A DNA stretch of 64,000 bases, taken from a virus. The stretch lies in IMG/VR virus record IMGVR_UViG_3300025508_002497, positions 33,164 through 97,163 of that record; one strand, given 5' to 3'. Position numbers and translations under genes: made by a program. Below, piece by piece: positions 1 through 64,000 of this stretch; position 1 is the stretch's first letter, and the number at the start of each line of letters is the position of its first letter. The notes under the pieces were generated by a model. The model was not told where the DNA came from, made no database searches, and was given only the letters and a program-made list of their open reading frames with translations.

Positions 1-374
1 TCAGGCATATACTGAACCGACTTCACGAGTTTATTGGGATCGACCTTTCGTTTGCGTCGAGTGATCTTAGACTTCGCTTCTAGAACTTCAATCAAAGAGT
101 CCAGATATTCGTCTAGTTTCTTCAACTTAGTAGTCGAAAGAAACGAGTAACCTTCCACCAAGTCCTCGTCGGTTTTGTTGATGGCTCCAGTGATCTCACC
201 TCGTACTTCAATGAAGTGATCTCTTAGGAGTTTGATTTCTCTTTTAGTTGGTTTGTAAGACTTGATCGCATTCTCGAAGTTGGGCTTTCTAATCGAACCA
301 CCATCAGAGAGTTTACCCATATAATCGTCCAAGAATCGTTCAAGAATATTACCAAATTCGGTGTCTTGTTTCAT
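1..374 (-). CDS. Conserved hypothetical T4-like phage protein, running off the window edge (partial)
   Basis: Not in the ORF track. ATG at 372-374 overlaps the TAA of the methyltransferase (TAATG). The frame is open to base 1: MKQDTEFGNILERFLDDY...DEDLVEGYSFLST...KRKVDPNKLVKSVQYMP. Confidence 0.75.
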   Translation of the reverse strand, partial: MKQDTEFGNILERFLDDYMGKLSDGGSIRKPNFENAIKSYKPTKREIKLLRDHFIEVRGEITGAINKTDEDLVEGYSFLSTTKLKKLDEYLDSLIEVLEAKSKITRRKRKVDPNKLVKSVQYMP

Positions 375-1945
375 TATGCTTTCCGAAAAACAAAGATAGG
401 TTCATACTTCAAATATCTGCCGTTCACTTGACAGAAGTTTTTGCACTTTGGTTTGCCGTCTTCACCCACGCGGTTCTGACCAGGCATTCCTTCTAGTGCC
501 ATTTTCATTTTGTATTTATATTCTACACCAAGTTCACCCAGTATGTCAATAGAGTCTTGCTCTAAAGGCAGATATTCTCCCTTGATCAATATATCTGCAA
601 TGTTCCATAGGAGATAGCCGCCTGGTCGTAACCATTCAGCACAAGTGGAAAGTGTCGGTCGCAAGAATCCATCACGCCATGACTCATATGAACTTCCATA
701 CTTCTTGTAACTCTGGTTTTCATCTTCACTATAAGCCTCTCGATTAAAATAAGGAGGAGAAGTGAAGACCACATCAATCTCGCCTCTGTGCTTTTGAAAA
801 TCTTTGTCATACTGAATCTCCTCGGAACCTAGTTGGAAGACTTCGTATGTATGTGTGCTTGAAAAGAATGGGTTTGATCTGTATGTTTTTGTGTTGTAAA
901 AATCTGCGAGATCACTATAACGAGAACTTCCATCATTATTAAAGTTATCAGGATTGGGGTCAGTGCCAATGTAATGCAGAGTGCGATCATCACGGACAGC
1001 CATAGCCCCAAGGATACGACCACCCCAGCCACTGCTCGGATCATAGATCTTAATCGGTCTGTCTTTGATGTGGTTAGTGAATCGCTCATACAAGTATTTA
1101 GCAGTCATCGGTGGGAAGTTTACTGCGGGTTGAATGTAGCCGATACGAAACGACTTGAACCCGCCAGGAAAAATCTTCTTACCTTTATCATACAAACGAA
1201 TGGCATAGACAGACTCATCGTCCATGTTGTCGATGTCAAACGTCGAGTGGTGTCGATACTCCAGACGATCGCGGAACTCTTCGACTTCTTCTTTTGTTAA
1301 CTGAAGAATGTTTGTTTGCTCTACTTGATGATAGCCTGTATTCAGTCCTTCTCGGATCTTGACTTGTTCGAGCAGGAAGTCCTTGCCCGCAAACATCGTC
1401 GGATTCTCAAAAAACGCGAGGATCCAATCCCTAGCAGAATCAACAGATACAACGCTATGCTTCCTCGAACGCTTGAGGGTGGAGACAGCATGAGAATAAA
1501 AAGAGTCCCTACGAAAGTGCCGAAGAGAACCTTTATACACTCGATCAAAATAGTCTGGGTTGGCGACAAGATCGTAGATCGAGTGTCCATTGTCTTTCTC
1601 CGTATAGTTGATTCTTGTCTTAAACATATTGTCGAAGAACTGATCGGCTTCAACACCAAGTCGAGACTTGTTGATGATCACATCTTTCGGTGTGTCACTT
1701 AGTTCGTCATCGAACTCAAACTGATGAGCAGGAAACTCCGACATGCGGTTGAACGCAGTAACAATATCCTCTTCGTTCTTTCCCGTTCGAGGAGGACAGC
1801 CGTTGTTGTCCCACGCGGCAGTCAACTCTTCACGAAGTTGAATCACCCAATCTTTGAACTGATCGGGTGTCATCTCTAGAAGGTCTTCAAAGTTTACATT
1901 GACATCACTATTAATGATGGCATCATTTCGTTCGTAAAATCTCAT
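374..1945 (-). CDS. SAM-dependent DNA amino-methyltransferase-like protein (N4-C/N6-A type) with a long N-terminal extension
   Basis: Motif I-like YDPSSGWGGR, YIGTDPN, catalytic motif IV FTSPPYF, and LRPGGYL. Start placed at MRFYERND, which forms an ATGA overlap with the upstream stop. Confidence 0.85.
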   Translation of the reverse strand: MRFYERNDAIINSDVNVNFEDLLEMTPDQFKDWVIQLREELTAAWDNNGCPPRTGKNEEDIVTAFNRMSEFPAHQFEFDDELSDTPKDVIINKSRLGVEADQFFDNMFKTRINYTEKDNGHSIYDLVANPDYFDRVYKGSLRHFRRDSFYSHAVSTLKRSRKHSVVSVDSARDWILAFFENPTMFAGKDFLLEQVKIREGLNTGYHQVEQTNILQLTKEEVEEFRDRLEYRHHSTFDIDNMDDESVYAIRLYDKGKKIFPGGFKSFRIGYIQPAVNFPPMTAKYLYERFTNHIKDRPIKIYDPSSGWGGRILGAMAVRDDRTLHYIGTDPNPDNFNNDGSSRYSDLADFYNTKTYRSNPFFSSTHTYEVFQLGSEEIQYDKDFQKHRGEIDVVFTSPPYFNREAYSEDENQSYKKYGSSYESWRDGFLRPTLSTCAEWLRPGGYLLWNIADILIKGEYLPLEQDSIDILGELGVEYKYKMKMALEGMPGQNRVGEDGKPKCKNFCQVNGRYLKYEPIFVFRKA

Positions 1946-2709
1946 GCTCCTACATTCCAAAAAAGTGCGCCAGGTGACGCATGATCCTTGATAAACTCCC
2001 ACGCTTTTGCGTCGTAGGTTGGTGCGGACGGGAATGGGGGCAACACTTTGGTTGCTTTGTTGAAGGCGTATTTCGACTGGTAGGTCTTAGCCTTTCCGTA
2101 CTCGCCGCTATGTCCCACACGGACGCAGTGAAAGGAGGATCCTTGCCATGCGAGTTGTAGTCCTCTGGTGAGTGTTCCACTTGATCCTACCGTCCAAACT
2201 TCATCTGGACATACATCCATGTTACGAGCCACCCTAATGATGGAAGCGATAACAGTAGGATGGTCAAAACCAATAGGAAGTAATCTGCGATGCTTTGGAT
2301 CTTCTGCAACATAATCTCTTGCCCTTTTTTCGGTCACACTAAGCATCCCGTTTGGGATCCAGTGCATTATAGCACCTGCTTCGATTGCTTGCAACTGATA
2401 AGGGTGTCTTTTTTCGACAGCACGATCTGCCATGAAGATCACCGCCTTCTTGTCATACCTGCCACACAGATGTGCAAGTGAGATCTGAGCATAACCAGTG
2501 GCAGGTGAACTGCCATACACCCACTCATCAATCTCAGGCTGTGACTGGATCAGGTAGTCGGCGAATCGCATCTTCGACCCACCACCGATGAGATCATCAC
2601 GGACGACGAGGATCCCCTCATGCTCCTCCACGATGGGAGCAGGGAGGGAATCCGTCCAATCACCGATCATCTCTAAGTAGTCTTCTGCTGTCTCTGTGAA
2701 TAGACTCAT
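1942..2709 (-). CDS. PLP-dependent fold-type II enzyme (PALP; ACC deaminase/D-cysteine desulfhydrase-like)
   Basis: VVRDDLIGGGSKMR (PLP-lysine motif) and VGSSGTLTRGL (phosphate-binding loop), plus PTYDAKAW and LFWNVG. GGAG SD before MSLFTE. Confidence 0.8.
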   Translation of the reverse strand: MSLFTETAEDYLEMIGDWTDSLPAPIVEEHEGILVVRDDLIGGGSKMRFADYLIQSQPEIDEWVYGSSPATGYAQISLAHLCGRYDKKAVIFMADRAVEKRHPYQLQAIEAGAIMHWIPNGMLSVTEKRARDYVAEDPKHRRLLPIGFDHPTVIASIIRVARNMDVCPDEVWTVGSSGTLTRGLQLAWQGSSFHCVRVGHSGEYGKAKTYQSKYAFNKATKVLPPFPSAPTYDAKAWEFIKDHASPGALFWNVGA

Positions 2710-2719
2710 TTTTCTCCGA

Positions 2720-3538
2720 TCATAGATGATAACATAAGTTCCTACAGATATTAACATTCATATCATAATCATCGGTGGGATCTATTAGTGTCTGAACTTC
2801 ATTACCTACAAACTGCTGTATTCCATTTTTTCTAGCAGAGGCAGAAAAAGTTACATACTCCATTTGAACACCGTCCGTGGTGTAATCTAATCCTTTATGA
2901 ATTTGATCTGTTCTAATCATGTAACACATATGAACTAGATCAACAGCAAAAGTTCCAATAAGAGTTTTATTCCATATTGGTCTAGACATATTCTTATTTT
3001 CTTCTGAACCATCATAGTAACCATTTGAAGAACACCTCAAATAAAATCCTCTAGGAAAAGCACCATCATTATGCACCATCATAGGCGCAAAAATAGGTTT
3101 GTTTTCACGCACACAATACTTTATAGTTTCTGGTGGGAAAAAATTATCCCCATCACAAACGAAGTAATAGTCACACCCAGTATTTAAGGCATGGTACATA
3201 CTTGCATTTCTTATTTTCCCGAGTGTACTGAGTCTAATCCCACCTTCTGCGTACCACGCCTCTTCTCCACCGGGACCAGCCGAAACACCATCTAACTCAT
3301 GAAAATATTCTTCAAGAAAAGTTACCGAACGATACTTTCCAGACTCATCTATTTTTTTACACCAGTCTCTAAGTTTTACGTTGGTGTTATCACTATTGTT
3401 ATTTGTATGAACATAGATCGACAGATATTCAGGATCATAATCAATATTTTCTACGCACTTTAAAAACATGGACAATTTATTTTCCATGTCTCTTACTAGT
3501 ATTGTAATTTGCACTATTGGCATCAATCCTCTAGACAT
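2720..3538 (-). CDS. GT-A fold glycosyltransferase resembling the collagen galactosyltransferase/PLOD N-terminal GT domain
   Basis: YVHTNNNSDNT, KIRNASM, CDYYFVCDGDNF (DxD motif), KPIFAPMM, VDLVHMCYMIR, YVTFSASARKNGI. Confidence 0.75.
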   Translation of the reverse strand: MSRGLMPIVQITILVRDMENKLSMFLKCVENIDYDPEYLSIYVHTNNNSDNTNVKLRDWCKKIDESGKYRSVTFLEEYFHELDGVSAGPGGEEAWYAEGGIRLSTLGKIRNASMYHALNTGCDYYFVCDGDNFFPPETIKYCVRENKPIFAPMMVHNDGAFPRGFYLRCSSNGYYDGSEENKNMSRPIWNKTLIGTFAVDLVHMCYMIRTDQIHKGLDYTTDGVQMEYVTFSASARKNGIQQFVGNEVQTLIDPTDDYDMNVNICRNLCYHL

Positions 3539-3566
3539 CTAACATCTCCATTATATGTTATTATAC

Positions 3567-5288
3567 TCATACTATCTTCAACTTACTAAAGTTATTCTTC
3601 TTATTAAATACCATCATGTTATTAAACTTATCTGCTAACTGATCTGCCTTGTGACTAATAATATAAACATTACATCGAGAGCCTAGGTTATGAAGTAGTT
3701 TCATAAACTCGTCTGTACCCCCTGAATCTAAAGACGAATCAAACACCTCATCAAGAATCAATAAGTTGGTGTTGGCACTGTTCTTCAACCTAGCAATCTC
3801 TCGCCATGTTAATAGTATTGCTAAGTCGATCCTAAGTTTTTCGCCTTCACTGAAACTCATATAACTAAAGTCATCTCGGTGCCTTGACTTGATAGTTTCA
3901 TTGAAGTTTTCGTCTAGATTGAACTGGGCAAAGAAATCCATAACAGTTAGATACTTGTTAATGAGTTTGTTCATGGTTGGGAGGTAGTGTCGGATGATCT
4001 TAGATTTGATCCCACTGTCCTTTAATAGTGCCATAGCATACTCGGCGAGAACCTTTTCCTCTTTTAGTTCTTGCTGCTTCTCTACTTGTTCCTTGCCTTC
4101 CTTCGCAAGATTCTTAAGGATGTCCTTCTCCTTGAGGTTCTCTTTATCGATGGACATGAGCCTACTATACTCTTTCTGGTTCTTCGTGATGTAACTCTGG
4201 TTGGCTCGGATCGTCGTGTTGTGGTTACTAATTTCCTTTTCTTTCTCGCGGATTCGGCCGAGTGTTTCCGTGTACTCATCTAACTTCTTCTCCACAGCAT
4301 CAATGCTTGTTTCATGTTCAACTCGAATTTTATTCTTCTCGTCCTGCTCCTCTGTAATCAACGAACAAATTTTATCCTTATGATCATCGGCGATTGGCTG
4401 ACGACAAGTCGAGCAGTTGTCATTCTCTGTATAGAACTTCATCTCTTTTTCTAGACGATTTAACATCTGCTCAGTCTGATTCAACTTCTTTGTCAGTTCC
4501 TTGAATGTCTTTTTAGTTTCATCCTGTTCACTCAGACCGAGCAACAGGCTGTCAACCTCTACTTGTAGAACCTCAATCTTAGATTCAAGTTCTTTGATGT
4601 TGTCTTCTGTGTTCTTGATGTCGGTCATGATCACTTCGAGGTTGTCTTCGTTTTGTTTCTGTAGCGTCTCGATCATTTTCTTGTGAACAGAAACCTTCTC
4701 CACAATCACTTCGATCTTTTGATCTATAATGCCAATACTTTCCTTCACTTCAGAATATTTACTTTTCATAAGTGTATTCATTGTGGAGAAAATCTGGATA
4801 TCTAGAATGTCCTCGATCACTTCTCTGCGATCTGCGGCAGGTAACTGCATGAAAGGAACGAATGATGAACTACCAAGAATCACCACCTGAGTAAATGACT
4901 TGTAGTTCATCTTCAGGATTTGCTCCTCAAGCATTCGCTGATAGTCTTTCGCCTTGGCATCCTGATGTAGCATTACATCGTTCTTGTAGATCTCAAAGAT
5001 CTTTGGTGCCAGACCACGACGAACCTTGTAGTCATCTTTACCAATCGAGAACTCGACCTCAACCACGCAATGCTTCTGGTTGATGCTGTTGACCAACTGA
5101 GGAATGTTTACCTTACGAAACGGCTTACCAAACAGACCGAATGTAATAGAATCAAGCAGGGCAAAAGACTTACCCTGACCGTTCGATCCTGACACTAGAA
5201 CCATAGAATATTTGTCGAGATATATTTCTGTGAAATAGTTTCCGAAAGAACCGAAGTTCTTAAATCGGACAGTTTTAAATTCAATCAT
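3567..5288 (-). CDS. gp46: Recombination endonuclease ATPase subunit (Rad50/SbcC-like)
   Basis: Walker A GSNGQGKS, coiled coil with CxxC hook (CSTC), signature FSEGEK, Walker B LILDEVFDSSLD. Confidence 0.97.
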   Translation of the reverse strand: MIEFKTVRFKNFGSFGNYFTEIYLDKYSMVLVSGSNGQGKSFALLDSITFGLFGKPFRKVNIPQLVNSINQKHCVVEVEFSIGKDDYKVRRGLAPKIFEIYKNDVMLHQDAKAKDYQRMLEEQILKMNYKSFTQVVILGSSSFVPFMQLPAADRREVIEDILDIQIFSTMNTLMKSKYSEVKESIGIIDQKIEVIVEKVSVHKKMIETLQKQNEDNLEVIMTDIKNTEDNIKELESKIEVLQVEVDSLLLGLSEQDETKKTFKELTKKLNQTEQMLNRLEKEMKFYTENDNCSTCRQPIADDHKDKICSLITEEQDEKNKIRVEHETSIDAVEKKLDEYTETLGRIREKEKEISNHNTTIRANQSYITKNQKEYSRLMSIDKENLKEKDILKNLAKEGKEQVEKQQELKEEKVLAEYAMALLKDSGIKSKIIRHYLPTMNKLINKYLTVMDFFAQFNLDENFNETIKSRHRDDFSYMSFSEGEKLRIDLAILLTWREIARLKNSANTNLLILDEVFDSSLDSGGTDEFMKLLHNLGSRCNVYIISHKADQLADKFNNMMVFNKKNNFSKLKIV

Positions 5289-6340
5289 ACAGACAACGAC
5301 TCCATATACAAATCACGAATCATCAGTTTTAATTTTGTCTTCTGCTCTTGGTTCAGTTCCTTCATATCTTCAACCTCATTCGATATGATTGAAACAGTAT
5401 CCAAAGACAGATCAACGTCCTCTTCAATTTCATCTTCGCCACCGAAGTCTTCGACTACCGTAACATTAGACACTGGTACATCATATAGATTATCAAGGAA
5501 CCTGTCAAACAAATATGGTTTAGTTTTATTGTCAACGAACAACTTGACATAGGCGTTTTTGTATTCGCCGAATGGGAACTTGCTGATGTCAAAGTCTTGG
5601 CTGTCGTCGTATGAGATCTTAAAGAACTTCTTTCGTGGGTTCTCCACAAACTCCAAGTCTCTCGTCTCTGTGTCAAAGACATGAAAGCCTTTTCTGTCGT
5701 TGAGATCACTGAAGGTAATCTGATATTGAGTACCAAGATATGTAACATTGTTCTGGACGCTACGGCTGTGGAAGTGTCCAGACAGAACCATATCGAACCT
5801 TCGCAAAGGTTCATCCGACATACCACCATCAAAAGGCAGTCCTCGCATCACCTCATACCCATTGAGTTCAAAGTGACCACAGATGATGTTGCTCTTTGTA
5901 TTCTTTAGATACTCTAAAGTCTTCTCACGATTCTCGCTGTTTACCCACGGAACCATACCAACTTTTACGCCATCAAATTCTAGATCAATCGGCTGTTGGT
6001 AGATAAAGAAGTTTGAATAACGATCACCGAACAACTCGTTAACCGAGTTAAGATCATTGGTATTCTTATAGAACGTATCATGATTGCCTAGAATACAATG
6101 AACGACGATGCCTTCACGAAGCAGTGGCTCCATGAACTCACTACGAACAGTATTCAGTGTATTGAAGTTGACAAACTTTCGTCTGTCCATAAGATCACCT
6201 AAATGAAGAACAGTATCAATGTTGTTCTCCTTCAAATACGGAAAGAACTGTTCACGAAAAAAGTCCGTGAAGTATTCTAGGAATATTTGACTATCTGATC
6301 TTGCACCCCAATGAGTATCATTTATTATTGCTATCTTCAT
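5285..6340 (-). CDS. gp47: Recombination endonuclease nuclease subunit (Mre11/SbcD-like)
   Basis: Phosphoesterase motifs DTHWG, GDLMDRRK, GNHD, GHFE, SGHFH; adjacent to gp46. Confidence 0.97.
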   Translation of the reverse strand: MKIAIINDTHWGARSDSQIFLEYFTDFFREQFFPYLKENNIDTVLHLGDLMDRRKFVNFNTLNTVRSEFMEPLLREGIVVHCILGNHDTFYKNTNDLNSVNELFGDRYSNFFIYQQPIDLEFDGVKVGMVPWVNSENREKTLEYLKNTKSNIICGHFELNGYEVMRGLPFDGGMSDEPLRRFDMVLSGHFHSRSVQNNVTYLGTQYQITFSDLNDRKGFHVFDTETRDLEFVENPRKKFFKISYDDSQDFDISKFPFGEYKNAYVKLFVDNKTKPYLFDRFLDNLYDVPVSNVTVVEDFGGEDEIEEDVDLSLDTVSIISNEVEDMKELNQEQKTKLKLMIRDLYMESLSV

Positions 6341-6884
6341 TTACATCCTCAAAACATGAAGTCAAACCGGCTTGATTTTTCTTCTTACTCTTTTTAGGCT
6401 CAAACTTCTTCAAGTCATTATCATTTAACTGAAAGAACTCTTTCATTGCATCATTTGGATTCTTATCAAAGTAATTCTCCTTGAACCACTTGTGGATATG
6501 ACCAGCGTGATCACCTTCTTCAATCATCTTGAACTTAACGTATGACTGCTTCTTTTCTTTCTCGATACGTCTGAGAAAGGCATAGTAAATAATTTGAGTG
6601 AAATATGAGAAAGGATTCTTCGACTTCTCGGGATTGAAATTGTGTGCATATAGAATACAATTCTCAATCGCATCGCCGATCATTTCATCGACGAAGGAGT
6701 AGTTCATGAAGTTAGGCTTCATCGCAAGATTGGTTGCGATCTTGATAAAGCACTCACCGATATACTCTGTAATGGGAGGTTTGGGATCTCCGTTACTTTC
6801 GGCAAGGACTACCTGCTCTTTCCAGTCGGACATCTTATCGAAGAACAATTTGTTATCGATATAGTGGTTTGATTTCTTCGCCAT
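6318..6884 (-). CDS. gp55: Late-transcription sigma factor
   Basis: HYIDNK..F, YIGECFIKIA, KPNFMNYSF..EMIGDAIENC, NPFSYFTQIIYYAFLRRIEKEKKQ. Confidence 0.96.
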   Translation of the reverse strand: MAKKSNHYIDNKLFFDKMSDWKEQVVLAESNGDPKPPITEYIGECFIKIATNLAMKPNFMNYSFVDEMIGDAIENCILYAHNFNPEKSKNPFSYFTQIIYYAFLRRIEKEKKQSYVKFKMIEEGDHAGHIHKWFKENYFDKNPNDAMKEFFQLNDNDLKKFEPKKSKKKNQAGLTSCFEDVNEDSNNK

Positions 6885-6906
6885 GTGAATCACTTCCTTT
6901 TGTCAT

Positions 6907-6934
6907 AATATACCCTCTAAAAAATTATTGTCAA
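6907..6934 (-). promoter_or_regulatory. Sigma70-like early promoter for gp55-47-46
   Basis: TTGACA (6934-6929), 16-nt spacer, TATATT, upstream of the AAGGAAG SD and ATG of gp55. Confidence 0.6.
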
Positions 6935-6942
6935 GTTTTTCC

Positions 6943-6970
6943 TTGACAGTTTTCCAAACCCCCATATAAT
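6943..6970 (+). promoter_or_regulatory. Perfect-consensus sigma70 promoter firing antisense into the HNH/uvsW region
   Basis: TTGACA 6943-6948, 16-nt spacer, TATAAT 6965-6970; back-to-back with the gp55 promoter. Confidence 0.6.
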
Positions 6971-7016
6971 TCGACTTGTCGAGAGGAAAAGGGATACCTC
7001 CGGATACCGGATACTG

Positions 7017-7532
7017 TTAGGTTGGTATCCACCGTTTCCAAATACGAAGCAACTCATCTTGTATCTCAGCCAACTGCATCTCTAGATGCTTTGGTTTTCT
7101 TGGTTTGTTGATCAGGGGCATCTTACATTCTTTAGGTTTTCGATTTCCCTTCTTTGAGTTACAAGGCGCACAAGCAGTTGTAAGATTTGTCCAAGAAGAA
7201 TCACCACCTCTTGATCTAGGCATAACGTGATCAATTGTTAATGTCTTATTGTTTTTCGATTTCAAACCACAGTATTGGCAAGTCCAGTTATCTCTCTTGA
7301 AGATATTTCTTCTTGTGGGTAGATGTGATTGATGTGGTGTGAGAACATATCGAATCAGTACTAGTGCTGCGGGTAGTGGATATGTTCCCTTTGGTGTTTT
7401 AATCTTATAAGTCTTGGAAAAGGAATAAGGTTTTATTGCCTTTCCAGATTCTAAAAGTGCTACTGCTTTTTTCCAATCGATCACATTTAATACTTCCTCA
7501 GAAGCGTTCAAGAGCAAGACTTCTCGATCCAT
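7017..7532 (-). CDS. HNH endonuclease (McrA/COG1403-like)
   Basis: RRNIFKRDNWTCQYCG, LTIDHVMPRSRGG..SWTNLTTACAPCNSKKG. Confidence 0.92.
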   Translation of the reverse strand: MDREVLLLNASEEVLNVIDWKKAVALLESGKAIKPYSFSKTYKIKTPKGTYPLPAALVLIRYVLTPHQSHLPTRRNIFKRDNWTCQYCGLKSKNNKTLTIDHVMPRSRGGDSSWTNLTTACAPCNSKKGNRKPKECKMPLINKPRKPKHLEMQLAEIQDELLRIWKRWIPT

Positions 7533-7544
7533 GTGGTCTCCAAA

Positions 7545-8252
7545 TTAGTTAAGGTAATCGTCGATGTCCGAACTCCAGTCAGTTAATCTATTGCCAAAGT
7601 CTGGATGATTTTTATCATCCCCAGTGTATTCCTCTGTGATCTTTTCTGAGTTCATGTTCTCAAATAAGAACTCAGACATCTGATCAGGCTTAATGATACC
7701 CTGATCTAACATCTTCTTTAACATCTCAGGTGGAATCATTAGAGTCATCACGATGAACTCTTGCATTTCATCCTCATCTAAATCATCCAGTCCATCTACA
7801 CCATCAAGTTGATCTGCCAATTCGTCGTACATCTTTTTCATGGCATCGTCAACATTTTTGTTCACATCAAACAAATCACCCAAAGGATTCTTTAGTGGGG
7901 GTGAGTTTGGATTTTCTTCGTCATTGTAGTTGATTACATTTCTTTTCTTCTTGAGTTCTTCTTCCCTCTTCTTCTCTATAGTATAGAGTTTTTCTGTTTC
8001 CCCAGTGGGATTCAAAAAGGCAAGAATATTCTCCTGTTGAATTGTAATCTCATCACCATCAGCAAAAGCGGTCCAACTCTGAAGCATGGTAACGTCTTTC
8101 TTCATGCCGCTCATCGGATCGATTACTGATTGTGTTCTGAATAAGAAGGGTTTATGTAGAGTCAGTTTCTTTCGATCTGACTTTACAATCTTTGCTATCA
8201 CATCATCTCCATTTTTCAATCGGATGATTCTGCTCGTAATCTCATCAGTCAT
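7545..8252 (-). CDS. Conserved T4-like hypothetical protein (Sm-like N-terminal domain, acidic tail)
   Basis: IIRLKNGDDVIAKI N-terminus, typical of the ORF next to uvsW in marine T4-like phages; AAGGAG SD. Confidence 0.7.
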   Translation of the reverse strand: MTDEITSRIIRLKNGDDVIAKIVKSDRKKLTLHKPFLFRTQSVIDPMSGMKKDVTMLQSWTAFADGDEITIQQENILAFLNPTGETEKLYTIEKKREEELKKKRNVINYNDEENPNSPPLKNPLGDLFDVNKNVDDAMKKMYDELADQLDGVDGLDDLDEDEMQEFIVMTLMIPPEMLKKMLDQGIIKPDQMSEFLFENMNSEKITEEYTGDDKNHPDFGNRLTDWSSDIDDYLN

Positions 8253-8254
8253 AA

Positions 8255-9754
8255 TCATCTCCTTATATGAATTTTCGATATCTCATAATCAAACTTCTCA
8301 CTAGTATATATTTTGATTCTTTCTCCAAGATGTCGGAAAGTATGATTTTCATATTTTCCTATGGTAAGATCATCTGAAAGATCAAACAACTTTACTTTCT
8401 GTTTCCTATCTGATTTTCGTAGTCCTCTGCCTATACTTTGAAGAACTCTTACAACAGATTTAGAAGGGCTAGCGAAAACAATGTTATCAATATTCCTAAT
8501 ATTAATGCCAGTAGAGCAGGTTCCGTAAGACGCAACCAAAACCGAGTTAGTTTTCCTATCAACGATCTTGCGAATCTCTTCCCGTTGTATGACATCTGTT
8601 GCTCCGTGTATGAGGAAAGTCTCTTTATCTCCTTGACTAATCAATTCATACAACGGTTTCCCGTGCTTCTCCACATAGTTGAAGAGGACTAGAGTATTAC
8701 CCTTTAACCTGTTGGTTAGTTCGGCAATAAACTGGTTTCTCTTCTCATGAGTAACAATCCATTCTATTTCATCCTGATATTTTTTTCTCTTCATAAACTC
8801 CTTCTCGTCCTTAGTATACTGCAATGAAATGCAGTTGATTGATAAGGTTGAGAGAAGATTCTTATCCATTAAGTTCTTGGTTGTCGTAACCTGAAACACC
8901 CTACCAAAGAGTCCTTCAATTACGAGTTTGTGTGTCTGTGTTCCATCGAGTGTGCCTGTAGTTCCTATTCGATAGTAGCAGTCATCTAGATTCGACATTA
9001 ACGTCGAGAGTGATTTGGCTTTAAATAAGTGGCATTCATCTCCAAACACACAACCGAATTTTGAAAAATATTCTTTTGGCATTTGGTATAAACTCTGCCA
9101 AGTTGAGATGACAATTCTCTTATCTGTTTCTTTCGACTGCCCACTGAACACTTGATGGCAGTTAGACATACAATCCCAGTCGTCGTTAGACGAATAGTCT
9201 TTGAAGTCCTCAAGCATCTGTGATACTAGACCTGTGGTTGGTACAATGATCAGTAACTTCTTCTCTGGGGGCAGCAGTTCCATATAGTAACGCATCAGTG
9301 TATAGATGATCAGCGACTTCCCAGACGCAGTAGGAGAGAGCAGGAGACATCTCTTGGTATTCAATGCGTGTTGAATAGCATTCACTTGATGTAAGTGTGG
9401 TTTAATTGCTTTATTATTTGCTACGATGGACAGGGAGTCAATAAAGTCCGTAACGTCGCTCTGAGAGAACTCTGAGGACGGTAGAGAGTCCTTCAGCGTT
9501 TCCTCTAACTGGATACTATATTTTCTATCCTTAGCGAACTGAATTACATAATCCAGTAAGCCTCGGTATATAGTCTGCTTGTATAGGTTGAATAACTTGA
9601 TAGTGCCGTCCCACTGCTTCTTTTTGTAAGCGGGACTGAACTCATGGTTTGGAACTTTGAACGTGAAGAAGTCGGATAACTCTTTTGCTATCCACCTCTC
9701 ACAATCCAATTTCACATATACAGAATCTAAATGTAGAACAGAAATATCACTCAT
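8255..9754 (-). CDS. uvsW: DNA/RNA helicase UvsW
   Basis: SPTASGKS, DECH, GTTGTL, STGINI, LQSIGRGLRK. Confidence 0.96.
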   Translation of the reverse strand: MSDISVLHLDSVYVKLDCERWIAKELSDFFTFKVPNHEFSPAYKKKQWDGTIKLFNLYKQTIYRGLLDYVIQFAKDRKYSIQLEETLKDSLPSSEFSQSDVTDFIDSLSIVANNKAIKPHLHQVNAIQHALNTKRCLLLSPTASGKSLIIYTLMRYYMELLPPEKKLLIIVPTTGLVSQMLEDFKDYSSNDDWDCMSNCHQVFSGQSKETDKRIVISTWQSLYQMPKEYFSKFGCVFGDECHLFKAKSLSTLMSNLDDCYYRIGTTGTLDGTQTHKLVIEGLFGRVFQVTTTKNLMDKNLLSTLSINCISLQYTKDEKEFMKRKKYQDEIEWIVTHEKRNQFIAELTNRLKGNTLVLFNYVEKHGKPLYELISQGDKETFLIHGATDVIQREEIRKIVDRKTNSVLVASYGTCSTGINIRNIDNIVFASPSKSVVRVLQSIGRGLRKSDRKQKVKLFDLSDDLTIGKYENHTFRHLGERIKIYTSEKFDYEISKIHIRR

Positions 9755-9760
9755 ACACTA

Positions 9761-9767
9761 TATGTAT
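9761..9767 (-). promoter_or_regulatory. Late promoter variant ATACATA upstream of uvsW
   Basis: Motif in a short intergenic gap that recurs before several late genes. Confidence 0.55.
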
Positions 9768-9770
9768 GAG

Positions 9771-10205
9771 TTATCCGCCGTTAGAAAATTTAGCCCAGTC
9801 GATTGCGGATCGAATATACCACTGTCGGTTGTTGATGATCTTTACTACCCCTTCAAGATACTTGACCTTTTCTTCCTGTAGGGCAAGACGATGCGACTGA
9901 ATGATCAGTTCACGATCTGATTCTATAAACTGATCGATATCGGCACGCAGAACATTGAGAGGGAAAGGTTCCCACCCTCGCTCTTTCAGTTCGTCGTCAC
10001 CCATTTTACCAGTGTAGTAAAGCCACTTATCCTTGCGGAGTGTCTTGTATTCTGCCTGCATCTTCTTATACAACAACGTCTCATCCGTGAATAGGATAAG
10101 ATACTTGTTGTGGAGTTGGGGTGTTTTGATGGACTCGATATCCAGTTCGGTTCGATCCATCTCTAGGTCTTTGTTGACCATCTCACGAATATCATTTAGG
10201 TTCAT
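9771..10205 (-). CDS. uvsY: Recombination mediator UvsY
   Basis: ESIKTPQLHNKYL, KWLYYTGK, R.WYIRSAIDW.KF; next to uvsW. Confidence 0.93.
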   Translation of the reverse strand: MNLNDIREMVNKDLEMDRTELDIESIKTPQLHNKYLILFTDETLLYKKMQAEYKTLRKDKWLYYTGKMGDDELKERGWEPFPLNVLRADIDQFIESDRELIIQSHRLALQEEKVKYLEGVVKIINNRQWYIRSAIDWAKFSNGG

Positions 10206-10693
10206 AGTTTAGTGATTTTCAATCCAGTAAATCTAAATTCTGTACTTATGATTATAGGGTCTGGATCGGTGGTTGTCAAATCAAATCCGATTTCATCTAG
10301 CCTAACTGGGAAAATATCCTGATACTGAACTTCAATATTGGGTCTACTCTTGTTGTCCATGACTATAAGAATGCCACTTGCTAGTGAATCTGCATCTCTG
10401 AGTGGAGGACTATCTTCTACGGGAACTTGACCTCTTATCCAGTTGTATATTTCCATATAGTTAGCCATGTCTTCGTCAACGATGAACGAGAGATTCAATG
10501 AACCATATGTAATCCTTCCGCCTGTGTCATAGACAGGCTGAGCATATAGACTTTTAGTTTCTATATTATCAACATCTATCGATGGGATATTTGCTTGCTG
10601 AATATAGAAGTTTACATTTGGGATTCTCGGAATCTCAAACTTGAAGCCATTATTCTTCAGATAGTTTACTGAATCTGGTGCTTTACCTGACAT
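10202..10693 (-). CDS. gp3: Tail completion / sheath stabilizer
   Basis: NYLKNNGFKF.I.RIPNVNFY.Q.ANIP, FIVDEDMANYMEIYNW; position downstream of gp23. Confidence 0.88.
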   Translation of the reverse strand: MSGKAPDSVNYLKNNGFKFEIPRIPNVNFYIQQANIPSIDVDNIETKSLYAQPVYDTGGRITYGSLNLSFIVDEDMANYMEIYNWIRGQVPVEDSPPLRDADSLASGILIVMDNKSRPNIEVQYQDIFPVRLDEIGFDLTTTDPDPIIISTEFRFTGLKITKL

Positions 10694-10711
10694 AATATTC
10701 TCCCAATAAAG

Positions 10712-10719
10712 TATGTATA
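10712..10719 (-). promoter_or_regulatory. Late promoter TATACATA for gp3-uvsY
   Basis: Lies directly after the gp23 terminator U-tract and before the GGGAG SD. Confidence 0.6.
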
Positions 10720-10720
10720 T

Positions 10721-10757
10721 AAAAAAACACAGCCCCCCGTGAGGGAGGCTGTGCTTT
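10721..10757 (-). terminator. Rho-independent terminator after the major capsid gene
   Basis: GCACAGCCTCCC-TCAC-GGGGGGCTGTGT hairpin followed by a T-run. Confidence 0.88.
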
Positions 10758-10777
10758 ATGCTACCTTTGAACTACAC

Positions 10778-12220
10778 TCAGAGTGCAGTGTTCTGACCGT
10801 GGAGATTAAGAATCTCGAAGATACGGTAGTACTGGTTGACACCAGTGGTCTCAATGTTGTTGGTACTTGCAGTTCCAACGAAGGGGTTGGTGACCATTCC
10901 GTAGCGGGTCTTGAACCCGATACGGGGCTGGAAGGTATCCTCACCGACCGCACGGACCATCTGTAGTGGAACGTAGGGGCAGTAGAACATACCAGCATCG
11001 TAAGGCGAAGAACCTCTGTAACCGACACAGACGAAGTTACGAGTACCAGCGTAGGGATCGATGTAGACCTTCATCTTACCGTTAAGAACACCAGCGAAGG
11101 TGCTAGCAGTATCGTCAACGTTGAGGCTGACGTTTAGTGCTGGTGAGATGTTGAGGAATCCACCCATTGCGAGGGCTGAAGCAACGTCGGAAGAGACGAT
11201 GCAGAAGTTACCCTTACCGCGTCGAGTTTCCTTAGCGATTACGTTGGCTTCACGCTCTAACTGGAACATGAGACCACGGAAACGCTCTGCGGACCAACGA
11301 CCATCAGCATCTCTGTTGATGTCGTAGATACCACCAGTGACACCCTGACGAACGTGGGGTGTGACTAGGACACCATCATTAGTGATACCAGCCTCTGTCT
11401 TGGTGCCAGAGAAGGTAAGGTCAGTCTGTAGAGCGCCGAGTTTAGCATTGTTGTAGATCTTACGAATGACTTCGCGGTTGATTTCAGCAAGGATTTCGGT
11501 GGAGAGGATGTTAGAGAGTTCAGTCTCTGCATCAAGTCCGTGAACAGCCTTGAGATCCTGTGCGAGTTCAGTGGTGTACTGAGCCTTGAGGGCACGGGTT
11601 CTTGCTTCAACAGCAACACGCTCGATGGTGAATCCCATTTCGCGGAATGCTTGGTCGTTTCCTTCACCAAGACGCTCGGAGTTGGCGACAAGCATACCAG
11701 GCTTCTGGGCGGCACTATTAGCAGCATGTCCACTACCGAAGGGATCGGTGCTGATGGAGGCGGCTGAGGCGAAGTCACCACCAGTATGACCTGCACGGGT
11801 GTCGGCCTCTTGGAAGAGACCCTCTTCACCGAAGGTTGCATTACCACTGGAAATGTTAGCGTACTTGGTACGCATTGCGAAGATCAAGCCAGTGGGAGCA
11901 GACATGGGCTGCACACCACAAACGTCGTATGCCATTAGGTTGGGCATAGCACGACGAACGAGGCTGATGAGAACGGGATCAAAACCAGCGTAGTTGCTGG
12001 AGTTACCTGAAACAGCACCGCCACCGAGGTTACCACCAAGAGCGTTCATGGGGGTTTCGGTTAGGTTCTGCTCACGAAGAGCCTTCTCTTCGTTTTCGAG
12101 AAGGACAGCGGTGACCTTTCTCTTATAAGGATCTTGAATTGGCTCAAGATCGCTATGTTCTAGAATGGGAGTCCACTTTTCTTCAAGTGAATCCATTGGT
12201 GTGATGTTATCGAAATCCAT
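10778..12220 (-). CDS. gp23: Major capsid protein
   Basis: DPVLISLVRRAMPNLMAYDVCGVQPM..PTGLIFAMR, RALKAQYT.ELAQDLKAVHGLDAE, FYCPYVPLQM, FQPRIGFKTRYG. Confidence 0.99.
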   Translation of the reverse strand: MDFDNITPMDSLEEKWTPILEHSDLEPIQDPYKRKVTAVLLENEEKALREQNLTETPMNALGGNLGGGAVSGNSSNYAGFDPVLISLVRRAMPNLMAYDVCGVQPMSAPTGLIFAMRTKYANISSGNATFGEEGLFQEADTRAGHTGGDFASAASISTDPFGSGHAANSAAQKPGMLVANSERLGEGNDQAFREMGFTIERVAVEARTRALKAQYTTELAQDLKAVHGLDAETELSNILSTEILAEINREVIRKIYNNAKLGALQTDLTFSGTKTEAGITNDGVLVTPHVRQGVTGGIYDINRDADGRWSAERFRGLMFQLEREANVIAKETRRGKGNFCIVSSDVASALAMGGFLNISPALNVSLNVDDTASTFAGVLNGKMKVYIDPYAGTRNFVCVGYRGSSPYDAGMFYCPYVPLQMVRAVGEDTFQPRIGFKTRYGMVTNPFVGTASTNNIETTGVNQYYRIFEILNLHGQNTAL

Positions 12221-12250
12221 TTTGACTTCTCCTTTGTTAGTTTATTTGAT

Positions 12251-13213
12251 TCAGCGGGTTCTAGCGATTGCGTTTGCGTAACCTTCCATAATCGAGTTAG
12301 TCTCGGTTACGGTAGGTGTTCCTTCGTTGTTGTCGTCGGCAACAGTTTCTGTATCGACGGCATCATTGAAGTATGATTCCTTGACAATATTGAGTTTTTC
12401 AGCGTACTCATCGATGTCGGCATGTTCGATACCTTCTGCAAGGGTCTTGAATCTTTCGACTTCAGTGTCAACAAGACCTTCGCACATATCGTGGAACACG
12501 ATCTCACGCTGGAACTCAAGAAGATTCTCGGATAGATCCATAACTTTCTGGATCTCATCGTTGAGTCTGGTGACGAGTTCCTCGTTCTCTTCAGCGAGTT
12601 CGTCAACAAGGTCAACCTTGCTCTCGGGAACTTCGATGTAGTGATCGTGGAATAACTGGTGGAGTCCATTCATGAATGACTCACTGACTTCGGTACGAAT
12701 GCCCTGCTCAACAGAGAGTTCGTTCTCCTGTAGCCAAGTCTGGACTGCGTAATCGAGATACTCATCAATCTTGTTGGTGAGTTCTTCGGTAACTTCAGCA
12801 ACTTCCTCGGCGAGAGCAACGTTATATGCCTCTTCGAGTTCAGCGACTTCGGCCGAGACCTTCTCAGCAATAGCAGCCTCGAAGATGGTGATTGCCTTTA
12901 CCTTGAAATCTTCGGTAAGATCTTCACCATCAAAGAGAACGCTTAGATCCTCAGTGACGCCACCACCAGCCTGGTTTCCACCAGCGGGGAGGACTTCAGG
13001 AACCTTCTTCTCGGGTTTGGCCGCAGAGGGCTTAGCGTCGATGCTCTTCTTGTTCTTCTTTGCGTTGTTTGGACCCTCATCGGTGTGAACCTCATCACCC
13101 TTGCCGGTGGCGTCCTTGTTGTATGTTTCTGAGTCAAGAACTGGTTTCTCTTCGTCGATTGACTCGATCTTTTCGAGAATAGTTCTTGCTGTGTCTACGG
13201 GATTCTGGCTCAT
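12251..13213 (-). CDS. gp22: Prohead core scaffolding protein
   Basis: Acidic; LTEDFKVKAITIFEAA, IDEYLDYAVQTWL.EN, GL..LF.DHYIEVP. Confidence 0.93.
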   Translation of the reverse strand: MSQNPVDTARTILEKIESIDEEKPVLDSETYNKDATGKGDEVHTDEGPNNAKKNKKSIDAKPSAAKPEKKVPEVLPAGGNQAGGGVTEDLSVLFDGEDLTEDFKVKAITIFEAAIAEKVSAEVAELEEAYNVALAEEVAEVTEELTNKIDEYLDYAVQTWLQENELSVEQGIRTEVSESFMNGLHQLFHDHYIEVPESKVDLVDELAEENEELVTRLNDEIQKVMDLSENLLEFQREIVFHDMCEGLVDTEVERFKTLAEGIEHADIDEYAEKLNIVKESYFNDAVDTETVADDNNEGTPTVTETNSIMEGYANAIARTR

Positions 13214-13248
13214 GAAAGGGACTCCTTTTTATTCGTTGCTAGCGTCAT

Positions 13249-13256
13249 TATTTATA
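13249..13256 (-). promoter_or_regulatory. Canonical T4 late promoter TATAAATA upstream of gp22
   Basis: Exact TATAAATA overlapping the gp21 stop. Confidence 0.7.
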
Positions 13257-13914
13257 CTTTTCCAAGTTTTGACATGAAGGAAGCGTATACTTCCATCAGT
13301 TTAGTTTCTCTGTTTCTTTGTGTGGTATACGCATCTTCAATATCCTCTTGGAAAGACTGAATATCTCTCTCCTTGAGAAGACCGTTATCCCAGATCCACT
13401 CCTTACCTTCCATGATACCGTTGACAAAGGCATCAGGAGCAGAAGGATCTGCCACAATATCTACTGCGGAAAGCATGAAATCCTTTTGGACTTCGTTGAT
13501 TCCGTTTCTCTCCTTGAGTGATCCCATACCTCTAGAGGATACACCAAGTTTGGCACCCTCATCCATAAGGTTCTTTACGATCTTACCCATAGGAGTTTCC
13601 ATGATTTTTGCTTTACCTACAAGGTTATCGCCGTCTTCTTTGAGTTCTTTGATAATGTGTGATACACGATCAAGGTTTACGGTTGGACCTTGTGGGTGGT
13701 TGAGTTCACCGAACGCTCTGTTCTCATCAACATAAGTCTTGATATAACGCTTTGCTTCTCCGAAAAGAATGTTTCTTTCGTAGATGCGGTTGTTTCGATT
13801 AGGCTTGTTGGCTTGCATGAAGACACCTTCGATGAAGTAGTTCTTCTTGCCATCTTCTGTTGCTTCCGTGATAATACGGACATCATCAGTTGTAGTTTCG
13901 GTGATAAGTAGCAT
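13252..13914 (-). CDS. gp21: Prohead protease
   Basis: YFIEGVFMQA, NRNNRIY, GELNHP, LGVSSRGMGSL, DIVADPSAPDAFV. Confidence 0.97.
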   Translation of the reverse strand: MLLITETTTDDVRIITEATEDGKKNYFIEGVFMQANKPNRNNRIYERNILFGEAKRYIKTYVDENRAFGELNHPQGPTVNLDRVSHIIKELKEDGDNLVGKAKIMETPMGKIVKNLMDEGAKLGVSSRGMGSLKERNGINEVQKDFMLSAVDIVADPSAPDAFVNGIMEGKEWIWDNGLLKERDIQSFQEDIEDAYTTQRNRETKLMEVYASFMSKLGKV

Positions 13915-13917
13915 GTG

Positions 13918-14082
13918 CTATTCCTCTTCTTGTGGTTTTTCGATTTCTTCTACCTCATCATGACTTGGGTATTGACTCTTAATACCATTTGCCATCTTGG
14001 CATATAGAATATCTTTGATATTTTTCTCTGCTTCGACGTAATTTTTATCTAGTAAATTATTTATAATTTCAGCCGGTTTCAT
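13918..14082 (-). CDS. Small prohead core protein (gp67-like), copy 2
   Basis: MKPAEIINNLLDKNYVEAE...; acidic tail; between gp20 and gp21. Confidence 0.6.
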   Translation of the reverse strand: MKPAEIINNLLDKNYVEAEKNIKDILYAKMANGIKSQYPSHDEVEEIEKPQEEE

Positions 14083-14323
14083 TTGGATCCTCGCTTTCGC
14101 TGTCATCAACTTCAATATATTCTCGCTCTTCGTCCTCAATCTCTTCGATTTCGGGTTCTTCGACCTCTGGTTCTTGCTTGGTGACTAGATTTGCCACAAC
14201 GTCTGGGGTGATTGCCCCTGTGGCATCTTGAACCTTCATCTTGAAAGTATCACCAAATGTTTGCTGAAACTTTTCCATGTTGTCGTCAAGCATACTCTTT
14301 AATAGTTCTTCTGCTGGTTTCAT
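14069..14323 (-). CDS. Small prohead core protein (gp67-like), copy 1
   Basis: MKPAEELLKSMLDDN...F.MKVQDA; highly acidic tail; overlaps the gp20 stop. Confidence 0.65.
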   Translation of the reverse strand: MKPAEELLKSMLDDNMEKFQQTFGDTFKMKVQDATGAITPDVVANLVTKQEPEVEEPEIEEIEDEEREYIEVDDSESEDPNETG

Positions 14324-15837
14324 AGTTCATCCTCTGTAGGGGGAGGTGGTTCCGCCGCCATTTCTTTAGCGATTTCTTCCATCTCCTTTTCACTTTGCTT
14401 TAAAATATTCTTTCGTACCCAGTTATCTGAGTAGAATCTTCCGAGATATGGCTCTACGCTTTGAAGCATCTCAAGACGCTCTCGCATAATCTCTGCTTCT
14501 TTGAGTTCTGTAAAATAAGAGTCCTTCTGATAATCAAAGTAGATATCTTGAACAATCCTATTCCAGTCATCTTCTTTCATAATACCCTTGAGAAGACATT
14601 GAGTTCTCATCAACTGAATAAACAGATCCGAAAAACGTTGACGAAGACGATCGATAAACTTGAAGAAGTTCAGTTCGTCTCGGCTGATTTCAGAAGATCG
14701 TCCCATGTTGAAGCCGTTTTCTGCATCCATTCGGGAGGTAGGGACATGAAGGGCGCGATATACTTTCTTGAGGAAGTAATCAACATCTTCCATCTCACCG
14801 AGGTTCTGTCCACCATCAAGAGTGCTGATTTCAGTTCCTCTACCACCTTCTCGCCTTGGTAGCCAATAATCTTCAAGCATGTTCATATGCTTACGATCAT
14901 CTTTGATCTCACCAGTGCTGGCATCATAGACCAACTTGTTCTGGTATCGATTCATGATGTCCTTGAGATACTGTTCTGCCTTCTGCTTGGGTAGGTTACC
15001 TACGTCAATATAGAAGATACGACGCTCTGGCGCACGGGAGATACGATAAACTACAGTGGCATCTTCTGTCTGTCGAAGCATGTTCAATGGACGGATTGCC
15101 TTCTGAAGATATCCAACAACTCGCTTGGTTCCTGAATCAATAATACCAGAGTGAACATAACAGATAGAATCAGGAGCGATCTTCAATCCTGACTGTGATG
15201 TCTGGAAGGAGGACTGCTTGTCTAGGTTTGTATAAAGATAAAACTCTTGAACGTTTTTAACAACGGCAACTTGAGTTCCATTCACACTCTCTTGTGCTTT
15301 CTGAACGTTACGAACTTTCTTAATTTTTGCTGGATCAATAGCACGAAGTTCAATGATACCTTTATTCTTATTTGATTCATCTAGAATAATATGGTAATAG
15401 ATCTTGCTATCGATGTACCATCTTCTAAAAATTTCATATGCTTTTTGATTAAACTTGAGTAGTCTAAGTATTCCCTCAAACTCATCCTTCATTTTATTTT
15501 TGATAGAAACTGGCATATCAACTTTATCTAAATCAATAGAGACTATTGTTCTGTCTTGACCGTGAACAATAGCCTCTGTTGTAATATCATCGATCGCAAG
15601 ATCGACTTCGGGATATAGTGCCATACTTCTGTAACGGGCGATCAGATCATTTTCTGATTTGAAACCACCCTGAAAGTCAACGTACTGACCAAAAACTCCA
15701 CCACCATCTACGGTGAATGTTCCATCATATTCGTCTGGACCAACAAATGACGCTGCTTTTGAGTCAGCGCCATTTGTTGATTTTCCTGTTAGTTTTCCAT
15801 TACGACCAATGGTAAAACCAAATAAATCAATTGCCAT
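14320..15837 (-). CDS. gp20: Portal vertex protein
   Basis: YRISRAPERRIFYIDVGNLPKQKAEQYL, MLEDYWLPRREGGRGTEISTL.GG. Confidence 0.98.
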   Translation of the reverse strand: MAIDLFGFTIGRNGKLTGKSTNGADSKAASFVGPDEYDGTFTVDGGGVFGQYVDFQGGFKSENDLIARYRSMALYPEVDLAIDDITTEAIVHGQDRTIVSIDLDKVDMPVSIKNKMKDEFEGILRLLKFNQKAYEIFRRWYIDSKIYYHIILDESNKNKGIIELRAIDPAKIKKVRNVQKAQESVNGTQVAVVKNVQEFYLYTNLDKQSSFQTSQSGLKIAPDSICYVHSGIIDSGTKRVVGYLQKAIRPLNMLRQTEDATVVYRISRAPERRIFYIDVGNLPKQKAEQYLKDIMNRYQNKLVYDASTGEIKDDRKHMNMLEDYWLPRREGGRGTEISTLDGGQNLGEMEDVDYFLKKVYRALHVPTSRMDAENGFNMGRSSEISRDELNFFKFIDRLRQRFSDLFIQLMRTQCLLKGIMKEDDWNRIVQDIYFDYQKDSYFTELKEAEIMRERLEMLQSVEPYLGRFYSDNWVRKNILKQSEKEMEEIAKEMAAEPPPPTEDEL

Positions 15838-15872
15838 CTAGATTCTCCGTTCAATAATAAATAAATCAAATA

Positions 15873-16388
15873 TCAATCAAAGGTCCAGTGATCGAACCCG
15901 ATTGTAACACTAAACTCAGCAACTGCATCGGTAGTGTCATAAGAAAGATCAATGGTTCCAACTTCGATTGGCCAACAATCAATGAGTTTGATTGTTTTAC
16001 CAGCGGGAATATCACTACCTAGAGAAGTGTTGTTAGCAAGAGCGACACTCAAAGGAGCAACAGTCCACTGAGCATAAGCCAAACCTCTTGTGGTATCCTC
16101 TAGACCCATGAATGTTTGTGACCATTCGATGAACTTCTCATGAATAGCATTTTCTTCATCACAAAGAACACTGATAGTCCAATCAGGGAAAGTTCTATCT
16201 CCTGCTCTCTTTACTTCTCTTCCCTTGAAAGGTACAGTGACAGTACCAAGTGAAGCAGAAGGCATAGCAGCGGTTTTGATTAAAAGACTTTCGTCTTGTG
16301 TTAATGTAAAGCCGTCACTTGATGTGACTGTATAAAGATTTGGTCTGATACCTTGACCAAATTTTCCTTTAAAATCTCCTAGTGCCAT
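15873..16388 (-). CDS. gp19: Tail tube protein
   Basis: RPNLY.V, VPFKGREVKRAGDRTFPDWT, WPIEVGTIDLSYD. Confidence 0.95.
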   Translation of the reverse strand: MALGDFKGKFGQGIRPNLYTVTSSDGFTLTQDESLLIKTAAMPSASLGTVTVPFKGREVKRAGDRTFPDWTISVLCDEENAIHEKFIEWSQTFMGLEDTTRGLAYAQWTVAPLSVALANNTSLGSDIPAGKTIKLIDCWPIEVGTIDLSYDTTDAVAEFSVTIGFDHWTFD

Positions 16389-16409
16389 TTAAACGCTCCT
16401 TTGTTCTAG

Positions 16410-16416
16410 TATGTAT
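16410..16416 (-). promoter_or_regulatory. Late promoter variant ATACATA upstream of gp19
   Basis: Motif at the gp18 stop, before the AAGGAG SD. Confidence 0.55.
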
Positions 16417-18245
16417 CAGCCTTCTGAGAAGAATGATCCTGAGTTGTTTGCGACGAAGTTGAGTTTGACGAACTGAACTGACTTGGTGGGCTGTAGGAAG
16501 ATGTCGCAAACGAACTCACCTCTATCTACGACCGAGCCTGGGTTGTTTGATTCGTCACAAACAATCCTATAGTTTTCAAGACCTCTCTTGTTTTGAACCT
16601 CTCTTAGAACTGGATCGATTTGGTTCACGAAACTACGTCTAGTGAACGCATCATTTTGTTCAAAGAGAATGAAGTTTGCTGATGTAGCAAAGGACTTCTC
16701 TAGGATGTTAAAGAGTCTTCTTACTTGGATTCTATCAAAGGCACTTGGCTTAGTCTGAAGTGTCTTGTCTCCCCAGAGAACTGTACCAGAGCCAGGGAAG
16801 GCTACGACGTTGTTGATTCCAGCAGAGTAGATAAGATCTCTCTGTGCCTTGGATGGGTTGAATGCTAGTTTATTGACATTCAAGATGCTACCTCTAGCAT
16901 AACCACCTGGCGAGAACCAAGCACCGAAGTCGGTTTCTGTTCTGGCAAGAAGTCCAGCGATGTCACCATTTAGCGGAAGCCATCTGGTGATACCGTTGTA
17001 ACTATCGCTCTGCTGCTTCCAGTTACCATCCATTGCAGCGTATGAAGTGTCTCTATTGAGATCATTGTTCCTAGAATCAATGACTGTCTGGAAGGTAACA
17101 TCTGATAGAGTTGCTTTGTTGGCGAGTGATGCTGTATCGGCGAAACCAGAACCAACTGGCTGCGAGATGACTGCCATGCAATCCTTACGAGTAGCAGCGA
17201 TATCAATGACCTTCCGGTTAAGTGCGTCGTCTGCGTCTCCTGCGATGAGGATACTCACATCAGCAACATCAGGATCGGCGAAGTAAGTGTCCCATGCGGT
17301 TTGCTTATTGGAAGAAGTGACCGCAGTACCATATGCACCACCCTGAAGTGTGTAGGTGTATGGATTAACAATACCCTTGCGTGCGTTTGTGGTCGCTTCG
17401 TGTGCGTCAAGAGGAACTCTATCGAAGTTGGTCTTGGTGCTTACGAGGGCTCCGCTTGCGTCCAAGTCAGCAGATCCGACTGTAACATCAACACCTAAAG
17501 TAATTCCAATGGCTCCTATGGCGCCGGCGCTATAATCAGCAGAGGCTCCAGTGAGTCCAGAGAATCCAAAGATACTCTCAAACTCACCGACTCCATCGTC
17601 GATCTTGATGTAATCTGAGTTGGCGATTTGATACTTGTAGTAAAGTGCAGTTCCGTTGTCGTCAACTGCGTTGATGATTGAACTCATTCCCTCGTAAAGT
17701 TCTAAGACAGAACCACTAGGACCATAAACACCCTTGCGATCAATAACGGCGAGTGAAAGTTCATCACCACTAGCACCGAAACGAGCAGCATATGAGGAAG
17801 TTGCTGGTCTGAATGTAAATGCGTCAGTGGTTGTTCCTGCGTCATATGTCATACCAGCAGTTACGACTTGAATTTCAAGAGCGCCGTTAACCTGTGCGCC
17901 TTCATCCTTTGATCTGAATGTAAAGAATGTTGGTCCACCGGGGTATTCCGCAGTCAAACCAGCAGAACCAGAAGTTGCTCCTGATCCTGCGACGTTTACG
18001 ACTGTTAGGTTGTTTCCGTACTGTAGGAAGTTATAGCAGGTCCACCAATCGGAGCCATAACGCTCAACGCTTGGAGTACCAAATGTTTCCTGTAGTTCCT
18101 TGACACTACTGATTAAAATACGTTCGTTGACTGGTCCCTTGTCGAAACGACCGACAAAGGCAGCGGGTGTAGTAGCGACAAGTGATACGATACCCGAGAA
18201 GTCTCGTTCGGTAACGTCTACACTGGGACTTAAAGTAAATGCCAT
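16416..18245 (-). CDS. gp18: Tail sheath protein
   Basis: LSPSVDVTERD, WFSPGGYARG, GDKTLQTKPSAFDRIQVRRLF, VCDESNN. Confidence 0.97.
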   Translation of the reverse strand: MAFTLSPSVDVTERDFSGIVSLVATTPAAFVGRFDKGPVNERILISSVKELQETFGTPSVERYGSDWWTCYNFLQYGNNLTVVNVAGSGATSGSAGLTAEYPGGPTFFTFRSKDEGAQVNGALEIQVVTAGMTYDAGTTTDAFTFRPATSSYAARFGASGDELSLAVIDRKGVYGPSGSVLELYEGMSSIINAVDDNGTALYYKYQIANSDYIKIDDGVGEFESIFGFSGLTGASADYSAGAIGAIGITLGVDVTVGSADLDASGALVSTKTNFDRVPLDAHEATTNARKGIVNPYTYTLQGGAYGTAVTSSNKQTAWDTYFADPDVADVSILIAGDADDALNRKVIDIAATRKDCMAVISQPVGSGFADTASLANKATLSDVTFQTVIDSRNNDLNRDTSYAAMDGNWKQQSDSYNGITRWLPLNGDIAGLLARTETDFGAWFSPGGYARGSILNVNKLAFNPSKAQRDLIYSAGINNVVAFPGSGTVLWGDKTLQTKPSAFDRIQVRRLFNILEKSFATSANFILFEQNDAFTRRSFVNQIDPVLREVQNKRGLENYRIVCDESNNPGSVVDRGEFVCDIFLQPTKSVQFVKLNFVANNSGSFFSEG

Positions 18246-18280
18246 TTTCTGTTCTCCTTAGATACGCTGCGTAATCACTT

Positions 18281-18288
18281 TATTTATA
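18281..18288 (-). promoter_or_regulatory. Canonical late promoter TATAAATA upstream of gp18
   Basis: Exact motif in the gp17-gp18 gap. Confidence 0.7.
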
Positions 18289-18299
18289 CTTTTACATAT

Positions 18300-19976
18300 T
18301 TAGAAAAGACCACTATCATTGGTATTCTGATCAGAATACCATCTATCTTTTCCATCCCAAACGCTGTCTTCTCCACCAGCATCACTAATAAATCCAAAGG
18401 GAGACATATCTTCTTCTAATTGTTCTATGTCTTCTTTGTATATATCTGTTCTAACGTCAACGTCTGTGAGGTTCTTGAAATACTCTTGTCGTGTGAGCCA
18501 CCCAAACAACACTAAACACATCACCAAATCGTCGTGGTGTCCATCATCTGCCTCATATGACTGTTTTTTTGCCACAAACGTGGTGAGTTCTCCCACGATT
18601 TCTTGATCTTCTACTAGTAGTTTGTCTTCTTCTATAAGACTCTTCAACACAGAACAGCCTAGTTTCTTGACCACCTGTGATGTCCGAACACCAAACTGAA
18701 CTGTTCCCTTACCGAAACCACCACTAATGGTCTGTCCCTTTCTGCCTTGGTGGGAACACATCAACACGTTTTCATACTCAAGATCTGAGTACAAAACGTC
18801 TGCTACCTGACCACCGATATCGTTAATCTCAACCAGGCAGAATGCGTTGTTATACTGCTCTGCTAGTCTCTTAACGACGGTTGGGTAAACCATAGGTGAA
18901 ATAAGGTTGTTTCTAAAGCGTGCTACAACTTTATATGGGGGATTTGTTATGTCAATCACACAGAACGCACTGTAGTCCTTTCCCTGACCTCTGGAGGTAT
19001 CCACAGTGATCACATAGGTATGTCCCTCTACAGGATCATCATAAACACAAAGTCCATCTGCGTTTTTGATCTTAGGCTTCACCCAAGCAAGGGAGTGAAT
19101 CTTGTGTGAGGATATCAAGGTGTTACTGGAGCCGATGAAGTCACACTCAAACTCTGACTGGAACTGCTGCTCGCTGGTGTTGGCAATGGTTTCATTCATC
19201 CATGCCTCATCACGGAGAGGACCGCCTGGATACTTAGGAACCTGAGACCAATGGACCTCGATCGGAATATATTCATTCTTTCCAGACTCTCCCACCTCCT
19301 TGATGGCGTGCTTCCAATAATGATAGAACATGTTCAGTCCATTTGGAGTGGATACCATAAGCACCTTTGTGTTCTGTCCAGATGTCACGGTGGGATATAC
19401 AGAACTAAAGAACTCTTCGGCAATATTATTTGGAACGTGAGCAAATTCGTCAAGGAAGATCATGTTAAACGAACCACCACGAATGGCAGATGATGATGTA
19501 GCAGAAGCAAGAACCTTGGATCCATTCTCTAGAATGATAGATCCCTTGTTCCATTCCACAATCCCTTGCTGTAGCCATAGGGGTAGATACTCGTATGCAA
19601 GTTTAAGACGAGATAGAATCTCGCGGGAGGTAGCCTGCTTGTTGGCGAGAATACCAACAGTCATTGACTGGTTGAATAAAATGTAGTGGAGAATGTAGGA
19701 TACAATCGTGGTTGATTTACCGCTCTGTCTCGGTAATTTGGCAATCACAAAACGATTATTGTGAACCTTATTGATAATATCTTCTTGATAATCGTAGAGT
19801 TCAAATGGAATCAAACCCTCATCTAGAGAGACAACCTTAACATACTCTTTGATAAAGTAGTTTGGATCTTGGGCACACTTCATGTACTCTTTGACTTGCT
19901 TTTTTGTAAAGTTCTGTTCACGCCCCGACTCTTTTAAGTTGGGGTTTCCCAGATAACCACTTTTCTTATCCGTCAT
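18300..19976 (-). CDS. gp17: Terminase large subunit
   Basis: YLGNPNLK, PRQSGKST, IFLDEFAH, STPNG.N.FY, DDLVMCLV. Confidence 0.98.
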   Translation of the reverse strand: MTDKKSGYLGNPNLKESGREQNFTKKQVKEYMKCAQDPNYFIKEYVKVVSLDEGLIPFELYDYQEDIINKVHNNRFVIAKLPRQSGKSTTIVSYILHYILFNQSMTVGILANKQATSREILSRLKLAYEYLPLWLQQGIVEWNKGSIILENGSKVLASATSSSAIRGGSFNMIFLDEFAHVPNNIAEEFFSSVYPTVTSGQNTKVLMVSTPNGLNMFYHYWKHAIKEVGESGKNEYIPIEVHWSQVPKYPGGPLRDEAWMNETIANTSEQQFQSEFECDFIGSSNTLISSHKIHSLAWVKPKIKNADGLCVYDDPVEGHTYVITVDTSRGQGKDYSAFCVIDITNPPYKVVARFRNNLISPMVYPTVVKRLAEQYNNAFCLVEINDIGGQVADVLYSDLEYENVLMCSHQGRKGQTISGGFGKGTVQFGVRTSQVVKKLGCSVLKSLIEEDKLLVEDQEIVGELTTFVAKKQSYEADDGHHDDLVMCLVLFGWLTRQEYFKNLTDVDVRTDIYKEDIEQLEEDMSPFGFISDAGGEDSVWDGKDRWYSDQNTNDSGLF

Positions 19977-20436
19977 CCTTTGGTTCATCCACTAGTTCAC
20001 TAACGATCTTCTTCGTGCTTCTATTGGCATTAATCAGGTTCTGTAACTCTGATGTTGATCCAATGAAGATTGAATTGTTAGTTGTTTCATTATTTTCAAC
20101 TTTGGTGACTTCAACATCCTTGACCTTCTTATGAATGTCAATAAGATCTTTGTTCACATCTGCAACAGTCTTGATGAGTTGTGCAACGACTTCATATGCC
20201 CGAGGATGCTCACCCTCTTCTGCTACGTTCATAATCCCCTGAATGGCGTCCTTACCGTTGTCGATAAGATCCATTAGGTTCTTTCGTGTAGCAAGATAGT
20301 CCTTCTTGAGATCAGGATCCTGAATATCCTTATGATCGACTTTGATCTCAGTTGGTTTTTTCTTTACTATCTCTTTCTTTTCTTTTTCTTCAAAATCCAC
20401 GCCTAACGCCTTTGCTAGATTTTTGTTGGGATCCAT
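19966..20436 (-). CDS. gp16: Terminase small subunit
   Basis: DY..TRKNL, HPRAYEVVAQLIK, NNSIFIGSTSELQ. Confidence 0.94.
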   Translation of the reverse strand: MDPNKNLAKALGVDFEEKEKKEIVKKKPTEIKVDHKDIQDPDLKKDYLATRKNLMDLIDNGKDAIQGIMNVAEEGEHPRAYEVVAQLIKTVADVNKDLIDIHKKVKDVEVTKVENNETTNNSIFIGSTSELQNLINANRSTKKIVSELVDEPKDDG

Positions 20437-20444
20437 AATAATTC

Positions 20445-21269
20445 CTATCCATAAGTGGGACCAATGTAGTTCCCGTAAGTATCTATCGCTCCAGTTACGC
20501 CGTAGTTTCCTAGTTCATAGTTATACTCATATGTGTCGAAGGTAGAACCTGAAGTATATCCTGAGATACCACCAGAAACACCTGTCTCGAAGAACTCCAT
20601 AGCACCAGACTTTCCTGTGATATAGTTCCAACTGCGAACATTGGTATCACTAATGAGTTTACCTGTTTTCTCTGGTCCGTAGATATATGTTTTTGCTGTG
20701 AAGTCGAATGTTAATAGAATATTTCTACGAGTATCAAAATCACCATCGTAGTCTTCTGCCAAAGTTGTGTCATTAAGAACAATAGGAATATCTACCTTCT
20801 TAAATAAATCGGTGAAGTTTACTGTGATGGTAAAATCTGGGGAGAACATTGGAAGAATCTGTTCCATAATCTGGAATCCATCATCCATATTTCTAACCAT
20901 AGCATACAAAGAAAATGTTATATTATATGGCACTTCTGAATATGAAAATGTAGTATTTCCATTTGTGTCTGTGGCAGTGCAAGTTCGATTTAATCTATTC
21001 TTTGCTCTAGTTGGATCATATGATATAGCAGTAATCTCAAAGGACATTCGAGGTAATGTTATTTCTACTGTGGTTTGATTTTCATTGATACTACTAGGCT
21101 GATCTAGTCTCATCAAAAACTTTTCTGATGGACCATAAGCAAGAGGAACTCTAATACGATCGATTTGTGTTCCTTCGTTGTTTACACGGCGAATAACAAT
21201 ATTGTCGAATAGACTACCAAATCCAACAACCAGTTTTCTTACCGCAGCGTTATAATAAGTGCTAAACAT
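20445..21269 (-). CDS. gp15: Proximal tail sheath stabilizer
   Basis: RKLVVGFGSLFDNI, VPLAYGPSEKF, LPRMSFE, QIMEQILPMFSP. Confidence 0.95.
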   Translation of the reverse strand: MFSTYYNAAVRKLVVGFGSLFDNIVIRRVNNEGTQIDRIRVPLAYGPSEKFLMRLDQPSSINENQTTVEITLPRMSFEITAISYDPTRAKNRLNRTCTATDTNGNTTFSYSEVPYNITFSLYAMVRNMDDGFQIMEQILPMFSPDFTITVNFTDLFKKVDIPIVLNDTTLAEDYDGDFDTRRNILLTFDFTAKTYIYGPEKTGKLISDTNVRSWNYITGKSGAMEFFETGVSGGISGYTSGSTFDTYEYNYELGNYGVTGAIDTYGNYIGPTYG

Positions 21270-22186
21270 CAGTAGTTACCCTCCGAGAATGGATCGGTTT
21301 CTGAGAAGTCTAACACACCTTGTTTCTCTACACCAAATGTATCGGCATCTCCATCTGGAGTATCTGTTACGACATTTTCTGGTACGACAAGATTTGTTAA
21401 TGTGCTTCCTGTTAGATAGTATTCTGTACCCGACTTTTCACCTTGAATACTTTGCGTAGCACCGACAACGAATGGAGTTTTACTTATACTAGACACAGTT
21501 AACGTGCTTGTATCAAGTGACCAACCAACAATAGTTCCTGTTGATGTGGCTTGTCCTAGTGTTGCTCCTGTGATTCCAGCAGCCTGGAAAACTGTTTCAC
21601 CCAAGTAGAATCCAGATCCTTCGGTTACTGCGGTGCTTACGGTAAACTCTGTGGCATATTCCTTCGTGTTTGTCATCTCGTCTGGACCACAAACACCAGT
21701 ATCGAACTTCTCTAGTGAGTATGTGAAAAGTTCTGCTTGAAGTAAATAAGTTTGATTCTTACCTAACTGATAAAATGGATTTTCGTGTTCAACGAAGTTG
21801 ATTTCAAACAAATAGTTACCAAGAGGGAAGTAAATCAAATCACCTTCCCGTGGTCTTGATAGTGGCTCTAGGTTTCCAACCTCGTCCATAAACCTTCTTC
21901 TAGAAACAACCATTTCAACTTTATCTTTAATCTCCAGTCCATACTTTGCTAGAATATCACCTTCACCTTCAAAGCCATCAACGCTCTGTAGATACATTTC
22001 TATTTCATAAGTCTTATCAAACTGACTAAGAACATCTTCACCAAATAGTCTGTCCTTCTTCACATACTCTCGGGGAAGATATAGAACATCCATACCCATC
22101 GTTTTGATTGCTTCGATGGTTAGGTCTTCCATTAGATTTTGTTCAGTGGAAGTGCTTTTAAAGTTGAAGTATGGATTTGTTGCCAT
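21269..22186 (-). CDS. gp14: Neck protein
   Basis: EQNLMEDL..EAI, YLPRE, RPREGDLIYFP, FEINFVEHENPFYQLG, DFSETDPF. Confidence 0.95.
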   Translation of the reverse strand: MATNPYFNFKSTSTEQNLMEDLTIEAIKTMGMDVLYLPREYVKKDRLFGEDVLSQFDKTYEIEMYLQSVDGFEGEGDILAKYGLEIKDKVEMVVSRRRFMDEVGNLEPLSRPREGDLIYFPLGNYLFEINFVEHENPFYQLGKNQTYLLQAELFTYSLEKFDTGVCGPDEMTNTKEYATEFTVSTAVTEGSGFYLGETVFQAAGITGATLGQATSTGTIVGWSLDTSTLTVSSISKTPFVVGATQSIQGEKSGTEYYLTGSTLTNLVVPENVVTDTPDGDADTFGVEKQGVLDFSETDPFSEGNY

Positions 22187-22189
22187 TTA

Positions 22190-22996
22190 TTACCCTGTCA
22201 TGAAGTCGATAGGAAGTTCGTATTGTAATCTGATCTCTTCTTCAAGACGTTCGACCTCTTGCTCTGCTTGCTGGTATATCTCTCCACCCTTGAGACTGAC
22301 TCCGCCAGGTAACTGAATACCATCATACTTGAGCATGTTCATACCCCACTGCTTCTTCAACAAGGCAGTAAAGTATTTCTTCACCATTCGATCATTGAAA
22401 ATCTCAGTGAAGGTGTTTGGGTTCAGAGCGGCATACGCTTCAACTACAATATAGTCTCCAACAACCGCATCCGTAGACCAGTCCATATCGATGTGTAGTC
22501 TATTTGTAACCTTACTGAAACGTATAGCCTTATCTGGATTGAAGAAGTCATTGATCAGACTATTGTAACGTTTAAAGATATCATAAGAAGCAAGAGGTTC
22601 AGAACCTCCACCAAAGGCGTTTCCTGTGTTGATACCAAATACGTCGTTCAATGCCCACTGATAACGAACATCAAACATGTTTGATGAAGAAGATTCCATG
22701 CGGAAGATTCTAACCACAGAAACAATATCAGATCCATCAGGTCCATTTCCAGTAGGACCATCAACGGGTGGTAAAGACGTAGTTGAGATATATTCGTTAT
22801 CGATGTCAGTCTGTGTTATCTGATGTTTAAAGTAACATCGTTCAACACCATCAAAGTGTCGTTCGGTAAAATAATCCAACGCTTCGTCTAGTCGATCTTC
22901 TGCCTGCTGGTAATCTACATTGATTTCAACAACAGGCGCACCGAGTTTACGCATGGCATAATCAATCAACTGACTTCTGGATGCGGGTGATGCCAT
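22190..22996 (-). CDS. gp13: Neck protein
   Basis: PASRSQLIDYAMRKLGAPVVEINV, KKYFTALLKKQWG.N..KY.GIQLPGGV. Confidence 0.95.
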   Translation of the reverse strand: MASPASRSQLIDYAMRKLGAPVVEINVDYQQAEDRLDEALDYFTERHFDGVERCYFKHQITQTDIDNEYISTTSLPPVDGPTGNGPDGSDIVSVVRIFRMESSSSNMFDVRYQWALNDVFGINTGNAFGGGSEPLASYDIFKRYNSLINDFFNPDKAIRFSKVTNRLHIDMDWSTDAVVGDYIVVEAYAALNPNTFTEIFNDRMVKKYFTALLKKQWGMNMLKYDGIQLPGGVSLKGGEIYQQAEQEVERLEEEIRLQYELPIDFMTG

Positions 22997-23002
22997 TAAA
23001 AA

Positions 23003-23042
23003 ATCTCCTATGTTCTAATGTATGTATAAGAACATAGGAGAT
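23003..23042 (-). promoter_or_regulatory. 14-bp perfect inverted repeat that sequesters the gp13 SD, with late promoter TATACATA in its loop
   Basis: Minus strand: ATCTCCTATGTTCT - TATACATACATT - AGAACATAGGAGAT, then the ATG of gp13. Confidence 0.7.
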
Positions 23043-23062
23043 CGTTTAGATTTTAGAAAGGT

Positions 23063-23605
23063 TTACTTTTTGTTTGTATCCAGAGGAGTTCCATTGACTG
23101 TCACATTAACACTATCAACATCTTTCATATCCATCTGTTCAATGTAATGTCTTCTAGTAATAGGAGATTTTGCCTCATCTGGTGATGATGGTTCATAGTT
23201 GGTAAATCCAGGCATCTTTAGAGGACATGATACCTTCGGATAATCAAGTTTACCATATTCATTTCCATCCGAAACTAACCATGTTTGTTTACGATCACCA
23301 CACCCACAACCACCGCAAAAACTTTCTTTAGGATTTACCTTACTTTGACGTAGGTATTCACATGGAGGTAGTTCACCTTTACCATGACAAGACAACACAC
23401 GGAGTTGCTTAGTCTTCTTATCAATCCTATTATTATTGATTCCTCTAGAAGCCATAGCCATAGCAAAGGAACCAACCATTCCTATTCTATCTTTAAGACT
23501 TTTCTTTGTTACATCTTTTGCAGGGGCAAACTTTACTTTTTTTTCGTTTGCTTTCTTCTTTGCTTTTTGTTTTTCGATTCGCTTGTTGATGTCATCCTTG
23601 GACAT
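23063..23605 (-). CDS. Hypothetical basic protein with a Cys cluster (putative Zn-binding)
   Basis: SCHG..PPCEYL...FCGGCGCG...SCPL; GGAG SD. Confidence 0.7.
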   Translation of the reverse strand: MSKDDINKRIEKQKAKKKANEKKVKFAPAKDVTKKSLKDRIGMVGSFAMAMASRGINNNRIDKKTKQLRVLSCHGKGELPPCEYLRQSKVNPKESFCGGCGCGDRKQTWLVSDGNEYGKLDYPKVSCPLKMPGFTNYEPSSPDEAKSPITRRHYIEQMDMKDVDSVNVTVNGTPLDTNKK

Positions 23606-23617
23606 AAAGAGACTCCA

Positions 23618-26600
23618 CTAGATAATAAAGGACATTCTGTTTAAGACTTGTTGAATAATACTCAGACTACTATAGTCTACACTACTATTTATACCAGTCA
23701 AGATTATTCTTATTTTTTCGGTATGTTGAATCCGATCAGCGTTTGTAATACCGCCAAAGATATATTCAAGTATCTTCTTGACACTAGCAGTATCACCCTC
23801 AACTGTATCTATTACATTACTCAGATCGATTGTTTCACAGTACACGGGGTTATCCCCTCTATTTTCAAAGTTACCAACGGCATTAAAGGTAGTATTGTTT
23901 AGATTAGTAAATCTAGTTATAGCAATAGTATCAGCCATCTTCTTTACAAAATCATCATAACCTGTTGCTTGAACATTATTGTTTCTGAAACTAAATCTGT
24001 TTAATGCAGGGTTTGTATCTGGAATCACTGCACCTGATATACTATCAGGAAGACTTCTAATCGTTCTGTTTGTTTGATTAGGTAATACAAACGAATCAAG
24101 AACAGTTGATGCAGTTACACAGTCATCTAGATTAATATAATCAATCGATGGACAAGAAGATAAATCTAAACTAGAAAGAGAACTATTTCTTTGTAGTTGA
24201 ACTTCAAGTAAGAAAGGCATATTGCTAAAGTCTAAAGTGTTGAAGTTACATCTCTGTGCATAGAATGTTTCCAGTTGTGGATATGATCCTGAGATGCTTG
24301 ATAGATTTTCATTATATCCTACTCTTAGATCCGCAAGATAAATACTATCATCTGCAAAAGTTAGGCTGCTCAGATTATTGTATGTGACATCTACACTTGT
24401 GATATTAGGGTTATTAGATAAGTTTAAAGTAGTAATCTCATTATCGCTCAGTGCAAGTCTTTCTAGTTTTGGACACCCAATAAGACTCAGTTCTTCTGTT
24501 AATCCACTTCTTCTAAAATCTAAAGCAGTTAGTTCTGGGAAGATTGCGACCTCGAAGTCAGTTTGTAACTCTTCATAAGAAGAACCTTGGAGTCCTAGTT
24601 GTCTTAGTTGATTCATTCCTATAAAGTTAACATACTTAATTTTTCTATTTTCTTCAGGAAGTCCAAATCCACCTGTCCAATAGAAACTAGGATAGTTCAA
24701 AATCAATCTAGTGATTGTATCACGGGGTTGATTTGTTTCTAACGTAACACCCTTAATCTCTCGTAATGTTTCTGAAGAGAATGGAATAGTAAATGGTTCT
24801 TGTTTATCTACTCTGAAGAAAAGTTGTTGTGAATCTTGAATAACAATATCATCTAAGAACGTTCCAGTTCCGTCTTCCAGAGCAGATACGATAAACGTTG
24901 TAAATGGTTCATTGGAATAGTTATACTTTAAATCACCGATGGGTCTACTATCAGTGTATATTTCTTCATTTTCAAACGGGCCACCTATATTGGGTGGATC
25001 AATGTAAGTAACCATGATATTCTTTGAGAAGTTTGTTTCATCATAATACGGAATAGCATCTACTGTGGGATCACCACAAGTAGATCCTGCCCATATATCT
25101 CGTTCATTTTGTCCGTCTTGTCTTGCAAAAACTCTCAAGGCTGTTTCAGTTGGTTCTTCATCAACAACACACTTACACGAAGCGGTTCCGAGATTTTCTT
25201 CTGGAGTTACTGGTTCTAGGAACGCTACCATACCACAATCTCTATTCGCACATGAAGTTCCAGGCCCGTGGAAAAATCCTTGCTGTCCTTGACACTCTAG
25301 ATAAGTTTTACCATCTAAACATGTATTTGCATCGGTGCAACAAGAACCTCGTTCTGTTGGTCTGGTTAATCCTACATCATCACAAGTCTGACAACCAGAA
25401 TGCCATTCACCGTGAATAAGTTCACAGTCTGGTTTTGTAAAGTTGTCGAGACAGGCGGTTTGTCTGCCTGTATTATACCTGTAGTTAGTTAGACTTCTAT
25501 TACTACCTGTGCCGTCAACATAAGTACCATCTTTTGTTGTACTGATCTCACATCTTCCTAGAGTGATATCTGAATCAAGATTTACTTCATTTCCACAACT
25601 AGGATCTGAACATTTTCTTCCGGGTCTCCACGTTACTTTTAACCTATTATTAATATCATTCTCATTCCAGTTGACGTTATTTTGTGCCTCTAATACTTGT
25701 AGATAATAATCACGCCTTCTTTGTAGGGCATTAAAACACTGAAACTCTGTTTTCATGTCACCACACTCTAGGTCTGGATTTCTTCCATCAGAAAGTACAG
25801 AGTCTTCGAGGCGACAAGAACCTGCTAAATATCTATCACCGATTCCACTTGGTTTAACGGTATCAAATAGTAATCCAGAAGCGGGAGCAGATCGTATATC
25901 ATCACAATAGATTCCAGGCCACCATTTTCCTTCTAACTGTGAACACTCTTCTGATGTTTTTGATTCGCAAAGATAATGTCCATTTGAGGTTGGATATTGA
26001 CAACCACCCCACATAGTTGCCTTACTTATATCACCATCAGTTGATGATATAATACCACCGGGACATTCTCCTGCGGTATTAACTAAAGTAACCCATACAG
26101 GTTCTTTTGAATATGTTGGACCGGGAGTTCCGTTCCATTTACCTGAAGTTGGTTCACCGCCTACATTTGAATCATAATAGTACTTTTTGGGAGTTGGTCT
26201 TGAACATACTAACTGTCCACCACCGAAGTTACCATTTGAATCTCTGTTCTGTTGTTGATCAGGGATTTCTCTTCGTCTTTCCTCTATAAATGTTCCTGTC
26301 CTACAATCATAATCGATAGAACAATCTGCATTGATGATCCACTCACCATTATTACGAGTAACACAATCTGCTTCTGTCATTTGACCAATACAAACTCCAG
26401 CCCTACAACAAGCACTGGTTTCTGTAATATTATTTAAGTTACCGCAAGGATTGGAGGCACACTGAAGTTCTGTTCCTGTTTGAATACCATCGTGAAATAC
26501 TCCACCAAGTGAGGCACAATAATCAGAGTTACAAGTGTCGAAGCAAGATCCATCACCGATGCAGCAGGCATATTTTTGATCTTTGATTGAAGATAGTTTT

Positions 26601-26956
26601 TCTCTTTCTACTTCGGTACAAACTCTACCCTCAAAAAACTCAGCATCAAAATTTTCTTGAGTTATACAATCTGCCTCTAAAATATTGTTAGTGCAACTAC
26701 TACACGTTTTACATGCTCCGTGTAAGTCTGAGTTTAATGGTGCTGGTGGTTTGATTGCATCACCGCCAGGACATCCTTGAACTTCACATGTAGAATCTTT
26801 ACCTCTAAAAATACCCAAGTCTCTTTTACAATCAAGGTACTTTACATTGTCTTCACAAACAAATGTATTATTAGTTTCATCTACGGTACAACAAGCGCCA
26901 ACATCGTTGCCGTTTGGTTGAATTGCTTTTGATCTTGTTCTAAACTCTATAGCCAT
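23618..26956 (-). CDS. Cys-rich (GACC/GSCC repeats) putative virion fibre or adhesin with C-terminal leucine-rich repeats
   Basis: Repeats such as GACCTV, YACCIG, SACCRA, GSCCTD; LRRs LERLALSDNEITTLNLSNNPNITSVDVTYNNLSSL. Confidence 0.7.
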   Translation of the reverse strand: MAIEFRTRSKAIQPNGNDVGACCTVDETNNTFVCEDNVKYLDCKRDLGIFRGKDSTCEVQGCPGGDAIKPPAPLNSDLHGACKTCSSCTNNILEADCITQENFDAEFFEGRVCTEVEREKLSSIKDQKYACCIGDGSCFDTCNSDYCASLGGVFHDGIQTGTELQCASNPCGNLNNITETSACCRAGVCIGQMTEADCVTRNNGEWIINADCSIDYDCRTGTFIEERRREIPDQQQNRDSNGNFGGGQLVCSRPTPKKYYYDSNVGGEPTSGKWNGTPGPTYSKEPVWVTLVNTAGECPGGIISSTDGDISKATMWGGCQYPTSNGHYLCESKTSEECSQLEGKWWPGIYCDDIRSAPASGLLFDTVKPSGIGDRYLAGSCRLEDSVLSDGRNPDLECGDMKTEFQCFNALQRRRDYYLQVLEAQNNVNWNENDINNRLKVTWRPGRKCSDPSCGNEVNLDSDITLGRCEISTTKDGTYVDGTGSNRSLTNYRYNTGRQTACLDNFTKPDCELIHGEWHSGCQTCDDVGLTRPTERGSCCTDANTCLDGKTYLECQGQQGFFHGPGTSCANRDCGMVAFLEPVTPEENLGTASCKCVVDEEPTETALRVFARQDGQNERDIWAGSTCGDPTVDAIPYYDETNFSKNIMVTYIDPPNIGGPFENEEIYTDSRPIGDLKYNYSNEPFTTFIVSALEDGTGTFLDDIVIQDSQQLFFRVDKQEPFTIPFSSETLREIKGVTLETNQPRDTITRLILNYPSFYWTGGFGLPEENRKIKYVNFIGMNQLRQLGLQGSSYEELQTDFEVAIFPELTALDFRRSGLTEELSLIGCPKLERLALSDNEITTLNLSNNPNITSVDVTYNNLSSLTFADDSIYLADLRVGYNENLSSISGSYPQLETFYAQRCNFNTLDFSNMPFLLEVQLQRNSSLSSLDLSSCPSIDYINLDDCVTASTVLDSFVLPNQTNRTIRSLPDSISGAVIPDTNPALNRFSFRNNNVQATGYDDFVKKMADTIAITRFTNLNNTTFNAVGNFENRGDNPVYCETIDLSNVIDTVEGDTASVKKILEYIFGGITNADRIQHTEKIRIILTGINSSVDYSSLSIIQQVLNRMSFII

Positions 26957-26965
26957 AATCTACCT

Positions 26966-29900
26966 TTAGATAAATCTCATTTCGTAAACATTGTCTCTTT
27001 GTGTAATTAAAATCTTCACATCAGTATTTATTCGTCTAAAATCTCGTCCGCCGGCGGGAAGTCTTGGAATCCCGGGATTGTTGGTAGTAAACGGATTATT
27101 CCACTCCGAAGGAACACGGGGATCCTTGATTGCTGGTCCCCACACCTCTGCTGCACGATCCTTACAAACTCCATTTCCTCCACCTGAACTAGCGGTTGAG
27201 TTTGAACCCAAACCATTTCCTCCAGTAGCAGGAACTCCTATTGGTGAGGATGCTGGTTGAGTTCCTTGACAACTCGATCCAACTTGATCCGATCCAAAAC
27301 CTTTGGGTGCTTTTGTTCTGTCGTGAATAAATCGGCAACTACTAAAGACGTATTGTTCACATGGACCATCGGGACAAGTACTAAATGTTGGCGGGGGAAG
27401 ACAGTTACAACCCTCACATGCTGTGAGTTCTGATATATCATCTAGAGTTCCTGCTGTTGCTTTCGTTGTATTGTTTTTAAACGGATCACATGGTCTACCG
27501 TCCTGTTCGCAAATGGTCTGCTTATCGCATTGTCCACATACACTCTCTGCTTCACGAACTGGATCTACACAAGCGGCAGGTTCAGTTGTATTACCATCTA
27601 CAATATTACACCAATCAGTAATATCGTTCAAATTGTTTGAACAGGCGGATGGGAACCCGCCACCGTCACCACATTGCTCTGTCTTGTGATAGAAAACACC
27701 AAGTTCTTCTAGTTTTACTCTATCCTCCATAGGACATGGTTTCGCCTTACATCCGCCAGGGTTCTTGCAACAATCTTGCCATCTATAGGGAAGTTCAAGA
27801 CCTTGTGGAGTGACATAAGGTCTTCCACTTTCTCTTACCTTATGATCCGTTGGATCAAAAACATCGTTAGGATATTGACTTGGTTTATATGGACCACTTC
27901 TACCGTCCCAAGGTCGGTTCCAGCCTGGAATGTCACCATCAAAATCACAGTTACTGCAAGTTATTTTAATATCATCCACTATACAGTCTTCACACGAATT
28001 CGCATTACTAGTACTGAATACATCGTTGTTAGGACAGAACAGAGTCCAATACATGCAACAACATGCACCAATGAACTTAGTTTTAGGACAACCAGACATA
28101 AAGCAAGGATCAGTACTGAACTTCCCCTTACATCCTGTATTAGTGTTTGGGTTATAGGCTGAGTTGTTTCTTGATACGATGAAAGATCCATCATAGCAGT
28201 TACCACCAAAGAAACAGCAAGAACCAGTTAACCAGTCGCTGCGTGGATCTATTCCACCGCCGCCACCTCCGCCGCCGACGCCACCAAAGCCTCCGAATCC
28301 TGCGAAGTCAAAACCATCACTATCTCTCTCTGGTTTGATACCATCATCATCATCATCATCATCATCACAACCGTCCGGACCTGGCGGTTGTCCAGTTTCT
28401 TCACAACAATCCACGGGACCATTACAACCACACCCCGGTGGATCATCACAACAATCATCTCCATCACAACAGTCATTTCCTGCATCCGGATCACAACAAG
28501 GACTTCGATTTGGATGTCCAGGCGGACAGTCACAACAATCATCTTCTACACAGTCACAAGGACATTCTCCTGCTTGATAACAACTTACACTTTCGCATTG
28601 TGACTCATCACCCATGAACAGTCCACCAACAGCGGAACATTGTTGTGGTGTTATATCATCAATACACTGATCCACACAAAGGCAACATGCTCCTCGATAT
28701 TCTTTCTGAGGACAACAGATATCACAGTCTTCTACATTTGGTGTCCACTCGCCACTGAATACATCGCATTGAACCTTTGTTGTGATTCCGAAACATTCAC
28801 CAGAGAACTCGTTGCAGCAAGTACCAAACTCAAAAGGCTGACAAGCGTCAAGACCATCACAGATATCACAAGGAGTCTGTGGAGGTATTACGCTACTTTC
28901 TGGAACAAAGTAACCATTAATGAGATTACAAGAAAGTGCAGTTGCTGGTGTCAAACATATAGGTCTTGCTACTGTGTTTAATACTACACCTTCGCAATCT
29001 GCACAGTCGTCCTTGATTCCGCCAGGACATATAACCGAAGTAATATCATCAGGAAGATTTCCATATATTGTTAGACACGCACCATCAACTGAACAGTCTT
29101 GACAACATTTTTTACTGTTACCTCCCGTAAAACAGAAATCTGGCTCACCAGCGTTGGGACTACTAGGGGGTAGGATGGGGGATCCACGGTCTGCACAAAC
29201 CACACCGGGAATATAACCACCATCCAAAAAATTGCACTGATCACGTTGACAACTGTCACTGATATTAACACAAACATGTCCTCCGTCTGGAATGCTTGCG
29301 TCGTACAAACAACAAGATCCGAGTTCTTGCGTACAAACACCACAGTCTCCATCGGGACAACAGGACAGAGGATTTGCTTCACTACCACATTCACCAAAAC
29401 AAGCCCATGACTGACATACTGGATTCTGATCGGGACAGTCGATGGTGCCGCCGTCAATCTGCTGACAATCGGGATCGTCTGGATTATCTACACAATAGCA
29501 GTTATCTTTTACTGGCCCATCACTATCATCACAAACATATTCTATTGTAGTTTCTCCTACACCAGTGCAACATGCACCCTGTTCGCCCGCACCACAAACA
29601 TCATCTGTTCTATTTGCACATGCAACATTTAGTTCAAATGATCCTCCATCACCGAGACGATCACAATATTCTTCACTTACAAAATCAACGCAGTTCAAGT
29701 TATTACAACAAGAACCCAAGTTACTAGTCTTGAATACATCAACATCCCACCCATAACCAGTCATTGTTGCATACCAAGTTTCACCATTATCAATAGATGC
29801 TAAGTTTACAATATCAATACCACTAGTGAAAGTTGGTTTTCCTGCGAAGAAAACATTATCAGGGAATGCTATATTTTCTGGTCCGCCTTCTACGACTATG

Positions 29901-31522
29901 GTGATGTTTTTCATTTCAGCATAATCAAGACCGTCATCTGCGGCGAGTGAAAGGCCAGGACGTTGCTCGTATGACCAAGTAATACCTGCGATCTGGAAAG
30001 GTGCTTGCACCTGAAAGAAGTTGGTATTTGTGATATCTAGATTTATTCTACCCGTAACTGTTTCTATTGAAGTTGTTGCAGAACCACATGTATTAGTACA
30101 ACACTGAGTTTCAGTATGGTCACAACCACAAACAGATTTACAACCAATCTGAAATCCATACTCAGGCTTTAGATCGACTTGATCTTCACCACAAGAAGGC
30201 ATAACAACCATACGAATCTTACCATACCAAGGATCTAAAGTATTCTCAGACTCGAACATGTCTTGGGTGATTCGTAAACAATAAGATGCGGCAGTATATC
30301 CTGCAATCTTAAGTGGACCAGCAGTGCAGAAATCTTTGCCTCTGAACTTTGCTCCTATGAAATCATCGTTGGATCTACATCCACTATCATAGATTATGGT
30401 TGGGTGTTGACCTTGATCAGTATCAGAATCAGATGGACAAGGAATCGGATCGCCTGAATCTGCTACGTTCCAAGTTTGTGGGTGGACATTAGACTCAAAA
30501 CCATCACCAGAAAAATATCCTTCTGATGCGTTGATGTATGGAGTATTGAAGTTAACAATATCTCGTCTAGTTTCCTCATCACCATATCCTTCATCAGAGA
30601 AAGATACAGTTCCCGAAAGAGGATCGTCAAAGTTAATCTCTGTCGCACCCCATAAAGGATATTTAAGTTTCTCTGTTATAGTTGTATTTGGATGTTTTGT
30701 TCTTAGTAAAACAATACGATCTTCTTGATTTTCTGTTGTGACACTTATACACAGATTTCCGTATGTGATACCATCACCATCAACGTATCGACATATGGAG
30801 GATACATCTAAAATATACTCTCTTAGATTATCATTGCCAAGTTCTCCTACCTTAAACACTTTTCCACAAAAGGCAGAGTCAAACTCATCAGTAACCTCAT
30901 CGATTACGTTACGGAACTTAACTTTAATAGAATCGCCTGTTCCTGTATTATCACCTGATGCGCCGAAAAATGTACCATATCCACCTTGTGCTTTCCAACG
31001 AGGATCTAGGTGTAAGAACTCTCCAGTCGCTCCACGATCTACATAACCACTTGTGATACCACCTGTACCGCCAATATAAATCTCTGTGTCTGTTACATAA
31101 AGTTGAAGATCACCACCAGCAGTCAGTCCTCTAAACTGAAAAGTTGTTCCTGTTCCAGGCCCGTCAGATTGACTAACGAAAACTCTCCCAGAGGATCCAA
31201 TGTTTTCTGCTCCAGCGGTTAGTCCAATATAAGAACCCAAACCATCTGTAGTTCTTTGATTTGTGGGACGATCCTGTTCTCGTGTGGGGAAAGCATTCGG
31301 CCCTGTTACGGCATCAATAACTACAAAACTCAAATCCGAAAAAACTAATTTTGCTTTTCCTTGATTATTATTATATGGATATTCATATTCAATCAAGTGT
31401 GGTGAGTTTGGTCCGGTATCACCAGTTGGACCTGTATTTCCATCAACACCAATAACTCCGACGGCCTTTACACCTTCGGGTCCAGTTGGTCCTGTTACTG
31501 ATTGAAATGTACTATATGCCAT
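26966..31522 (-). CDS. Large Cys-rich putative tail fibre with collagen-like N-terminus
   Basis: GPTGPEG...GNTGPTGDTGP start, then many G[AST]CC repeats, poly-Asp and poly-Gly linkers. Confidence 0.7.
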   Translation of the reverse strand: MAYSTFQSVTGPTGPEGVKAVGVIGVDGNTGPTGDTGPNSPHLIEYEYPYNNNQGKAKLVFSDLSFVVIDAVTGPNAFPTREQDRPTNQRTTDGLGSYIGLTAGAENIGSSGRVFVSQSDGPGTGTTFQFRGLTAGGDLQLYVTDTEIYIGGTGGITSGYVDRGATGEFLHLDPRWKAQGGYGTFFGASGDNTGTGDSIKVKFRNVIDEVTDEFDSAFCGKVFKVGELGNDNLREYILDVSSICRYVDGDGITYGNLCISVTTENQEDRIVLLRTKHPNTTITEKLKYPLWGATEINFDDPLSGTVSFSDEGYGDEETRRDIVNFNTPYINASEGYFSGDGFESNVHPQTWNVADSGDPIPCPSDSDTDQGQHPTIIYDSGCRSNDDFIGAKFRGKDFCTAGPLKIAGYTAASYCLRITQDMFESENTLDPWYGKIRMVVMPSCGEDQVDLKPEYGFQIGCKSVCGCDHTETQCCTNTCGSATTSIETVTGRINLDITNTNFFQVQAPFQIAGITWSYEQRPGLSLAADDGLDYAEMKNITIVVEGGPENIAFPDNVFFAGKPTFTSGIDIVNLASIDNGETWYATMTGYGWDVDVFKTSNLGSCCNNLNCVDFVSEEYCDRLGDGGSFELNVACANRTDDVCGAGEQGACCTGVGETTIEYVCDDSDGPVKDNCYCVDNPDDPDCQQIDGGTIDCPDQNPVCQSWACFGECGSEANPLSCCPDGDCGVCTQELGSCCLYDASIPDGGHVCVNISDSCQRDQCNFLDGGYIPGVVCADRGSPILPPSSPNAGEPDFCFTGGNSKKCCQDCSVDGACLTIYGNLPDDITSVICPGGIKDDCADCEGVVLNTVARPICLTPATALSCNLINGYFVPESSVIPPQTPCDICDGLDACQPFEFGTCCNEFSGECFGITTKVQCDVFSGEWTPNVEDCDICCPQKEYRGACCLCVDQCIDDITPQQCSAVGGLFMGDESQCESVSCYQAGECPCDCVEDDCCDCPPGHPNRSPCCDPDAGNDCCDGDDCCDDPPGCGCNGPVDCCEETGQPPGPDGCDDDDDDDDGIKPERDSDGFDFAGFGGFGGVGGGGGGGGIDPRSDWLTGSCCFFGGNCYDGSFIVSRNNSAYNPNTNTGCKGKFSTDPCFMSGCPKTKFIGACCCMYWTLFCPNNDVFSTSNANSCEDCIVDDIKITCSNCDFDGDIPGWNRPWDGRSGPYKPSQYPNDVFDPTDHKVRESGRPYVTPQGLELPYRWQDCCKNPGGCKAKPCPMEDRVKLEELGVFYHKTEQCGDGGGFPSACSNNLNDITDWCNIVDGNTTEPAACVDPVREAESVCGQCDKQTICEQDGRPCDPFKNNTTKATAGTLDDISELTACEGCNCLPPPTFSTCPDGPCEQYVFSSCRFIHDRTKAPKGFGSDQVGSSCQGTQPASSPIGVPATGGNGLGSNSTASSGGGNGVCKDRAAEVWGPAIKDPRVPSEWNNPFTTNNPGIPRLPAGGRDFRRINTDVKILITQRDNVYEMRFI
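28342..28367. repeat. (CAT)8 trinucleotide repeat encoding Asp8 on the minus strand
   Basis: catcatcatcatcatcatcatcatca. Confidence 0.9.
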
Positions 31523-31535
31523 ATAATCCTCTAGT

Positions 31536-31543
31536 TATGTATA
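31536..31543 (-). promoter_or_regulatory. Late promoter TATACATA upstream of the 1518-aa fibre gene
   Basis: Motif in a 25-nt gap, before the GAGG SD. Confidence 0.6.
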
Positions 31544-31547
31544 TCTG

Positions 31548-34500
31548 TTATACAGGTATCGTGCCGCAGTCTACCTCTTCACCAATAGGCTGCTGGTTAT
31601 CCAGACATCCAATACCGTCGCCGTTATAAGTAAATACACTTCCGATCGGCTGATCATGTATTCCATCACAGTTTGAAGTACGAATGTAAAACTGGTTATC
31701 AGACTGCAAGACGTTTGGACTCCCAGAGAACAACGTACTAAGTTGAACGGTTCTGAATCGAGGCGGATCGAGTCCCTGAATAAAGTCTGCTGTTACGTCT
31801 TGACAACATTTATTTTCATCAGGATCATCATTACACCCACCATTCTCTGTGTACAAGTCTGTGATGTCGTCAAAGGGAATCGCACATCTTGTTCCATCTC
31901 CTGTACATAAAAGTATTTTAACATCTGGTTTACATGTACCCGAATCTGGGAATAGACTGAAACTATCTTCATCAAATCCTACAAATGTGTTTGCATCAGG
32001 ACATTCAAATGGACCGCCTCCAGCACTCTCCAGACAGGTGAACGGCGTGATCGTGGCGGAACTACACTGGCCACAGAAACAACATGATTCAGTATTAGCA
32101 CAATCTGTACACTCTACGGACCCTTCAGGTGCTTCGCCAGTTTCTTGTGGTGATTGAGGACCATCAACAATCACTCCCGTAATACCACAAGTATTAAGTA
32201 GATAGTTACCATTACAGTTACCTTGTTCTACATGTACACATCTAGTTTCACCAAGGAACGTAGGAAAACAGCACTTCACTAAGGTTGGTTCTGGACGATC
32301 TACACATGTTTCACATACAGTCTCTCTCGCACCCCATGTACCATTCAGTGTAGATTCACAATAAAACCTACCGATATTATATTGACATATTGGAGGTCCA
32401 GCCGAATCTGGTCTATGACAGCAGTATCCCCAGCCTTCCTGATTCATACAAGTTGCATCAACATCACATGATGTGGTCGTTACTGTATTATCACTACCCG
32501 CGGCCGCCGAAGTATTTTGTGGTCCGTTCACAGTAGAGGTTAAACAAAAACCCTCTTCTCCAATAAGCACGGCATCTGAACAATCATACTGTGCATTTTC
32601 TGTACTGAATGTACCATTCCTATTTGGACCTAGAGGTATTCCCACACAACATGTAAACTCTTGCGGTTGTTCGCATGGGCTTGAAACACAACTTTCTCCT
32701 TGAGCAAACTCTTCTTCATTAATAATAAAAGTTCCTCCAGAGGGGATAACAACACGAGAATCGTTGATCTCTACGATTTCACAGGCACTTTCATCACACA
32801 AACGACCAGTTGGAACAGCACAATCACCAATAAACCATGTTCCATAAATAATGAGGTTTCCATCGATTCGACCACTTAGTTGACACATAGCCTGGGTGGT
32901 TGGATTTTGCTCTGTTCTATAACTTTGGTTTCCATTATCTATGATTTGAAAACAACATCCAACAGGCTCATCGGGGGGACATGATTCCGTGTCTTCGTCT
33001 GCCGGACCGCTCCACACACCTCCGCCGGAGCACTTCTTTTCACATGTATATGAATGTTCATTTTGACCGTTCCCGACTGGTGTGCAACAGTTACCCAAGG
33101 GCTCTCTACCACATTCACAAGCAAGAGACTCACAGATGACATCTGGTTGTGTCCAAGTCCCGCCCTTGTTTCTGCATTCAAATAATCTCAACGGCTCACA
33201 ACCATCGTCAGAACAACACTGTCCGATAGGACAAAGACTTTCTTGTGGTTGTTCTGAACAGTCTGGACCTAAAGTTTCTCCTAGATTGCAAACTAAACGA
33301 TCTACACAACTACCTGTCTGACAGTTATAACATCCTACAGTGGGTGGATCAAATGGTTCTATAACGCTAGGTGTTCCACAAACAGAACATGCCGTTCGTG
33401 TATCACCTTCACGACATAAGACTCTGTTTTGACAATCAGTAACAATCAATCCATACAACTGGTTGTTGTTATTTCCTACACCCTTGTTGAGTCTGATTGT
33501 GGTTTCAACTCTGTCTTCTCTGGATCCTGTTCTAACGGGCAAATTATTATCACAGTTCCCGCTGTAACAAAGACCAAGATTATTTGTGCTACCAACTAGT
33601 GATTCATTTGGATTATTTGGATTATCAATACCATAAATCAATGCGGTGTATCTTGCGGTGTCGTTACTACTACCAATAGTAGAAGGTAAATCCCGTTGAC
33701 CTGCTATACATGAACCAGTGAGGGGACATAGAACTGGAACGAAACTAAACGCCAAACCACCAGGCACCTGTCTCTTATTGGGTGTTGTGGGATCACTATC
33801 ATCACTATCATTCAATAAGTTTGGATGTTCTACTTTATCTCTAAAGTTCGCATAAAGAAGATCCTTAAAATCACCGGTGATGTTCTCCTCACAGTTTGGA
33901 ACTTCGTTTCGTGTGTTCTCGATTCTAGTTCTGCATTCGTTAGAAGAGTCTTTAAAGTTTTGTACATCTTGTGGATTGAATCTACCAAAGTTTTGTACTT
34001 GGCCTTCAACATCTTCCCACCGAACATCATTACCACAGAATGGATTATGATTACTACATTCTCCCGCATAAACCTCATCGAAGTATGCTTCGTAAAGAAG
34101 AGCGGCATTTTCATCCCACGCACCACCACGCTTACACCACTTTAATGCTTCTGCCGTGTTGTCACCAATACTCATTTGGTAAGCACAGAAAGAGTTCAAA
34201 CAAGGTTCACAAGAAAAGACAGGTTTAAATGTATCTGTTGGTGTAGCGTTTGGCCAACTAGTTGCTGTTCCTGGCCAAACTTTAATATTTTCATTACAAT
34301 CTGGACTTCCTCCACATGGGAAGTAGTTATCTTCAGGCCATTCTGTTTGTTCACATGTTGATTCTGGGTTATCATTCAGACGAACTATAAAATCTTCACT
34401 GAGTCCCTTTCCACACAAACCAGTAGTGTGAGTAAAGAAACAATCATCAATAGTTTGATCATACTGACTGACACCCTCACAAACACTATCATCGTTACAT

Positions 34501-37382
34501 TCGTAATCAACACCGTATATCTTAAGTTCATTACAATATGCTTTAAGTGTTCCAGCAGCAATGACGTTTGGTGACAAGACGTTAACATCAGTTTCACATG
34601 TAGTTACCTTGTTGTGACCAACACAATATCCTTGTGTTAAAGGTCCACCATTCTGAACGGTGGTTGGACTTATATTAAAGTCAGGCAAAGCAAAACCTAG
34701 AGGATCGTATGCACCGACTGGCTCCCCCGTTGTTGTATCGATGTCTCCCGCGTAGTAATACATCTGCTCGGCAAGACCGTTGGCACAAGCAGTTTCATTT
34801 ACTGCATAAGAAAGAACTCCTGCTCTAGCACAGTTGTTCTTTTCTAATACTGGTGGTTCTGGTTCTTCACATGGACTACTTACAGCACAATCTGCTGAAG
34901 GATTATCATTTTGATATACGCCCCCAAGATCAATACAATCGTATTCATTCTGGATTGAACAATCCTGTAAATCATTCGTACAGCAGTAGCCAAAATCTAG
35001 TGGACTGGCACATGAATAAGTAGGAGGAGATGTTCGATCGAGATAATCTGATAAGTTCAATGAACAGTTGGTGGCAAATATTCCTGCATATCTGGCACCA
35101 TTTACAACTTGACCAATAACATATTCATCGCTTGTGGCATCGTCTGGTAGTAGTTCTCTATAGACTGCTAATGCTCTTCCAACATCTGTGGAACTAGTCA
35201 TTGTGATAACCTGAGAGAATCCACTTTCGTTTATTGTAAAGAACTTATTTCCCTCAGATCTGGTTGATGTCCAATATTGCGGATTTTCGTCTGTAACATT
35301 GAATAATACGTTATTGTATAGTTTATTTGTGTAAACCAGATACGCCATCTCAGAAGCACTTGGAATATATCTAAACAGTTCTGCTGCCATTCCTTCTGTA
35401 TTGAAAGATTTGGCCCAAGGCATTGCTTCTCTGTCTGGATTATATTCTAATCCTTGATCATCATAACGCTCAAAGTATGTGTTGTGATAACCATCAGACA
35501 TTCTATCACAACCAGTTGGTCCAGATACAAAATTCGTATCAATGAGAGGTAGAAGTTTAAGATCAAAGTCGGAATTACTTCCTGTGATTCCATCAACCCA
35601 AAGTCTCCATTTCTTAAAGGTTGGTGTATTAGTTGTATTACAGTCACATTGAATAGAATCAGCACATATATCACAACCAGTTGCTCCTGCAACCCATGTA
35701 CCACTACATTCTATTTTTCTTACGGGATATGAGGGAGAACACCCATTTTCTGTACAACAGATTCCAAGGGGAATAGATTGTCCTGCACAACAATCTACAT
35801 TACCACAAGTGGTTCCAGCACCCATGTGAATACCGCCGTCTTGTCGGCATTCTTCTGGTAGTTTTCCGCCTATACACTCATCTGTTAAACAGCAAGCACC
35901 TTTAGTAAACTCTACGCATGGATCTGGTGCGTCTTCCTCGGTAGGACATGGAGTGTCACTTACAAAGGTTCCACCAAGTTCGTTACAAGTTTCTTGATCT
36001 GTACTATAAGGTACACCATCAACACAACAACAACCAACATTTGCACAAGGATCAGGACATGTAAATGTTCCACATGCCGTGTTTAAGAAGAACTGTCCTC
36101 CAACTGTTGCACATTTTTCTCTAGAGAAGTTGTAACAAGTGTTGTTTACACAACAGGCACCAAACTCTTCAGCACATGGTTCAGAGAAACAAGTGGTTCT
36201 ATTGAAAAAAGTTCCTTCACATTCGTTACCGAAAACATAGTCTCTACAATCTCCATCTTCACAACATGCACCTATTCGTACTTCATTATCACGGGTTCCA
36301 AAAGTTACACCATAATCTAGTCCCGCAACAAAACATTGCCAACTTACCCCCTTATCGAAAGAGATACAGTTTACAATGTCAGTTCCAGAAGTTGTTAGAG
36401 ATGGAGTCCTATAGAACTTGAATGGATTGAGGTTAGTGTTAAATGGATTTCCTTGACTAGACAATCCACCATTCTTGATGATCATTGTTAGGTTAACAGA
36501 CTCACCATATGTAACACCGTCAGCACTAAGAGCAGACAAAGAAGCATTTGTATTTGCAGTTCCAGAAGTAATCCTAAAGTTTTCTTTACCTACAATATAA
36601 TGAGTGTTTGCTTCGTTAGTGTCTAGCGTAACAGATCCACCCGCGACAGGATCGTGACGTTTTACTAGTTCCTTAAAGTCACCTAGAATGGCATGAAGAG
36701 AATCTGATTCTGCACTTAGTCCATTTGACTCTTTGAAGAATGTTCCAGTGGCACCAACAATATAGTTGTCTCCTCCATAATAGAGTAGTTCTCCTGTACC
36801 ACCAACAATCTGTGACTGCTGACCCGATCCTTCAGGTGCAGAGATTTTTAATCCAGCAGGAGTTGTGAGTTCTTCGATTGTAATATCTGGGTCATCTGTA
36901 ACTATTGATTTAAAGTAGGCAGTGGGTCCGCTGATTCCTCTCAGAATACTAGCACCCGTTCCAACAACATCAATGTCAAGTCTAGGATTACAAGGAGAGC
37001 CAAGGTCAGGTAAACAAGGATCTCCCACTGGAATACATGTTCCACAACAACAATAACTACCTTGTCCTCCAACACCCCCAGAAGGACACTCTAATCCAGC
37101 AGAACAACTATCACATATTACACCACCAACTCCACCATTAGAAGAAGCAGTTGCTCCCGCGATAGGACCAATGACAAAATACTCTCCATCAAGATTTACT
37201 AGTAATCTTTGGTTGCAGTTTGTAAGACCAGCATCAGCACTGATACCAGAACCAGTTGCCCCAGTTGGTCCAGTCGATCCAGTATTTCCAGTGTTTCCTG
37301 TAGTTCCAACAGAACCATCTGGTGCTGTTGGTCCCTTTGGTCCTGTTGGACCCATTAATGTAGAGATGGAAGAGTTGGCCAT
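31548..37382 (-). CDS. Very large Cys-rich putative tail fibre with collagen-like N-terminus and an internal DUF1566/CLec-like segment
   Basis: GPTGPKGPT...GNTGNTGSTGPTGATG; many GACC/GCCC/GICC/GYCC/GNCC repeats; YIPSASEM...YWTST. Confidence 0.7.
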   Translation of the reverse strand: MANSSISTLMGPTGPKGPTAPDGSVGTTGNTGNTGSTGPTGATGSGISADAGLTNCNQRLLVNLDGEYFVIGPIAGATASSNGGVGGVICDSCSAGLECPSGGVGGQGSYCCCGTCIPVGDPCLPDLGSPCNPRLDIDVVGTGASILRGISGPTAYFKSIVTDDPDITIEELTTPAGLKISAPEGSGQQSQIVGGTGELLYYGGDNYIVGATGTFFKESNGLSAESDSLHAILGDFKELVKRHDPVAGGSVTLDTNEANTHYIVGKENFRITSGTANTNASLSALSADGVTYGESVNLTMIIKNGGLSSQGNPFNTNLNPFKFYRTPSLTTSGTDIVNCISFDKGVSWQCFVAGLDYGVTFGTRDNEVRIGACCEDGDCRDYVFGNECEGTFFNRTTCFSEPCAEEFGACCVNNTCYNFSREKCATVGGQFFLNTACGTFTCPDPCANVGCCCVDGVPYSTDQETCNELGGTFVSDTPCPTEEDAPDPCVEFTKGACCLTDECIGGKLPEECRQDGGIHMGAGTTCGNVDCCAGQSIPLGICCTENGCSPSYPVRKIECSGTWVAGATGCDICADSIQCDCNTTNTPTFKKWRLWVDGITGSNSDFDLKLLPLIDTNFVSGPTGCDRMSDGYHNTYFERYDDQGLEYNPDREAMPWAKSFNTEGMAAELFRYIPSASEMAYLVYTNKLYNNVLFNVTDENPQYWTSTRSEGNKFFTINESGFSQVITMTSSTDVGRALAVYRELLPDDATSDEYVIGQVVNGARYAGIFATNCSLNLSDYLDRTSPPTYSCASPLDFGYCCTNDLQDCSIQNEYDCIDLGGVYQNDNPSADCAVSSPCEEPEPPVLEKNNCARAGVLSYAVNETACANGLAEQMYYYAGDIDTTTGEPVGAYDPLGFALPDFNISPTTVQNGGPLTQGYCVGHNKVTTCETDVNVLSPNVIAAGTLKAYCNELKIYGVDYECNDDSVCEGVSQYDQTIDDCFFTHTTGLCGKGLSEDFIVRLNDNPESTCEQTEWPEDNYFPCGGSPDCNENIKVWPGTATSWPNATPTDTFKPVFSCEPCLNSFCAYQMSIGDNTAEALKWCKRGGAWDENAALLYEAYFDEVYAGECSNHNPFCGNDVRWEDVEGQVQNFGRFNPQDVQNFKDSSNECRTRIENTRNEVPNCEENITGDFKDLLYANFRDKVEHPNLLNDSDDSDPTTPNKRQVPGGLAFSFVPVLCPLTGSCIAGQRDLPSTIGSSNDTARYTALIYGIDNPNNPNESLVGSTNNLGLCYSGNCDNNLPVRTGSREDRVETTIRLNKGVGNNNNQLYGLIVTDCQNRVLCREGDTRTACSVCGTPSVIEPFDPPTVGCYNCQTGSCVDRLVCNLGETLGPDCSEQPQESLCPIGQCCSDDGCEPLRLFECRNKGGTWTQPDVICESLACECGREPLGNCCTPVGNGQNEHSYTCEKKCSGGGVWSGPADEDTESCPPDEPVGCCFQIIDNGNQSYRTEQNPTTQAMCQLSGRIDGNLIIYGTWFIGDCAVPTGRLCDESACEIVEINDSRVVIPSGGTFIINEEEFAQGESCVSSPCEQPQEFTCCVGIPLGPNRNGTFSTENAQYDCSDAVLIGEEGFCLTSTVNGPQNTSAAAGSDNTVTTTSCDVDATCMNQEGWGYCCHRPDSAGPPICQYNIGRFYCESTLNGTWGARETVCETCVDRPEPTLVKCCFPTFLGETRCVHVEQGNCNGNYLLNTCGITGVIVDGPQSPQETGEAPEGSVECTDCANTESCCFCGQCSSATITPFTCLESAGGGPFECPDANTFVGFDEDSFSLFPDSGTCKPDVKILLCTGDGTRCAIPFDDITDLYTENGGCNDDPDENKCCQDVTADFIQGLDPPRFRTVQLSTLFSGSPNVLQSDNQFYIRTSNCDGIHDQPIGSVFTYNGDGIGCLDNQQPIGEEVDCGTIPV

Positions 37383-37403
37383 ATTAAAGTCCTGATTTTT
37401 TAC

Positions 37404-38567
37404 CTAGTATGTAGTAAAGAATATATCTACATTTGGATTGGATTTCAAAGGACTTCCGTACCAAATAATGCCGTTATCGTTTTTCTGTCCATAAGAAACA
37501 AACTGATATATGTCAGTTGCGTTCGTGAGAACTGGTCTTTCGTTGTATGGGAAAATCCAGTTGGGTGGGAAAGTATCACCATCCAAGGTTGCTCCATCAT
37601 CTCTTCGTGTGAAGTCACCACCCTTTACTATTAGAGTAAAGGCAGATGCTCTGTTTGTATTGTCGCCACCAAAGTAATCCTTGAACTCGGCGGTCAGTGG
37701 CGTGATATCATTGAACTTAACAAAAGGAGCCTTTGTACCCAAGTCCCCATCTGTGTTTCCTGTTTCATCTCGATAAAGTTGGTTAGCATCAATGACCCAA
37801 ACATTCCCCCAACCAGCAGACGAACCATATGGGTCGCTTTGTATTGTTGAACTACCAAGATGAAGGCCTGGATTTACATTAAACTCTATTGTTCTTGTTC
37901 CATTTACAATCGATCCACCACTAACCTCAGTAAGACCGAAACGATATCCAACCTCATTGTAACTACGAGAGATTGCCTTAATGTTTTGAGTTTCTGGATT
38001 ATACTCAAAACCTGTTGCACCTCGAACTAGTGGAGTTGCTTCTGCACTGTTTCCACCAGATCCACCCATGTAGGCAATCTGTCCAGTTGCTCCACTAACT
38101 GGAACAGGAATAGTTCCACTACCAGTATATCGAACGATGATTTCGTCGTCCGTCTGGGTTACTACAAACCCACCAGTTCCTGCAATAGTTTTTAGATATA
38201 TTTTATTATCTTCACAATCACCAGTAAAAGTAAGTGGTTCATGTGGGCCTGTTGTTTCAGAATAAACCTCAAAGACAACTTCACCTTGAGGCCCTAATCT
38301 TCTTGGATTTAGACAATCTATTGTAGTTGAGATTTCAAGATCAACGGTGATAATATCATCATTAGTGTATGTTGTTCTTGCCTGGTAAGTTCCAGTATCA
38401 TTGAAATCAGCAATCGTGATGTTGTCAATAGTATAACCACTCGCTCCAGTAACACCAATAGAGCCAGTGTTGCCTGTGGGCCCTGTTTCTCCATTTGGTC
38501 CTGTGCCACCAGTGGGTCCGGTGGGACCAATCTCACCTATATTATAACCGATTACACTATTTGACAT
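37404..38567 (-). CDS. Collagen-like (GPT repeat) virion fibre protein, short paralogue of the two downstream genes
   Basis: GPTGPTGGTGPNGETGPTGNTG; shares LKTIAG, GATGQIAY and PVLTNATDI..VS...W motifs with 26966-31522 and 31548-37382. Confidence 0.7.
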   Translation of the reverse strand: MSNSVIGYNIGEIGPTGPTGGTGPNGETGPTGNTGSIGVTGASGYTIDNITIADFNDTGTYQARTTYTNDDIITVDLEISTTIDCLNPRRLGPQGEVVFEVYSETTGPHEPLTFTGDCEDNKIYLKTIAGTGGFVVTQTDDEIIVRYTGSGTIPVPVSGATGQIAYMGGSGGNSAEATPLVRGATGFEYNPETQNIKAISRSYNEVGYRFGLTEVSGGSIVNGTRTIEFNVNPGLHLGSSTIQSDPYGSSAGWGNVWVIDANQLYRDETGNTDGDLGTKAPFVKFNDITPLTAEFKDYFGGDNTNRASAFTLIVKGGDFTRRDDGATLDGDTFPPNWIFPYNERPVLTNATDIYQFVSYGQKNDNGIIWYGSPLKSNPNVDIFFTTY

Positions 38568-38570
38568 TTA

Positions 38571-39866
38571 TCATCCTGCTGATACTTTGACTATTCCATC
38601 CACACCTGCATACAAAGATCCTGCTACGGCTGGATCTGAAGTAGGTAGGTCTGTAAGAGAAAGGGTCTTGAGACTGAGTTGATTTAGGAATGAAGTATAA
38701 CTCGAATCACCAAGACGAATGATCCAGTTTGTCGTAACATAAGGAGGCAAGTTTTCAATGGAAGTCAAACCACTCTCGGTTGTCTCTGAGATTCCAAAGT
38801 TTATATTTGTATCTTGATTTGATATGAGATTCATCTCTATCTTTTCTGAACCACCTTGCTTATTCAAGCCACTGTTAGTTAAGTCTCCCGTTGCTCCCAT
38901 TATAAACTTATTTCGGAGATCGGGTGTAAGAACAGAGTCAAGAGTTACTGTATCAACAGTTACCTCAACAAAAGTTCCTCTAGAAATACATCTAACTTTA
39001 TCGCCTGCCTGAAATCCAACAGGAGTTAAAGAAGTTTCTGTAAATGACGCTTGACCATTTTCACCACGAACACCATCGATATTTTGTGATGTTCGGAAGG
39101 ATGTGTATTCAACAAGAAGTCTATTGTTTCCACTTTCTATTACAGTTGCCACTATATTACCTAGTTCTACAGTATCACATTGAGGAGGCTCTGTTGATGT
39201 AAATGTAATACTATCACGGAATCCATATAGTTTGTTAATCGTTGAAGCAAAATCTGGATATGATGATGCACTGATTGGACTTCCATTACATAAAGCCCAT
39301 CCAGTCGGAACTTTGGTTGCATCTCCAGCAAAGGCATGGATAGATCCAACTGGGTTAACTCCGCTCATATAAACAGCAGTATCTCCCCCTAGATAGTTAC
39401 CCACATAGTTTTTAACAATACCTTTATCTTGTGTTACACCATTAATGCTCACAGATGGGAGACGAACCACAACTGTCTTCAGAACGGATCCTGCGTCGTT
39501 TGGTGGGGTGCTGTCCATCACACCTGCGGTTACGGAACTAAGGAAGAAAACTTCTGCCGCAGTAGAACCAGCAATCGCACCTGTTTCCGCAAAGGTGTTC
39601 ATTATAATATCACCAGCCATAACGTAGCCAAAGATATTAGTAGAGACAGATCCCTCAGCAACAACACCACATACCTCTGCGTTTGCTGGACTATCTGCTT
39701 GTGCTAGTGTGTAACCATTTGAATCAACATCAAATCTGATTACATTACCTGATGTAAAACCGTGACTAGCCTGAACCACATCAACTTTAAGTTGTGATCC
39801 AACCTGAGTTACCTCTCCAGCAATAGGAGTTCCTGAAATATTTGAACTAGATGAATTACAAGTCAT
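38571..39866 (-). CDS. Tail-collar domain protein (short tail fibre/baseplate)
   Basis: PVGSIHAFAG...PTGWALCNG.....SYPD, PDLRNKFIMG, NLPPYVTTNWIIR. Confidence 0.8.
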   Translation of the reverse strand: MTCNSSSSNISGTPIAGEVTQVGSQLKVDVVQASHGFTSGNVIRFDVDSNGYTLAQADSPANAEVCGVVAEGSVSTNIFGYVMAGDIIMNTFAETGAIAGSTAAEVFFLSSVTAGVMDSTPPNDAGSVLKTVVVRLPSVSINGVTQDKGIVKNYVGNYLGGDTAVYMSGVNPVGSIHAFAGDATKVPTGWALCNGSPISASSYPDFASTINKLYGFRDSITFTSTEPPQCDTVELGNIVATVIESGNNRLLVEYTSFRTSQNIDGVRGENGQASFTETSLTPVGFQAGDKVRCISRGTFVEVTVDTVTLDSVLTPDLRNKFIMGATGDLTNSGLNKQGGSEKIEMNLISNQDTNINFGISETTESGLTSIENLPPYVTTNWIIRLGDSSYTSFLNQLSLKTLSLTDLPTSDPAVAGSLYAGVDGIVKVSAG

Positions 39867-42598
39867 TCATTGACTCCTGTATTGAACTCTGAATTTAGAA
39901 CATAGTGGAAAGCCACCACATCTCCGAACACCCACCCGAATAGCGAGTTGAAACCAAAACCTGTTGTTGAACTAGAAGTTCCAAAAACTGAGGCACGACT
40001 TTCCCATGAACGAGCCTGATTGTTATAACCTCTAGTTCCTGAAGTTTTATCTAACTCTCTACCAGCACTAAGATTAAATGCCATATTTGAAGTTCCCTTT
40101 GGTGAATATATCTTCACACTAGTTGGAACCTTTCTTAGTTCGACGGGAATCCGAACTAGTGACCTAGATGAACCACTAATCATGCTAATACTTGGTGTTG
40201 ATTCATCCGGTGAAGATGTTGATAGCATAGTTGACTTTCCGACATAATCAGTAACCTTGTATGAAGTCTGATAGAATCTCTTACACCTTCTCAACTCTTG
40301 ATCTATATCAACTATCGAAGGATCGGTGACTATAAAACCAGACTCCATTTGAACCTTGGCAAGAGAAACCTCTCCTGCATAGAGAACATCAGCAGCACCT
40401 GTATTACCAGACATACCTCGGAACCTATATGGGAAAATGGATAGTTGTGCCCAACTCTCATCTCTGTTTATTAGACCTGATGCTGTTGGTCCGATGACAG
40501 GGGCAAATTTCATTGAGTATCTTGTCCATTTATATTCACCATCCAAGTAAACTAGAGGTAGAATCTGGTTACTTGAGGTTCCTCCTGTAGTTCCTTCCCA
40601 ATACTGAGTGTATTCAACTGCAAGGAATCCTGTGACTCCAGTTGCACCTTTAGCATAAAAGGAGACAACAGCAGGTTGTCCTGCTAGGGTATTCGCATCT
40701 TCAATCACGTTATTCCAAGAGATAAAATCACCACCGTCAACTGCGGTTTCGCCTGCACCTGGCGCAAAGTTTGCCCTCACTCTGGCATAATATTCTGGAT
40801 TACCTCCAACATCAGTTTGACCCTCGGAGAATACACCACGCTCAATCTCTGCTATGTCCTTACCAACAGGAGAAGTTAGTCGTTTGTTTCTATACCATCT
40901 GTCAGCGAAGTAAGTGTCTGCGGTTCCTGTATGTGTAGAATCTACACCAACACCTCTTTGCCAAATATCAAAACCACCATTGACTAGTAGATTTTTGATT
41001 CCTTGACCTACAGTATTAGAACCAGCAAGTCCCCCACCTCCTACTTGAGCCCCGTTTATACCACCTTTAACTTCTTCCGCAGTAAAGGCATCTGGATCTT
41101 GTAAAACATTGTCTAATGCTCCCTGACTTGGATTACTATAACCCTGACCTGGCCTTGTGTTGAAGAAGTAGATCTGATTAGATGCTCCAAGACGCATAGC
41201 AAGTGGAGTCGATGGAAAAACTTCAGGTCTTTGTGACAACTGACCAGTCTCATATCCACCATAATACAATGGATCACCATCAGAATCAAACACTCTAATA
41301 TTTGTTGCCAAGTCAAATGTGTCTGTTGGTTCTGTGACACCATGTAGTAACATTTCGGAATCATTAACTACAAGACCCAGTGTTCTTGATATATGTTGTA
41401 ATGCGTTATTTGCCGTAGTTAACTTGATGTAAGTTCCGCTATCGTTTATTCCTACAAGATCACCAACAGCAAATCCACTAGGTTTAGGTATTCTAATAGA
41501 TCGACCGTTACCAGTAGCACCACCGCCACCACCTCCGCCGGCGAATGAATTTACTTCCTGACCTCTGTAGTTTACAAACAAACCTCTGTCTGCTGATAGA
41601 CCAATGAGGACAGGTTTTGAAACGTGTCCAGGCGTGTTTGGTTCTACCGTTGTAATAAATCCTTTACTCAAAGGAGAAAGGAAGTATGGACACCCAACAG
41701 AGAGGACTCCACCAGAAACTGTTGTGAAGTCTCCTTCGACCTCACCATTAAACGTAACTTCAAAGTCAGAGTCTCCGTTGTCCCTAGAAATCATACCAAC
41801 TGCTTCTGCTAAAGTAGATCCCCCACCACCGAACGCCAAGGTAAATCCATTTGCATCGGCACTAGATGCCCTGACTACATTACCAAACTGGAAGTCGTGC
41901 GATACACCTGACACTCTTCTCTTGTTCACACCTCTAAGGATATCAACTCGACCATCGTAGGATCTGATTCTAGCGATCTCACCAGAAAGAGTTGATCCTA
42001 CAGGGATTGTATCTAGAGTGTGACCATTGCCGATTATCAGATCTGTTACGTTCTGTTTAAACGCAAGAGTCTTTCCGTTTGCCTCTCCGAAAAGAATCTG
42101 CTGCATTGAGGCATTAGCGAGTGTTCCTCCACCAATCATCTTTAAGTCTTGGTTAGTAAACCAAGCACCACCAAGGTTCAGTAAGAATGGAGCAGTTGTT
42201 CCTGTGTTGAAGTCGGGCCCAGTATATGATCCTACAACAATACCACCAGTGGCATAACCTGCGACTGGACTATCATCACCATTTACATTTACAAGTCCGT
42301 TTGGAAAGGAGACTTCACCAGCCGTAGAAAAACTAACATTACCAGTGACAACAAGATCACCACCGATGGTAATACCTTTACCAATCGTATCGGAGATTTC
42401 CATTTCATATGTACCACCACTTCCTCCGCCGGCGAAACCACCAGTTACAGAAAGACCAGTGCCGCCATTAATATCATAAACTCTCATTAGGTTCAACTTA
42501 GCAATAATCTGATCGTTCGTAAGAGTACGCCAATCATTGATTGTATCACCAAGTGACACTTCTGAAATTTGTGAATCATTTTTTGTTATATCGGACAT
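39863..42598 (-). CDS. Baseplate-attached fibre / wedge connector protein
   Basis: N-terminal GDTINDWR..TN (gp9/10-like); C-terminal KNLLVNGGFDIWQRG..YFADRW..ELRRCKRFYQ fibre domain; shares an SH.F..GNV.R domain with 38571-39866. Confidence 0.65.
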   Translation of the reverse strand: MSDITKNDSQISEVSLGDTINDWRTLTNDQIIAKLNLMRVYDINGGTGLSVTGGFAGGGSGGTYEMEISDTIGKGITIGGDLVVTGNVSFSTAGEVSFPNGLVNVNGDDSPVAGYATGGIVVGSYTGPDFNTGTTAPFLLNLGGAWFTNQDLKMIGGGTLANASMQQILFGEANGKTLAFKQNVTDLIIGNGHTLDTIPVGSTLSGEIARIRSYDGRVDILRGVNKRRVSGVSHDFQFGNVVRASSADANGFTLAFGGGGSTLAEAVGMISRDNGDSDFEVTFNGEVEGDFTTVSGGVLSVGCPYFLSPLSKGFITTVEPNTPGHVSKPVLIGLSADRGLFVNYRGQEVNSFAGGGGGGGATGNGRSIRIPKPSGFAVGDLVGINDSGTYIKLTTANNALQHISRTLGLVVNDSEMLLHGVTEPTDTFDLATNIRVFDSDGDPLYYGGYETGQLSQRPEVFPSTPLAMRLGASNQIYFFNTRPGQGYSNPSQGALDNVLQDPDAFTAEEVKGGINGAQVGGGGLAGSNTVGQGIKNLLVNGGFDIWQRGVGVDSTHTGTADTYFADRWYRNKRLTSPVGKDIAEIERGVFSEGQTDVGGNPEYYARVRANFAPGAGETAVDGGDFISWNNVIEDANTLAGQPAVVSFYAKGATGVTGFLAVEYTQYWEGTTGGTSSNQILPLVYLDGEYKWTRYSMKFAPVIGPTASGLINRDESWAQLSIFPYRFRGMSGNTGAADVLYAGEVSLAKVQMESGFIVTDPSIVDIDQELRRCKRFYQTSYKVTDYVGKSTMLSTSSPDESTPSISMISGSSRSLVRIPVELRKVPTSVKIYSPKGTSNMAFNLSAGRELDKTSGTRGYNNQARSWESRASVFGTSSSTTGFGFNSLFGWVFGDVVAFHYVLNSEFNTGVNE

Positions 42599-42613
42599 TT
42601 AGTATTTCCTAGA

Positions 42614-43417
42614 CTATGCTTCTGTTTGTACTACTACTGTTTCATCACCAAAGGCGAAGTTATAACCTTCTGTTTCTTTTTTGATAATAGGAACAAAGAG
42701 ACCAGTATATAACCCCCCGCCACTGTTATCTGGTCTTATTTCAGGGTTTTTTCCTATACTCGCTGGTTGACGGACCAATGCTTGTGGATTATCGGGATTT
42801 CTACTCTGATTTACTATTTCATAAACTAGTCGCCCTGCTCCAATAGCATTCGAGTTTTGAACTCCTACGGCTGGATCTGTGAATAAATATTTATTTCCAA
42901 ACTGATCAAACTCTGTTCCGTCTCCAGTAACTATTCTTATTAATACATTAAATCCAAGATAATCCCCAACTGCCATAGTGTCTGGAATAGTTTCTTCCAT
43001 AGCAGTCTTCATAAGTTGAGACGCAACGTTTAAATATGGTGGGAATGTTATCCAAAATCCAGTAGGAATCCAAGACCGATCTGCGGCAGTAGTAGTAAAG
43101 TTAGTAAAGAACTCAGCATTTCTGTAAACTCTAAGATTTCTGCCATTCTCTGCAAGCACCACGGGAGATTTTGTTGGATCCCCAATATCTTCTCTTTCTA
43201 AATCGATACGAGGTTGTCCGTGATGAAACAAACATCTATTTGTTGTAGACGTTTGGTATGATTGAATAGTTTGTAGTTCTAAAAGTTCTCTGGATTGTAG
43301 AGCATAGCCTGGAATAAATCCAATAGAAATATGATTGGATTTAGGATTCCAGTCATCACCATAACCAGAACCGGCTCCAAACATAGAAAAGTTCCAAGAT
43401 GTATTTGTAAAGGCCAT
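42614..43417 (-). CDS. Virion structural protein with DUF4815-like N-terminus (short)
   Basis: DDWNPKSNH..I.FIPGYALQSRELLELQT and DPAVG..N..AIGAGRL; follows gp8. Confidence 0.6.
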   Translation of the reverse strand: MAFTNTSWNFSMFGAGSGYGDDWNPKSNHISIGFIPGYALQSRELLELQTIQSYQTSTTNRCLFHHGQPRIDLEREDIGDPTKSPVVLAENGRNLRVYRNAEFFTNFTTTAADRSWIPTGFWITFPPYLNVASQLMKTAMEETIPDTMAVGDYLGFNVLIRIVTGDGTEFDQFGNKYLFTDPAVGVQNSNAIGAGRLVYEIVNQSRNPDNPQALVRQPASIGKNPEIRPDNSGGGLYTGLFVPIIKKETEGYNFAFGDETVVVQTEA

Positions 43418-43428
43418 TTATACTCCTA

Positions 43429-44982
43429 TCATAGTGGGATGAAGAATTTCACAATATATTTTGTCTCTTTTAGAATGGTGAAAATGTTCTGTATTATGTA
43501 TAATATATTCCCTGAGCCTACTTGAACTTCCGAGGGGAATACCTGCTCAACCTCAAAATCATCGCTCCCAGATCGCACTGTTTCTCCTGCAACTGGTAAT
43601 GTTTTCTGTCCTGTAATAAAGAGATCTGCTCTATTACTTGTTCCAGGCCCTGTGTAGTTAAATGGTCTTAGGTCAACGGTGGTTGCGTCTGTATCTGAAG
43701 TCAGAAAAGAAACTTTTCCATTAGTAGGTAATCGAGAATCCGCGATTGCTTTGGCAGTTGTGAATTCAAATCCAGTGCCGCTGTTGTCTTTGATTTGAAC
43801 TTTTGCTGCCTGTCGAATGTTTAGTTTTGTATCCGTTCCTTTGCCTAGTTCATCACCAACAACTTTCCCTGCGTTGTCTCCTGTTGCGTAGACTGGATTG
43901 GCAATCAAACCAAATGACCCCATCACAGTTCCATCAGGAAATGATCCGATTGTGTCGTCAGACTGGCTCATAGTACCAACAAACATTAGAGTTCTTGCTT
44001 GTAATGCAATGGTCGCATCACTGCCAATATCTAGGTCTGCTCCACCAAAAGATGCCTGTGGTGTGATTAGAGATTCTAGATCAGATTTACTCGTGATATC
44101 TGAGTTACTGTTTGGAGAAATGTCTAGTTTCACAGCACCACCAATATAGCCATTTCCGCCTGCTGGAATACTATACCCAGTTAACTTATAGCCCTTTACT
44201 GGATCAAATGCAGTTCCAATGTTTATCTTAGCACCAGTACCCTGTCCAATCACAGTTGCGGTTGGTTCTGAATCGAAGTAAACGTTACTGTTGCCGATAT
44301 TAATATCGACATCATTGATCTGTCCTTTAGTTTGGTCACTAGCAAGTTGAACTTGGTATTGTCTGTATTTGGCACTGTTGATTCCCGTAGTTGGTTCGGT
44401 CGTTGGAGTAGGAACCGGAAGCCAAGTAGTTGTCAGGAATTTAAATAGTTGATCTACGATCGAGTATAGGTATTTCCAAGTATACCCATCTGCTGTTACG
44501 AATGATTCAGTCCCTCGTCCTTTTGGTTCTACTGTTGATCCTACTTTATCTCTATCTAAACCAGTCGAACTGTTCTTGATACAAACATATACGTCGAACT
44601 CAGAGTTCAATACATAAGGTTTATTTAGATAAGTAATTACACCATCGAAGTCTACTGTGTACTCATAGTCGTTTTTGTATGGGTTAAACGGATCATATAC
44701 TGTTCCACTTGTCCAGTCAATGCGAGGAACACACATAGCCACATCGTTAGGAGTAACTCTTTCTAGAATAGTAATGTTTTCATATGTGATCTCATCTTGA
44801 AATGAAGAATCAGCAGAGGCTCCAGATGATCCTGTGAAACCCGCATGTGCAGCAAAGAAAAACACTTGATTTTGCTGTAATAGATTATCTATAGCATTCT
44901 TCGCAATCAAGTTACGAAACTTTATAGAACTTGTATTTTCAATAGTTCTGTTGGATATGTTTGTATTATTAACTGATGCCAT
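43429..44982 (-). CDS. gp8: Baseplate wedge subunit
   Basis: VPRIDWTSGTVYD, YVLNSEFDVYVCIKN, STVEP, TADGYTWKYLYSI, GSGNILYI. Confidence 0.88.
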   Translation of the reverse strand: MASVNNTNISNRTIENTSSIKFRNLIAKNAIDNLLQQNQVFFFAAHAGFTGSSGASADSSFQDEITYENITILERVTPNDVAMCVPRIDWTSGTVYDPFNPYKNDYEYTVDFDGVITYLNKPYVLNSEFDVYVCIKNSSTGLDRDKVGSTVEPKGRGTESFVTADGYTWKYLYSIVDQLFKFLTTTWLPVPTPTTEPTTGINSAKYRQYQVQLASDQTKGQINDVDINIGNSNVYFDSEPTATVIGQGTGAKINIGTAFDPVKGYKLTGYSIPAGGNGYIGGAVKLDISPNSNSDITSKSDLESLITPQASFGGADLDIGSDATIALQARTLMFVGTMSQSDDTIGSFPDGTVMGSFGLIANPVYATGDNAGKVVGDELGKGTDTKLNIRQAAKVQIKDNSGTGFEFTTAKAIADSRLPTNGKVSFLTSDTDATTVDLRPFNYTGPGTSNRADLFITGQKTLPVAGETVRSGSDDFEVEQVFPSEVQVGSGNILYIIQNIFTILKETKYIVKFFIPL

Positions 44983-44993
44983 TTATATTCCTC

Positions 44994-46307
44994 TTATGCT
45001 AACGTACAAGTGCTAACGTCCTCGACTGGATCATTGGGTGAAACATTATATCCCTTAGCAGCATCTGGTGTGAGATCAACTAAATTACCTAACCTCATAT
45101 CACCAAACTGAGAACCTAACGGAATATCCTCAACCCAAGAAGCAGGGTGATTATATACTACCCAAAACGTATATCCTCTATCTTCTGCTGTATTGTATGT
45201 ATCTGCTGTGTAAGTGTAACCCGCCGCTTCAGCGGCCGCACCATAAGTATAACCAATCGGAAACCCATTTGGATTGTGTGCAGGGGTAAAGCAGTTTACT
45301 GAGCCGTTTAATGGATTGGTTGTATATGGATTGAAACCACAAGGGAACAAATCAACTAAATTACACAAAGCAGGGAAAGGCTCTCTTCCGTTTAGAGTAG
45401 TATCAAATCTATACGCTAAGTAATGTCCAATCAAAGGTGATTCTGAATAACCAGTATCAATCGGTCCTGGCGGAGCAGGACGATAAGAATCAGGTCCAAC
45501 ATTGTTGAAAAGTTTAAACCCTGCGGGGTGAGTTATATCTTTTATTGGTTTTGTTGTAAACTCATAGTCTTCATCTATATTACCATCTGCAATGTTTTCT
45601 AAAGGCGTTATGGCTGTGACTGAATATGAGAACTGTTGAAAGTATTCATCTTGAAGTCTAACACCACCACTTAGTGTTGTTCGACTATCTGCCCAGTATC
45701 CATTGTATAGATTGCCTAATGTATCAGTATCCCCGTCAAGGTTTGGAACCCAGATAGAGTCAGATAATATACAGAGTTGAACTTTAGGATAATCGAAATC
45801 AATAGATCCTGCATTAATACCAAACAAAGATGAGAGCAGAAATCTAGTTGACTCTTCGGTTCCTTTGGTTAAGTAGAACTGACGAATGAAAGATAAAAAA
45901 CGTCTAATATCCACTAGTGAGTTATCAGGATCACGCCAGTTATAAATGATTTGTCCGTTGTCTTCTTCTTCTGATGTATTTCTAACTGAGGTTTCTGGAA
46001 AGAGACTAGCGAATAGTTCTTTATGATGAATCAAAAGATTACTCGGTATATTTTTAAGATCCATCAGATAAGGAATCTGATTGATGTTGTTGCTAATACC
46101 TAGCCATTCAAAGTAGGATTCAATGAACTTAACATACAGTTCATGGTTTTCTAGAATATGAACAGGAAGTCTATCACGAACATAGAAAGGAAACCTTGGA
46201 GTAATAACATCAGGGGCAGAAGAAGTTCTTTCTGTCTGACGGTCAAATGCCACCTGTGCTTTGTTTTCTTCAAAAACACTAGCCTGTTGGTTTGTAGTTG
46301 TAATCAT
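44994..46307 (-). CDS. Baseplate wedge subunit (gp7-like)
   Basis: FIESYFEWL, IRQFYLTKGTEES.RFL...LFG, LQDEYFQQFSY, THPAGFKLF; between gp6 and gp8. Confidence 0.75.
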   Translation of the reverse strand: MITTTNQQASVFEENKAQVAFDRQTERTSSAPDVITPRFPFYVRDRLPVHILENHELYVKFIESYFEWLGISNNINQIPYLMDLKNIPSNLLIHHKELFASLFPETSVRNTSEEEDNGQIIYNWRDPDNSLVDIRRFLSFIRQFYLTKGTEESTRFLLSSLFGINAGSIDFDYPKVQLCILSDSIWVPNLDGDTDTLGNLYNGYWADSRTTLSGGVRLQDEYFQQFSYSVTAITPLENIADGNIDEDYEFTTKPIKDITHPAGFKLFNNVGPDSYRPAPPGPIDTGYSESPLIGHYLAYRFDTTLNGREPFPALCNLVDLFPCGFNPYTTNPLNGSVNCFTPAHNPNGFPIGYTYGAAAEAAGYTYTADTYNTAEDRGYTFWVVYNHPASWVEDIPLGSQFGDMRLGNLVDLTPDAAKGYNVSPNDPVEDVSTCTLA

Positions 46308-48025
46308 ACATTGACATCCAGATTATCTACTTTACCTATTCTAAAGGTTGCTTGTTTGCTTGATTTAACTGAATTACTTTTAGGATTTGCTCTGATTATA
46401 AGATCAGAATCTCTAATCCCAGCATCCCAATCTGTTAGACCGAATATACTAATGTCACCCTTTAGATAATTTACAGTTCCGATTCTATAGTTGATATATT
46501 TTCTTACATTATTTTCTAGTATGTAAAATCTTAAAAATCCGTTTCCGTCATCATCAATATATCCTATATTTTCATCAGCATCACCAAATCTAACGGAGTC
46601 GTTGATTAACTGAAACTTACCTTCGATGCTATTTTTTACAATATTATTAACGAAGGAGATATATAGATTTCTATTTAAAGCATCATCGTTAGGATAATCT
46701 TCAGCCTTAAAGGTTGATGACATTTGTACATTAAACTCTACAGATCTTATTGCTTTATTTTCTTCTACAAGTTGTGAAACAACAGTTGAATATGGAAAGA
46801 CTTCTCTAAATCCACATGCAGGATCAAAGTCAGAAATCTTCGTTTGAACTATAGTGTTCAAACCAGATCCATCTATATTTACTACTCTATCGTATATAAT
46901 CTCTCCACTAAGAATATCTAAGTCATAACAAGTTGGTTGCACAAACTCAGGAAGAATGCCAACAACAGTTTTCTCTTGTAGTTTAGCAGCAAACACTGAA
47001 AGTTCACTTTGTGTAAATGTGAGACCAGCAGCATCTTTTACACATGCAAGATACAAACGACCATATTGAGGAGGATTATTATCCTCACCACCCCATGCAG
47101 TGGCATCAAAGACTTCGGGGTTTTCTACCTTGAACACAATCTCGGCATCCTCTGCTGTAACTGCTCTGTTCTGTGCTTGGAAGTATGATGGAGCATTTCT
47201 TCTAATGCTTTCACTGTCTTCTCTTTCTGCACCTCCGTATGAAGGACTTACTACTTCATTGACTGTAATGCTAGGTTGTCCATCTCCATTCAGTGGTGTG
47301 AAACTTCTTTCACCATTTGCATTATCAACTCCGTTGGGAGTTAAGTATGACACCACGACGTTAGAGTCTTCTGGAACTTTCACTCCATAGGTGCCATCAC
47401 CAAAGGAAACTTCATATGCTCCAGAGTAAATAGGATCAACAAAGAAAACTTCAGAAGAGGCAGATAGAACTGAGATTCTATCTGCCTTCGTAAATTCTCT
47501 ACCACCAACTGTTACTTTTAGGGAAGATATATCGGCAGTCTCAGGTACTGTGACACTCCCATTAAAGTAAGTTGTAGATACTGATCTGTTTTCAGAGAGA
47601 TTTTGATATACAATTATATTACCCGTGGATGATCCGAAACGTTGATCTTCTATCGTTATGAAATCATATCCAGTATCTCCACCAGAAAATACTCGGCCTG
47701 CTTCGATTCCACTACCACTACTCATTGTTACATTTAGTTCGGCTCTAGAAGCGATTCTGGATCTTGGTGTGTAACCAACAAGTCTTGCTAATGATACCAG
47801 AGAGTCTCTCTTTTGTGCTGAATCTATAAAACTTTCATTGGCTAGAAAGTTTGTATAGGTAGAAAAGAAAGTTGTATTATATGCCAACAGATCTATTAAA
47901 GTAGATAGAGCAGATCCATTGAAATCATAATCACTAAACTCATCTTTAGTTTTAATAAAATCAGTAAGAGAGGTTCTCACTTGATTAAAATCTGTTTTAC
48001 TAAGATTGATATATGAATCGGGCAT
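46304..48025 (-). CDS. gp6: Baseplate wedge subunit
   Basis: DFNQVR..L, FSDYDFNGSALSTLIDLLAYNT, ANESFIDSA, GYTPRSR, FGDG..G, AQNRAVTAED. Confidence 0.95.
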   Translation of the reverse strand: MPDSYINLSKTDFNQVRTSLTDFIKTKDEFSDYDFNGSALSTLIDLLAYNTTFFSTYTNFLANESFIDSAQKRDSLVSLARLVGYTPRSRIASRAELNVTMSSGSGIEAGRVFSGGDTGYDFITIEDQRFGSSTGNIIVYQNLSENRSVSTTYFNGSVTVPETADISSLKVTVGGREFTKADRISVLSASSEVFFVDPIYSGAYEVSFGDGTYGVKVPEDSNVVVSYLTPNGVDNANGERSFTPLNGDGQPSITVNEVVSPSYGGAEREDSESIRRNAPSYFQAQNRAVTAEDAEIVFKVENPEVFDATAWGGEDNNPPQYGRLYLACVKDAAGLTFTQSELSVFAAKLQEKTVVGILPEFVQPTCYDLDILSGEIIYDRVVNIDGSGLNTIVQTKISDFDPACGFREVFPYSTVVSQLVEENKAIRSVEFNVQMSSTFKAEDYPNDDALNRNLYISFVNNIVKNSIEGKFQLINDSVRFGDADENIGYIDDDGNGFLRFYILENNVRKYINYRIGTVNYLKGDISIFGLTDWDAGIRDSDLIIRANPKSNSVKSSKQATFRIGKVDNLDVNV

Positions 48026-48411
48026 TATCTTACTCTTTCTATGGTTATGTCTAGTACATCATCTTCATCTAAAAAACTATATTCTACTTGTACCTTTAGT
48101 TCTTGATTTATATCATTATATTCAGCCAAAACATTTATCAAGTTAACTCGGGGTTCAAATGTCACGATTGCTCTTCTTACATCAGATTGAACTTCGGAAA
48201 CAATACCAGGCGATGGTTGATCGAAAAGTTTAGCAACAAGATTGGCACCAAGCGATGGACGAAAAGGTCTTTCATAGAAGTTAGTAAGGACCACATTCCT
48301 TAACGACTGCTTGATTGCATTGTTATCGAACTTTCGAGCAACATCCTTAGTCGTGGATTGAGCGAAGTTAAAATCGAGATCGGAATATCTAAACTTATCT
48401 GTTTTAGCCAT
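48025..48411 (-). CDS. gp25: Baseplate wedge subunit
   Basis: YSDLDFNF, AIKQSLRNVVLTNFYERPFRP, FEPRV. Confidence 0.95.
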   Translation of the reverse strand: MAKTDKFRYSDLDFNFAQSTTKDVARKFDNNAIKQSLRNVVLTNFYERPFRPSLGANLVAKLFDQPSPGIVSEVQSDVRRAIVTFEPRVNLINVLAEYNDINQELKVQVEYSFLDEDDVLDITIERVR

Positions 48412-48415
48412 ATCT

Positions 48416-48422
48416 TATGTAT
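48416..48422 (-). promoter_or_regulatory. Late promoter variant ATACATA upstream of gp25
   Basis: Motif 4 nt before the gp25 ATG. Confidence 0.5.
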
Positions 48423-48426
48423 GCCT

Positions 48427-51400
48427 TTATTCTGATGGATCGTAGGGTAAACTATCTCTATTTAATCTTACTCTCATCATACTAGAGTTATCTCTATCGA
48501 ACACTCTGCGAATACCTGTAACTAAATATTTACCTGCAAGTGGATCTGATTTATCAACTTTTCCTAGTAGATTATCATCAATCGTATCTGGAGATCTACC
48601 AGTATCAACACGAACAAGTTTTCCGATTGACATATCCATGTCGTTTGGAACTACTATTTCAATTTCTTGAGATTGAATCAGAGCAACTTGAGCCCTTCTA
48701 TATAACGGTTGTTCTTTAGGTGTTGACCAATATCTATTCCAAGCGTATGAACAATACTTAGCATACTCAACAGACCTACTTGTGTCAGTTACAGCATTGT
48801 CTAGTCCAACACAAGTACCATTGCAGTCTAGGAAATTTTGCCAATCTTTGGCGTTCCATATTGGATTACTACCGTCTGTCAACCCTAGTTTATCGTTAGG
48901 ATAGTAGTTACCTTGAGTATAACTGTTGTAAAGTTGTTCACTAGTGGCCGCGACGGGTTGATTAAACTCACCTCGATTATACCAATAACCCCAATAATAT
49001 GAGTTGAAGTAATCATCATCACCAAACTGAGCAACCAAACCAGCAGAGAACTGACGAAGAAACTCTGTTACACCATCTTCACTTAGTGTGGGTGGGAGTG
49101 TACTTATGGCAGAGTATGCATATGGATTACCTCTACCATATAAGGCAGGCCAGGTAACAGAGACAGTATCTACTTGTATATCCACTAAATCAAAACCAAT
49201 AAACGCCCCTGCTCCGATCTCAGGTTTTTCTAGTTTGACTTTACTCACATATGGAATATCAAGAGTTTCTTCCGCAACATCCACATGTCCACATAATCTA
49301 GGAATAGCACAAGTCTTAAGCATCGAATACTCGGGATTATTTTGATATGAAACATCTATACTTCTCTCGAAGGTTCTAGTTGATCCAGGCCCAACTTCTA
49401 CTTGGATTGTCTCACCTTTTGCGTTTACAAAACTACTAGGAATATTAACCACTTCGGTAACTTCAAGACTTGAATTTGGTGCAAAAATATAATGGGAAGG
49501 AACAAGTTCGGTATTACTGTATAGGTCACTTATTCCACCATCATAATAATCATAGTTATAGAACCAAAAAGTGTTATAGGCATACGAACTATAATTGAGT
49601 GGAATAACTTCACTATTACTGGGACGAACTTCAGTTGTCCTGAAATCTTTGATAAACATATTAGTCTCAAAGAACTGTTTACCATATCCACCAAATCGTC
49701 TACTATATCCCCAATAGTCACCAAAGAATCTAGTTAAGGTTCTTGTGTTTGGAATACCAAAACGTGGATTCAGCCAATAACTATTCCAAAACATATTATT
49801 ATAGAAGTTGATTGGATCTCCAAACTTACCTCTAATCGCAGGAGAACAATATTCTTTTCCAAGGTACTGAGTAATCAAGCCACATTCAGATGGTATGTTG
49901 TTCCATTTTTGTTTTAGTGTTTCACAATCTACTGGATCGCCATTGTAAGGAAGCAAGGGTTCTTGATTTTCACAACGTGGATATGATTGACCAATATATT
50001 CTGGAGAGAGTCTCGGTACGTTATCAACTTCTATTTCTGGTGGAAAAATATCGGCCTGATCATCATAACCACTACTGAATAAAGTATATCGAAAATCTGT
50101 ACCAAATTTTGTACAAGGAATGTATGTGCCGAACTTAGCATAAAACTCTGGATTCAATCCCTCTAAAACTGGAACTAGACTATCTGGTCTTGCTTCACCC
50201 AGTATAATACGATCTACCAGAACTTGTGGATTGTCAGTTTCAGAATTTTCACTTACCCAGTTTTCAATCGCATTCCTTTCTGCACTACTAGTTTGCGATC
50301 CATATAGGTCGAGCATTTCATCCCTACTACTACAATATTCACAGAACCCTTGTCCTATGCCTCTACCTAATGTACCCTCTCCCGTTTCTAGTGAGTTTAA
50401 TCCACTGTCGATTACAAAATTATGTTCGTAATACAAACGCTGTATTGCAGCATCATAATATTCCTTGAGAGAATCTATGATAGGCATCTTGATATTATCA
50501 TGAACAACTCTGAACTTATCGCCAGGTAGATCCATCTGTCTTGCAAACTTTGTCCTAAAGAAATCATCTGGATTTGTTTGATAAAAAGAGTTCACGGTTC
50601 TGTAACTTGAGTTATACCAACCATACCAAGTATTATCTAAATCATAGGAACTTGAGTTATACCAACTAGAGTTTCCTATACCTTGCTGCATATACACGGG
50701 AGGAACTTCAAGAAAACTAGGTTGAGTGTATTTTGAAAACTGTTTTTCACTTGAACGAATTAAGGGATAAGTTTCGACACTGTTCCATTTGTCTTTATCT
50801 TTCAAGTAATCATATTCTATAGAACCTTCAATGATTGCCTGAGTTTCAATAGCAGTGTTTCCTAGTGAACTGTCTAGTCCATTTGGTCCAATGACTTTTT
50901 GAAGTCCTCCTAGATTGGCAGGAAGTGTTGCGTAGTAAGACGCAAACTCATTATCTGGATTCAACTCGTAGTAAACAACCTTAGACGACAGAGCCTGTTT
51001 ATTTAACAAGTCCATAAAATCAACTTGTTGTATACTATTGAGTTCGATAATTCTTGTTTCTTCACCAGTTCCATTTGGGTTTGAAATATCATAAGTATAA
51101 ACTTTATCAACTTCTTCATTTCTATCTCTGAGATAACTATCGATTGATCTAAAATGCCATCCGCGAAGATCATGCCACACAAAGAAGTTTGCTGCATTTG
51201 GGTTTTCCTTAGAGACAGCATTTTCTGCTAGTTCACCTAGTAGTTCAAAAACCTTCTTCGGTCTAGCATCTTGATTTTCATCGTTGTTGTTTATTCCCGC
51301 TACATCTCTGTTTAAATAATATCCTCTTCTTGTAGATTCAGGAGTATTTCTATCATCAAGATAAGATGGGATATAGTTGATCCAGTTGCCAGTAGATTCT

Positions 51401-51942
51401 ATATCAATGGGATTTGTATTTTCTCGACTAATATCAAGTTCAAATCCTGCAACATCAAAAATCTTATTCACCAATCCATAGTCTTGGTTTGTTAAAGATC
51501 CCGATTCTGATTCTGTAGAAATTGGTCCAATATGTTTGTTACTTAAGTGACCTTCAAACTTTAAAGAATCCACAAGAAACTGATATGTAGTAAAGTAAAA
51601 AATATAGGATGTAAATCTGTTTACCCTATCCGTTGATTGATTTACCTTATATACTTTAAATCGTTGAGTACTACCCTTAAATTCTTGTTCACCGTTTTTA
51701 TTGGTTTTTGGACTAAATGAAAGTGTAATCCATTCTGTTCCCTGAACACCCTTTAACGTACCATCCCAACCAGAGGTATTGTTAAGTATAATTCTACCAG
51801 ACATAGAAGTGCTGAATATATCTTCAGTAAAATCTAGACCTTCAAAGTCTAAATTCAAATCAACAACAACAGATGTTTCAAAATCATCTGTTGTTATTTC
51901 TACTTGAGATACACCACCTATAAATGCAGATTGATCTAACAT
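48427..51942 (-). CDS. Baseplate hub protein (gp27/GpD-like) with a large central insertion
   Basis: N-terminal FTEDIFSTSMSGRI, NFFVWHDLRGWHFRSIDS; C-terminal IEIVVP.D....GK.V...LAGKYLVTGIRR.F......L.RDS; located between gp53 and gp25. Confidence 0.65.
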   Translation of the reverse strand: MLDQSAFIGGVSQVEITTDDFETSVVVDLNLDFEGLDFTEDIFSTSMSGRIILNNTSGWDGTLKGVQGTEWITLSFSPKTNKNGEQEFKGSTQRFKVYKVNQSTDRVNRFTSYIFYFTTYQFLVDSLKFEGHLSNKHIGPISTESESGSLTNQDYGLVNKIFDVAGFELDISRENTNPIDIESTGNWINYIPSYLDDRNTPESTRRGYYLNRDVAGINNNDENQDARPKKVFELLGELAENAVSKENPNAANFFVWHDLRGWHFRSIDSYLRDRNEEVDKVYTYDISNPNGTGEETRIIELNSIQQVDFMDLLNKQALSSKVVYYELNPDNEFASYYATLPANLGGLQKVIGPNGLDSSLGNTAIETQAIIEGSIEYDYLKDKDKWNSVETYPLIRSSEKQFSKYTQPSFLEVPPVYMQQGIGNSSWYNSSSYDLDNTWYGWYNSSYRTVNSFYQTNPDDFFRTKFARQMDLPGDKFRVVHDNIKMPIIDSLKEYYDAAIQRLYYEHNFVIDSGLNSLETGEGTLGRGIGQGFCEYCSSRDEMLDLYGSQTSSAERNAIENWVSENSETDNPQVLVDRIILGEARPDSLVPVLEGLNPEFYAKFGTYIPCTKFGTDFRYTLFSSGYDDQADIFPPEIEVDNVPRLSPEYIGQSYPRCENQEPLLPYNGDPVDCETLKQKWNNIPSECGLITQYLGKEYCSPAIRGKFGDPINFYNNMFWNSYWLNPRFGIPNTRTLTRFFGDYWGYSRRFGGYGKQFFETNMFIKDFRTTEVRPSNSEVIPLNYSSYAYNTFWFYNYDYYDGGISDLYSNTELVPSHYIFAPNSSLEVTEVVNIPSSFVNAKGETIQVEVGPGSTRTFERSIDVSYQNNPEYSMLKTCAIPRLCGHVDVAEETLDIPYVSKVKLEKPEIGAGAFIGFDLVDIQVDTVSVTWPALYGRGNPYAYSAISTLPPTLSEDGVTEFLRQFSAGLVAQFGDDDYFNSYYWGYWYNRGEFNQPVAATSEQLYNSYTQGNYYPNDKLGLTDGSNPIWNAKDWQNFLDCNGTCVGLDNAVTDTSRSVEYAKYCSYAWNRYWSTPKEQPLYRRAQVALIQSQEIEIVVPNDMDMSIGKLVRVDTGRSPDTIDDNLLGKVDKSDPLAGKYLVTGIRRVFDRDNSSMMRVRLNRDSLPYDPSE

Positions 51943-51954
51943 GAAAACTCCAGA

Positions 51955-52893
51955 TTACAATAACGATAAATTACTTTGATTTGCTGAACGGATTACTGAT
52001 GTTCTTCCACCAGATGGCTTTTGACTAATTAGGGAAGTCATTAAAGTAAGTGCTTCATTTTTAAGATTATCAGGAAAGACTTTTATTGTTCTTAATGAAT
52101 CAGACCTATCCTCAAACTGATAGGTAACAGAGCGTGAGAATTCTTGAAATACCTCAGTTCCCTCAATCCACTCATATATTAAAGTAGTTCTTAAAGCACT
52201 CGAAGGCGCACCTTCTGCGGTAGGATCAAGAAGAACACTAAAATCACTTCTCCAAGCGAAAGGAGGCACTTCACCACCCGAACGATCCTCAAACTTTTCT
52301 ACCGTTGTGATTGGATTTTCTAGACGAGTGACTGTGTTTACATGTTCAATACTACCATTGTTGTTTACACCAAACTTATCTCCTACCTTTAGTCTAACTC
52401 CACTAGAGGCAGGAATGTTTAAATCAATACCAAAAAAGTTGGGTCGTATTCTAGTGATAACCGAGGAGAAAGGATTATCTTCATCATAGTCACCTGAATC
52501 GGTTACACGAACTATTTGATCACCAACATCATATGGATTTAGTGTTTCAAACGAACCTGTTCCGCCAGGAAGATAATGAACTGTATCTTCTGTTACGGCA
52601 GGTATAGTCTGATCAAAACCACTTCTGGGCCAATCTCTAAACGGATCAGTTAGATCATTAAACAACATAATCAACCAATACCAGTCGGGAGATCCATATA
52701 ACTTAGTAGAAACAACCTCTGGTGTTTCTCCTGTCTTAACCGTATATGACTTGTAGTTCCTGACGGAACCAAAGTTGTCTAAAAATCTAACGCGCCTCAT
52801 CATGTCAACTACTTCTCTGACATCAGCACTGGGTCCATTTATGCCATTTGGATAAAATGTATATGTGGTTGTTGGAAAACTTGAATTAAACAT
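51955..52893 (-). CDS. gp53: Baseplate wedge subunit (LysM-like)
   Basis: F..FPT..Y, YTVKTGETPEVVSTKLYGSPDWYWLIMLFNDLTDP..DWP. Confidence 0.9.
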   Translation of the reverse strand: MFNSSFPTTTYTFYPNGINGPSADVREVVDMMRRVRFLDNFGSVRNYKSYTVKTGETPEVVSTKLYGSPDWYWLIMLFNDLTDPFRDWPRSGFDQTIPAVTEDTVHYLPGGTGSFETLNPYDVGDQIVRVTDSGDYDEDNPFSSVITRIRPNFFGIDLNIPASSGVRLKVGDKFGVNNNGSIEHVNTVTRLENPITTVEKFEDRSGGEVPPFAWRSDFSVLLDPTAEGAPSSALRTTLIYEWIEGTEVFQEFSRSVTYQFEDRSDSLRTIKVFPDNLKNEALTLMTSLISQKPSGGRTSVIRSANQSNLSLL

Positions 52894-52903
52894 TTATGCT
52901 ACC

Positions 52904-53611
52904 TCAGAGAACACCATTTATATCTTCTGATGTATGGATTCTAATATCTTGGAATGTGAGAGTCAGTTCTATTGCTTGGTAGTAGTTATCAGGAGTCAAG
53001 GAAACTCTTCCACTTCCTGCATAGTTCGTCGATATACTAGTTAAGAACGCAGCGTCAATTTTAGGAAAAGCATTATCAACTCCGAAGCCTTGATATACTT
53101 CAAACTCATGCGGAAACGCAAAGAAGGACTTTCCCGTCCCCAAACCATAGAACGTTGGATAAGCCTTTTCTCGAAGACTTTTTATGATCTCTGCTATGAC
53201 TGTTGCTTCTTGTTCACTTCTTGCAAACATGTTAAATGTAAATGAATGTGTTCTCAACTCAGGTGTTTTGAATAGAAGTTCTTCTTTGGGGTTGATAGAA
53301 CCACCGAGGGCTCTTGACGTATTATTGGTTGCAGTACTGGATAACCCTTCAAGCATCCTCCCTCCAAGAGCCAATAAGTTACCAAATGTTTCACTCAGTT
53401 CTGCTACTGCCGCAGCACCCAAAACACTAGTTTGTTCATATGTAAAGTTGTCATCAGATTGTATATTTTGTGGGATGATTATTTTATAACTCTCTATTTC
53501 AGGATTTCGCTTGCCTTCCGATACCTGAAAAGCACTAGCATATTCCCTGGCATTGATAACCAGAAAAGGTTCACCTGAAAGTTCTATATTAGATGGATAA
53601 CTGTAAGACAT
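52904..53611 (-). CDS. gp48: Baseplate tail tube cap
   Basis: NPKEELLFKTPELRTHSFTFNMFARSEQEA, FPHEFEV, LTSISTNY, LTLTFQD. Confidence 0.85.
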   Translation of the reverse strand: MSYSYPSNIELSGEPFLVINAREYASAFQVSEGKRNPEIESYKIIIPQNIQSDDNFTYEQTSVLGAAAVAELSETFGNLLALGGRMLEGLSSTATNNTSRALGGSINPKEELLFKTPELRTHSFTFNMFARSEQEATVIAEIIKSLREKAYPTFYGLGTGKSFFAFPHEFEVYQGFGVDNAFPKIDAAFLTSISTNYAGSGRVSLTPDNYYQAIELTLTFQDIRIHTSEDINGVL

Positions 53612-53634
53612 TTACTTTCCCTATAGATACTAGT

Positions 53635-54072
53635 ATGGCATATAAAACAAAATACTCACCACAAAATCCTCAAAAGTATATAGGTAACCCAAACAATATA
53701 ATCTGCCGTTCTTTGTGGGAACGTAGAGTTTGTAGGTTCCTAGATGAAAACACAAAAATCATTCGTTGGGGTTCTGAAGAACTATACGTTCCATACTACT
53801 CTCCTGTCGATAGGAAGAATCATAAATACTATCCAGACTTTATCGTTGAAAAGGCAGATGAAAACGGAGAAGTGAAAACCCTCGTAGTAGAAGTGAAACC
53901 AGAGAAGCAAACCAAACCACCAAAGCAACCTAAAAAGAAGACTAGGAACTACCTCCGCGAGTGTATGACCTACGAAACAAATATGGCTAAATGGAAAGCA
54001 GCAAAAGAATACTGCGAGAAGAAGGATTGGGAGTTTATTGTAATCACAGAACTGGATATTTTCTCCAAGTAG
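53635..54072 (+). CDS. gp4: Head completion nuclease
   Basis: MAYKTKYSPQNPQKYIGNP.NIICRSLWER, WGSEE, YYPDF, EVKP, KWKAA..YC; preceded by TATAGATA at 53622-53629. Confidence 0.93.
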   Translation: MAYKTKYSPQNPQKYIGNPNNIICRSLWERRVCRFLDENTKIIRWGSEELYVPYYSPVDRKNHKYYPDFIVEKADENGEVKTLVVEVKPEKQTKPPKQPKKKTRNYLRECMTYETNMAKWKAAKEYCEKKDWEFIVITELDIFSK

Positions 54073-54097
54073 GGCATATATACTACGGAGAAAACTG

Positions 54098-54634
54098 ATG
54101 TCACAAGCAGGTTTTAACAAAGTTAAGTCTACTACGAAAACTCCTAGAGAGATTTTCGACAAATATACTTTTGATATTAGTCTTATTGGTCCATCAGCCG
54201 TAGGAATATTGTCCAGTGGCGCTGGTGATTTTCATGCGTTGAGTTGCACTACTCCAACCAAAAGAATAGCAACAGACGAAAAAACTCTATGGGGCCCTGT
54301 TTACAACGTTCCATATGCTAAAGTGTTTAGTGGTGATTTTGAACTATCTTACATGTACCAACAAAACGTCCACGAATACATTCAAAGATGGAGTAATCAG
54401 ATAATATTCGGTGAAGATAGAGCAGGATATTATAATGATTTTGTTGGTAGTATTGAAATAAACTATAGTAGTCGAGACGAGACAAGTGTAACGACCTATA
54501 AATTAAAAGATGTTTTCCCTGTATCGATAAATGGGCTTGAACTTGATATGGCATCAACCAACTCATATCAAACAGGAAATGTGTCATTCTCGTTCCGTGA
54601 CTTTGATTTGTTTATAAATGGTGAAATAATATGA
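54098..54634 (+). CDS. Baseplate tail tube initiator (gp54/gp19-like)
   Basis: PYAKVF, W...I.....GYYNDFVGSIEI, YKLKDVFPVSI..LEL, VSFSFR. Confidence 0.75.
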   Translation: MSQAGFNKVKSTTKTPREIFDKYTFDISLIGPSAVGILSSGAGDFHALSCTTPTKRIATDEKTLWGPVYNVPYAKVFSGDFELSYMYQQNVHEYIQRWSNQIIFGEDRAGYYNDFVGSIEINYSSRDETSVTTYKLKDVFPVSINGLELDMASTNSYQTGNVSFSFRDFDLFINGEII

Positions 54635-54647
54635 AAGGATTTGGTAA

Positions 54648-55358
54648 ATGAAGTTAGTTGAAATGTTAAGGTCAGAACTGCCTGATTATAGTATAAAAGT
54701 TCCGTCAGTCGAGGATAATTTATCTTTTAGACCTTTTCTGGTTAAAGAAGAAAAGAATCTACTCTTAGTATCAGAAGAAGGAAATGAACTGGATATCATA
54801 AGGGCGATCAAAAATATTCTGATTGCTTGTTTTGATAATTTGAATCTAGACAATATATCTTTAGGTGAAGCAGAATATCTTTTTGTTAAACTACGAGAAC
54901 GTTCTGTTGGTGAGAATCTAGAACTAATCTATAGTGATGGCTCAAGTAAAAAGCCTGTAAATCTAGATCTTCGCACAATAAAAGCACCAAAGAGAACGGG
55001 ACCAAAGAAAAATACTTTTAGTGTAACAGAAAATATCACTATAAAGTTAAGAGAACTCACTCTAAATGATGTCATCAAAAATGAAATAAAAATTTGGAAT
55101 AAAGACCAAGATACTTACATCAAGATGGTAGCGTCGATGATAGACACAGTGACTATCAAAGAAGAGTCTCTTAGCGGCACAGATCTCTCACATAAAGAGA
55201 TGGTAGAGTTTGTAGAGAGCATGACAGAAACTCAGTTTGCGGCATTACTTAAATACGCCGAAAAATCACCTCAACTACATCACGCATTAGAAGTAGATGG
55301 CAATAAAATAGAAATCAGTGGGTTAAATGATTTTTTCGGTTTAGTGTCTCCCACATGA
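54648..55358 (+). CDS. gp26: Baseplate hub subunit / tail assembly chaperone
   Basis: LP.Y....PS, FRPFLVKEEKNLL, EYLFVKLRERSVGE, C-terminal GLNDFF. Confidence 0.9.
   Translation: MKLVEMLRSELPDYSIKVPSVEDNLSFRPFLVKEEKNLLLVSEEGNELDIIRAIKNILIACFDNLNLDNISLGEAEYLFVKLRERSVGENLELIYSDGSSKKPVNLDLRTIKAPKRTGPKKNTFSVTENITIKLRELTLNDVIKNEIKIWNKDQDTYIKMVASMIDTVTIKEESLSGTDLSHKEMVEFVESMTETQFAALLKYAEKSPQLHHALEVDGNKIEISGLNDFFGLVSPT
55331..55337 (+). other. Candidate -1 programmed ribosomal frameshift heptamer T TTT TTC
   Basis: In phase at the gp26 Asp-Phe-Phe codons; the -1 frame opens exactly here (TGA at 55328-30) and runs into gp51. Confidence 0.55.
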
Positions 55359-55522
55359 ATCTAGAGGGGTTCATGAAATTGGTGTTTCAACTAATGCACC
55401 ATTATAAGTATTCATACGACGACATAATGAAATGGATACCGTGGGAAAGAGATGTCTATATTTATCAGTTACAGGCTTGGTTGAAAGAAGAAGAAAAGAT
55501 TAAAGCAAAAAACAAAAGGTAA
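55355..55522 (+). CDS. gp51: Baseplate hub assembly chaperone (gp51-like, 55 aa)
   Basis: Not in the ORF track: MNLEGFMKLVFQLMHHYKYSYDDIMKWIPWERDVYIYQLQAWLKEE..., matching the LMHH.KYS...I...PWER..Y motif. Confidence 0.85.
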   Translation: MNLEGFMKLVFQLMHHYKYSYDDIMKWIPWERDVYIYQLQAWLKEEEKIKAKNKR

Positions 55523-55524
55523 AC

Positions 55525-57996
55525 ATGGCACAGACACCACAACAAAAACCTAAAACTGCTGAAGAAATCAAGCGAGAAAAAGAAATTCTGCGTACACAGA
55601 AGTTGATGCAGAAGTTCATTAAGGAACGTCAAAGAGACCAGAGAACTGGTTCTAGTATTGCTAATAAAAACCTGAATAAACAGAGTCTTAAAGATCTAAA
55701 GAAAACTGGGGTTCAATCTAGAAGTGCTGCTACAGAATTTGGTGCAGAAAAACCAGAAGGTTTAACTTCGGTTGTCGTTGGTACTGCCAAAGAAAAAGGT
55801 GCTGAAATCGCAGGCAATTTACCAGGCGCAGGTGTTGTTAAGTTCTTCAGAAGAAGAAACCTACAAAAGAAAGCATACGAAGAACTACAGAATAAAAGAA
55901 AAAACTTTCTAAAAATAATAAGAGAATCTGAAAAAGAAAACCCTGTAGGATATGCTAAGTTAATACAGTCCGTAAAAAACTCATACAAGGGTGATGATAA
56001 TATATCAGAAGTTCTGATTGATACCCTGATTCAAATGGGTATTACAACAAAAGAAGAACTTTTGTTGTTGCTAGATCAACTCGCCGGCGGGGCTCCAGAT
56101 GAGGCTATACAGAATGCTATTGGTGAACAACTTCAAGCAGCAGGATTTGAGGCTAAGTCAACAGGACTCTCTGGTCTTGGTATAAGTACGCCCTCTTTGG
56201 TTTCATCTAATGATAGTCCAGAAGTCAGTCCTGTAAGTGGCGGTGTAGCATCTAGTTCTTCGCCTGTACCTTCATCTGCATCTGGTCTCTCTTTAAATGT
56301 CATCGAGAAAGAACTAAAGTTACAAACGAAATCACTATCCAACATAGAAGATAGTCTCAAGATTGATAAATCGAAACAAAGAGAAGAAAAACTAGAAGAT
56401 AAGCAAGAGGAAACTCAAACTGAATCTCTAACAACTATAGCACAATCTGTCTCTGTTAAAAGTGGTGATAAAGCAAAAGAACGAGAGAATAAACTAGAAG
56501 GTGAAAGGGCTGCAAGTCTTGCTTCGGCTGGACTTGGTGGAAGTCTAGATCTCCCAGATATTGGTGGAGATGGAGAAGGTGGAGATGGTGATGGTGGAAT
56601 AATAGGAACCATCTTTAGTAATGTTATGGGAGCATTAGGAATCAGCCTCACCGGCGGCCTGGGCATCAGCGGCTTTATCAAGGAAAAAGTCAAGAGTGTT
56701 TTGGGTTTTGGTAAGGGTAAAACACCCACACCTTCAGTCACACCTCCACGCACACCCTCAACTCCTCCTCCAATGCCAGGTGGTGCGCCGGCACCTCCTC
56801 CCCCAGCGCCTACCACAGCACCGAAACCAAGAGGGTTCTTTGGTAGAATGTTTGATCGAGCAAAGGGTGCGATTAAAACAGGAAAAGATTTTGTTGGTCG
56901 TGGATTCTCTGCTGCAAAGAATGTCGTCGGTAGTGGAATTTCTGCCGCAAAGAATCTAGCAACTGGACCTGCGATGAAGGCACTTAAAAAGCAAGCAGGA
57001 CCAATACTAAAGGCTATTGGTAAAAAACTACCAATCATTGGTCCTGCTATCTCAGGATTGATTTCTCTTATTGATATTAATACTATCAAAAATGATCCAT
57101 CTCTATCTGTTAAAGAGAAAAAAGAAGCGATAGGTAAATCTCTAGGTGCAGCATTGGGTATGGCTTTGGGATCATTAGGAGGAGCGGCACTTGGTACTTT
57201 GATTCCCGTCCCCATAGTAGGAACCCTCGCGGGATCCTTCGCTGGTGGATATCTTGGCGACTATATTGGTAGTAGTCTTGCTGGTTGGGTCGGTGGAGAA
57301 AATGTGTATAATGTGCTAGAAAAGATTCCCGTTCTCGGTAGTATCATTGGCCTAGACGAAGAAGAAACTCCATCTATAACTCCAGCAAATGTCAATAGTT
57401 CTGAGTTATCACCAAATACGAATGAACAAAGTATGATGTCTTCGGGTGATGTTTCCAACCTATCCACAACACCACAAACAGGACCAATGGTAGGTACGGG
57501 AAGTGCTACACCTAGAACATCGTCCAGTAGTCAGGATATAGCAGCACAACGCAAAGCCAGTTTCAGAGCCAGAGAGGATCTTAAGTCTAAAATGGGAGTA
57601 AGCACTCTCCCGCCAGGTGTTGTTACAGATGTAAAACCAACAGGTGATGGTTATACCGCTACAGCAACTTTCAATCCAGCAACGGCGGAAGCAGCGAGTA
57701 GAATAAGTGAATCATTAAGTAGTTCTAATGGATCTGCTGGTGGTGAAGAGATAGCAGGAAGACGAGATCTATCGATGAACACCTCCAGTCAGATTGATCG
57801 CTCGACTAGAAATGAAGCAGGTATGTCCTCATCTGGTTCCGATGGTAATACAAACATAGTTGCTCCATCATCTACATCAACTACTAATAATAACAACACA
57901 TTTAGTAGCGTATCAATGTCACAAGAGGAAGCATCATTCATGGCATCTCAAATGGTAAACCGTGGATCTAGATTCTCTGCTGCTAGGTTTGGATAA
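55525..57996 (+). CDS. Probable tail tape-measure / hub protein (gp29-like)
   Basis: Follows gp26/51; helical, Gly/Ala-rich hydrophobic segment (LGGAALGTLIPVPIVGTLAG), Pro-rich linker, C-terminal NIVAPS..TTNNN. Confidence 0.65.
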   Translation: MAQTPQQKPKTAEEIKREKEILRTQKLMQKFIKERQRDQRTGSSIANKNLNKQSLKDLKKTGVQSRSAATEFGAEKPEGLTSVVVGTAKEKGAEIAGNLPGAGVVKFFRRRNLQKKAYEELQNKRKNFLKIIRESEKENPVGYAKLIQSVKNSYKGDDNISEVLIDTLIQMGITTKEELLLLLDQLAGGAPDEAIQNAIGEQLQAAGFEAKSTGLSGLGISTPSLVSSNDSPEVSPVSGGVASSSSPVPSSASGLSLNVIEKELKLQTKSLSNIEDSLKIDKSKQREEKLEDKQEETQTESLTTIAQSVSVKSGDKAKERENKLEGERAASLASAGLGGSLDLPDIGGDGEGGDGDGGIIGTIFSNVMGALGISLTGGLGISGFIKEKVKSVLGFGKGKTPTPSVTPPRTPSTPPPMPGGAPAPPPPAPTTAPKPRGFFGRMFDRAKGAIKTGKDFVGRGFSAAKNVVGSGISAAKNLATGPAMKALKKQAGPILKAIGKKLPIIGPAISGLISLIDINTIKNDPSLSVKEKKEAIGKSLGAALGMALGSLGGAALGTLIPVPIVGTLAGSFAGGYLGDYIGSSLAGWVGGENVYNVLEKIPVLGSIIGLDEEETPSITPANVNSSELSPNTNEQSMMSSGDVSNLSTTPQTGPMVGTGSATPRTSSSSQDIAAQRKASFRAREDLKSKMGVSTLPPGVVTDVKPTGDGYTATATFNPATAEAASRISESLSSSNGSAGGEEIAGRRDLSMNTSSQIDRSTRNEAGMSSSGSDGNTNIVAPSSTSTTNNNNTFSSVSMSQEEASFMASQMVNRGSRFSAARFG

Positions 57997-57997
57997 T

Positions 57998-58029
57998 AGA
58001 AAAGGGGAGTGACCGAAGCCACTCCCCTG
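57998..58029 (-). terminator. Rho-independent terminator after gp32 (C-UUCG-G tetraloop)
   Basis: AGGGGAGTGGC-TTCG-GTCACTCCCCT-TTT between convergent genes. Confidence 0.88.
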
Positions 58030-58048
58030 ATCATCCCTCTCCTGTTTT

Positions 58049-58927
58049 TCACTCGTCATCTGCTGCGAGTTTGTTGAAGAAGGACAAGGCGTCCTCTTCA
58101 GTCTCAGCAGTGGGAGCGGCTGCGGGAGCAGTAGTGACCTCAGGCTCACTAGTCTCTGCGGTTTCAGTAACAGCATCATCCTGAGTAGAACGAATGTCGT
58201 TACCGAGAACGTCGTTGAGACGCGCCTTGAGTTCCTCGTAAGACTTGAACTGATCGGGAGCAATAATCTCAGTAAGAGAGTATTCAGACTTCCACAGATC
58301 CTCAAGACGAGTATCATCACCATCAAACAGAGCAGACTGTGCCTCGAACTCACTCTTGTCGTAGTTGATGTAACCAGCAACCTTACGAACCTTGAGTTTG
58401 AAGTTGGCACCCTTCCAGAAGTCGAAGGGATCGACTGGAGTTTCGTCTGCAAATTCAGGCTTCATAGATTCCTGAATCTTGTCAAAGATCTTCTTACCAT
58501 ACTTGTAGAGGAAGACCTTACCCTCATTCTGTGGGTTGCTGGGATCGCTCACCACAAGAATGTTACTGATGTAGGAGAGACGACGCTTACGCTGTCGAGC
58601 AATATCCTTATCAGATTCAAGTCCGCTGTTCCAAAGATCGTTGTTTACCTCACAGAGTGGACACTTGCCACCGATAGTGGTGGGACAGTTCTCAATGAAC
58701 CAACCACCCTTACCCTGAAATCCGTGAGTGTAAAGACGAGCGAACGGGAGTTCCTCATCGCCAGGAGCGGGGAGGAATCGAATAACGGCATAACCATTAC
58801 TCGACTTGTCTAGTTCAGGACGCCAGTAGCGGTCATCCTTGTAAGACTTCTTGTCATTCATCTTTTCCATCTTGTCCGAGAGAGCAGATACATCTCCGCT
58901 TCTCTTCTTCATGTCTGAAAAGCCCAT
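58049..58927 (-). CDS. gp32: Single-stranded DNA-binding protein
   Basis: DDRYWRPELDKSSNGYAVIRFLP, WFIENCPTTIG..CPLCE, YGKKIFDKI, GANFKLKVR; acidic tail ALSFFNKLAADDE. Confidence 0.97.
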   Translation of the reverse strand: MGFSDMKKRSGDVSALSDKMEKMNDKKSYKDDRYWRPELDKSSNGYAVIRFLPAPGDEELPFARLYTHGFQGKGGWFIENCPTTIGGKCPLCEVNNDLWNSGLESDKDIARQRKRRLSYISNILVVSDPSNPQNEGKVFLYKYGKKIFDKIQESMKPEFADETPVDPFDFWKGANFKLKVRKVAGYINYDKSEFEAQSALFDGDDTRLEDLWKSEYSLTEIIAPDQFKSYEELKARLNDVLGNDIRSTQDDAVTETAETSEPEVTTAPAAAPTAETEEDALSFFNKLAADDE

Positions 58928-58942
58928 ATGCTTTTCCTTTCT

Positions 58943-58988
58943 CTAGGGATCTACCCTAGCCTGAGTTACGCAAGGAACTACCTTGCAC
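58943..58988 (-). promoter_or_regulatory. Twin stem-loops in the gp32 5' leader
   Basis: GCAAGG-TAGTT-CCTTGC and CTAGGG-TAGAT-CCCTAG between the promoter and the SD. Confidence 0.6.
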
Positions 58989-59001
58989 GAATGTTAGATT
59001 T

Positions 59002-59029
59002 ATTATACCACCCAAAAGTCATTTGTCAA
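59002..59029 (-). promoter_or_regulatory. Sigma70-like promoter for gp32 with extended -10
   Basis: TTGACA, 16-nt spacer ending TGG, TATAAT. Confidence 0.7.
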
Positions 59030-59269
59030 CTAAGGTTGTATTTTATTTTTCTTTCTTTTCTTACCATTTTGCCTATAATCTTTACTCTGTTGATCTTTCA
59101 TTCTCCAGCCTTCTACTACCTCTATAGCCTTACTGCGAGTAAGATCTCTTTTCTTCATGACTTTTTCTACATCACTATAAAATTTATCATCCTTGATTAT
59201 CTTGAATGACTTTTTATAGCCTTGTCGTCTATTCTTATTTTTCCATCCAGAGAATGTGTGCTGGTTCAT
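59030..59269 (-). CDS. Small highly basic hypothetical protein
   Basis: 79 aa, K/R-rich, fills the gp33-gp32 gap. Confidence 0.55.
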   Translation of the reverse strand: MNQHTFSGWKNKNRRQGYKKSFKIIKDDKFYSDVEKVMKKRDLTRSKAIEVVEGWRMKDQQSKDYRQNGKKRKKNKIQP

Positions 59270-59273
59270 GTCA

Positions 59274-59492
59274 TTAAATTGGGAGTTTTGCTGAGGTTAG
59301 TTGAGGCAAGATATTGAGATCTCTGCCTTCGATTTCCAACTTCTCGATAATAGGCTTTGTAAGAGTCTTTGCAACGAATACGGGATCAATATCGTATTCT
59401 TCGCAAATACTCAATACAGCCTCAACGTAGGTTCCACCATTTTCCTTCACATAAGTTTCAATCTCATGTGGGAAGTTTATATCTTCAATCAT
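59274..59492 (-). CDS. gp33: Late transcription co-activator
   Basis: F..EIETYVKE...TYVEAVL..CEE.DID...VAK.LTKPI.EKLE.E...LNILP....AKLPI. Confidence 0.9.
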   Translation of the reverse strand: MIEDINFPHEIETYVKENGGTYVEAVLSICEEYDIDPVFVAKTLTKPIIEKLEIEGRDLNILPQLTSAKLPI

Positions 59493-59561
59493 TACGAATC
59501 CTTTTGGGTGTTGGTTACTATTATATATATTAAAGATCAGAATATCATATCGGAGTAGATC

Positions 59562-61040
59562 ATGGCTGATAACATTATCGTCGCTAGCGGACCTTCAGGT
59601 GCCACATATAATATGGCTACAGATGACGGGTTCGGTGTTAGTGCAGACGCACAAGTTCAAATCATCAAACCCGTATTTGGTGACACCACCACTTCAACTC
59701 GCGTATCAAATAACAATCCTATGCCTGTTCAGTTGTTCTCTGGATACTCCGGAGGATCAACTGCATCTATTATAGAAGATGGTGAGTTGAAAGTCAAGGG
59801 AACATTCAACATCGGTAACTCGATGGCTGTTTACGGAAGCACCGCAGCATACCTCAAGGTAATCGTTGCTGGTGGCGTAACGGGAACTTCGGGTGCTACA
59901 GGTGTTATTGGTTCTGCTGGTAATCCAGCAGTATACTCTGCCGTAGAAGTTACTGGAGCGGTACAGGGTATCTCTGGTGGACAAGCACTCGCTGTGTCTG
60001 CCACTGATCTTGATATTCGCAACCTAACTGGCGGAACAATAGGCTACACAGGATCTACTCTATCTGATTATGTGGCTGTTCAAGGAATCTCTGGTGGAAT
60101 GGCAGTTTCCGTATCTGCCACTGATCTTGATATTCGTAACTTAACTGCCACTGATGTTGTCACTGTGGTTGGTACTACTGCCTCTAACGTGGGAGTCACT
60201 GGAACCGTTACTGCCATTGCAACTGATCTTGACATACGGGATCTCGCAGCAGGAACGGACTCTGTAGCGGTATATAACTCTGCTGGAGGTACGACCCTCC
60301 CAGTCGATCTCTACGCAGCAGGGACCGCTCTAGGAGTCTCTGGAGACGCTCTGAAGGTCGCGTTCGATAGTGTCACTGGAGTTACGTTCTCAGTCAATGT
60401 AGCAAGCGATATCGGGGTCTCTAACACCGCTGGAACCACCCTAGCAGTCGAGGGTAGAGCAGGAATGGTCCCTGTAACGGTCCAAGGAGAAGGTGCGGGA
60501 GACTCGGTTGTCGTCTCGGCCACCGATCTTGATATTCGTGATCTAACTGCCTCTGATCAAGTTACAGTGGTCGGTGATCTAGTGACTCACGGTGCCACTA
60601 CTGCCGCTCAGATTACACAAGCCAATCAAAAGATTGGCACTCTCAACAACACTGTATCTGGAGTTGGTGCTAAGGTAGACACCGCAAACACTTCACTAAC
60701 GACACTCTCTGATTCTGTAGTAACAGTAGGAAACGATAAACTAGTGAAGACTAGTATGGATCGAGTTACTCCTCCTAGTCAGATTTATGTTGCCACTGTT
60801 AAGGTTTCTGGTGCTGGTAAACCTCTTGCTTCAGCAACACTACAAAATGGTGTGACGATTAAATCTTCTTCTAGTAATATAGGAAGTATTTTTGTGGGTG
60901 CAACTTCTCTTGTGAATAGCACAAGTAATGGTTTCCCCCTTCTTCCTGGCGAAGAGTTATTCATAAGCATCTTAGATCCATCCAAGATCTTTGTTCGCAC
61001 AGATTCCAGATCATCTACAATCCATGTAATAGGTTCTTGA
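59562..61040 (+). CDS. Gly/Thr/Val-rich probable virion protein with four ATDLDIR[ND]L repeats
   Basis: Repeats near 60000, 60117, 60219 and 60519; C-terminal GVTIKS..SN...IFVG....NGFPL.PGEELFI domain. Confidence 0.7.
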   Translation: MADNIIVASGPSGATYNMATDDGFGVSADAQVQIIKPVFGDTTTSTRVSNNNPMPVQLFSGYSGGSTASIIEDGELKVKGTFNIGNSMAVYGSTAAYLKVIVAGGVTGTSGATGVIGSAGNPAVYSAVEVTGAVQGISGGQALAVSATDLDIRNLTGGTIGYTGSTLSDYVAVQGISGGMAVSVSATDLDIRNLTATDVVTVVGTTASNVGVTGTVTAIATDLDIRDLAAGTDSVAVYNSAGGTTLPVDLYAAGTALGVSGDALKVAFDSVTGVTFSVNVASDIGVSNTAGTTLAVEGRAGMVPVTVQGEGAGDSVVVSATDLDIRDLTASDQVTVVGDLVTHGATTAAQITQANQKIGTLNNTVSGVGAKVDTANTSLTTLSDSVVTVGNDKLVKTSMDRVTPPSQIYVATVKVSGAGKPLASATLQNGVTIKSSSSNIGSIFVGATSLVNSTSNGFPLLPGEELFISILDPSKIFVRTDSRSSTIHVIGS

Positions 61041-61041
61041 T

Positions 61042-62478
61042 ATGATAAGAAGACCAAAGAGAACTTCTACTGCAAATAAAAAAGCAGTAGAGACGAGTGA
61101 TAATCTGATTCGACAAAATAGTGCAACTGTATATGGACTATACTTTGCCTCATCGAATACTGACTTTCTTTTAGATGAAAAGAAGACTCGTTTCTCTTTG
61201 CGTCCTAGTGTAGTTGTAAAGCCTGATAGACAAACTGTAATGTTTGACTACTCGCAGGTCACTGGAGATGAAGCATCAATCTTTGATGGCTTCTTCCGAG
61301 GACTTAGTGCTGGTGCTACGCTAACACTAGATGGTGGTATTGAGTCCACCTGCAATTTTATCAATGAAGTTACTGGTGTTCCACTAACCAATTTCGCAGA
61401 CACCTACACGATCTCAACTGTTGATGTTTCAAAGAAAATCTTAGTGGCGACTAAAGGCACTACTATAACATCAACAACTGCTTCTGTGTTTGATGGTAGA
61501 TACTTCATCGATCTACCCCAGTGGACTAAAACTCAAACGAATGAAGACTCCACTTCAATCAGTAAAATCTTAAACCTACTTCCAAGTCAGTCTATCAGTC
61601 ACTTGGGTGTTGTACCTGGCTCTGTCTTAGAGTTTGCAAAGACCAGTAAGAATAATAGTCGATATACAGTAGAAAGCATCTATACTCAAAATGGTATTGA
61701 ATGTATTGATGTAACAGAACAAGTAGTTCAAGAAGATGCCTCTGAAGAGCAGGTTATTGTTTCTGTTTATGGAGAAGAGCCTCCTGTATCAGAATCTTCT
61801 TCTTATGAACCTGTTCTTTATGTAACAACAGGTGCCTTAGGAGGGGATTGTGAACCGCCCATCTACGGACCAATGCCGACTCCTATGACTGGAAAACCAT
61901 TTAAAGACTGGTTAAAGAGAGACATGGAGTGTTGTAAGTGTCTTGTCTATGCAGAGGCTGAGTGCAATGACGATCAATGTCAAATATGTAACGCATGGGT
62001 CATATGGAATCGAAGAAGAGATAGAGTTCCAGGCGGAGCAATCCCACCAGATGACGGCACCGGAAGAGATGAAGACAGTTATTGTGATATGGCAAGATTG
62101 CGTAATAGATTTTCTGGTGGATGGGGAGCAAAAAAATTCAATGAATGTTTCTGCAAGACCACAGATAATTCTTTAGAAAAAAGATGTATAAAATCAGCAG
62201 AAAAGATCTGTAATCAAATTGGTCACTCAAACTATCGTGGTATGGAAGATCCAACAGGAGGGGCGAACTACTTCTTTAGAGACGGAGCCGTTCCGGGGTG
62301 GATGGACTGTAATGTTCAAGCAGGTCACTGTACCAAGGTCACAAATAAAAAATGTGGTTCTTGTGGAAACGTTTTTTACAAATGCGATATAGTGCCTAAA
62401 CCATGTGATGAGTTAGGAAAGAAACCTGGCGGTGGTGAGGATGTTGAGCCAGACGATACTCCCGTCGTTCCCGCTTGA
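61042..62478 (+). CDS. Protein with a C-terminal SleB/Hydrolase_2-like cell wall hydrolase domain, Cys-rich
   Basis: VYAEA (catalytic Glu), VIWNR, RFSG.W, DPTGGANYFF, PGW. Confidence 0.7.
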   Translation: MIRRPKRTSTANKKAVETSDNLIRQNSATVYGLYFASSNTDFLLDEKKTRFSLRPSVVVKPDRQTVMFDYSQVTGDEASIFDGFFRGLSAGATLTLDGGIESTCNFINEVTGVPLTNFADTYTISTVDVSKKILVATKGTTITSTTASVFDGRYFIDLPQWTKTQTNEDSTSISKILNLLPSQSISHLGVVPGSVLEFAKTSKNNSRYTVESIYTQNGIECIDVTEQVVQEDASEEQVIVSVYGEEPPVSESSSYEPVLYVTTGALGGDCEPPIYGPMPTPMTGKPFKDWLKRDMECCKCLVYAEAECNDDQCQICNAWVIWNRRRDRVPGGAIPPDDGTGRDEDSYCDMARLRNRFSGGWGAKKFNECFCKTTDNSLEKRCIKSAEKICNQIGHSNYRGMEDPTGGANYFFRDGAVPGWMDCNVQAGHCTKVTNKKCGSCGNVFYKCDIVPKPCDELGKKPGGGEDVEPDDTPVVPA

Positions 62479-63036
62479 TCACTCTTCTTCGTTTGCGGCC
62501 TCAATAGTTTTATTGATACCTCGATCAACAGCGGCTTCTTCTACTGACCTTGGTCTAAACTTGAGTGGTCCCTCTTCAAACTTTTTAGTTTGTTCTGAGT
62601 TAGCCAACTTCATGTTTTCTTGAATCTCATTAACCTTATCTAACCAGTTCTGGAATCCTTCACCGTAGTTCATAAGGATCTCGTCACCTTCCTTGATATC
62701 ATCAAGGGCAGTTAGAGCAGTAACGGACTCGGTGTAGTCGTGAACTAGAACGGCGTTGGGTTCTAGAGAGTGGTTGGTAAACTGACAATAACCAAACGGA
62801 ATAGCAAAGTTAATGCCTTCCTTCTGACACTTCTCACAGTTGCAGTTGATGCCGTAGGAATAGTGGTGAAGGGCGGGGTCACGGTTCTCGTTCTGCGACC
62901 TATGGGTGGTGCGGACGAAGATCGTCTCTTCAATAACCTCACCCTTTTCGATCGCTTCCTTTGCGAATAGACCGTAGCGGTGTAGATTAGATTGACGAAC
63001 AGCAACCTTAGTTGAAATCTTTAGTTCTTCTTTCAT
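62479..63036 (-). CDS. SET-domain lysine methyltransferase
   Basis: S.LH.YGLFAKEAIEKGEVIE, FTNHSLEPNA, ALDDIKEGDEILMNYG. Confidence 0.88.
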   Translation of the reverse strand: MKEELKISTKVAVRQSNLHRYGLFAKEAIEKGEVIEETIFVRTTHRSQNENRDPALHHYSYGINCNCEKCQKEGINFAIPFGYCQFTNHSLEPNAVLVHDYTESVTALTALDDIKEGDEILMNYGEGFQNWLDKVNEIQENMKLANSEQTKKFEEGPLKFRPRSVEEAAVDRGINKTIEAANEEE

Positions 63037-63060
63037 GATGAATATCCTTTAAAGTATATA

Positions 63061-63270
63061 TTACCGTGCCCGAGAATACTCTCGGTTGAGTCGTCGGACG
63101 TTCTCTTTGCCCTTGGCGATAAAGACTTCACCCGCAGTTTTATGCGAGTAGATCATTCGTGCTACAACGGGCGCCGCGTGCTTGTCTGCACAGTTCACGC
63201 AGTAGTCAGTTTCGCCGATCGCTTCGATGCGAGCAGCAGGAATTTCGTTATTACAGTCAAGACAGTTCAT
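63061..63270 (-). CDS. DksA/TraR-type C4 zinc finger protein
   Basis: CLDCNNEIPAARIEAIGETDYCVNC. Confidence 0.75.
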   Translation of the reverse strand: MNCLDCNNEIPAARIEAIGETDYCVNCADKHAAPVVARMIYSHKTAGEVFIAKGKENVRRLNREYSRAR

Positions 63271-63275
63271 ATATA

Positions 63276-63530
63276 TCACTTATCCTCTTCAAACCTTCCA
63301 CGGAGAATTCGATTATCCATACGTTCTCGATACTGCTTCGGGTTCTCCCAGAGGCGAACATTGCCCATGAGATCCACCTTGCACTTCCAGATTATACCAC
63401 ACATTGCAAAGAAAGCAAGCGACATTCCGTATTCAATCGGGATAAATCCTGCGACCATTGCAATACCAAGAAAGACATTGGTCACGGTCATAATCAAAAG
63501 CATAGTCATTGCGTACTGTTGTTCAATCAT
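63276..63530 (-). CDS. Small membrane protein (two hydrophobic segments)
   Basis: Hydrophobic N-terminal half, charged tail; overlaps the upstream ORF. Confidence 0.55.
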   Translation of the reverse strand: MIEQQYAMTMLLIMTVTNVFLGIAMVAGFIPIEYGMSLAFFAMCGIIWKCKVDLMGNVRLWENPKQYRERMDNRILRGRFEEDK

Positions 63531-63732
63531 TATCTTCCATTCTTGAAGTTTTAAGTGCGTTCCATTTCAGCAGTTCAGTGTTCAACGCACTGATTTTGCC
63601 TTCAATGATATTCGTGAGTCGATCACTCTGAAAATCAAATGCCTCGTAGATTCCCTTGACGAAAACCAAAGTGTGTCCGTCGTGAGTATTGTGAATCTGA
63701 TATGGTCCCTCGAAATCATGAACCTCTTTCAT
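63523..63732 (-). CDS. Hypothetical protein
   Basis: Overlaps both neighbours (ATGA junction with the pilin-like gene). Confidence 0.55.
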   Translation of the reverse strand: MKEVHDFEGPYQIHNTHDGHTLVFVKGIYEAFDFQSDRLTNIIEGKISALNTELLKWNALKTSRMEDND

Positions 63733-63989
63733 GGACCCACCTTCCTCACCTTGTTATCCTTACGAGACAGCATCCAAAGAACACCTTCGCTATCTTCCCA
63801 AGTCCAAAAGACTGGTTGAGTAGGATCTTCGATGCGAACCAACCACAGTTCAGTTGTTGCCTGTTGAATCTCTTGTTGGTCGTCCAGTTCCTTCTTGGTA
63901 TCATCCCATCGAAAGAACAGAGTCAGTGAAATCATAATTGAAATCAACGCAATGCAAACCAGAAGTTCTAGTGTACTAAATGCTCTCAT
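63729..63989 (-). CDS. Prepilin-type N-terminal cleavage/methylation domain protein (type IV pilin-like)
   Basis: MRA|FSTLELLVCIALISIMISL: class III signal with Phe+1, Glu+5 and a hydrophobic helix. Confidence 0.7.
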   Translation of the reverse strand: MRAFSTLELLVCIALISIMISLTLFFRWDDTKKELDDQQEIQQATTELWLVRIEDPTQPVFWTWEDSEGVLWMLSRKDNKVRKVGP

Positions 63990-64000
63990 GAGAACACCGC

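Follow-up and report, generated by a model that had tools for sequence, protein, structure and literature searches.

In the window, a 64,000-nucleotide stretch of viral DNA (IMG/VR record IMGVR_UViG_3300025508_002497, positions 33,164 to 97,163), the minus strand carries a compact run of genes directly downstream of the recombination gene gp46. They encode a glycosyltransferase (GT), a PLP-dependent enzyme (PALP), a SAM-dependent transferase with methyltransferase motifs (MTase) and a further small protein, as follows:

3567–5288, minus strand: gp46, SbcC-like subunit of a recombination nuclease, a conserved anchor that borders the cassette upstream without belonging to it
2720–3538, minus strand: 272-aa GT-A glycosyltransferase matching Pfam Anp1, its DxD motif being DGD
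2710–2719, minus strand: GT/PALP spacer of 10 nt containing a GGAG ribosome-binding site, from the junction sequence as read
1942–2709, minus strand: PALP, a compact fold-type II PLP enzyme of 255 aa, M6 gp52 family, phrog_7093
374–1945, minus strand: MTase, whole gene, 523 aa, with an SPPY motif IV
1136–1945, minus strand: N-terminal domain of the MTase (aa 1–270), conserved, without recognised fold or family
374–1135, minus strand: C-terminal domain of the MTase (aa ~271–523), a SAM-dependent transferase of the exocyclic-amine (N6_N4) type, Pfam PF01555
3–374, minus strand: start of a conserved gene for a 233-aa protein of unknown function (phrog_11903), joined to the MTase through TAATG

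The genes are tightly packed, largely as the sequence-only reading had described. PALP and MTase share an ATGA overlap (1945–1942), and MTase and the 233-aa gene, which in relatives usually also lies directly after the MTase, share a TAATG overlap (376–372). However, the 10-nt gap that had been placed after gp46 is actually that between GT and PALP, where the GT stop codon (TGA, 2722–2720) is followed by the spacer tcGGAGaaaa and the PALP ATG at 2709; the gp46 stop and the GT start are separated by 28 nt, also containing GGAG. The earlier family assignments (GT-A glycosyltransferase, fold II PLP enzyme and methyltransferase with a ~270-aa extension) hold by Pfam, phrog_7093 and structure matches. 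Homologues are numerous for all three proteins (GT 40, PALP 990, MTase 3764), which are thus products of real genes rather than chance open reading frames. The gp46 protein is 47–48% identical to those of Methylophilales phage Melnitz and cyanomyophages.

We propose that this cluster very probably consists of a two-gene PALP–MTase DNA-modification module into which an unrelated GT gene has been inserted. The GT is a recent insertion. It sits precisely between gp46 and the PALP gene and is present in only two of 19 PALP loci, those of the near-identical strains L004 and L006; it is missing from L009, L010 and L015, although gp46 is 99.7% identical in L004, L009 and L010. In the relatives that lack it PALP overlaps gp46 by ATGA, a coupling that is replaced by the 10-nt GGAG spacer where the GT is present. 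As the GT is absent from the closest relatives, in which PALP is coupled directly to gp46, it falls outside the set of genes acting together. In other phages the same spot is taken by homing nucleases or sugar enzymes.

For the GT itself, tblastn against 50,697 phage records found nothing, and no PHROG family is reached at E values up to 0.01; it matches Pfam Anp1 (E 1.9e-9, 37.8 bits against a cut-off of 28.8), with homologues bearing PF03452 and PF13704. Its closest solved relatives in the PDB are the N-terminal GT-A domain of the human procollagen galactosyltransferase COLGALT1 (E 3e-14, residues 7–210, with DGD aligned to DAD) and the GT domain of LH3 (E ~1e-5), from which it differs in being a single 272-aa domain. 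In these matches it resembles collagen-glycosylating enzymes and not DNA glycosyltransferases, although the lack of a phage match would not by itself speak against a DNA acceptor. The genome of the window phage also encodes collagen-like ORFs (fibres) and a separate GT25-type gene, and we predict that the GT is a protein glycosyltransferase whose acceptors are probably the collagen-like phage fibres.

The sequence-only reading had joined all three enzymes in one pathway, in which the GT would sugar-coat a base already modified by PALP and MTase. Such a pathway would suit the close, co-oriented packing of the genes in the window, as well as the situation in T4, where a DNA glucosyltransferase is encoded nearby, between genes 55 and 47. 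It is nevertheless largely refuted by the distribution of the GT, and it sits poorly with the likeness to COLGALT1 and LH3 and with the dissimilar GC contents of the three genes (GT 35.3%, PALP 50%, MTase 43%; window mean 40.9%); we consider it highly improbable. In the sister strains without the GT, a 362-aa gene occupies the position at which the window phage has its first collagen-like fibre gene, so that the presumed tie between GT and fibre may not be a strict one.

Judged by its sequence, PALP is a member of the M6 gp52 family, although the decarboxylase activity itself is a prediction. It matches phrog_7093 with E 8.5e-36 over residues 30–255 (the Pfam match reaches only 1.3e-3) and displays the catalytic lysine K46 within GGSKMR, the phosphate loop SSGT and the C-terminal signature PFPS..YDAKAW..FWN; K46, S177 and G178 are invariant in alignment A1, as are K46 and G175 in alignment A3. 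The PAE1/M6-type enzyme has K46, the SSGT loop and PFP..YDAKAW..FWN in common with PALP. The proteins M6 gp52 and ViI gp226 are proven PLP decarboxylases of amino acids tethered to DNA thymine (PMC8989533), and form one family with PALP, sharing a compact type II fold, the position of the catalytic lysine and the C-terminal signature. The AlphaFold model of PALP (pLDDT 89) is best matched by the ACC-deaminase homologue 1J0A (TM 0.81), which is likewise the best structural template for the two characterised enzymes (PMC8989533). Identity to the M6-type enzyme is only ~25%, the level found by tblastn across 33 matching Yuavirus-type records, while it rises to 42–44% with the PALP parts of gp1 of Erythrobacter phage vB_EliS-R6L and of Microcystis phage Mae-JY30. 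The homology to DNA-adduct decarboxylases on which the earlier reading had drawn is thus well founded. The partners differ, however: PALP is accompanied by a SAM-dependent amine transferase, the M6 and ViI enzymes by a 5-hmdU kinase, an amino-acid:DNA transferase and a radical-SAM isomerase, and because of this difference in partner genes both the substrate and the base are expected to differ from those of M6 and ViI.

It had already been remarked that neither a 5-hmdU kinase nor an amino-acid:DNA transferase is visible in the window, and this absence extends further. The 97-kb contig from which the window derives (~54% complete) contains no thymidylate-synthase-like gene, transferase, kinase or radical-SAM homologue, and no thymidylate-synthase-like gene or transferase was found in five PALP-bearing relatives; as this contig and the T4-like relatives examined are only 32–54% complete, such partners may lie elsewhere in these genomes. 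The genomes of R6L and Mae-JY30 are complete, and in these, searched with PAE1 as positive control, there is neither an M6-type amino-acid:DNA transferase (aGPT-Pplase) nor a 5-hmdU kinase. A thymidine pathway of the M6/ViI kind, with hydroxymethylase, kinase and transferase encoded elsewhere and the MTase a mere neighbour, would accord with the kinship of PALP to M6 gp52 and with the incompleteness of the T4-like contigs, yet it is contradicted by these absences and by the fusions described below, which mere neighbourhood leaves unexplained. We regard it as improbable. Since the M6-type amino-acid route is absent from R6L and Mae-JY30, SAM is left as the sole evident source of an amino-acid moiety.

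The linkage of PALP to the MTase is strict. PALP is followed by the MTase in all 15 related IMG/VR loci that have enough downstream flank, and 38 longer proteins unite both in one chain; among these loci and fusions PALP was never seen without an MTase. Three fusion arrangements occur, namely MTase–PALP, PALP–MTase, and PALP nested between motifs I and IV of a ParB–MTase. In one example, the Nitrosomonas nitrosa fusion P0130, the N-terminal 459 aa align with residues 25–522 of the window MTase (P0003; E 1e-64) and the PALP part is 50% identical to that of the window (P0002). The PLP lysine is retained in all fusions aligned, and motif IV of the fused forms is SPPY, CPPY or CPPF in 36 of 38 and never D/NPPY, the other two having no detectable motif IV. 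Many fusions additionally bear a 2OG oxygenase of the Asp/Asn beta-hydroxylase type (PF05118), an enzyme class that acts on amino-acid side chains, which we count as support for an amino-acid-like adduct on the base.

R6L gp1 is a ParB–MTase with nested PALP, and Mae-JY30 encodes ParB, MTase and PALP as split proteins. As in the window, PALP is here linked to an (S/C)PPY amine methyltransferase and has the same catalytic residues, but the MTase belongs to another subfamily (ParB N-terminal domain, CPPY, only weak similarity to P0003) and PALP lies within or after it. The R6L protein has been annotated only as 'DNA modification methylase', with its PALP part unmentioned (PMC5463345).

The MTase has an ordinary class I methyltransferase architecture. 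Its match to PF01555 (N6_N4_Mtase) is just above threshold (27.4 bits against a cut-off of 26.7); motif I (DPSSGWGGR) precedes motif IV (TSPPY), both showing little or no variation across 39 family members, and D302, G306, R310, D329, S396 and Y399 are invariant. The fold is confirmed by the structural model (pLDDT 92.5), the best matches of which are Trm11, TrmN, Trm14 and METTL5 (Z 15–16, with Z 16 to Trm11 and TrmN). The ~270-aa N-terminal extension is kept throughout the family and is also present at the N-terminus of P0130; it has no Pfam or PHROG match, and its Atlas matches score below 0.85. We presume that it is a target-recognition or DNA-binding part. The SPPY motif points to N4 of cytosine as the likely target.

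These structural matches are to amine-methyltransferases of tRNA and rRNA, and some members carry the JGI label TrmN6 while some fusions contain a poxvirus-type cap 2'-O-methyltransferase domain (P0164), all of which would fit a PALP–MTase pair that modifies RNA (tRNA, rRNA or mRNA caps) or some other substrate than DNA. However, the gene context favours DNA as the target. The MTase gene lies behind gp46 in the replication and recombination block of many marine T4-like phages, related forms are fused to ParB, and the bacterial homologues sit in restriction-modification or mobile islands, adjoining type III and Eco57I-like restriction-modification genes and an integrase; the PLP relatives, too, act on DNA (PMC8989533). 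A non-DNA target is in our judgement unlikely. The earlier proposal of joint action is retained for PALP and MTase, on account of their strict adjacency and repeated fusion, with phage DNA as the probable target, and dropped for the GT.

The dependence between the two enzymes is one-way: PALP depends on the MTase, and the MTase does not need PALP. No PALP lies upstream of 35 of 66 distinct family MTases in viral contigs, which weakens the earlier proposal, and in bacterial genomes most full-length MTase homologues have no PALP within 8 kb. On the MTase tree the presence of PALP requires 4–7 gains or losses, and the alignment has no position that tells MTases with PALP from those without; loci L128 and L131 have nearly identical MTases, only one of which is accompanied by PALP. 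About half of these enzymes thus stand alone without any difference in sequence, and we conclude that the MTase is independent of PALP and may simply methylate.

Two readings of the pair follow, which we hold to be about equally likely. The first, which we entertain as a serious but tentative possibility, is plain methylation of DNA at N4 of cytosine (or N6 of adenine), with PALP acting away from the DNA on the cofactor side, for example by degrading inhibitory S-adenosylhomocysteine (SAH) or turning over SAM-derived amino acids and so sustaining methylation of a large genome. The canonical motifs of the MTase and its equal conservation with and without PALP are what would be expected, and the MTases of L128 and L131 fit this reading at least as well as the other. 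The confinement of PALP to loci with an MTase would also suit a helper directed at the by-product, and SAH, in which an amino acid is linked to a nucleoside, could plausibly serve as substrate of a PLP enzyme. Yet such a helper would leave unexplained both the nesting of PALP between motifs I and IV and the amino-acid-type hydroxylase of the triple fusions, and hosts already possess SAH or MTA nucleosidases or hydrolases. Moreover, the nearest characterised relatives of PALP act on DNA-bound adducts and not on free metabolites (PMC8989533).

The second reading, which we favour while putting it forward with similar reserve, is that the SPPY enzyme attaches the aminocarboxypropyl group of SAM to an amine of a base, where it is decarboxylated by the PLP enzyme. 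The 523-aa protein would be a SAM-dependent transferase that acts on an exocyclic base amine and suffices by itself, with the PLP enzyme as an optional accessory that occurs only alongside such a transferase. The transferase would place the 3-amino-3-carboxypropyl end of SAM, rather than methyl, on the base; the PLP enzyme would then engage the free alpha-amine of the DNA-borne side chain in a Schiff base and remove CO2, so that a 3-aminopropyl group with a positive charge is left. In phages that have only the transferase, the carboxylated adduct would be the end product. The order might also be reversed, with PLP-dependent decarboxylation of SAM preceding aminopropyl transfer. The MTase sequence contains no residues that indicate SAM bound for aminocarboxypropyl transfer, its motifs being those of an ordinary methyltransferase, and no transferase of the MccD, Tyw2 or CntL type is among the Foldseek or VIA matches listed for it; the known aminocarboxypropyl-transferase families are unrelated to one another (PMC10491745), and what we propose accordingly concerns the way in which the pair may operate rather than its belonging to any of them.

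A precedent for this chemistry is the aminopropylation of microcin C by MccD, a methyltransferase-fold aminocarboxypropyl transferase, and the PLP decarboxylase domain of MccE, for which both orders of reaction have been discussed (PMC10491745). As we propose for the phage pair, a methyltransferase-fold enzyme and a PLP decarboxylase there equip a nucleotide-type acceptor with a 3-aminopropyl group that derives from SAM, and the order, aminocarboxypropyl transfer first or decarboxylated SAM first, is ambiguous in both. The likeness is one of analogy only: fold searches brought up nothing that ties the MTase specifically to MccD in sequence or fold, and in microcin the group is accepted not by DNA but by a phosphoramidate that a peptide-nucleotide carries. 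The decarboxylase of MccE falls into a different PLP fold class from PALP.

That a large group of marine T4-like phages, and unrelated siphoviruses such as R6L, carry a DNA base with a SAM-derived side chain is a conjecture about which we are somewhat more doubtful. If it is correct, the transferase alone would yield N4-(3-amino-3-carboxypropyl)cytosine, its combination with the PLP enzyme N4-(3-aminopropyl)cytosine, and the fused oxygenase hydroxylated forms of these. The literature searched mentions no DNA base carrying an aminocarboxypropyl or aminopropyl group, and these would be the first such modifications of DNA, made by a methyltransferase-led hypermodification route that is independent of 5-hydroxymethylpyrimidines. 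The modification would likely serve to shield phage DNA from host nucleases. The PALP–MTase pair itself is widespread, and as yet unstudied, in marine T4-like phages.

On the minus strand of the window the gene order is gp55, gp47, gp46, a glycosyltransferase (GT), a PALP-fold PLP enzyme (PALP), an SPPY methyltransferase-type protein (MTase) and a conserved 233-aa gene, confirming the three-gene cluster as it had been seen in the sequence:

3567–5288, minus strand: gp46
2720–3538, minus strand: GT, glycosyltransferase of 272 aa
1942–2709, minus strand: PALP-fold protein of 255 aa
374–1945, minus strand: methyltransferase-type protein (MTase) of 523 aa
directly after the MTase gene, minus strand: conserved 233-aa gene

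The overlaps were described correctly in the sequence-only reading (ATGA between PALP and MTase, TAATG between MTase and the next gene), but the 10-nt spacer with GGAG separates GT from PALP and does not follow gp46, which is parted from GT by 28 nt. The GC content is 35.3% in GT, 50.0% in PALP and 43.3% in MTase compared to 40.9% for the window, making PALP an outlier (50% vs 41%). Terminator-like sites were modestly above chance in a promoter and terminator scan, and promoter-like sites were no commoner than chance. The source contig (97 kb, ~54% complete) belongs to an uncultured marine T4-like myovirus, whose gp46 within the window shares 47–48% identity with gp46 of cyanomyophages and of Methylophilales phage Melnitz. 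No match to the region was found among phage records by megablast, and none of the three proteins matched an NCBIfam model.

PALP and MTase are a unit, since they are adjacent in loci and fused in proteins. Of the related loci, 15 extend far enough downstream, and in every one the gene immediately after PALP encodes a full-length homologue of the 523-aa MTase; a search for longer PALP relatives uncovered 38 PALP-MTase fusion proteins. In some of these MTase precedes PALP (~680–830 aa); in others an Asp/Asn beta-hydroxylase-type 2OG oxygenase (PF05118) lies between the two (~1050–1190 aa, including one from Nitrosomonas nitrosa); in others again PALP lies within a ParB-MTase, between its motifs I and IV (e.g. 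gp1 of Erythrobacter phage R6L), and Microcystis phage Mae-JY30 has these parts split over three consecutive genes. The reverse arrangement, PALP then MTase, also exists (protein P0277). Residues 25–522 of the window's MTase, N-terminal extension included, align with residues 1–459 of the Nitrosomonas fusion (E 1e-64), and the PALP domain there shares 50% identity with PALP of the window. The fusions keep the PLP lysine, the RDD motif and the SSGT loop, and motif IV reads SPPY, CPPY or CPPF, never D/NPPY, in 36 of the 38, with no motif IV detected in the other two. The proposal that the three genes act together is partly supported, in that PALP and MTase do form a pair and GT does not belong with them.

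Two loci, L005 and L007, share with the window (1–6340) a block comprising PALP, MTase and the downstream gene that is 95–99% identical at the protein level, while gp46 and gp47 are only 49–54% identical, which implies that divergent T4-like phages have recently exchanged the block by lateral transfer. On two MAG contigs (L035:2929–5964 and L036:6527–9587) a PAPS-reductase-type (PP-loop) gene lies between PALP and MTase, and in phage R6L a PAPS reductase is found ~1.4 kb from the fusion gene; such a gene may be a third, optional part of the module. These neighbours led us to consider sulfur mobilisation, with PALP as sulfur donor to a DndC-like PAPS reductase; for the window we set the idea aside because its contig has no PAPS_reduct gene, and because desulfhydrases are more distant from PALP than the M6 decarboxylase is. 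In a further T4-like contig (L191:2922–5190) the interval from gp46 to the large MTase holds an additional, small N6_N4 methyltransferase, a divergent PALP of 328 aa and an HD-domain protein. Some long fusions (P0164, P0165, P0163) add a poxvirus-type cap 2'-O-methyltransferase (PARP_regulatory) or a sulfotransferase domain to MTase-PALP, a hint of uses beyond phage DNA, perhaps in giant viruses.

The dependence within the pair runs one way. The MTase family is abundant, with at least 569 IMG/VR loci and 3764 representative clusters, and PALP has 990 relatives; on T4-like contigs MTase always lies behind gp46. Upstream sequence sufficed for 66 distinct full-length MTases, of which 31 have PALP there and 35 do not, most of the latter abutting gp46 or being parted from it only by a homing-nuclease gene. 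Presence of PALP on the MTase tree requires ~7 changes, at least four of them forced, and two loci with nearly identical MTases (L131, which has PALP, and L128, which has none) have unrelated upstream DNA. Given that 35 of 66 stand alone and that no alignment column separates partnered from unpartnered MTases, we conclude that MTase is a complete enzyme alone and PALP an add-on that requires it. Most full-length homologues in bacterial genomes likewise have no PALP within 8 kb; their neighbours are type III or Eco57I-type restriction-modification genes or an integrase, a setting that speaks for action of MTase on DNA. In Limnohabitans, Devosia and an alphaproteobacterial MAG (L043, L045 and L039), where the neighbours are type III restriction-modification genes, an Eco57I-type enzyme or an integrase, the homologue has an overlapping upstream partner of ~345 aa, matching DUF3102 in Devosia.

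The predicted structure of MTase (pLDDT 92.5) has a class I amine-methyltransferase as its C-terminal half, with motif I before motif IV. Its nearest structures are Trm11, TrmN, Trm14 and METTL5 (Z 15–16); Foldseek returned generic class I methyltransferases only, and a profile search of the PDB with the family gave no match. The N-terminal 270 residues are conserved family-wide and matched nothing known in Pfam, PHROG, Atlas or fold searches. A degenerate Asp/Asn-hydroxylase in this extension was considered and rejected, as the extension aligns with the N-terminal end of the fusion proteins, which lies ahead of their hydroxylase domain.

PALP is a compact fold-type II PLP enzyme (AlphaFold pLDDT 89), the best structural match being the ACC-deaminase homologue 1J0A (TM 0.81); a single-sequence PDB search gave no real match. 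It matches phrog_7093 (8.5e-36), the family to which the PLP enzyme of Pseudomonas phages of the M6/PAE1/LKO4 group belongs, and shares with the M6-type enzymes the catalytic lysine and a C-terminal PFP..YDAKAW..FWN signature. By sequence and fold PALP therefore belongs to the family of M6 gp52, which together with ViI gp226 represents the only known decarboxylases of amino acids on DNA bases (PMC8989533). The module nevertheless differs from the thymidine hypermodification pathway in lacking its defining gene context. In the window's contig, 97 kb at ~54% completeness, a thymidylate-synthase-like gene is missing, as are homologues of the transferase, kinase and radical-SAM enzyme of M6 type; five related contigs have neither a thymidylate-synthase-like gene nor a homologue of the transferase. 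The absence of a 5-hmdU kinase and an amino-acid:DNA transferase, noted originally for the window, extends to the contig and, as weightier evidence, to the complete genomes of R6L and Mae-JY30, which have neither transferase nor kinase, while the M6-type control phage PAE1 scores both. Since PALP falls in the M6 gp52 family and the module lacks the thymidine-pathway context, we regard the module as a new, MTase-led variant of phage DNA-modification modules and not as a member of that pathway.

PLP enzymes require a substrate whose free primary amine adjoins a carboxylate, and the MTase reaction could offer two such substrates, a 3-amino-3-carboxypropyl (ACP) adduct or S-adenosylhomocysteine. 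In the first case MTase would transfer the amino-acid end of SAM rather than the methyl group, leaving an aminocarboxypropyl adduct that PALP would then decarboxylate to aminopropyl; the target would be N4 of cytosine, judging by the SPPY motif alone. We propose this ACP route tentatively. It is favoured because the characterised relatives of PALP act on DNA-tethered amino acids, because some MTases carry PALP within their catalytic half, and because many fusions add a hydroxylase of the class that acts on amino-acid side chains; in wybutosine synthesis, similarly, ACP transfer by Tyw2 is followed by side-chain hydroxylation by Tyw5. It is favoured further by an exact biochemical precedent in microcin C, where the ACP group that the methyltransferase-fold MccD transfers from SAM is turned into aminopropyl by the decarboxylating PLP domain of MccE, the reverse order via decarboxy-SAM not being excluded (PMC10491745). 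In the second case MTase would be a plain methylase and PALP a cofactor-side helper acting on the by-product S-adenosylhomocysteine, a possibility to which we give similarly limited credence. One strong observation speaks for it: the motifs of MTase are ordinary, and the same enzyme works whether PALP is there or not. The remaining probability is shared by the three-gene idea, an RNA target and a hidden thymidine-type pathway.

Literature searches found no paper on the PALP-MTase pair and none on ACP-modified DNA. Every known enzymatic route to bulky phage DNA bases begins from hydroxymethyl-pyrimidines or deazaguanines. An MTase-led, PLP-finished route, if true, would be new chemistry for DNA. 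It would also account for a gene pair very common in ocean viromes, might provide tools for placing a primary amine sequence-specifically on DNA, and would bear on the reading of modified phage DNA in nanopore and SMRT metagenomics and on restriction evasion by carrier phages. If methylation is all that the pair does, it amounts to a common type of orphan methylase accompanied by an unusual helper. The chemistry is directly testable since cultured carriers exist (Erythrobacter phages R6L and ZS04 and Microcystis phage Mae-JY30); gp1 of R6L was termed simply a methylase in the description of that phage (PMC5463345).

GT, proposed as a pathway partner, proved to be an insertion. Among 19 IMG/VR loci encoding a close PALP relative it occurs only in two near-identical strains (L004 and L006), the same two that were recovered by searching viral contigs with GT itself, and it is missing from three loci (L009, L010 and L015) in which gp46 and gp47 are 99.7% identical to those of the window. 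In these three the PALP start lies inside the gp46 stop codon (ATGA), and as PALP is thus coupled to gp46 where GT is absent, GT and its two short linkers represent a clean insertion at the gp46-PALP junction. The junction behind gp46 is an insertion hotspot with variable cargo, the window's GT lying at the same place as a small gene of ~155 aa (L013:5534–6000), an endonuclease VII-type homing nuclease (L120:5601–6008), a staphylococcal-nuclease gene (L125:4993–5334) and an NAD-epimerase and GDP-mannose dehydratase pair (L139:4108–5996).

GT matches Pfam Anp1. Its matches among solved structures are human procollagen galactosyltransferase 1, in the N-terminal GT-A domain (E 3e-14, the DxD region aligning), and LH3, in the glycosyltransferase domain; GT has no relatives in 50,697 phage records. 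Upstream of the window's start, the same contig carries a gene of the GT25 family and collagen-like ORFs that reach 1279 aa (G000:C1:23075–23695 and 27880–32801), the nearest of which begins ~1.4 kb beyond that start, and these are a candidate partner and substrate for the COLGALT-like GT. Protein is therefore the better guess for its acceptor. The GT-less sister strains have a 362-aa gene where the window phage has its first collagen-like fibre gene, and GT may not be tied strictly to collagen-like fibres.
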